A stretch of 32,000 nt of DNA from an uncultured Muribaculaceae bacterium (GCA_965231035.1 OZ246409.1:241101-273100), one strand, 5' to 3'; counted from the first letter of the stretch, positions 1-32,000 are shown. The notes: generated by a model from the letters alone, not told the origin. A program made the numbers and translations.

Positions 1-492
1 CCCCAGAATATCTTCAATTTTATCAGACGCTTCTTCAATATCTATTTTGTGTAAAACAGCAAATTCTTGGGCCATACGCTCTAAAGCGCGCAGATACAAT
101 TGACGACCGGAAAAAGTCATAGTGTCCGCTGCACTTCTGCGTTGCAAATCACGAACAACCTCGGCCAACTTCATCAAATCGCCAGAATTAATATTTTCTT
201 CGTACTGTGCGGCACGGCGCGCCCAAATCATGCGTTTTGCACCTGCTTTGCCATGCGCAGACGCGATTGCTTCGTCCATTTTCTTGGTTGTTGTCAAAGG
301 ACGCAAACCAGAAATTTCAGCACGATCCAACGGAACACGCAATGTCATATGATTTTTTTCAAAATCAATTACCAGCATTTTAATTTTTTGACCGCCGATA
401 ACCTGTTCTTCGGTACGAACAAGCTTTCCAACGCCTTGGGTTGGATAAACCACGAACTGTCCAGTTCTAAAATCTAATTTTTTAGTCGGCAT
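1..492 (-). CDS. CarD/CdnL-family RNA-polymerase-binding transcription factor (C-terminal end runs off the window)
   Basis: Absent from the ORF track because no stop lies in the window. I translated the minus strand by hand from ATG 492-490. The frame stays open to position 1 (164 codons). It reads MPTKKLDFRTGQFVVYPTQGVGKLVRTEEQVIGGQKIKMLVIDFEKNHMTLRVPLDRAEISGLRPL...SGDLMKLAEVVRDLQRR..., which matches the CarD_CdnL_TRCF N-terminal domain pattern (F-x-x-G-x-x-V-x-Y-P-x-x-G-V-G). Confidence 0.8.
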   Translation of the reverse strand, partial: MPTKKLDFRTGQFVVYPTQGVGKLVRTEEQVIGGQKIKMLVIDFEKNHMTLRVPLDRAEISGLRPLTTTKKMDEAIASAHGKAGAKRMIWARRAAQYEENINSGDLMKLAEVVRDLQRRSAADTMTFSGRQLYLRALERMAQEFAVLHKIDIEEASDKIEDILG

Positions 493-532
493 AAAAGTGC
501 ATCCTTTAACTGCCATTCTCTCTGTGAGTATA

Positions 533-560
533 ATTATATCATAAAAATAGGAAAAAACAA
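533..560 (-). promoter_or_regulatory. candidate sigma70-type promoter for the CarD-family gene
   Basis: On the minus strand: TTGTTT (560-555), 16 nt, TATAAT (538-533), about 40 nt upstream of the ATG at 492. Motif match only, in AT-rich DNA. Confidence 0.3.
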
Positions 561-582
561 ACGGCTAAAACAATAATTTTTA

Positions 583-1140
583 TTATTTAACCAGTCGACC
601 GGCTGACCCTGTTCTGCGGATACTAGAGCTGTATATTCCAGTATTACTACCAACTGACTTTGCACAAATCCATTCCCCGTTTTTCAATACCGAGGTTTCG
701 TCACTTGCACAGCTAGTAGGCTTTTCCAGGCGCCAAGTGTAACAACTGCCTTTTTGATACGATCCATAGGTTGCAGTATCTGCCCCACCACGAGTATAAG
801 CACCATAGTCAGGATTCCAAACACCAGCTGATTCGCCAGAACACCACTTTCTGTCACCAAAGCAAGTTACACATGTATTTTCAGCATCACATAATTCAGC
901 AGGTGACGAAGTCGATTTATACCCACTGGCAGCCAAATCGGCATTTCCCATAGTTTTGCCATTTTCCAAGTCACGACACCAAAGCTTTTTACATTCATAT
1001 GCTGTCACACCATCAACCTTGGACGTTGTGTTCAAAACATAGCCAGGTCCGCAATAAAAGAATTTTTCATCAGCAGCATAACCTGCACCAATCGAAAAAA
1101 CGATGAATGACAAATAACAAATTGTAAATATTCTTCTCAT
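583..1140 (-). CDS. exported cysteine-rich protein, unknown function
   Basis: The track ORF is 583-1176. I prefer the internal ATG at 1140 because MRRIFTICYLSFIVFSIGAGYA|ADE is a classic Sec signal peptide. The mature part has 10 Cys and is G/S/T/Y-rich. No family recognised. Confidence 0.6.
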   Translation of the reverse strand: MRRIFTICYLSFIVFSIGAGYAADEKFFYCGPGYVLNTTSKVDGVTAYECKKLWCRDLENGKTMGNADLAASGYKSTSSPAELCDAENTCVTCFGDRKWCSGESAGVWNPDYGAYTRGGADTATYGSYQKGSCYTWRLEKPTSCASDETSVLKNGEWICAKSVGSNTGIYSSSIRRTGSAGRLVK

Positions 1141-1242
1141 GTTTCTAATTTTATATTTTTTTGTACAGTTTAGCAATCTGATTTTATCAGTTTATATAAT
1201 TTATTGCGAGTTTTTTATTCATAAGGTTGAAAAATAGATTTT

Positions 1243-1686
1243 TTATTGTCCCAAACCGGCAGGTGTAAATCTGCCGATATTATTAAACAATTCTTGGACT
1301 GCATTCAATTCCACAGCTGCTGGAACCTGGGTTTCGCCCTTGGCAATTTTTACATCTTTGAAATCCTGGTCATGCATAACTTTTGTCTTTTTTATATTAC
1401 CAGCGGAATCAGGCCAGACCAACAGCGCCATTTTATTATCATAAGTCAAAGGTGTTGGACCATGATAATTTTCATCTGCGCTGAAATAAATCCACACAGG
1501 TTCACCATATACCGTTTTAACCTGGGGGCTGCCTAATTTGTCTTCTAATTGCGCAGTGGTCTTTACACTTTTGATTTCAGTTTCCAAATTTTCAGGAAAA
1601 ACATACCCGCGATGTTTGGTTTGAAACGTACACGCAGAAAGTGTCGTTAACACAGAAAAACTTAAAGCTATCGCGGATATTTTCAT
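1243..1686 (-). CDS. bamE: outer-membrane lipoprotein, BamE (SmpA/OmlA)-like
   Basis: The N-terminus MKISAIALSFSVLTTLSAC is a lipoprotein signal with lipobox L-S-A-C. The size (147 aa), the RGY motif just after the lipidated Cys and the C-terminal ...NNIGRFTPAGLG tail fit my memory of alphaproteobacterial BamE. It starts 10 nt after the PFOR stop. Confidence 0.6.
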   Translation of the reverse strand: MKISAIALSFSVLTTLSACTFQTKHRGYVFPENLETEIKSVKTTAQLEDKLGSPQVKTVYGEPVWIYFSADENYHGPTPLTYDNKMALLVWPDSAGNIKKTKVMHDQDFKDVKIAKGETQVPAAVELNAVQELFNNIGRFTPAGLGQ

Positions 1687-1696
1687 TTTTATACCT

Positions 1697-4600
1697 TTAA
1701 CCTTCGCCTTTGCTTTTTACAGTATTGCGCATCAGGGCAAATTGTGCAATATGCTTTTTCAAATTAGTTTTATAAGCATTATTTATTTTTGCTGATTCAA
1801 CTAATTTTCCAAAGTTTTCATTTACACTTTTTGCTGCCCCAAAACGGCTTTCGGTTTTTAGAAACTCTTCCAGTTCCAGCGGATTATTGTCATGATTAGA
1901 ATCCATAACTAATGGGTTTTGACCCTTGTTAATCATATCAGGATTGAAACGGTAAAGGGGCCATGCGCCGGTTTGAACCATTTTCATCTGATGATCTGGT
2001 GCGTTTTGCAAATCAAATCCATGTGCAATGCACGGAGCATAAGCCAATATTATGGATGGACCATTAAACGCTTCTGCTTCACGGAAGGCTTTTAATGCTT
2101 GGGTTGGATTTGCACCTAATGATATTTGTGCGACATACGCACCGGACATCATTGCAATCATTCCCAAATCTTTCTTGGCCATTTCTTTACCACCAATCGC
2201 GAATTTCATGCTGGCACCAAATGGTGTAGATTTAGATTGCTGACCACCAGTGTTTGAATATCCTTCGGTATCCAAAACCAAAATGTTTACATTCTGTCCA
2301 CTGTGCAAAATATGGTCCAATCCGCCGTATCCAATGTCGTACGCCCAACCGTCACCGCCGATAATCCAAACAGATTTATCAACCACAGAGCCTATTAGGC
2401 TTTCTGCCATTTTCGCTTTTGGATTTTTTATTTTTGACAATTTTGCATACAAAGTTTTTTCGTTTTCGCGTTGCTTGAAAACATCTTTTTCATCAAACAT
2501 TTTTTCAACATTTGGTACTTTCAATTCAAACAACAAACTTTTCAATGCTTCTTTTTTCTGGTTCAAAGCAATACGCATTCCCAAACCATATTCTGCATTG
2601 TCTTCGAACAAAGAATTAGACCAAGCCGGTCCACGACCCGCAGCATTCTTGGTCCACGGCGTTGTTGGTAAATTCGCACCATAGATTGATGAACAACCCG
2701 TAGCATTCGCAACAACCATACGGTCACCAAATAAATGCGTCAGCATTTTTATGTATGGTGTTTCACCGCATCCTGCACACGCACCTGGAAATTCAAAATA
2801 GTGCGGTAACAATTCGACATGCTTTGTCATATTCAGGTTTAATTTTTCTGCAGGGAATTCAGGAATTTTTACAGCTTCCTTAAAATTCTTTTGCTCCCTG
2901 ACCGTTTCAGATATTGGTTTCATCTGTAATGCCTTGACTGGGCAATTTTTAACACAAACACTACATCCTGTGCAGTCTGCTGGTGAAATATTCAAAGTGA
3001 AATACATATTTTCACCCAGTTCAGTTGTCTTCATTGGAACAACTGTCATACCTTTTGCCTTGGCAGATTTCGCCTGCTTTTCTGTCAGAACATTAATTCT
3101 GATTGCAGCATGAGGACAAAGGGTTGAACATTTTCCGCATTGGATACAAGTATCCAAATTGCAAGTTGCAACACTGTCAGAAATTGCACGCTTTTCATAT
3201 TTAGATGTTCCAACTGGATATTGCCCTGCCCCGAATTCACCATCAATTTTGAAAACAGATACAGGCAAAGTATCACCCTTCATCGCAGCCATTTCACCCA
3301 AAGTACCAGCAATCTTAACAGGTGTATCAGTTACCATCGCAGGTATAAAATCAGGTGAATCTTTAACCGGCTTTCCAGGCAATTTATATTCAGTCAAAAA
3401 TTCTGATGCACGGTCAACCGCAGCCCAGTTGGCTTTTACAACTTCATTACCTTTCTTCTTGTATGTTTTTTCAATCGCATACTTGGCAGATTTTACTGCA
3501 ACATTTGGATCAATAACCTTGGTCAGGTTAAAGAAATTCAACATGATAAATGTGTTGATACGATTTCCTAATCCCAGTTCACGTGCGGCACGATTCGCAT
3601 CCAAGAAATAAACCCGTGCACGCATTCTGATTAAATGCTCTTGGGCATCTTTTGGCAAATGTGCAAAAGCATCTTCTGGAGACATACCAGTATTAATCAT
3701 AACAATTCCACCGGCACGCAGACCTGCAAAAATATCAAATCTTTGAGCAATCATAAAGTTTGAAACACTTATGAAATCCGATGATTCAACCAGGTATTGG
3801 CTTTGTATATGTTTGTCAGAAAAACGAATATGCGAAGCCGTCAAACCACCTGATTTTTTCGAATCGTAAACCGCATAAGATTGTGGATATAAATCCGAGT
3901 TATCACCAACAATTTTTACGATGTTTTTAACCGCACCAACTGTTCCATCACTGCCGATACCATACAACAAAGCAGTTTTAACTTTTGGGTTTTCAATTGA
4001 AAACGCAGGATCAGTTTTCAAAGAAAGTTTAGTTAAATCGTCTTCTATTCCAACCGTGAAATTATGATGTATTTTTCCACGAATCATATTTTCTACGATT
4101 GCTTTGACATCCCTTGGTTTGAATTCTTTGGATCCCAAACCATATCGACCGCCAAACACTTCTATTTTATCACCAACAACAGAACGAACATCTTGGTACA
4201 AAGGTTCCCCAATGCTGCCCGGTTCTTTGGTTCTGTCCAATACAGCTATTTTTTCGACTGTTTTTGGCAGTGCTTCTAAAAATGCCTTGGTTGGGAAAGG
4301 ACGGAACAAATGAATTTTAATCAACCCAACACCTTTTGGCATATAAGGTAAAGTTTCTTCGATTGTTTCACAAGAACTTCCCATAGATACGATTACATAC
4401 TTGGCCTTTTTATCGCCGACATAGTCAACCAAACCATACGAACGACCTGTCAGTTTTTCAAATTCGCCCATAACTTTTTCGACAATTTCCGGGACGGCAT
4501 CATATAATTCGTTTGCAGCCTCGCGGGATTGGAAAAATACGTCTGGATTTTGTGCAGTTCCACGGATTGTCGGATTATCCGGTGACATTCCGTTTTTGCG

Positions 4601-5203
4601 ATATTTCATCAATTCTTTTTCCGGTATCAAAGAATGTAAAACCTTTTCTTCGATACGGTCAATTCTGGATTCTTCGTGACTGGTTCTGAAACCATCAAAA
4701 AAGTGCAAAAATGGAACACGTGCACGCAAAGTTGCGGCATGTGCGATTGCAGCCATATCTTGGGCCTGTTGAACATTGTGGCTGGACAGCAATGCAAAAC
4801 CAGTTGAACGCACGGCCATAACGTCACTGTGGTCACCAAAAATGGACAAAGCATGAGTTGCCAGCGCACGTGCTGCTACGTGCATTACAAACGGTGTCTG
4901 TTCGCCAGCGATTTTATACATATTCGGAATCATCAGCAATAAACCTTGGGAAGCTGTAAAGGTTGTTGCCAGCGCACCCATCTGCAAAGCACCGTGCATA
5001 GCCCCAGCTGCACCGCCTTCGGATTGCATTTCGATAATTCCTGGGATTGCACCCCAGATATTCTTTTTGTGTTGAAAAGCCCATTCATCAGCCAATTCAC
5101 CCATGGTACTGCTCGGTGTTATTGGGTATATGGCTGCAAATTCACTGCACCGGTACGCAATATCGGCTGCGGCCCAGTTACCATCTGCTATTATTTTTGA
5201 CAT
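1697..5203 (-). CDS. nifJ: pyruvate:ferredoxin (flavodoxin) oxidoreductase, single-chain NifJ/YdbK type
   Basis: 1168 aa. It has two ferredoxin-type cluster motifs (CIQCGKCSTLCP and CTGCSVCVKNCP) and the TPP-binding motif GGDGWAYDIGYGGLDH. Length and domain order are typical of homodimeric PFOR. Confidence 0.95.
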   Translation of the reverse strand: MSKIIADGNWAAADIAYRCSEFAAIYPITPSSTMGELADEWAFQHKKNIWGAIPGIIEMQSEGGAAGAMHGALQMGALATTFTASQGLLLMIPNMYKIAGEQTPFVMHVAARALATHALSIFGDHSDVMAVRSTGFALLSSHNVQQAQDMAAIAHAATLRARVPFLHFFDGFRTSHEESRIDRIEEKVLHSLIPEKELMKYRKNGMSPDNPTIRGTAQNPDVFFQSREAANELYDAVPEIVEKVMGEFEKLTGRSYGLVDYVGDKKAKYVIVSMGSSCETIEETLPYMPKGVGLIKIHLFRPFPTKAFLEALPKTVEKIAVLDRTKEPGSIGEPLYQDVRSVVGDKIEVFGGRYGLGSKEFKPRDVKAIVENMIRGKIHHNFTVGIEDDLTKLSLKTDPAFSIENPKVKTALLYGIGSDGTVGAVKNIVKIVGDNSDLYPQSYAVYDSKKSGGLTASHIRFSDKHIQSQYLVESSDFISVSNFMIAQRFDIFAGLRAGGIVMINTGMSPEDAFAHLPKDAQEHLIRMRARVYFLDANRAARELGLGNRINTFIMLNFFNLTKVIDPNVAVKSAKYAIEKTYKKKGNEVVKANWAAVDRASEFLTEYKLPGKPVKDSPDFIPAMVTDTPVKIAGTLGEMAAMKGDTLPVSVFKIDGEFGAGQYPVGTSKYEKRAISDSVATCNLDTCIQCGKCSTLCPHAAIRINVLTEKQAKSAKAKGMTVVPMKTTELGENMYFTLNISPADCTGCSVCVKNCPVKALQMKPISETVREQKNFKEAVKIPEFPAEKLNLNMTKHVELLPHYFEFPGACAGCGETPYIKMLTHLFGDRMVVANATGCSSIYGANLPTTPWTKNAAGRGPAWSNSLFEDNAEYGLGMRIALNQKKEALKSLLFELKVPNVEKMFDEKDVFKQRENEKTLYAKLSKIKNPKAKMAESLIGSVVDKSVWIIGGDGWAYDIGYGGLDHILHSGQNVNILVLDTEGYSNTGGQQSKSTPFGASMKFAIGGKEMAKKDLGMIAMMSGAYVAQISLGANPTQALKAFREAEAFNGPSIILAYAPCIAHGFDLQNAPDHQMKMVQTGAWPLYRFNPDMINKGQNPLVMDSNHDNNPLELEEFLKTESRFGAAKSVNENFGKLVESAKINNAYKTNLKKHIAQFALMRNTVKSKGEG

Positions 5204-5301
5204 TTTATATACCTTTTTTTAGTGGACACGATCCGTATAGTACTCCAAATTACACCCAAAAGGCAAGATTAAACGGCAATGTTGACAAATTATAGAATAT
5301 T

Positions 5302-5330
5302 AAAAAATCCCCTTTTTTGGGGGATTTTTT
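5302..5330 (-). terminator. rho-independent terminator after ctp (symmetrical, could act in both directions)
   Basis: AAAAAATCCCC-TTTTTT-GGGGGATTTTTT: a GC stem flanked by an A-run and a T-run, 19 nt downstream of the ctp stop (5349). Confidence 0.7.
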
Positions 5331-5348
5331 AATTTTTCAGGACTGATT

Positions 5349-6779
5349 TTACTTTATTTCTGCTTTTTCAGGTTGGCTTTCGGTCTTTGTTACATTATCA
5401 GCTTTTATTTTATCAATGTTATCAACCGGCTTTTTAATGTCTTTTGTACCTTTTTCGACATCAGGTTTCACAACGGCGGCTTTTTTGCTTTTTAATTTTG
5501 CCATTGCACAAACCATATCCAATCCCCTTTGCAGCTGATAGTCTTTGGCTTCTTTTTGTTCGTCAGTCAAATTTTTATCGTCTTCGTCATCAGCATCCGA
5601 TTTCTTTTTATCAGTATCTTCGTTTTTCAAGGCGTTATTAAAAGAAGCTTCGGAAAACAAGCTTTGCTTTTTTTCTATAACTTCTACCTTGCTTTGCAGA
5701 ACTTCGATATCGGGTGTTATGCCTTCACCTTGGATTGATTTACCACTGGGGGTATAATAACGTGCAATGGTAATATGAATAGCCGTTCCATCACCAAGCG
5801 GTTTTTGCTGTTGAACACTGCCTTTACCAAAGCTTTGTGATCCCATAATCAATCCACGATTGTTGTCTTGGATTGCACCAGCTATAATTTCCGAAGCCGA
5901 AGCTGAACCATGGTTTATTAAAACAACCAATGGCTTTCCATGTATCAAATCGCCCTTGGTAGCAAAACTGTGGTCAATATCGCTTTTTTCGCGACCACGG
6001 GTAGAAACTATTTCACCACTGTCCAAGAAATCATCTGCAACATCAATAGCTGCCGTCAAATATCCACCTGGGTTATTGCGGACGTCCAAAACATATCCAA
6101 TAACTTTTTTCTTTTCCAATTTTGCTATTGCGTCTTTCAATTCTTTGGAAGTTGTCGCTCCGAAGTCAGAAATGCGAATATATCCAATTTTTTTATTATC
6201 ACCTTTTGCTTCGGCCTTTACAGATTCAACCTTGATAATTGCACGCTTCAAAGTTAGTGTCTTTGGTTCTTTACCTTCGGAAACAATTGTTAATTTCACA
6301 GATGTTCCTGGGCGACCCTTCATCTTTCGAACAGCTTCGTTAACAGACATATCAAAAACCTGTTCGCCGTTAATATGAGTTATGTAATCACCCGCCTTGA
6401 TTCCCGCACGCGCCGCAGGAGTATCGTCAATCGGGGAAATAACCAAAATTGCACCTTTGTCACTGGTTATCTGAATTCCCAAACCACCAAATTCACCCTG
6501 GGATTTGTCATTAAAATCCTTAAAATCATCAGCATCCAAGTACGAAGAATGTGGATCCAAAGCACCCAGCATTCCATTCATAGCGCCTTCTAACATTTTT
6601 TTCTCGTCTGGTTCTTCGACAAAATTATCACGCGCAACTTCAAAAACCATGGCCAGTTTTTTCATTTCTTCATAAATCTGGGCATCGGTTAAGTGCTTTA
6701 CAGGCTCTTTTTTTTCTGCTGCAAAACCAGTAACTGGTATAATGACCAAGGTTAACAAAATCAGTATCTTTTTGAACAT
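5349..6779 (-). CDS. ctpA: S41 family carboxy-terminal processing peptidase
   Basis: Start moved from 6839 to the ATG at 6779, which gives the signal peptide MFKKILILLTLVIIPVTGFA. It has a PDZ-like segment (GGLGIQI...PAARAGIKAGDYITHING) and the catalytic-Ser region LINHGSASASEIIAGA. A long K/E/D-rich C-terminal tail follows. Confidence 0.9.
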   Translation of the reverse strand: MFKKILILLTLVIIPVTGFAAEKKEPVKHLTDAQIYEEMKKLAMVFEVARDNFVEEPDEKKMLEGAMNGMLGALDPHSSYLDADDFKDFNDKSQGEFGGLGIQITSDKGAILVISPIDDTPAARAGIKAGDYITHINGEQVFDMSVNEAVRKMKGRPGTSVKLTIVSEGKEPKTLTLKRAIIKVESVKAEAKGDNKKIGYIRISDFGATTSKELKDAIAKLEKKKVIGYVLDVRNNPGGYLTAAIDVADDFLDSGEIVSTRGREKSDIDHSFATKGDLIHGKPLVVLINHGSASASEIIAGAIQDNNRGLIMGSQSFGKGSVQQQKPLGDGTAIHITIARYYTPSGKSIQGEGITPDIEVLQSKVEVIEKKQSLFSEASFNNALKNEDTDKKKSDADDEDDKNLTDEQKEAKDYQLQRGLDMVCAMAKLKSKKAAVVKPDVEKGTKDIKKPVDNIDKIKADNVTKTESQPEKAEIK

Positions 6780-6886
6780 TTTCAATCCTTGTGCTGTTCC
6801 GCAATAAACCATAGACCAAAATAAATCGCCCCGCAACACGATTTTTATTTTACTTTGAAATTTTAAATTAAAAAACAGAATTTAAT

Positions 6887-7960
6887 TTATGGTTCGTTAA
6901 ACAATCGTGAAGGGTCAACCGCATGCGTTCCACGGCGAACTTCCAGATACATTTCTGGCTTGTCAGGATCCATGGTACCAATTGGTTCGCCGGCTAAAAC
7001 TTCTTGTCCAACCAGAGCATCCAGCGTTCCAAGATTTGTCATAACTGTGTTGTAACCATTCTTGTGCGACATAATTACAATTTTTCCAAAACCACGAAAA
7101 TCGTCTGCAAATTTTATAACTCCGTCCGCTGGTGCTACTACCAAAGCATTACCACGAACATGTATGCGCCATCCATCGGATTCCAATCCCAATGCAGTCT
7201 TTTCACCGTATCTAACCGTCAGACGGCCACGAACAGGTGAATTCATTTTACGCCAAGAAAATCTGGTATCAGATGATATTTCAGAATTTCCCACACCCGC
7301 CGACAATTCGGAAATATTTTTTGCCCGTTCTGACAAATTGCGTAATCTTTGTTGAACTGCAAATTGTTGCGTCTTTAGTTTTTCATTTTGAACCGAACGT
7401 GTGCGCAACAATCTGTCTAAATCTTTTTTCTGGGTTGCATATTTTTCTGCAGTGCCGTCCAATTTTTCTTTTTCTGATGCGCGTTCAGATCTGATTTTTT
7501 CCAGTTCTTTTATTTGACCTATTGCAACCTGCATTTGTTCATCAAATCTTTGTGACGCACCTGACAATACGGCAGAAGTCAAAACATAATCGTGCATATT
7601 TTGTGAATCAAAGCTGGGGTGCGAAGAAATAAAAAGAATTGTCCCCGCAGCATCAGCAATTCGACCCTTATTTTCTGCCAACGATTGATTTAACTGATCG
7701 CGCCTTTTATCCAAATCGGATATTTTTTGGGCGACAGCGCTGCGTTGATCTTCCAGAACACTAACCTTGTCAGCAGTTTTTACCAGTTGTTTTTTTGTAC
7801 TTTCTATATCGTGATTTGATGAATTCAGTTTTTGTTCCAGTTGTTCCTGCTGGCGTTCTGTTTGTTTTATTTGCGCATTAATTTGTGCCAAATCTGGCGC
7901 AGCAATAGCCACACCAGAAATTAACAAAACACAAAAATAAATCGCAAATACTTTTTTCAT
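6887..7960 (-). CDS. coiled-coil M23/LytM-domain protein, EnvC-like (possibly non-catalytic amidase activator)
   Basis: It has a signal peptide, about 200 aa of Q/E/K/L-rich coiled coil, and a C-terminal LytM domain (GVIKFADDFRGFGKIVIMSHKNGYNTVMTNLG...GEPIG). The position that usually carries the second catalytic His context reads MTNL, which suggests a degenerate active site. It sits directly upstream of ctp, a common proteobacterial arrangement. Confidence 0.8.
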   Translation of the reverse strand: MKKVFAIYFCVLLISGVAIAAPDLAQINAQIKQTERQQEQLEQKLNSSNHDIESTKKQLVKTADKVSVLEDQRSAVAQKISDLDKRRDQLNQSLAENKGRIADAAGTILFISSHPSFDSQNMHDYVLTSAVLSGASQRFDEQMQVAIGQIKELEKIRSERASEKEKLDGTAEKYATQKKDLDRLLRTRSVQNEKLKTQQFAVQQRLRNLSERAKNISELSAGVGNSEISSDTRFSWRKMNSPVRGRLTVRYGEKTALGLESDGWRIHVRGNALVVAPADGVIKFADDFRGFGKIVIMSHKNGYNTVMTNLGTLDALVGQEVLAGEPIGTMDPDKPEMYLEVRRGTHAVDPSRLFNEP

Positions 7961-9160
7961 CTAAATCTTCATTGCCAAAATTTTTCTAAGGGGTATAAAA
8001 ATCAACATAAATAGAAAAAGTGTTATTATCATTGTCCATTCTATACCAAAACCATCCATCAAAGGTTTCATTAACATCATCATACCACCGGATATAAATG
8101 TGTTATACATAGAATTAACAGACAACACTGTTCCACGTTCGTCAGATTTTATTCTGTGGTGAATATAACTGTTAAACATTAAAGAATTTAATTTCTGACT
8201 TGCTGGTACTATTGCTATTATACCGCACAACAGATAAATTAAAAACATATTGTTTATATTCAACACTATGAAAACAGAAATAATTGCAACAAACATCATA
8301 ATAATCGAAAGATAAAGTGTTTTTTTATGCCCAACTTTATCATAAACTTTATGAGCATATTTTGAAAACACAACCCTTGAAAATTGATTTATGCCTATAA
8401 ATAATCCAAATAATACAGTAGCAATACCAGCAGCTTTCATAACAGGTTGTATAATCCAAAACATAACAAGTGTGAAAGATGCAAAAATTGCCGGAAATAA
8501 CATAAACCATTTTATCTCGGGATGTTTTACAGACATTTTCACTATACCCATAATATCTTGTATCGGACTTTTTTCTGGTGCAACTTTTCTCCTGACCTCG
8601 TGTAATTCCGGTAAAAACAAAACACAAACTACTGCCAAAAATGCTATAAATGCCTCAACCAGAATAATATTATTACCAATAACTGAATACAAAGCAGCCC
8701 CTGTCAAAGTCGCCAGAAAACTAGCCATATTTGAATATGTACTTATACTGCCATATTCTTTTAGAAACTGCTTTTCCCGATTCATTCTTTTTAATAAATC
8801 GTATGCGTAGGCTTCTTTGGTACCACTGAATAACGCCCCTGAAAGTCCCAAACCCATTTCGCATGCAGCTATTTGCCAAAAACCATAAGCCCAAAAAAGC
8901 CCAAAAACAGATAAAAAGAAAACAACTGCTCCAATTAACATTATTTTTCTGCGACTGAATGTATCTGATAAATAACCACTTGGGATTTCAAATAAAAATG
9001 CTGCGACGCGAAACAACCCCTGTATCATAAAAAAATCACCGACACTGATACCTTTGGATTGATACAGAACAACAACTATTGGAACTATTATCAGAAAATA
9101 AAGAAAGAAATCACCCCACTTTAAAAGTTTCAGTGCAGTTTCATTTGATATTTTTTTCAT
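7961..9160 (-). CDS. MFS transporter
   Basis: 399 aa and strongly hydrophobic with about 12 predicted TM stretches. It has an MFS motif-A-like loop, GYLSDTFSRRKIMLIG. It abuts both neighbours (0-1 nt gaps). Confidence 0.8.
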   Translation of the reverse strand: MKKISNETALKLLKWGDFFLYFLIIVPIVVVLYQSKGISVGDFFMIQGLFRVAAFLFEIPSGYLSDTFSRRKIMLIGAVVFFLSVFGLFWAYGFWQIAACEMGLGLSGALFSGTKEAYAYDLLKRMNREKQFLKEYGSISTYSNMASFLATLTGAALYSVIGNNIILVEAFIAFLAVVCVLFLPELHEVRRKVAPEKSPIQDIMGIVKMSVKHPEIKWFMLFPAIFASFTLVMFWIIQPVMKAAGIATVLFGLFIGINQFSRVVFSKYAHKVYDKVGHKKTLYLSIIMMFVAIISVFIVLNINNMFLIYLLCGIIAIVPASQKLNSLMFNSYIHHRIKSDERGTVLSVNSMYNTFISGGMMMLMKPLMDGFGIEWTMIITLFLFMLIFIPLRKILAMKI

Positions 9161-9161
9161 T

Positions 9162-10376
9162 CTACTTCACCAAAACCTTCAAAAATGTTTTCTTGCCTTT
9201 TTGTAACATGATAGATTTTGCAGGTTGAACAATAAAATCTTTGTCTGTAATTTTTTCGCCATCAATCAGCAATCCGCCCTGTTCTATCATTCTACGTGCC
9301 TCGGACTTACTTGGCACAATCCCACTTAACACCGCAAAGTCAACAATGTTCATTTTATCAGACATCTTAATTTCTGTACTTGGGATACCTGTACTTTCAG
9401 CACCACCACTGAACAAAGCCTTGGCTGTTGCAACTGCATCAATTGCCAATGTTTCACCGTGGATAAGTTTTGTAACCTCGTACGCCATTTTCTTTTTTGC
9501 GGCAACAATGTCATTTGTGCACATTGCTACAATTTCTGACATTGGAATATCGGTGAACAAAGACAATAACAATCCTGTGTTTTCATCAGGCATATTGTAG
9601 AAGTATTGATAAAAATCAAAAGGTGTTGTTTTTTCACGTGCAACCCACAGAGTCCCCTTTTCTGTTTTGCCCATTTTTTTACCATCAACTGTCATCAATA
9701 AAGGCGAAGTCAAACCATAGATTTCAGCCTTATCGTTACCATCTTCAATATTCATTTTTCTGAACAGTTCGGTACCAGCAACAATATTACCCCACTGATC
9801 ACTGCCACCAATTTGCAAAACACAATTTTTTTCACGATTCAAATGCACAAAATCATAGGCCTGCATAGGCATATATCCCATTTCCAAGAATGTCAGACCA
9901 CCTGTTTCACGGCGTCTGGCATATGCTTCGCTGGCCAACATTGTATTCACATTAAAGTGAGTACCAACGAAACGCATAAAATCAACATAAGTAAATTTAT
10001 TCATCCAATCGGCATTATCAACAATTTCTGTGTCCGATAAAATAAAACGGCGCGCCAAAGTTTTTACTTCTTCTATATTATGTTTTACTTGCTCTTTGGT
10101 CAGCATTTTACGCATATCAGATTTTCCTGTTGGATCACCAACCAATGCGGTTGCTCCACCGATAACCAAAATTCCATTATGCCCAGCATTTTGTAAATGT
10201 CTGAACATACGCAACGCAAAGAAATGTCCAATATGCAAAGAATCTGCTGTTGGATCTATTCCAAGATAAAAGGTAATCTTTTTTTCACTGTTTAATAATT
10301 TCTTTATCTGGTCAGCATGCGTCATATCTTTTACGAAACCACGCTCGTTCAACATATCAAAAAGTTTCTGTGTCAT
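9162..10376 (-). CDS. tyrS: tyrosine--tRNA ligase
   Basis: GIDPTADSLHIGH (HIGH motif), KMGKT (KMSKS variant) and a C-terminal S4-like domain (SKSEARRMIEQGGLLIDGEKI). 404 aa. Confidence 0.95.
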   Translation of the reverse strand: MTQKLFDMLNERGFVKDMTHADQIKKLLNSEKKITFYLGIDPTADSLHIGHFFALRMFRHLQNAGHNGILVIGGATALVGDPTGKSDMRKMLTKEQVKHNIEEVKTLARRFILSDTEIVDNADWMNKFTYVDFMRFVGTHFNVNTMLASEAYARRRETGGLTFLEMGYMPMQAYDFVHLNREKNCVLQIGGSDQWGNIVAGTELFRKMNIEDGNDKAEIYGLTSPLLMTVDGKKMGKTEKGTLWVAREKTTPFDFYQYFYNMPDENTGLLLSLFTDIPMSEIVAMCTNDIVAAKKKMAYEVTKLIHGETLAIDAVATAKALFSGGAESTGIPSTEIKMSDKMNIVDFAVLSGIVPSKSEARRMIEQGGLLIDGEKITDKDFIVQPAKSIMLQKGKKTFLKVLVK

Positions 10377-17617: not shown

Positions 17618-19150
17618 TTAAAATTTTGCACTTAATCCTACTCGGATTCCCATAGATTTATAAAATGAACTAACTTCATTATCTACGCTGCAAACCCAAC
17701 CAGGACAGCTGGATTCTAAATTTTTTATATTTATAGCTGTTTGATCACCAGTTCCGTCTGTTGCTAACATCTGAGTTTCTGTTTTACCATTGGTTTCCCA
17801 AGCAGACAAAATTGAATCATATAACCCCAGATAATATTTGGAATTCAAATAGGTTTTTGCGTTTGCCCCGCTGACAGTATAATAATCATACGTCAATCCA
17901 AGAGACATATTTATAGAATTTGTAATCGCTGTTTCCCAATTTGCAGCCAAACCAAGGTGCATTGCTGAACCCATACTTGCTGAATCTTCTACACTTTTAG
18001 GATGTTGCCAGTCAAAACGATACGGTTGATCACCAGTTGAATCATAGGCAGGCAAGCCAATTTCAACACGACCATTGATTGTATTATTTTGATTAATATC
18101 ATAATCTATATCCATAGCAGCATAAGGTCCAGCCCAAGTAACTTCATAAGAATGGCTGGTTCCAGGCTGGCTATAATAATATGTTCCACCTGTATCAACC
18201 AGTTCCGCATCCGTCCCAATATTCATATCACCACCTATGGTATCTCTCCATATAATCTGTTTTGAACCATCAGAATAATGTACAACAACAGCTGGATCAC
18301 ATTGAACTTCACCTGTGGATTGAACCCTGAAACATGCAGAAGTATCTACTGATAAGCCATAATTTTGTTTTGTTTCTAATTTATAACTAAGACTGCGATA
18401 ACCCAAAGACGGGGTAAATTTTGCATTTCCCATTTTAAATGCATTTGGTAAACCAAACCCAGCGTTAAAGCCGAACATACTTCCACCACCGCTGGTTCCA
18501 ATAGATAATGCATGACCAACCTGATTACCTATTACGGCACTTGTTCCTGTATTAATCCACTGAGTTATAAAATAACCACCGTTTGTAATATCATCGTCAA
18601 CCATGGTTGTTTCACCAGATTGAGTTCCTATTTTAATACCAGCGTCAATTTTTACTGGTGTATTGCTTATGTAAAAATTATAACCGCCAGTTGCGTCAAA
18701 AACATTCCAAGCAATATTGTCATAGTGCAAAATACTTCCAGAATTCTTCATATCAAATTTCCACATAGCATCTTCTCTGGAAACGCCTGCATTCAAATAC
18801 AAACCCTGCTCTGGATTACCTGAACTTGAAGAAATAGAACTTTTTTGTTGTTGATATGAGTATTGTGGCTGAACCCTTTGTTGGTATTGTGGTTGCTGTT
18901 GATTCTGATATCTGGAATTGTAATAATTATTATAGTAATTATTATATCCTGTATTTTGATCAGTATCAGCTGTAGTATCTTCTTCTGAATCTTGGGTTGT
19001 ATCAGATCCACCAGAATTATAATTTGTATTGTATCTTTGCTGAGGTGATTGATAGCTGCCTGTATAATATGTACCTGCAGCATCAGCATTCAAAGGCACA
19101 AAAAACAACGAGCAAAGAGCAAATAACCAACAATTATTATTTTTTTTCAT
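17618..19150 (-). CDS. outer-membrane beta-barrel protein with Q/N/Y-rich N-terminal low-complexity region
   Basis: Signal peptide MKKNNNCWLFALCSLFFVPLNADA. It has about 90 aa of Q/N/Y/S/T/D-rich sequence and then about 400 aa with alternating amphipathic beta-strand character. The C-terminus ...GIRVGLSAKF ends in Phe, as in OMP sorting signals. Confidence 0.75.
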   Translation of the reverse strand: MKKNNNCWLFALCSLFFVPLNADAAGTYYTGSYQSPQQRYNTNYNSGGSDTTQDSEEDTTADTDQNTGYNNYYNNYYNSRYQNQQQPQYQQRVQPQYSYQQQKSSISSSSGNPEQGLYLNAGVSREDAMWKFDMKNSGSILHYDNIAWNVFDATGGYNFYISNTPVKIDAGIKIGTQSGETTMVDDDITNGGYFITQWINTGTSAVIGNQVGHALSIGTSGGGSMFGFNAGFGLPNAFKMGNAKFTPSLGYRSLSYKLETKQNYGLSVDTSACFRVQSTGEVQCDPAVVVHYSDGSKQIIWRDTIGGDMNIGTDAELVDTGGTYYYSQPGTSHSYEVTWAGPYAAMDIDYDINQNNTINGRVEIGLPAYDSTGDQPYRFDWQHPKSVEDSASMGSAMHLGLAANWETAITNSINMSLGLTYDYYTVSGANAKTYLNSKYYLGLYDSILSAWETNGKTETQMLATDGTGDQTAINIKNLESSCPGWVCSVDNEVSSFYKSMGIRVGLSAKF

Positions 19151-19235
19151 TTTTACATCCTACATTCCATCTGTTACATTTTATCATAAAACAGTTGAAA
19201 AAAAAAATGATTCTTGTATGATTGCTTTCACATTT

Positions 19236-19320
19236 GGGACTATGGCGAAATTGGTAGACGCGCTACCTTGAGGTGGTAGTGGAGCAATCCTTAGGAGTTC
19301 AAATCTCCTTAGTCCCACCA
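19236..19320 (+). tRNA. tRNA-Leu (anticodon GAG), CCA encoded
   Basis: Hand-folded cloverleaf:
- acceptor GGGACTA pairs with TAGTCCC
- D arm GCG/CGC with loop AAATTGGTAGA
- anticodon stem CTACC/GGTAG with loop TT-GAG-GT
- long variable arm TGGAGCAATCCTT, the class II feature typical of Leu
- T arm AGGAG-TTCAAAT-CTCCT
- discriminator A followed by CCA
Total 85 nt. Confidence 0.95.
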
Positions 19321-19374
19321 ATATTTTTTCTTCTTGCCCACATTTTCATAATTTTGCTAACATTATTCTCAGGA

Positions 19375-22300
19375 ATGAAGAAAATTACACTGCTTTTTGC
19401 TGTTTGCTTTGCGTTGCTTGGGATGCAGAAGGTTTTTGCTGATGACAGTACAGACGCTGCACGTGCTGCAACACGAGGAACAGCGACTGTGGTTGTTTCT
19501 TCACACCAAAAATCCGAAGATTATAATAGTTCTACAGAAACAACTTCTTTGCCCTCGTCTGCTTCAAGGTCTGTTGTTGGTGGCGTTCAAAAAAGCGACT
19601 CTTCCCGTGATAGAGCTGTAACAAATCGTGATAATTCTATTTCTGATAAATCCAGAACAAGTCAAACAAATCCTGTCACCGTCCCAAGAAGTGCAAGTGT
19701 TCAACAGCGAACAGCCAAAATTTCTGAAAGATCCGCTGTCAGCCGTTCTGGAATAAATCAAACAAGTAATGTTACAGTTCGCAGTTCACTGGCTGCTCGC
19801 AGTGCGTTGAAAACACAATCCCGTGGAAATATTTCTGCACGTGCAGCGACAATGGATAATGCTCCAAAACAACCTTTACCAGATACAAAATCAACAAAAA
19901 CAGATAATTCAAAATCATCTTCTGTTGGTTATAAAAAATGTCGCGAAGTTTATTACGGTTGTATGGATGAATTTTGTGCAAACAAAGACACCCAACTTAA
20001 AAGATGCGCTTGTTCATCCAGAATTCACGACTTTGACTCTGTTAAAAAGAATATGTCCAATGTCGAAGATAAAATTTTAGATTTCAATCAGCGATTAGTC
20101 AGTGTGAATCTTGATAAAGAAGATGCGGCTGCAATATCCAAAGAAACCGAAGGTGAAAAAGCTTATCAACAAACTGATAAATCAGATTCAAAAAGTATTT
20201 TGGACGAAATTTCAAAAAAATTAAAATCCAGCACAACAGATACAGATTATAACAAAAACCTTTCTGCAATATCGCTTTCGTTGGACACAGATTCGGCATT
20301 CGACAGCATAGATTCATCTTTGGGCGCATCCACAACATCCAAAGAAGGAACAGATCTTTACGATGCCGCGATTCCAGTTTGTCGCGAAATGGCGGCCGAG
20401 GTTTGTGATTCAGATGGTGCAGCAATCGCAGAAAGTGGTTACCAGATGGCAATCGAACAAGATTGTAATACTGTTGCCAAGGCTTATGAAACCCTGCAAG
20501 ACCAAGCACTGACCAAGGTTCGTGAAGGAAGCGCATTACTGGATATGTCCAGATTGGATGTTCATCAAAAAGAAAATGCTGATGACATTCTTACCTGCAA
20601 AAAGAAAATGCTGACAATGATTACAGACAGTTCTGTATGCGGTAAAAATTTAATCGAGTGTCTGGATATTTCTGGAAGATATATTGATCCTTCTACTGGC
20701 GAGGCGTTCTTGACTGAAAATTTAATTAATATGGAAAAACTTATCACCAGACCATCAGGCAACCAGAAATGGGTCGAAGTTTCAGGAAATTCACAATTCA
20801 TAACTTACTTGAATTCTAAAAAGAAATATTTGGAATCATCTATGGAAAGCTGTAAGGACATTGCTGACACTGTTTGGGATGATTTCGTCGAAGATGCGCT
20901 GGCACAAATAAAATTGGCCCAAGAAAAAAAGTTAGAAGACATGCGTCAAAGCTGTACTTCGCTTACTACACAGTGTTTAGCCGATACATCAAAATCAATT
21001 TCTGATTTTGACGCGCGCGCGCTTTCTACTTTTGGTGTAACCGCAGACAAAACAGTTAATGAAATGTGTGCTGGAATAAAAACCGCCTGCACTGCTTTAC
21101 TGGAATCAACTGGTGGCGATTCGGATTGGGTCGGCGGTATGAGTGAAATTCAAACAGATAAAACATACGACACACTTATTCAGACATGCCGCGAAGTTGG
21201 CAAGGCTTGCATTATCCAAACCTGCAAATCTGTTTCAGGAAACTTTGGATTGTGCGAAAGCGTTGATAAATCAGTTAACAGAAAATCCATTATTAATCGT
21301 GCTGCTTGTTGGTCTGACGTAATTAAATGCGTGGCTAATGCTGGCACCAGTTCTATTGACTCGATAATGAAAAAGTTTTCCAAGACCCCCAGTTCCAGTG
21401 GCGGAAACTTTTACACAGAAAATTATGGTGTGCAACCAACAGTAAGTAATTCTACAAGTGGCGCTGGATGTGATCCTACTTCATCAACAACCCCTCAAAA
21501 TTGTATTTATGATATTTGCACCGAGTGTGGTCAGTCTGGTCAGCCAGATTGTGCGACTTGCAGATTGGCTGAAAAAATATGGGGCAACTGCGAGTTTATA
21601 CCAACAAAAACATTAGATATTGTTCCACAAAACAAAATCAAGGCGACAATTTCCAGCACCGAAACATTGCTGTCTTGGTTTGATACGAACACTGGAACAA
21701 CCGATTCTGCAGAAAGCTGTCGTGATACATCATGCGGTGCCGGATTCAGGGCATTTACAACAGATGGGGTAACAACATGTTCAAAGGCTTCTGACTTTTC
21801 GTCTGACAATTTACTTTGCCCAACAAAGCAATTCTTGGTATCCCAACCTGCTTGGAAGAACTGTTGTTCTACAGAAGAATATGATGATTTTGGAAATTGT
21901 TGTCAAGATACACCAATTACAGTTTCAGGGATATCAATCTGCAGAGAAACTTCCGATATCAATGTTTTCCCTGTTGCCTCGTTTACACTCAGCAGTGACA
22001 GTAGTGTTTACAAGGCCGGGACAAATATCATGGTTTGTGTTGGTGGGACAATAGATGTTACAACCCCCGAAACTGCTTGGCCATCAGGAAGGAATGTTAA
22101 ATGTAATGGTGGACATTTTGTTATTATCAATACCACTTATGGAACATATGTCAGCCCTTATTTCAACCTTGACGATATTGGTAATCCAACAACGACGACG
22201 AATCAACATCCAACCTACCCAAGCAATTATTATTCTTTGGATTATGATGCAGCTACAAACACAAGTATAAATTGCATATATAACTTCGAAAGTAATACTT

Positions 22301-22383
22301 GGAATTCCTCTACAGGAAGTGGTGTATGTGATAAAATAACCGGGTACCCGACTAACAACAATAATCTATTTATTAAGTATTGA
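19375..22383 (+). CDS. large exported cysteine-rich protein (1002 aa), unknown function
   Basis: The track ORF starts at 19273 inside the tRNA. I use the ATG at 19375, which gives the signal peptide MKKITLLFAVCFALLGMQKVFA|DD. About 190 aa of S/T/R-rich, probably disordered sequence follow. The remaining ~800 aa carry about 40 Cys, beginning with YKKCREVYYGCMDEFCANKDTQLKRCACS. No family recognised. Confidence 0.8.
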   Translation: MKKITLLFAVCFALLGMQKVFADDSTDAARAATRGTATVVVSSHQKSEDYNSSTETTSLPSSASRSVVGGVQKSDSSRDRAVTNRDNSISDKSRTSQTNPVTVPRSASVQQRTAKISERSAVSRSGINQTSNVTVRSSLAARSALKTQSRGNISARAATMDNAPKQPLPDTKSTKTDNSKSSSVGYKKCREVYYGCMDEFCANKDTQLKRCACSSRIHDFDSVKKNMSNVEDKILDFNQRLVSVNLDKEDAAAISKETEGEKAYQQTDKSDSKSILDEISKKLKSSTTDTDYNKNLSAISLSLDTDSAFDSIDSSLGASTTSKEGTDLYDAAIPVCREMAAEVCDSDGAAIAESGYQMAIEQDCNTVAKAYETLQDQALTKVREGSALLDMSRLDVHQKENADDILTCKKKMLTMITDSSVCGKNLIECLDISGRYIDPSTGEAFLTENLINMEKLITRPSGNQKWVEVSGNSQFITYLNSKKKYLESSMESCKDIADTVWDDFVEDALAQIKLAQEKKLEDMRQSCTSLTTQCLADTSKSISDFDARALSTFGVTADKTVNEMCAGIKTACTALLESTGGDSDWVGGMSEIQTDKTYDTLIQTCREVGKACIIQTCKSVSGNFGLCESVDKSVNRKSIINRAACWSDVIKCVANAGTSSIDSIMKKFSKTPSSSGGNFYTENYGVQPTVSNSTSGAGCDPTSSTTPQNCIYDICTECGQSGQPDCATCRLAEKIWGNCEFIPTKTLDIVPQNKIKATISSTETLLSWFDTNTGTTDSAESCRDTSCGAGFRAFTTDGVTTCSKASDFSSDNLLCPTKQFLVSQPAWKNCCSTEEYDDFGNCCQDTPITVSGISICRETSDINVFPVASFTLSSDSSVYKAGTNIMVCVGGTIDVTTPETAWPSGRNVKCNGGHFVIINTTYGTYVSPYFNLDDIGNPTTTTNQHPTYPSNYYSLDYDAATNTSINCIYNFESNTWNSSTGSGVCDKITGYPTNNNNLFIKY

Positions 22384-22529
22384 TACCAAGCTGTTGCTTG
22401 TGGAAATAAAAACAGAATCGGTGGGGGAAAACCGGCGATAAAAAGAATCCGTATTTCGAATCTGTTACCAGAATTATTAGCTATATTCAATCAGTTATAA
22501 ACAATTTAATAATATTCTTGACTTGTTCC

Positions 22530-22557
22530 TTGACAAATATGATGTTCGGACTATAAT
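22530..22557 (+). promoter_or_regulatory. consensus sigma70-type promoter for the lipoprotein gene
   Basis: TTGACA (22530-22535), 16 nt, TATAAT (22552-22557). Both hexamers match consensus perfectly. An AAAGGAG RBS precedes the ATG at 22599. Confidence 0.55.
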
Positions 22558-22598
22558 GTATATACAGAAACATAAAAACACACAAAAAGGAGTGTAGA

Positions 22599-23021
22599 AT
22601 GTTTAAAAAGACTTTGGCTTATAATATAAAGAAAGCCTACATAATGATAGGGTTGGCTTTTGGTCTGGTACCAACTTTCACAGCTTGTGAAAAGAATGAT
22701 GACCAACCACAGCATTATAATACAACTTATAATTTTGTCAGAAATGTTTTGCCAGACACTGTATCAATGGCAAAAGATGGTAAAAACGAATTAGTTGACA
22801 CTGTATTTTATAAATTTGACGGAACATCTTTGGGTATGCCTTCAAGAGTGTTGTTAAGATATATTGGTCCAGCATCAAGAGCAGCATCCACCAAATTTAA
22901 TGGTGGTAAATCTGTAATAAATGGTTGCGCGATTGACACCAAAGCGGACAGTACAACCATTACCAGTATGAATTATAAATTTATAAATTCTTGGGTTGGC
23001 GGTTGGTCTATGGGTAGATAA
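22599..23021 (+). CDS. small lipoprotein, unknown function
   Basis: The N-terminus ...IMIGLAFGLVPTFTAC has lipobox F-T-A-C. 140 aa. It has a strong RBS and promoter upstream and a strong terminator downstream. Confidence 0.6.
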   Translation: MFKKTLAYNIKKAYIMIGLAFGLVPTFTACEKNDDQPQHYNTTYNFVRNVLPDTVSMAKDGKNELVDTVFYKFDGTSLGMPSRVLLRYIGPASRAASTKFNGGKSVINGCAIDTKADSTTITSMNYKFINSWVGGWSMGR

Positions 23022-23043
23022 TTATTAAAAACACTAAAAAATT

Positions 23044-23071
23044 AAATCTGATGCTTGCATCAGATTTTTTT
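23044..23071 (+). terminator. rho-independent terminator after the lipoprotein gene
   Basis: AAATCTGATGC-TT-GCATCAGATTT is a perfect 11-nt inverted repeat, followed by a T-run through 23071. Confidence 0.8.
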
Positions 23072-23108
23072 GTTGCTTAAAATAACAAAACTTCTTAAAA
23101 TTCAAATT

Positions 23109-24077
23109 ATGATTAAAAAGATTTTTTTGATTTTTGTTTTATTATTATCTGGTTCGAACGCCTTGGCAGCCGATGAGTGCTCTATATCAAATGCCACAAG
23201 TGGTTGTCTTACTGGCAAATATTGTCTATATGATTCAACAGGAAACAGTTGTATGCCATGCCCTACTGCATATCCAAATTCATTAGTAAGTAATAATAAT
23301 GAACAAACTGATTGTTATGCTTGTGCGACCAGAACCATTGCAAATGGAACTTGGGCGCCCGTCAGTCCTATATATTATCCAACAACACCAACAACATGTA
23401 CCTATAACTCTGAGAATATTGCATGTACTTATATGAATTATCCTGTTCCGGATTCAACCGAGACATATGGATACAGATGTGCATTTATGATAATATTAGA
23501 CGATTCCACCGGTTCCGGTGGCAGTGGAACAATATATGAAGTTTCTGGTGTAAAATATTTGAGCTCATCCGGAAATCAAATTGAAAATGTCGCAAAACCA
23601 ATAAAAAGCAACAGCGTTTTTACTGGGTATTATTCAAGTGGGAGTTCAATTGCCCAGATACCTGACAGTGGCATTTTACCAGGCAATACATATTTTGCTA
23701 CCTCGACAACGCTTTTTGCACATTTTTCAACTTGTTCTGGGACTGGCGAACAAGGAACAATTACAAGTTCTGTCAGTGATAACACCTGTTATTATTTTAT
23801 AACATGTAATGCAGGATACGAAAATACAACGAATTATAACCTTGCCACCAAAACAACGAACAGCTCTTTGTCTTGCACGCCTTGTTCTGCGGGATACTAT
23901 TGCCCCGGGGGTGAACATCAAGCATGTCCTAAGGGTACAACCAGCAGTGGGGGTACAACCGCTACATCAACTGCCGCCTGCCACATGCAGGGTGGGGAAA
24001 ATGGAACAAGATTTTGTGATTCTAATGGATGTTTCTATTTGCCAGATACCGCAACAATAACATCTAACTTACTATAA
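23109..24077 (+). CDS. exported cysteine-rich protein with a probable Listeria-Bacteroides (InlB B-repeat/Flg_new-like) repeat and an ephrin-receptor-like Cys repeat
   Basis: The track ORF starts with TTG at 23055 inside the terminator. I use the ATG at 23109 (MIKKIFLIFVLLLSGSNALA|AD). It has 20 Cys. The segment ILDDSTGSGGSG...KPIKSNSVFTGYYSSG...GNTYFATSTTLFAHF resembles the v-fD-x-nGG...GY-x-F-x-GWY...tLYA-x-W repeat. At 23871-23984, SCTPCSAGYYCPGGEHQACPKGTTSSGGTTATSTAACH resembles the GCC2_GCC3/Ephrin_rec_like pattern. Both domain names are from memory. Confidence 0.7.
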   Translation: MIKKIFLIFVLLLSGSNALAADECSISNATSGCLTGKYCLYDSTGNSCMPCPTAYPNSLVSNNNEQTDCYACATRTIANGTWAPVSPIYYPTTPTTCTYNSENIACTYMNYPVPDSTETYGYRCAFMIILDDSTGSGGSGTIYEVSGVKYLSSSGNQIENVAKPIKSNSVFTGYYSSGSSIAQIPDSGILPGNTYFATSTTLFAHFSTCSGTGEQGTITSSVSDNTCYYFITCNAGYENTTNYNLATKTTNSSLSCTPCSAGYYCPGGEHQACPKGTTSSGGTTATSTAACHMQGGENGTRFCDSNGCFYLPDTATITSNLL

Positions 24078-24223
24078 TCAACAAACCGTAATCATTATTC
24101 AATACAAATCTATCCTGTCCAATATATTGGACACTTTTCGAGTGATATATTAAAGCTATGTCAAAATATATGTACATTATTCCATTGTCCAATATATTGG
24201 ACAGGTTTATTTTTATTCTTAGA

Positions 24224-24271
24224 ATTTATAATCAAATTCATAATCAGATTTATAATCTGATCTATAATCAA
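24224..24271. repeat. 4 x 12-bp direct tandem repeat (ATTTATAATCAA / ATTCATAATCAG / ATTTATAATCTG / ATCTATAATCAA)
   Basis: The core [TC]ATAATC recurs at 24227, 24239, 24251 and 24263, an exact 12-bp period. It lies between palindrome copies 2 and 3. Confidence 0.9.
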
Positions 24272-24292
24272 GACATATTCATATTATGCAGT

Positions 24293-24528
24293 TGTCCAAT
24301 ATATTGGACAAGTTTTTAAATAACACATCAAGATTATAAAAAAGCAAACGGAAATAAAATATGAAATGTCCAATATATTGGACACTTTTTGATTGATTCG
24401 TTGATACTGTAAAAAACACAAAAACAAAAGGTGTATTGTCCAATATATTGGACAAGTTTTTAAATAACACATCAAGATTATAAAAAAGCAAACGGAAATA
24501 AAATATGAAATGTCCAATATATTGGACA
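24293..24528. repeat. 92-bp unit duplicated with 144-bp period (each unit carries two palindromes)
   Basis: 24293-24384 and 24437-24528 read identically by eye: TGTCCAATATATTGGACAAGTTTTTAAATAACACATCAAGATTATAAAAAAGCAAACGGAAATAAAATATGAAATGTCCAATATATTGGACA. Confidence 0.9.
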
Positions 24529-24968
24529 CTTTTCGAGTGATATACTAAAGCTATATAAAATTATGTGCTTAAAAAACAAAAATAAAAGCCTTGATTGTCC
24601 AATATATTGGATAGGTTTGCTTAAATATATACGAATAAAAAGCAAAAATGAAAACCTTGATGTCCAATATATTAGACACTTTTATAGTGACACACTGAAG
24701 CTGTATCAAAACATATGTACATTATTCCTTTGTCCAATATATTGGACACTTTTTGAGTGATATACTAAAGCTATATAAAATTATGTGCTTAAAAAACAAA
24801 AATAAAAGCCTTGATTGTCCAATATATTGGATAGGTTTGCTTAAATATATACGAATAAAAAGCAAAAATGAAAACCTTGATGTCCAATATATTAGACACT
24901 TTTATAGTGACACACTGAAGCTGTATCAAAACATATGTACATTATTCCTTTGTCCAATATATTGGATA
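24529..24968. repeat. near-perfect 220-bp tandem duplication (each unit carries three palindromes)
   Basis: 24529-24748 and 24749-24968 differ at only about two positions that I can see (CTTTTCGAG vs CTTTTTGAG, and the last palindrome GGACA vs GGATA). 24116-24203 looks like the same unit with an internal deletion. Confidence 0.9.
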
Positions 24969-24977
24969 ATCAAATTA

Positions 24978-25283
24978 TTACCTATTTTCTACCTTAAATT
25001 TTATGTCAAAAAGATTTAGCAACCGCAAAATTGTTATAAAACTTGGATTACCCGACGGCGACAAAATATTATAAAAACTGCTGCGCGAGATTCCCAAAAT
25101 TTCAGGAATACTTTGTCTACGATGGTGCGTTTTTGCTATTTCCATCAGTATATATTTTATTTTTTCTATATCTAAATTATCCAAAGCGATAGATAACTCA
25201 GATATCAAATATTGGTCAATTTCTTTATTATCAATAAAAAATTCACGGTTTATTTTTGGCTTTGATAAAAGTGAAAATCGCAT
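24978..25283 (-). CDS. HTH DNA-binding protein of the 'addiction module antidote' (HigA-like, COG3636-type) family, with no toxin partner visible
   Basis: 101 aa. The C-terminal half ...IPEILGISRSSFYNILSPSGNPSFITILRLLNLFDIKFKV closely matches the family hallmark G-x-S-R-x-S-L-Y-K-A-L-S-x-x-G-N-P-x-F-x-T-x-L-K-V-x-x-A-L-G-L-x-L (from memory). A GGAGA RBS lies 8 nt upstream of the ATG. Confidence 0.8.
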   Translation of the reverse strand: MRFSLLSKPKINREFFIDNKEIDQYLISELSIALDNLDIEKIKYILMEIAKTHHRRQSIPEILGISRSSFYNILSPSGNPSFITILRLLNLFDIKFKVENR

Positions 25284-25309
25284 AATTATTCTCCATAAAA
25301 TATACGCGT

Positions 25310-25338
25310 ATTATACAGTTGTCCAATATATTGGACAA
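25310..25338 (-). promoter_or_regulatory. candidate promoter of the HTH gene, with -35 and spacer covered by palindrome copy 13
   Basis: On the minus strand: TTGTCC (25338-25333), 17 nt, TATAAT (25315-25310), 26 nt upstream of the ATG at 25283. The palindrome at 25320-25337 occupies the -35 and spacer, a typical autorepression layout. Confidence 0.45.
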
Positions 25339-25525
25339 GGTTATTTTTATTTTCAAAACCTATAAAATAAGGAATATACTTATTATAAACCTGTCCAATA
25401 TATTGGACAGGTTTATATTATGCTTTTACACAGGCACGGACACAGATTATATAGATATAATACATATGTATGAATATTTTTGTCACCATGTGGTTAATTC
25501 CCCAGGATGACAATAAGAAAAAATT

Positions 25526-26050
25526 CTAAAAAGTTACATTTATAGTTTTTATAACTTTGTTTATTTCTTTCATTTCAGAAGATGCAAACTTTCCCAGAAC
25601 CCAATCGGCTGGATCCATTTGTAATTCAACATCACGTGGATGACCAATTCCGATTCTGATTCTGTGATATTCGTTTCCAACAAATTTATCAATTGATTTT
25701 ATACCGTTGTGCCCTGCACTGCCGCCGCCTGTTTTTTCACGAATCGAACCAACTGGTAAATCCATGTCGTCGTGTATCACAACCAAATTTTCAATTGGTA
25801 TTTTGTAAAACTGCATCAATGATTGAACAGGCACACCGCTGTTATTCATAAAAGTCTGAGGCTTGGCAAAAATAACTTTACGACCATTGACATCAACACT
25901 GGTTGTCAAAGCATCTTTTTCTTTTTTCCACGTAACATTTTCACCCGCCAAAAAATCCACAGCAACAAATCCAACATTATGTCTTGTCGCAGAATACTTG
26001 TCACCAGGATTTCCCAGACCAACTATTAAAAGAGGTTTATTTTCTTGCAC
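25526..26050 (-). CDS. pth: peptidyl-tRNA hydrolase
   Basis: LLIVGLGNPGDKYSATRHNVGF is the Pth signature. The track ORF extends to 26155, but that extension would overlap the divergent OMP gene and its RBS. GTG at 26050 (VQENKPLLIVGLGNPG) gives a normal N-terminus and has AAAGAG upstream. Confidence 0.9.
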   Translation of the reverse strand: MQENKPLLIVGLGNPGDKYSATRHNVGFVAVDFLAGENVTWKKEKDALTTSVDVNGRKVIFAKPQTFMNNSGVPVQSLMQFYKIPIENLVVIHDDMDLPVGSIREKTGGGSAGHNGIKSIDKFVGNEYHRIRIGIGHPRDVELQMDPADWVLGKFASSEMKEINKVIKTINVTF

Positions 26051-26097
26051 ATTTAACTCTTTATATTCTATTATATTATTACACAAAGGAGAAAAAT

Positions 26098-26637
26098 ATG
26101 AAATTAAAAACAACCGGTCTTTTGACATTGGTTTCTGTAATGGGTTTTGCCGCAAATGCTAATGCTGGCATGTTGGTAGATTTATATGCTGGCGGTACAT
26201 TTGGATCTGGCGGAATGACCGTGTTTAATGATAAAGATAAAATCAGCGACACCAGCACCAGCTATGGTGCAGTTTTTGGTATTGATATTCCTGTTGTTCG
26301 TGTCGAGGCTGAATATAATTATTTGAATGGCAAAGATGTAAATATGAGCTTGGGCATGTTGAATGCTTATTTGAAAATGCCTGCAACAGTTATTAAACCT
26401 TATCTGGGTGTTGGTGTTGGTACTGCTTTTGGTGGAAAATATGCAGATACAATTGATATTGATACAACAGCCGCTTATCAAGGTATGTTGGGTATAACTT
26501 TTGACTTGCCACAATTGCCTGTAAAGTTTGATGTCGAAGGTCGTGCGGTTTATGTTCCAGACATTATTGAAGTTATGACAATAAAACCAGATATGTTGAA
26601 TTACGATCTGCGCTTGAAAGTTCGTTATGTATTTTAA
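26098..26637 (+). CDS. small outer-membrane beta-barrel protein (OmpA-like/Opacity-porin type, ~8 strands)
   Basis: Start moved to the ATG at 26098 (AAAGGAGAAAAAT RBS). Signal peptide MKLKTTGLLTLVSVMGFAANANA. It has alternating G/aromatic strands and the C-terminal ...LRLKVRYVF. Confidence 0.75.
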   Translation: MKLKTTGLLTLVSVMGFAANANAGMLVDLYAGGTFGSGGMTVFNDKDKISDTSTSYGAVFGIDIPVVRVEAEYNYLNGKDVNMSLGMLNAYLKMPATVIKPYLGVGVGTAFGGKYADTIDIDTTAAYQGMLGITFDLPQLPVKFDVEGRAVYVPDIIEVMTIKPDMLNYDLRLKVRYVF

Positions 26638-26647
26638 ATAAACTTAT

Positions 26648-26672
26648 CAGGGCAGTAAAACTGCCCTGTTTT
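26648..26672 (+). terminator. rho-independent terminator after the small OMP gene
   Basis: CAGGGCAG-TAAAA-CTGCCCTG followed by TTTT. Confidence 0.8.
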
Positions 26673-26690
26673 GACTTATAACTATTAACT

Positions 26691-29420
26691 ATGCTGACAC
26701 TGATTGACGGAAACTCTTTACTGTTTCGTGCTTACTACGGAGTGCATTCACGCCTGACACGGGGTGATGGAACGCCTACGGGTGCTGTCTATGGTTTTTA
26801 CAGCATGCTGTTACCTATTCTGGCGGCTGCATCGCCTGATGATTTCTTTGTATGTGTTTTTGATGCTGCACGCAAAAATTTCAGAAATGATATTTATCCA
26901 GAATACAAAGCAAACCGAATCGACCCACCCGCTGATCTAGTTGCCCAAATGGAATTGGCGCGCGAAGCTGCTCGTTCTATGGGTATGCCTGTGCTTTCAA
27001 TTGCTGACGTCGAGGCTGACGATGTTATCGCAACGTTATCAAATATTTTTTGCACCCATGACGGCGGAACCAGAATTATTACCAGTGACAAAGATTTAAT
27101 GCAGCTGGTATCACCTTGTATATTTTTATTCGATGGAATGAAAGAACTTGATATCCGTGAACCACAAGTTTTTGAAAAATTTGGGGTTACCCCAGACAAA
27201 GTTATCGAAGTCCAAAGTTTAATTGGCGATTCGTCAGATAATGTCCCAGGCGTTCCAGGAATTGGACCAAAGAAAGCAGCCGAACTGATAAATAAATTCG
27301 GAACACTGGAAAGGTTGTATGAAAATATCAAGCAGGTTGAAAATGACCGAATCAGAAATCTGCTGATTGAACACGAAAATAAGGCACGCGTTTCAAAACA
27401 ACTTGTTACTTTGAAAACTGATGTTGATTTGAATGGTATGAAATTATCGCACTTCAGGTTTGATAAAAAAAGCGCAATGGAATTTGTAAAGGATAAAATA
27501 GAAAGCAATTCTTTGGCTGCACGAATCGAAAAAATGTTTCCAGCTGATATGGAACTTTCTTTGTCTGCGGCAGAAGAAAAACTGGAGATAAAAACCAAAG
27601 CACCCGTACGGGATGCAAAATTCAAAACTATTCTGAATGAAAAAGATCTGGTCGAATTTTTATCAACAATAAAAGATGTTTTGGCTATTGATACTGAAAC
27701 AACCGGTCTGGATCAAATGCAGGATAAAATTGTTGGTATATCTTTGGCATCCAGCTCTGAATACGGTGTTTACATTCCGATTCGACACAAAAACAGACAG
27801 ACTGATTTATTCGGTGACAAAGAAATTATTGCTCCAACACAACTTTCTATTGATTCCGTAAAAAAGAAACTGTGGCCATTCTTGGTAAATCAAAAAATTA
27901 TAAAAATTGGGCATAATCTGAAATACGATTTGCACATTTTGGCAAACGAAGGATGGGATACAGCTGCTATTGAACCGATTGATGACACAATGCTGATGTC
28001 TTATGTTTTGCATGGCACTTTGCATACACACGGATTGGACGAGCTAGCACGTGTTTATTTGGATCATGAAAATATTTCTTTTGATTCACTTTTTGCACCA
28101 AAGGATAAAGAAAAACATTTTGATACTGTCAGTATTGATAACGCCGCACCATATTCGGCCGAAGATTCTTATATTTGCTTTGCGTTGTATGAATTATTCC
28201 GCGAAAAATTAAACAAGAATGAAAAGTTGAAAAAGTTATATGAAAACTGCGACCTGCCCTTGCTACCTATTTTACTAAAAGTTGAACGCAATGGTGTTAT
28301 GGTTGATAAAAATAAACTGAACCATCTTTCTAAAATCTTTCATATACAACTGACAACTTTGGAAAAAGATATTTGGGGTATGACTGGACACGAGTTTAAT
28401 ATCGCCAGCCCAAAGCAATTGGCGACTGTTTTATTCGATGAATTAAAATTATCAGCAAATAAAAAACGTTCCACCGATGCGGATGCATTGACCGAATTGA
28501 TGGAACATCATCCAATTGTTGAAAAGATATTAAATTGGCGGTCTATTGCGAAGTTGGCAGGAACTTACGCGGACGCTTTGCCGCGCCAAATTGGAAATGA
28601 CGGTCGCATTCATACAACATATTTACAAACCAGTACAAATACTGGACGACTTTCCAGTCGCGATCCAAACCTGCAAAACATTCCAATTAAAACCGAACTG
28701 GGTGAAGAAATTCGCAAATGTTTTGTTGCACCAGAAAATCGTGTTTTAATTTCCGCAGATTATTCTCAGATTCAATTAAGATTACTGGCAGATGTTGCAG
28801 ATGTAAAAATGTTCAAAGAAACTTTCCAAAAAAATCTGGATATTCATGAACAGACTGCACGTAAAATTTTCGGAATTGCTGCCGATTCACCCGTACCTAA
28901 GGATTTACGTCGTGCTGCCAAAACTGTAAACTTTTCAATTATATATGGAATATCATCTTTTGGATTGGCGGCACAGTTAAATGTATCCCGGTCCGAGGCA
29001 CAAAATATTATAAATTCTTATATGGCTGGGTTGCCTGAAATTAAAAACTATATGGAAAAAATAAAGGCTTTTGTGACCGACCATTCATGTGTTTATACCC
29101 CATGGGGTCGCAGAATAGAATTACCAGATATAAAAAATCCACGCCTGCGTGCTTATGCACTGCGTGCTGCGATTAATGCGCCAATTCAGGGTTTTGAAGC
29201 TGACCTGATGCGATTTGCAATGGTAAAAATCGATAAGAAGCTTGAAAACAATCCGCATATAAAAATGATTATGCAGGTACACGATGAAATGGTATTCGAA
29301 TGTGACCGTGATATGGCCGAAGAGTTTGCAAAACAAATAAAATCTGAAATGGAATCTGTTGCAAAACTTTCTGTACCACTGTTGGCTGAATACAACATTG
29401 ATACATCTTGGGGAAAATAA
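26691..29420 (+). CDS. polA: DNA polymerase I (5'-3' exonuclease, 3'-5' exonuclease and polymerase domains)
   Basis: MLTLIDGNSLLFRAYYG marks the 5' nuclease domain. AIDTETTGL is the Exo I motif. ADYSQIQLRLLA is motif A, RRAAKTVNFSIIYG is motif B and QVHDEMVFE is motif C. 909 aa. Confidence 0.97.
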   Translation: MLTLIDGNSLLFRAYYGVHSRLTRGDGTPTGAVYGFYSMLLPILAAASPDDFFVCVFDAARKNFRNDIYPEYKANRIDPPADLVAQMELAREAARSMGMPVLSIADVEADDVIATLSNIFCTHDGGTRIITSDKDLMQLVSPCIFLFDGMKELDIREPQVFEKFGVTPDKVIEVQSLIGDSSDNVPGVPGIGPKKAAELINKFGTLERLYENIKQVENDRIRNLLIEHENKARVSKQLVTLKTDVDLNGMKLSHFRFDKKSAMEFVKDKIESNSLAARIEKMFPADMELSLSAAEEKLEIKTKAPVRDAKFKTILNEKDLVEFLSTIKDVLAIDTETTGLDQMQDKIVGISLASSSEYGVYIPIRHKNRQTDLFGDKEIIAPTQLSIDSVKKKLWPFLVNQKIIKIGHNLKYDLHILANEGWDTAAIEPIDDTMLMSYVLHGTLHTHGLDELARVYLDHENISFDSLFAPKDKEKHFDTVSIDNAAPYSAEDSYICFALYELFREKLNKNEKLKKLYENCDLPLLPILLKVERNGVMVDKNKLNHLSKIFHIQLTTLEKDIWGMTGHEFNIASPKQLATVLFDELKLSANKKRSTDADALTELMEHHPIVEKILNWRSIAKLAGTYADALPRQIGNDGRIHTTYLQTSTNTGRLSSRDPNLQNIPIKTELGEEIRKCFVAPENRVLISADYSQIQLRLLADVADVKMFKETFQKNLDIHEQTARKIFGIAADSPVPKDLRRAAKTVNFSIIYGISSFGLAAQLNVSRSEAQNIINSYMAGLPEIKNYMEKIKAFVTDHSCVYTPWGRRIELPDIKNPRLRAYALRAAINAPIQGFEADLMRFAMVKIDKKLENNPHIKMIMQVHDEMVFECDRDMAEEFAKQIKSEMESVAKLSVPLLAEYNIDTSWGK

Positions 29421-29436
29421 GATTAAATTTGATATT

Positions 29437-29464
29437 AAAAAATCCGCCAAATGGCGGATTTTTT
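29437..29464. terminator. bidirectional rho-independent terminator between polA and the DsbA-family gene
   Basis: AAAAAATCCGCC-AAAT-GGCGGATTTTTT: a perfect stem with an A-run on one side and a T-run on the other, between two convergent stops (29420 and 29486). Confidence 0.8.
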
Positions 29465-29485
29465 ATTTATTCAAATCGCAATGAA

Positions 29486-30310
29486 TTATTTGTTCAAAGC
29501 ATCATTGATTTGTTCAAATGGGATTGCACCTGGGAAAGCACGATCGCCAATGATCAAGTATGGTGTTCCATTGATTTGGAAACGTTGTGCCAATTCGCGA
29601 ACTTGACCCAATTCACGTGCAACAACTGGACCATTCATGTCAGCTTCCAGCTTTTTAACATCCAAACCAACATCTTTTGCCATTTTCATAACGTTTGCAT
29701 GAACTTTTTCACCAATTTTTGATTGATCTTTCAAATCAGCTTGTGAATAGAATTCTTTGCTCATCATCATTGCATCAAGTGCGGCAGCTTTGTCATCACC
29801 CTGCATTTTTGCAGCAATAGATGCGCGTGCAGCTGCATCAGACAATGGTCCATGGATCGAGAAGTTCTTTAAAACGATGCGAACATCTTTGCGAGAATCC
29901 AATACACGTTTCAGCTCTGCATGAACACGGCGGCAATATGGGCATGAATAATCGCTGAACAAGAAGATTGTCTTGTCTGCGTTAACATTTCCCAAAACTG
30001 GAGCATCAGCCATCATTTTGTCCATATTATCACGAACATAGCTGCGAACCATTTTGGAACTTTCCATATTTTTCTGTTCCTGCATACCTGTTGCCATTTC
30101 TTGCAAGATAGCTGGGTTTACAGATGTCAGATAGTATGGAGTCCACAGACGGCATACAGAACCAGCAATTAATATAATCGCCAGAATTTTTGTTGAGTTT
30201 TTAACAAGATCCATTCTGGAATCCTGAGCTTTGCTATTTTGTTTGATCAGTTTGCCACCGAACAAATAAAGAGCTATACCCAAAACCAGAACCAGTATTG
30301 TCCAAGTCAT
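29486..30310 (-). CDS. membrane-anchored DsbA-family thiol:disulfide oxidoreductase
   Basis: The N-terminal TM anchor is MTWTILVLVLGIALYLFGG. The thioredoxin-fold active site is FSDYSCPYCRRVH (CPYC). 274 aa. Confidence 0.8.
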   Translation of the reverse strand: MTWTILVLVLGIALYLFGGKLIKQNSKAQDSRMDLVKNSTKILAIILIAGSVCRLWTPYYLTSVNPAILQEMATGMQEQKNMESSKMVRSYVRDNMDKMMADAPVLGNVNADKTIFLFSDYSCPYCRRVHAELKRVLDSRKDVRIVLKNFSIHGPLSDAAARASIAAKMQGDDKAAALDAMMMSKEFYSQADLKDQSKIGEKVHANVMKMAKDVGLDVKKLEADMNGPVVARELGQVRELAQRFQINGTPYLIIGDRAFPGAIPFEQINDALNK

Positions 30311-30397
30311 AGTTTTTCTCCTTTTAAGTTGAACGAAAGGAATCCTAGCAAATTTTCACGAAATCGCAAGAGAAAATATTTTATATATTTTTGTCAA

Positions 30398-31060
30398 CTA
30401 TATCTTTAAGGTATTTCTGGACGTAGGCAGAATTCCGCAGTGGTGTTCATAAATTTTCAAAAGAAATTTTTTCATAACTTCCAGATCCAAAGGCAGTCTA
30501 AAAAGTTTATCTAAATATGGTTTTGCACATTCATCACACACTGCACGACCCGTGCGGGGGGACAAATAATTCAAATTTTCTGTTTTATGGCAATTTGAAC
30601 ATTTGGTTAAATCCAAAGCATATCCCAATTCTTGCAATAAATTCACTTCCCAAGACAAATAAATATTTTTTATTTCATCTTTACCTTCTGTCATTGAAAG
30701 TTTTTTTAACATTTCATCTGTGTGAATAAACAAATCAGAATATGTTTCGCGCTCTGGCAACAAAGTTGCTATTAATGAAAAAGCAGAATTCATACAGCTT
30801 AATTTAATTGGATTCATCATTAAAATCGCACCCAGATTTTTTTCTGATTCCCAATGAAAAACTCCCAGCTGGGAATCCACACGCGCATTCCAAGATGAAT
30901 TTCCAATTTGCCCAACCAGTGCCCTATTCTTTTTTGCAACTTGGGCTCCACGAATCATTCCACACAGCAAACCAAAATCACGTGTAAAAATCCGCGCAAC
31001 ACTATCGCGTTCCCCAAATGGTCGAAGTTCAATTAAAATTCCAACAGATTCCATTTTCAT
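30398..31060 (-). CDS. recO: DNA repair protein RecO
   Basis: The N-terminal OB-fold region is GILIELRPFGERDSVARIFTRDFGL. It has a C4 zinc motif, CSNC...(x16)...CDEC. 220 aa. Confidence 0.85.
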   Translation of the reverse strand: MKMESVGILIELRPFGERDSVARIFTRDFGLLCGMIRGAQVAKKNRALVGQIGNSSWNARVDSQLGVFHWESEKNLGAILMMNPIKLSCMNSAFSLIATLLPERETYSDLFIHTDEMLKKLSMTEGKDEIKNIYLSWEVNLLQELGYALDLTKCSNCHKTENLNYLSPRTGRAVCDECAKPYLDKLFRLPLDLEVMKKFLLKIYEHHCGILPTSRNTLKI

Positions 31061-31096
31061 GGTTTGATTATAAAATTAAAAATATATAAAAAGAAT

Positions 31097-31120
31097 AAAA
31101 AAATCCGCCATTCGGCGGAT
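31097..31120 (-). terminator. rho-independent terminator after rplI
   Basis: On the minus strand: ATCCGCC-GAAT-GGCGGAT followed by 7 T (plus-strand A-run 31097-31103). It begins 6 nt after the rplI stop. Confidence 0.75.
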
Positions 31121-31125
31121 AATTT

Positions 31126-31791
31126 TTATTCTGCAACTTCAGCTTTTTTTGCCCTTGGCTTTCTGGCTGGTTTTTCAGATTTTTCTTCTTCTGATTTTTC
31201 AGCCTTGGCAGCCTTGGCAGTTTTTGCCGGCTTTTCAGATTTTTCTACAACTTCTTCTGTTGTTGATTTTTCTTCTTCGACTTCTTCAACTTTTTTGGTT
31301 CCAAAAGTCAAAACTTTACCAGCAACCAAAGCATCAATTTCATCTTGGGTCTGTGCGACATAAACTTTGACAGGAACAATTACATCTGCATGTAATGCTA
31401 CTTTGGTATCAAAGCTGCCAACTGTTTTGATTGGTGTGCCCAACATAACTTGTGCTGAATCAACGCGTACACCTGCAACACCTGCCAACATACGTGCAAT
31501 ATCGCGACTGGATACAGAACCATACAATTGACCTGTATCACCTGCCTGACGAATCATATGCAATTTTGCATTCTTGACTGCATCAACATAACCTTCAGCA
31601 GTTTTCTTGGCTGCTTCTTGTCTGGCGTGCAATTCTGCTTTCTTGGATTCAAATATTGCAATGTTTGCTGCAGACCAGCGCATAGCTTTGGCATTTGGCA
31701 ACAAATAGTTTCTGGCAAATCCTGTTTTAACTTCGACTGTATCGCCGATGTTTCCAAGTTTGTTTATTTTTTCTGTTAAAATTATTTTCAT
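31126..31791 (-). CDS. rplI: 50S ribosomal protein L9 with ~70-aa K/E/A-rich C-terminal extension
   Basis: MKIILTEKINKLGNIGDTVEVKTGFARNYLLPNAKA is the L9 signature. At 221 aa the protein is longer than the ~150 aa usual for L9. Confidence 0.95.
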   Translation of the reverse strand: MKIILTEKINKLGNIGDTVEVKTGFARNYLLPNAKAMRWSAANIAIFESKKAELHARQEAAKKTAEGYVDAVKNAKLHMIRQAGDTGQLYGSVSSRDIARMLAGVAGVRVDSAQVMLGTPIKTVGSFDTKVALHADVIVPVKVYVAQTQDEIDALVAGKVLTFGTKKVEEVEEEKSTTEEVVEKSEKPAKTAKAAKAEKSEEEKSEKPARKPRAKKAEVAE

Positions 31792-31853
31792 TTTATCTGT
31801 CCTTTTTTATAAGTTAGGGATAATCCCAAATATTTAGTTTTTAAATTTATTAG

Positions 31854-31957
31854 AAATTAAATTATGTGAGATGATTGTAAGCGTCTCATCAGACCCGACG
31901 TGTACAAGTGCTACACGAGGGTCTGTGAACGCAACAAGCGTCCACAGAATTTAATTT
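31854..31957 (-). other. GC-enriched multi-hairpin element in the rpsR-rplI spacer
   Basis: Three adjacent hairpins:
- H1 31867-31888, 7 bp.
- H2 31890-31925, 13 bp with a small internal loop.
- H3 31923-31947, 10 bp. Its single non-Watson-Crick position is G-U on the transcribed minus strand.
All three are enclosed by a 10-nt perfect A/T complement (31854-31863 pairs with 31948-31957). Confidence 0.4.
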
Positions 31958-32000
31958 AACCCAGGTTGTTTCTTACGAATGGTACTAATCCCAAATGACG
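31956..32000 (-). CDS. rpsR: 30S ribosomal protein S18, last 14 codons only
   Basis: The minus-strand frame reads ...RHLGLVPFVRNNLG* and stops at 31958-31956. It resembles the S18 C-terminus (A-R-x-L-x-L-L-P-Y/F-V), and rpsR-rplI synteny fits. The fragment is very short. Confidence 0.5.
   Translation of the reverse strand, partial: RHLGLVPFVRNNLG

Follow-up and report, generated by a model that had tools for sequence, protein, structure and literature searches.

The autoregulated HI1419/HI1420-type modules, which combine a RelE-like toxin (COG3657) with an HTH antitoxin (COG3636; Makarova et al. 2009, PMC2701414), are the described systems closest to the locus analysed here. For this antitoxin family, we found neither a described operator nor a solved structure. 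Further comparisons at the level of the DNA site are offered by the hipBA operon, where an Xre-type dimer, HipB, binds four sites (TATCCN8GGATA) cooperatively (PMC3376134), and by the stoperators of cluster A mycobacteriophages, which are asymmetric sites of 13 bp that depend on orientation and are recognised by a two-domain monomer (PMC9283540). In addition, reused or 'mobile' promoters have been described (Promoter reuse in prokaryotes, PMC3575422).

We analysed a stretch of 32,000 nucleotides (the window) in which an earlier note had pointed out a dense array of palindromes around a small HTH gene. A search for TGTCCAATATATTGGACA with up to two mismatches allowed gave 14 matches between 24116 and 25409, of which nine are exact and five carry one mismatch, at the same coordinates as first noticed (Table 1). 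The chance count of such sites is 0.01 (100 shuffles, maximum 1), and TGTCC-N8-GGACA does not occur elsewhere in the window. The mismatched copies read GGATA (24596, 24816 and 24951) or AGACA (24661 and 24881), and the three independent copies with a mutated half-site suggest a relaxed constraint. Start-to-start distances of copies 1-12 were 70, 107, 74, 70, 74, 85, 65, 70, 85, 65 and 70 bp, in line with the spacing of mostly 65-85 bp given before, and copies 13 and 14 do lie beyond the HTH gene, at start distances of 369 and then 72 bp. Helical phasing was dropped as an argument, since the spacings (65, 70, 74, 85 and 107 bp) do not correspond to whole helical turns.

The extended dyad around copy 14 was confirmed and is longer than the 25389-25412 given previously: it spans 25384-25417 (15 pairs, 34 bp). 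On the plus strand, a T-rich tract is found 3' of the palindrome at 13 of the 14 copies, the copy at 24951 being the exception. The count in the earlier note was thus correct, but its description of the tracts as CTTTT or GGTTT does not cover three of them, which read AGTTT or AGGTT. These tracts are also the A-rich upstream flank of promoter-like cassettes: a -10-like hexamer is situated 4 nt downstream of the palindrome, in the direction of the HTH gene, at 6 of 14 copies, whereas 8 copies have no such hexamer. The proposal that the units are promoter-or-hairpin cassettes therefore fits as well.

Table 1. Positions of the HTH gene, its promoters, the palindrome copies and the repeats in the window, counted from the first nucleotide
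Feature	Position	Strand	Basis or remark
340-aa cysteine-rich, secreted-looking protein gene, convergent neighbour	23055..24077	+	no Pfam match
Putative operator copy 1 (exact)	24116..24133		39 nt past stop of convergent 340-aa gene
Putative operator copy 2 (exact)	24186..24203		minus-strand promoter-like, AATAAT at +4
12-bp microsatellite AATTTATAATCA x4.1, within longest spacer	24223..24271		repeat analysis
Older two-palindrome duplication, ~125 nt at 144-bp offset (24292-24416 and 24436-24560), 91% identical	24292..24560		repeat analysis
Putative operator copy 3 (exact)	24293..24310		minus-strand promoter-like, TTGTCC-17-CATAAT
Putative operator copy 4 (exact)	24367..24384		palindrome search
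Putative operator copy 5 (exact)	24437..24454		palindrome search
Tandem duplication of a 220-bp three-palindrome unit (24511-24730 and 24731-24950), 100% identical	24511..24950		repeat analysis
Putative operator copy 6 (exact)	24511..24528		palindrome search
Putative operator copy 7 (1 mismatch, GGATA)	24596..24613		palindrome search
Putative operator copy 8 (1 mismatch, AGACA)	24661..24678		palindrome search
Putative operator copy 9 (exact)	24731..24748		minus-strand promoter-like, AATAAT at +4
Putative operator copy 10 (1 mismatch, GGATA)	24816..24833		palindrome search
Putative operator copy 11 (1 mismatch, AGACA)	24881..24898		palindrome search
Putative operator copy 12 (TGTCCAATATATTGGATA)	24951..24968		10 nt past HTH stop; AATAAT 4 nt on, HTH direction
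101-aa HTH protein gene, HI1420-type antitoxin family	24978..25283	-	Pfam PF21716, PHROG 4268
Proximal promoter P1: -35 TTGTCC 25338-25333, 17-nt spacer, -10 TATAAT 25315-25310	25310..25338	-	promoter scan
Putative operator copy 13 (exact)	25320..25337		covers P1 -35 and spacer; ends 37 nt before ATG
Distal promoter-like cassette P2: CTGTCC 25410-25405, 17-nt spacer, TATAAT 25387-25382	25382..25410	-	sequence reading
Putative operator copy 14 (exact)	25392..25409		centre of 34-bp dyad 25384-25417

As had been stated, the only credible gene inside the array encodes the 101-aa HTH protein. Its sequence matches Pfam PF21716 (dnstrm_HI1420; E 9.9e-08, 32.2 bits against a gathering cut-off of 27) but stays below the cut-off of the stricter equivalog TIGR02684 (32.2 vs 53.7). 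A further match is PHROG 4268, 'transcriptional repressor' (E 1.2e-09). The protein can be aligned over its full length with a canonical PF21716 member and has 39 homologues of 58-97% identity. We take PF21716 to correspond to COG3636, on the grounds of the JGI product name 'DNA-binding phage protein'. The structure model comprises six helices at a mean pLDDT of 73 (moderate confidence). Foldseek returned nothing at E <0.4 with this model and thus no significant fold match; HipB chains recur among the weak, non-significant matches (E 1.8-5.9). Neither the protein nor the family profile gave a sequence match among solved structures, and PADLOC, used to look for a defence system, gave no match.

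The HTH gene is preceded by a Shine-Dalgarno sequence (GGAGA, 25294-25290) 6 nt ahead of its ATG at 25283. P1 matches the consensus at 10 of 12 positions. P2 has a perfect -10 (6/6) and a -35 with 3/6 matches, and because of this -35 it is not listed in the promoter scan. The 242 bp upstream of the gene (25284-25525) contain two palindromes only, and the next gene is pth. On the other side, the array fills the gap between the 3' ends of the HTH gene and the 340-aa gene; in a sister strain, a different gene (477 aa) takes the place of the latter.

The locus shares with HI1419/HI1420 modules a PF21716 protein and an 18-bp TGTnn-N8-nnACA palindrome in the promoter. The very same 18-mer was found ~25 nt upstream of the toxin ATG in a canonical operon of a Gp49-like toxin and an HI1420 antitoxin in Spectribacter (L045; a gammaproteobacterium, GC 0.67), and upstream of the operon, several phage-borne family members have palindromes of the form TGTAA-N8-TTACA or TGTGA-N8-TCACA. 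Unlike these modules, the window contains no toxin gene next to the HTH gene, and none was called in the other 13 lineages with an orthologue. Nor was a toxin remnant seen, as the upstream neighbours in L207, L210 and L212 match nothing in Pfam. Moreover, the window has 14 copies of the site instead of one or two, and cognate sites also occur past the stop codon, before unrelated genes and dispersed in related genomes. The likeness to the HipB half-sites, raised earlier, was borne out: in both cases 5-bp arms lie 8 bp apart, one arm is TATCC in three window copies, and HipB, like the protein studied here by prediction, is a small autorepressor of the HTH antitoxin type. In contrast to HipB, however, the protein belongs to another Pfam family (HTH_3 gave no match, and a Pfam scan showed no HipA in the window), its fold match is non-significant (E of at least 1.8), and the sites are spaced at 65-107 bp instead of being crowded into one promoter.

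Orthologous loci were compared in 14 lineages (the window, L208, L142, L123, L174, L212, L207, L210, L224, L225, L226, L227, L228 and L229). L174 is cut at its 5' end, and the upstream layout was therefore scored in 13. In all 13, a cognate perfect 18-bp palindrome covers the -35 and spacer and ends 36-52 nt before the ATG, so that the promoter overlap emerges consistently from sequence comparison. A -10 hexamer follows 3-5 nt past this palindrome in every case (TATAAT in 12 lineages, TATAGT in L227); in L142, the hexamer beside the proximal copy is weaker. A second cognate palindrome was found 3-35 nt past the stop codon in 13/14 lineages, mostly at 3-10 nt (25 in L123, 35 in L228); L210 has none within 375 nt past the stop. 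More copies lie near the orthologue genes. When the palindromes were masked, only the gene could be aligned across lineages, while the palindromes themselves are identical at 18/18 positions, which suggests selection on the site and not on the spacer. Counted over 73 sites from 12 loci, a good -10 follows the palindrome 22 times in the HTH direction and 7 times in reverse, whereas the T-rich tract does so 7 and 24 times, respectively.

The same promoter-operator cassette is also present before unrelated genes and is duplicated locally (L207, at 5365 and 5944; L225, in intergenic gaps). In this respect the cassettes resemble mobile promoters, but here they carry the predicted site of a repressor encoded beside them, and most window copies drive no gene. 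A nucleotidyltransferase gene adjoins the orthologue in L229; its possible link to the 242-aa paralogues, based on a shared motif (E 0.001, 33 residues), was set aside.

Five palindrome types follow changes in the recognition helix, and both half-sites and all local copies change together. The helix SRSSFY(N/Q)(I/M)L goes with TGTCC-AATATATT-GGACA, SRPGFYNIL with TGTCT-AATATATT-AGACA, SRPG(F/Y)YKML with TGTCT-ACTATAGT-AGACA, SKSGFYKML with TGTCC-ACTATAGT-GGACA and SKSGFYNML with TGTCC-TTTATAAA-GGACA. Residues 67-69 pair with site position 5 and residues 72-73 with positions 6-8. Two site types were foretold from the helix before the DNA was retrieved, and both were right. In a tree from which the helix residues had been left out (built from about 88 residues), neither RPG nor K72 is confined to a single branch, and the site type goes with the residue. 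Since a gene is passed on along with the DNA beside it, some of this covariation could reflect shared descent. Against this speak the combinatorial pattern and the fact that all copies change in concert, and the pairing of protein and site is what the comparison of lineages points to.

Taken as a whole, we consider it likely that the 18-bp palindrome is the operator of the HTH protein, that this protein represses its own gene, and that the downstream copies were amplified and probably serve as a repressor sink. The first element, an operator-type site for the embedded protein, was already suggested in the earlier note and is supported by the position in the promoter, the covariation in 14 lineages, the two blind predictions and the 18-mer of L045. 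The 18-mer on its own fails to identify its binder, since exact copies also lie 2 nt upstream of yefM-yoeB operons, which encode a different antitoxin fold, at seven loci in other phyla. The HTH protein would descend from the antitoxin of an HI1419/HI1420-type module, having lost the toxin and kept the family layout TGTnn-N8-nnACA. A dimer presumably binds with one recognition helix per TGTCC arm. Both upstream copies overlap the -35 and spacer of predicted sigma-70-type promoters (TTGTCC/CTGTCC, 17 nt, TATAAT), so the protein should shut off its own transcription. The 12 downstream copies would be operator or promoter-operator cassettes multiplied by tandem duplication between the convergent genes, and they probably hold a large repressor pool at the locus, as a sink or buffer. 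Bound protein, together with the hairpin-plus-T tracts, may in addition block transcription that enters from the neighbouring surface-protein gene. These roles of the array are inferred, and it may be a repressor sink, a roadblock or a neutral amplification.

The hairpins could also act without any protein, as intrinsic terminators (7-9 bp hairpin plus T tract) stacked behind the 340-aa gene and alike through duplication. A terminator scan of the region indeed listed 9 sites against an expectation of 0.6, and 7 of the 9 are on the plus strand; the T-rich tracts at 13/14 copies on this strand fit as well. The hairpins reach -7 to -13 kcal/mol (-15.8 for the AAAAAAG...CTTTTTT form of relatives), and 59 of 186 distinct 18-mer contexts have at least six T in the eight positions beside the palindrome. 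However, the stems are weak (3 G-C pairs), and hairpins would tolerate compensatory stem changes in single copies. Instead, all copies within a genome share one sequence, loop included, and the window variants are single non-compensated changes. The site type also tracks the recognition helix, and the two upstream copies and those of the orthologues are found in fixed register inside promoters. Furthermore, the T tracts of the syntenic L174 lie on the HTH strand and not on that of the cysteine-rich gene, that is, on the strand opposite to that in the window. We therefore regard protein-free terminators as quite improbable.

Even less probable is a battery of HTH-controlled small RNAs, in which short non-coding transcripts would run from each cassette to the next palindrome. 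The six -10-like hexamers all point in one direction, the post-stop cassette stands before a real gene in L225, L212 and L229, and in L207, L057 and L190, palindromes are followed by a conserved element of ~90 nt with a terminator at its end. This element is missing from the window, though, and the spacers are unconserved between lineages, show no coding potential and fall into families that reflect the duplications. Rfam gave no match in the array (a tRNA at 19236-19317 was its one match in the window) and none of relevance in 7 related loci. The low folding energy of the whole array (z ~ -12 on both strands) was discarded as trivial pairing of repeated palindromes.

The operator reading leaves the number of copies to be accounted for. 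From the repeats in Table 1, the high copy number is the product of recent tandem segmental duplication and is unstable. Three other assemblies of the same organism either break inside the array or have 11 copies; one with 11 copies (L084) misses the second 220-bp unit. The 14 copies are thus one allele or possibly a collapsed count. Near-identical strains have 6, 11, 13 or 14 copies, numbers that were read from short-read metagenome assemblies and may in part differ through assembly collapse. It had been proposed as a point against the operator that the array might be absent in relatives that keep the gene. This is only partly the case: the sister strain retains the array, with 6 or 13 copies, and the distant orthologues mostly have 2-6 exact copies of their own palindrome near the gene, with the exceptions of L123 (~17 clustered sites with at most 2 mismatches) and L207 (8 exact copies in 12.3 kb). 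The array may be no more than an unstable amplification, which puts the practical importance of its copy number in doubt.

REP and REPIN elements are paired with cognate RAYT genes. It is conceivable, though rather unlikely in our opinion, that the palindrome is such a dispersed element, with the HTH gene in the role of the RAYT and the array as a pile-up instead of a regulatory device. The earlier note had named dispersal throughout the genome as an argument against the operator, and this was observed in related genomes, while within the window the 18-mer is confined to this locus. One Rickettsiales MAG has the exact 18-mer on >20 contigs, and other alphaproteobacterial MAGs from termite guts have it on several. 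These dispersed copies are almost always intergenic, often as AAAAAAG-palindrome-CTTTTTT, and single copies fall into ~13 convergent, 15 tandem and 1 divergent gaps (crude ORF maps), a strong excess of convergent gaps. Their placement fits terminators or REP-like elements better than operators, as judged from these maps. Clusters occur in L123, L142 and L001, and some copies in L017 are at the centre of longer inverted repeats. As in REP/REPIN-RAYT systems (REPIN populations: PMC8049555), extragenic palindromes are found in the relatives at gene 3' ends and in clusters, copy number turns over rapidly, and there are several repeat families per genome, each apparently with its own flanked gene. 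Seven related palindrome types share genomes, a single 69-kb contig carries two HTH paralogues whose palindromes differ, and in nearly every lineage the HTH gene is flanked on both sides by its own palindrome. In contrast to RAYTs, which are tyrosine transposases, the flanked gene encodes a bare 101-aa HTH without a catalytic domain, and no Y1 or other transposase was called beside any locus examined. The asymmetric head of REPs is absent from the element, which is perfectly palindromic. Its fixed register with the -10 hexamer (TATAAT in 12 lineages) and the toxin-antitoxin operator of L045 point to a regulatory origin.

A broader scenario is offered here as doubtful. Toxin-less HI1420-type HTH proteins and their 18-bp palindromes would form several orthogonal, co-evolving pairs in a clade of small-genome, host-associated Alphaproteobacteria. 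The sites would have left their original promoter and spread over the genome as compact terminator-promoter-operator 'punctuation' cassettes, a non-transposase analogue of REPIN-RAYT, and the array in the window would be a hotspot or nursery of amplification.

Two other suggestions of the earlier note were not supported. The first, a centromere-like partition site, was considered together with a binding array of the replication-origin type, either being nucleated by the HTH protein. There is a superficial likeness to the sopC/parC repeat clusters beside a small DNA-binding protein gene; the region is AT-rich (GC 0.26) and the GC skew changes sign near 19-20 kb. Nevertheless, neither the scanned window genes nor those called around the HTH gene in the fetched loci include ParA, ParM or TubZ, the locus is chromosomal (pth, polA and ribosomal protein genes are present), and the orthologues lie in unrelated genomic contexts and have 2-4 sites. 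DnaA boxes are not enriched (16 vs 12.4 expected) and do not cluster in the array, and the skew change follows gene orientation. We consider this the least credible explanation of all, with hardly any chance of being correct. The second suggestion, a set of phage stoperators, resembles the array in that one repressor has many identical sites, of which some fall within promoters; many occupy short intergenic gaps and could halt elongation there. Short intergenic gaps carry sites across related MAGs, and in the 32-kb window all sites are in one locus. Stoperators, however, are asymmetric and bound by a monomeric repressor (PMC9283540), while the sites here are perfect palindromes at a chromosomal locus. 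The orthologue of L208 lies among capsid, terminase and DnaB genes and that of L226 near phage-capsid genes. A phage origin was rejected, as IMG/VR contains no relative of the HTH protein clade and the 18-mer occurs on only 10 viral contigs, in single copies each.

If the operator reading is true, the HI1420-type antitoxin family would gain a concrete operator, TGTnn-N8-nnACA. If the pairing of helix and site holds, it would provide a testable protein-DNA recognition code, and the five site types would yield orthogonal repressor-operator pairs. The locus would then also illustrate how the autoregulatory site of a toxin-antitoxin module can persist once the toxin is gone, give rise to arrays and become scattered over gene ends in reduced genomes, with a bearing on the origin of REP-like repeats and on the roles of orphan antitoxins.

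A pattern search of the window with TGTCCAATATATTGGACA returned 14 matches, nine exact and five with one mismatch, all within the array around the 101-aa helix-turn-helix (HTH) gene, whereas the chance expectation from shuffles was 0.01. No further TGTCC-N8-GGACA sites were found outside the array in the 32-kb window. The array is a real, non-random feature. The copy count and spacings described in the earlier note, and its T-rich tract after 13 of the 14 copies on the plus strand, were borne out, as was the extended dyad of the last copy, which spans 25384-25417. The structure is more complex than a plain tandem repeat. It occupies the gap between the convergent 3' ends of a 340-aa cysteine-rich gene (+) and the HTH gene (-). 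The locus is chromosomal, with pth and polA together with recO, dsbA-like and ribosomal protein genes on one flank and three cysteine-rich genes on the other.

Coordinates of the features in the window and in related loci
Feature	DNA	Position	Strand	Details
Array	window	24116-25409		
HTH ORF, 101 aa	window	24978-25283	-	Pfam PF21716 (dnstrm_HI1420, 'probable addiction module antidote protein') above gathering score
HTH promoter	window	TTGTCC 25338-25333, 17 nt, TATAAT 25315-25310	-	then GGAGA, ATG
Promoter palindrome	window	25320-25337		spans -35 and spacer of HTH promoter
Promoter-like sequence at second upstream copy	window	25410-25382	-	same register, CTGTCC-17-TATAAT
Three-palindrome unit, 220 bp	window	24511-24950		two copies, 100% identity
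Older two-palindrome unit, ~125 nt	window			repeated at 144-bp offset, 91% identity
12-bp microsatellite	window	inside array		
Large cysteine-rich, secreted-looking genes (1036, 140, 340 aa)	window	19273-24077	+	no Pfam match
Three tandem 242-aa and two 208-aa paralogues	window	13745-16559 and 16899-17525	-	
Translated region, also cysteine-rich	window	15933-16880		
Pyruvate:ferredoxin oxidoreductase gene	window	1697-5203	-	
yefM-yoeB	L035	1158-1680		18-mer; also in L004, L031, L039, L047, L065, L067
~90-nt element	L207	6312-6440		
~90-nt element	L057	7432-7560		
~90-nt element	L190	~1167		
Composite repeat	L017	3700-4100, 5350-5650		Rickettsiales MAG
Achromobacter 18-mer	L014, L021, L042	3949, 2927, 1204		

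In a sister strain with flanks 91-96% identical, the array-adjacent gene is swapped for a different 477-aa gene with a weak Flg_new match (L083 11116-12546 compared with L230/L231); the cysteine-rich cluster abutting the array is a hypervariable surface-protein locus. The 242-aa paralogues showed only a faint nucleotidyltransferase-like motif. The oxidoreductase gene lies on an 849-kb contig of 37% G+C. The source appears to be an alphaproteobacterium that is anaerobic and has a small genome, and its relatives come from termite guts.

The family matched by the HTH protein, PF21716, comprises HTH partners of RelE-like toxins, and we take it to be COG3636. The protein also matches a PHROG annotated as transcriptional repressor, and scores under the stricter TIGR02684 cut-off. 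A COG3657-COG3636 pair is listed by Makarova et al. 2009 (PMC2701414). The protein has the sequence of the HI1420 family but not its two-gene arrangement; no toxin gene was found at the locus, and the 242 bp upstream contain two palindromes only, followed by pth. The protein was modelled as six helices with moderate confidence (pLDDT 73), and it has no significant PDB match; the weak matches repeatedly include Xre-type proteins, HipB and C.AhdI for example. The window sites share the 5-N8-5 layout of the HipB operator (PMC3376134). Because a palindrome overlaps the HTH promoter, negative autoregulation is expected: the protein would bind there and repress its own gene as in the parent toxin-antitoxin family, working like an antitoxin-type autorepressor.

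A protein search returned 39 HTH homologues at 58-97% identity, and orthologue DNA was obtained from 13 further lineages via 18-mer scans or exact look-up. In the 13 lineages with upstream DNA, a perfect 18-bp palindrome ends 36-52 nt before the ATG, and 3-5 nt downstream of it comes a -10 hexamer, TATAAT in 12 of them and TATAGT in L227; in L142, TATAAT comes after two more distal palindrome copies. A copy also lies 3-35 nt past the stop codon in 13 of 14 lineages, and none was found within 375 nt past it in L210. Further copies usually lie near the orthologue genes. In L208 (1-12306), an 86%-identical orthologue is found among phage capsid, T7-type terminase, Mu F-like protein and DnaB genes, and at least one clade member is therefore located in a prophage-like region, even though IMG/VR contained no relative.

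Among the orthologues, five palindrome types track the recognition helix. The helix SRSSFY(N/Q)(I/M)L is found with TGTCC-AATATATT-GGACA, SRPGFYNIL with TGTCT-AATATATT-AGACA, SRPG(F/Y)YKML with TGTCT-ACTATAGT-AGACA, SKSGFYKML with TGTCC-ACTATAGT-GGACA and SKSGFYNML with TGTCC-TTTATAAA-GGACA. The site changes are concerted, affecting both half-sites and every local copy. For two further proteins (P0034 and P0035), the site type was predicted from these pairings before the DNA of their loci was obtained, and both predictions were correct. In a short, weakly resolved neighbour-joining tree built without residues 64-76, the RPG motif and lysine 72 each turn up on more than one branch, and the site type tracks the residue, not the tree. 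This covariation is strong circumstantial evidence tying the HTH protein to the palindrome, not proof, since the tree is weak and the gene and its flanks are co-inherited. On comparative sequence grounds, recognition of the palindrome by the HTH protein is well supported.

Outside the clade, in Spectribacter acetivorans (67% G+C), the exact 18-mer lies ~25 nt upstream of an operon of a Gp49-like toxin and an HI1420 antitoxin; by a rough estimate, it is well under 1% likely that one of ~45 unrelated 18-mer matches would adjoin this family by chance. In several phage-borne family members in IMG/VR, the toxin gene is preceded by TGTAA-N8-TTACA or TGTGA-N8-TCACA palindromes. Based on both groups of operons, TGTnn-N8-nnACA looks like the operator layout of the HI1420 family, and the window protein seems to have retained the ancestral site once its toxin was lost. 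The operator reading proposed in the earlier note is thus supported by promoter overlap, helix-site covariation and a related toxin-antitoxin operon with the identical 18-mer.

The same 18-mer is also located 2 nt upstream of the yefM-yoeB ATG in Verrucomicrobiota, Polaromonas and Fontimonas, the L035 operon being confirmed by PF02604 and PF06769; an antitoxin of unrelated fold thus seems to use an identical operator sequence. Three Achromobacter species conserve the exact 18-mer, upstream of the same gene in each, with a partial repeat ATGTCCAATATC 10 nt ahead; it looks like a conserved operator of a regulator.

When palindromes were masked, only the HTH gene and proximal promoter aligned between lineages. 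The palindromes are 18/18 identical between lineages despite non-aligning spacers, which points to selection acting on the site and makes it less likely that the spacers encode a conserved RNA. Across 73 sites in 12 of the loci, the palindrome precedes a good -10 hexamer 22 times in the HTH direction versus 7 in reverse, and T-rich tracts show the opposite polarity (7 versus 24). The 'directional unit' noticed previously is thus a promoter-operator cassette whose A-rich upstream flank was read on the opposite strand. The suggestion of promoter-or-hairpin cassettes was partly right. Lineages other than that of the window have the next gene's cassette in the post-stop position, as in L225, where sites occupy every gap in the series HTH gene, chorismate mutase gene and 177-aa gene. 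In the window, only 6 of the 14 copies keep a -10-like hexamer, and no gene follows. The repeated cassette ahead of unrelated genes resembles reused promoters (PMC3575422).

The main rival is that the palindrome is a REPIN-like dispersed element. In genome assemblies, one Rickettsiales MAG has the exact 18-mer on more than 20 contigs, and other alphaproteobacterial MAGs from termite guts have it on several. According to crude ORF maps, the dispersed copies are intergenic (~13 convergent, 15 tandem, 1 divergent), and they often read AAAAAAG-palindrome-CTTTTTT; this placement is a terminator or REP-like pattern, unlike classical operators. Because of this scatter, because seven related palindrome types co-occur in these genomes and because one contig has two HTH paralogues that differ in their sites, we retain this explanation. 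A REP-RAYT pair was ruled out, as no transposase is present.

Several larger structures contain the palindrome. In L017, the 18-mer is centred in a longer imperfect inverted repeat, GGGGAATTTAGACCGAG ... CTCGGTGGTAATTCCCC, itself repeated, which is a MITE-like composite element. In WRHR01 contigs of one MAG (L008, L028, L051), copies share the flanks AATAGCAT-palindrome-N7-TGTTGCA inside terminal inverted repeats GATTAGCAATT ... AATTGCTAATTG, another larger repeat built round the palindrome. Two more perfect palindrome types, TGTCCATTATAATGGACA and TGTCTATTATAATAGACA, are scattered in the same genomes (L112, L166, L055, L075; L141, L187, L079). Directly after the palindrome, three lineages have a ~90-nt conserved element, GACATATACCGGACATAG, ending in a G+C-rich hairpin and T tract; it gave no Rfam match, is absent from the window and may be a small RNA controlled by the palindrome.

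Array copy number is unstable: two assemblies of the same organism have 14 and 11, and two assemblies of a sister strain have 13 and 6. The flanks of the sister-strain assemblies match each other at 100% identity and the window at 91-96%. Orthologues further away keep 2-6 exact cognate copies near the gene; the exceptions are L123, with ~17 sites when up to 2 mismatches are allowed, and L207, where 12.3 kb contain 8 exact copies. Part of this variation may come from assembly collapse. As the repeat units of the array show, the downstream copies arose by recent segmental duplication of operator-containing cassettes.

The idea of a centromere or partition site found no support, as no partition NTPase gene was found. 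Stoperators, another earlier suggestion, resemble the array, as does REP-RAYT, in the many sites and their placement; they were ruled out because stoperators are asymmetric sites to which a phage repressor binds as a monomer (PMC9283540). We infer that the array could act as a high-capacity sink for the repressor, and as a roadblock or hairpin-terminator stack between the convergent genes. A serious alternative is that its copy number reflects neutral, unstable amplification, and the array itself may be just that. The main value of the finding lies in the operator assignment and in the natural specificity series.
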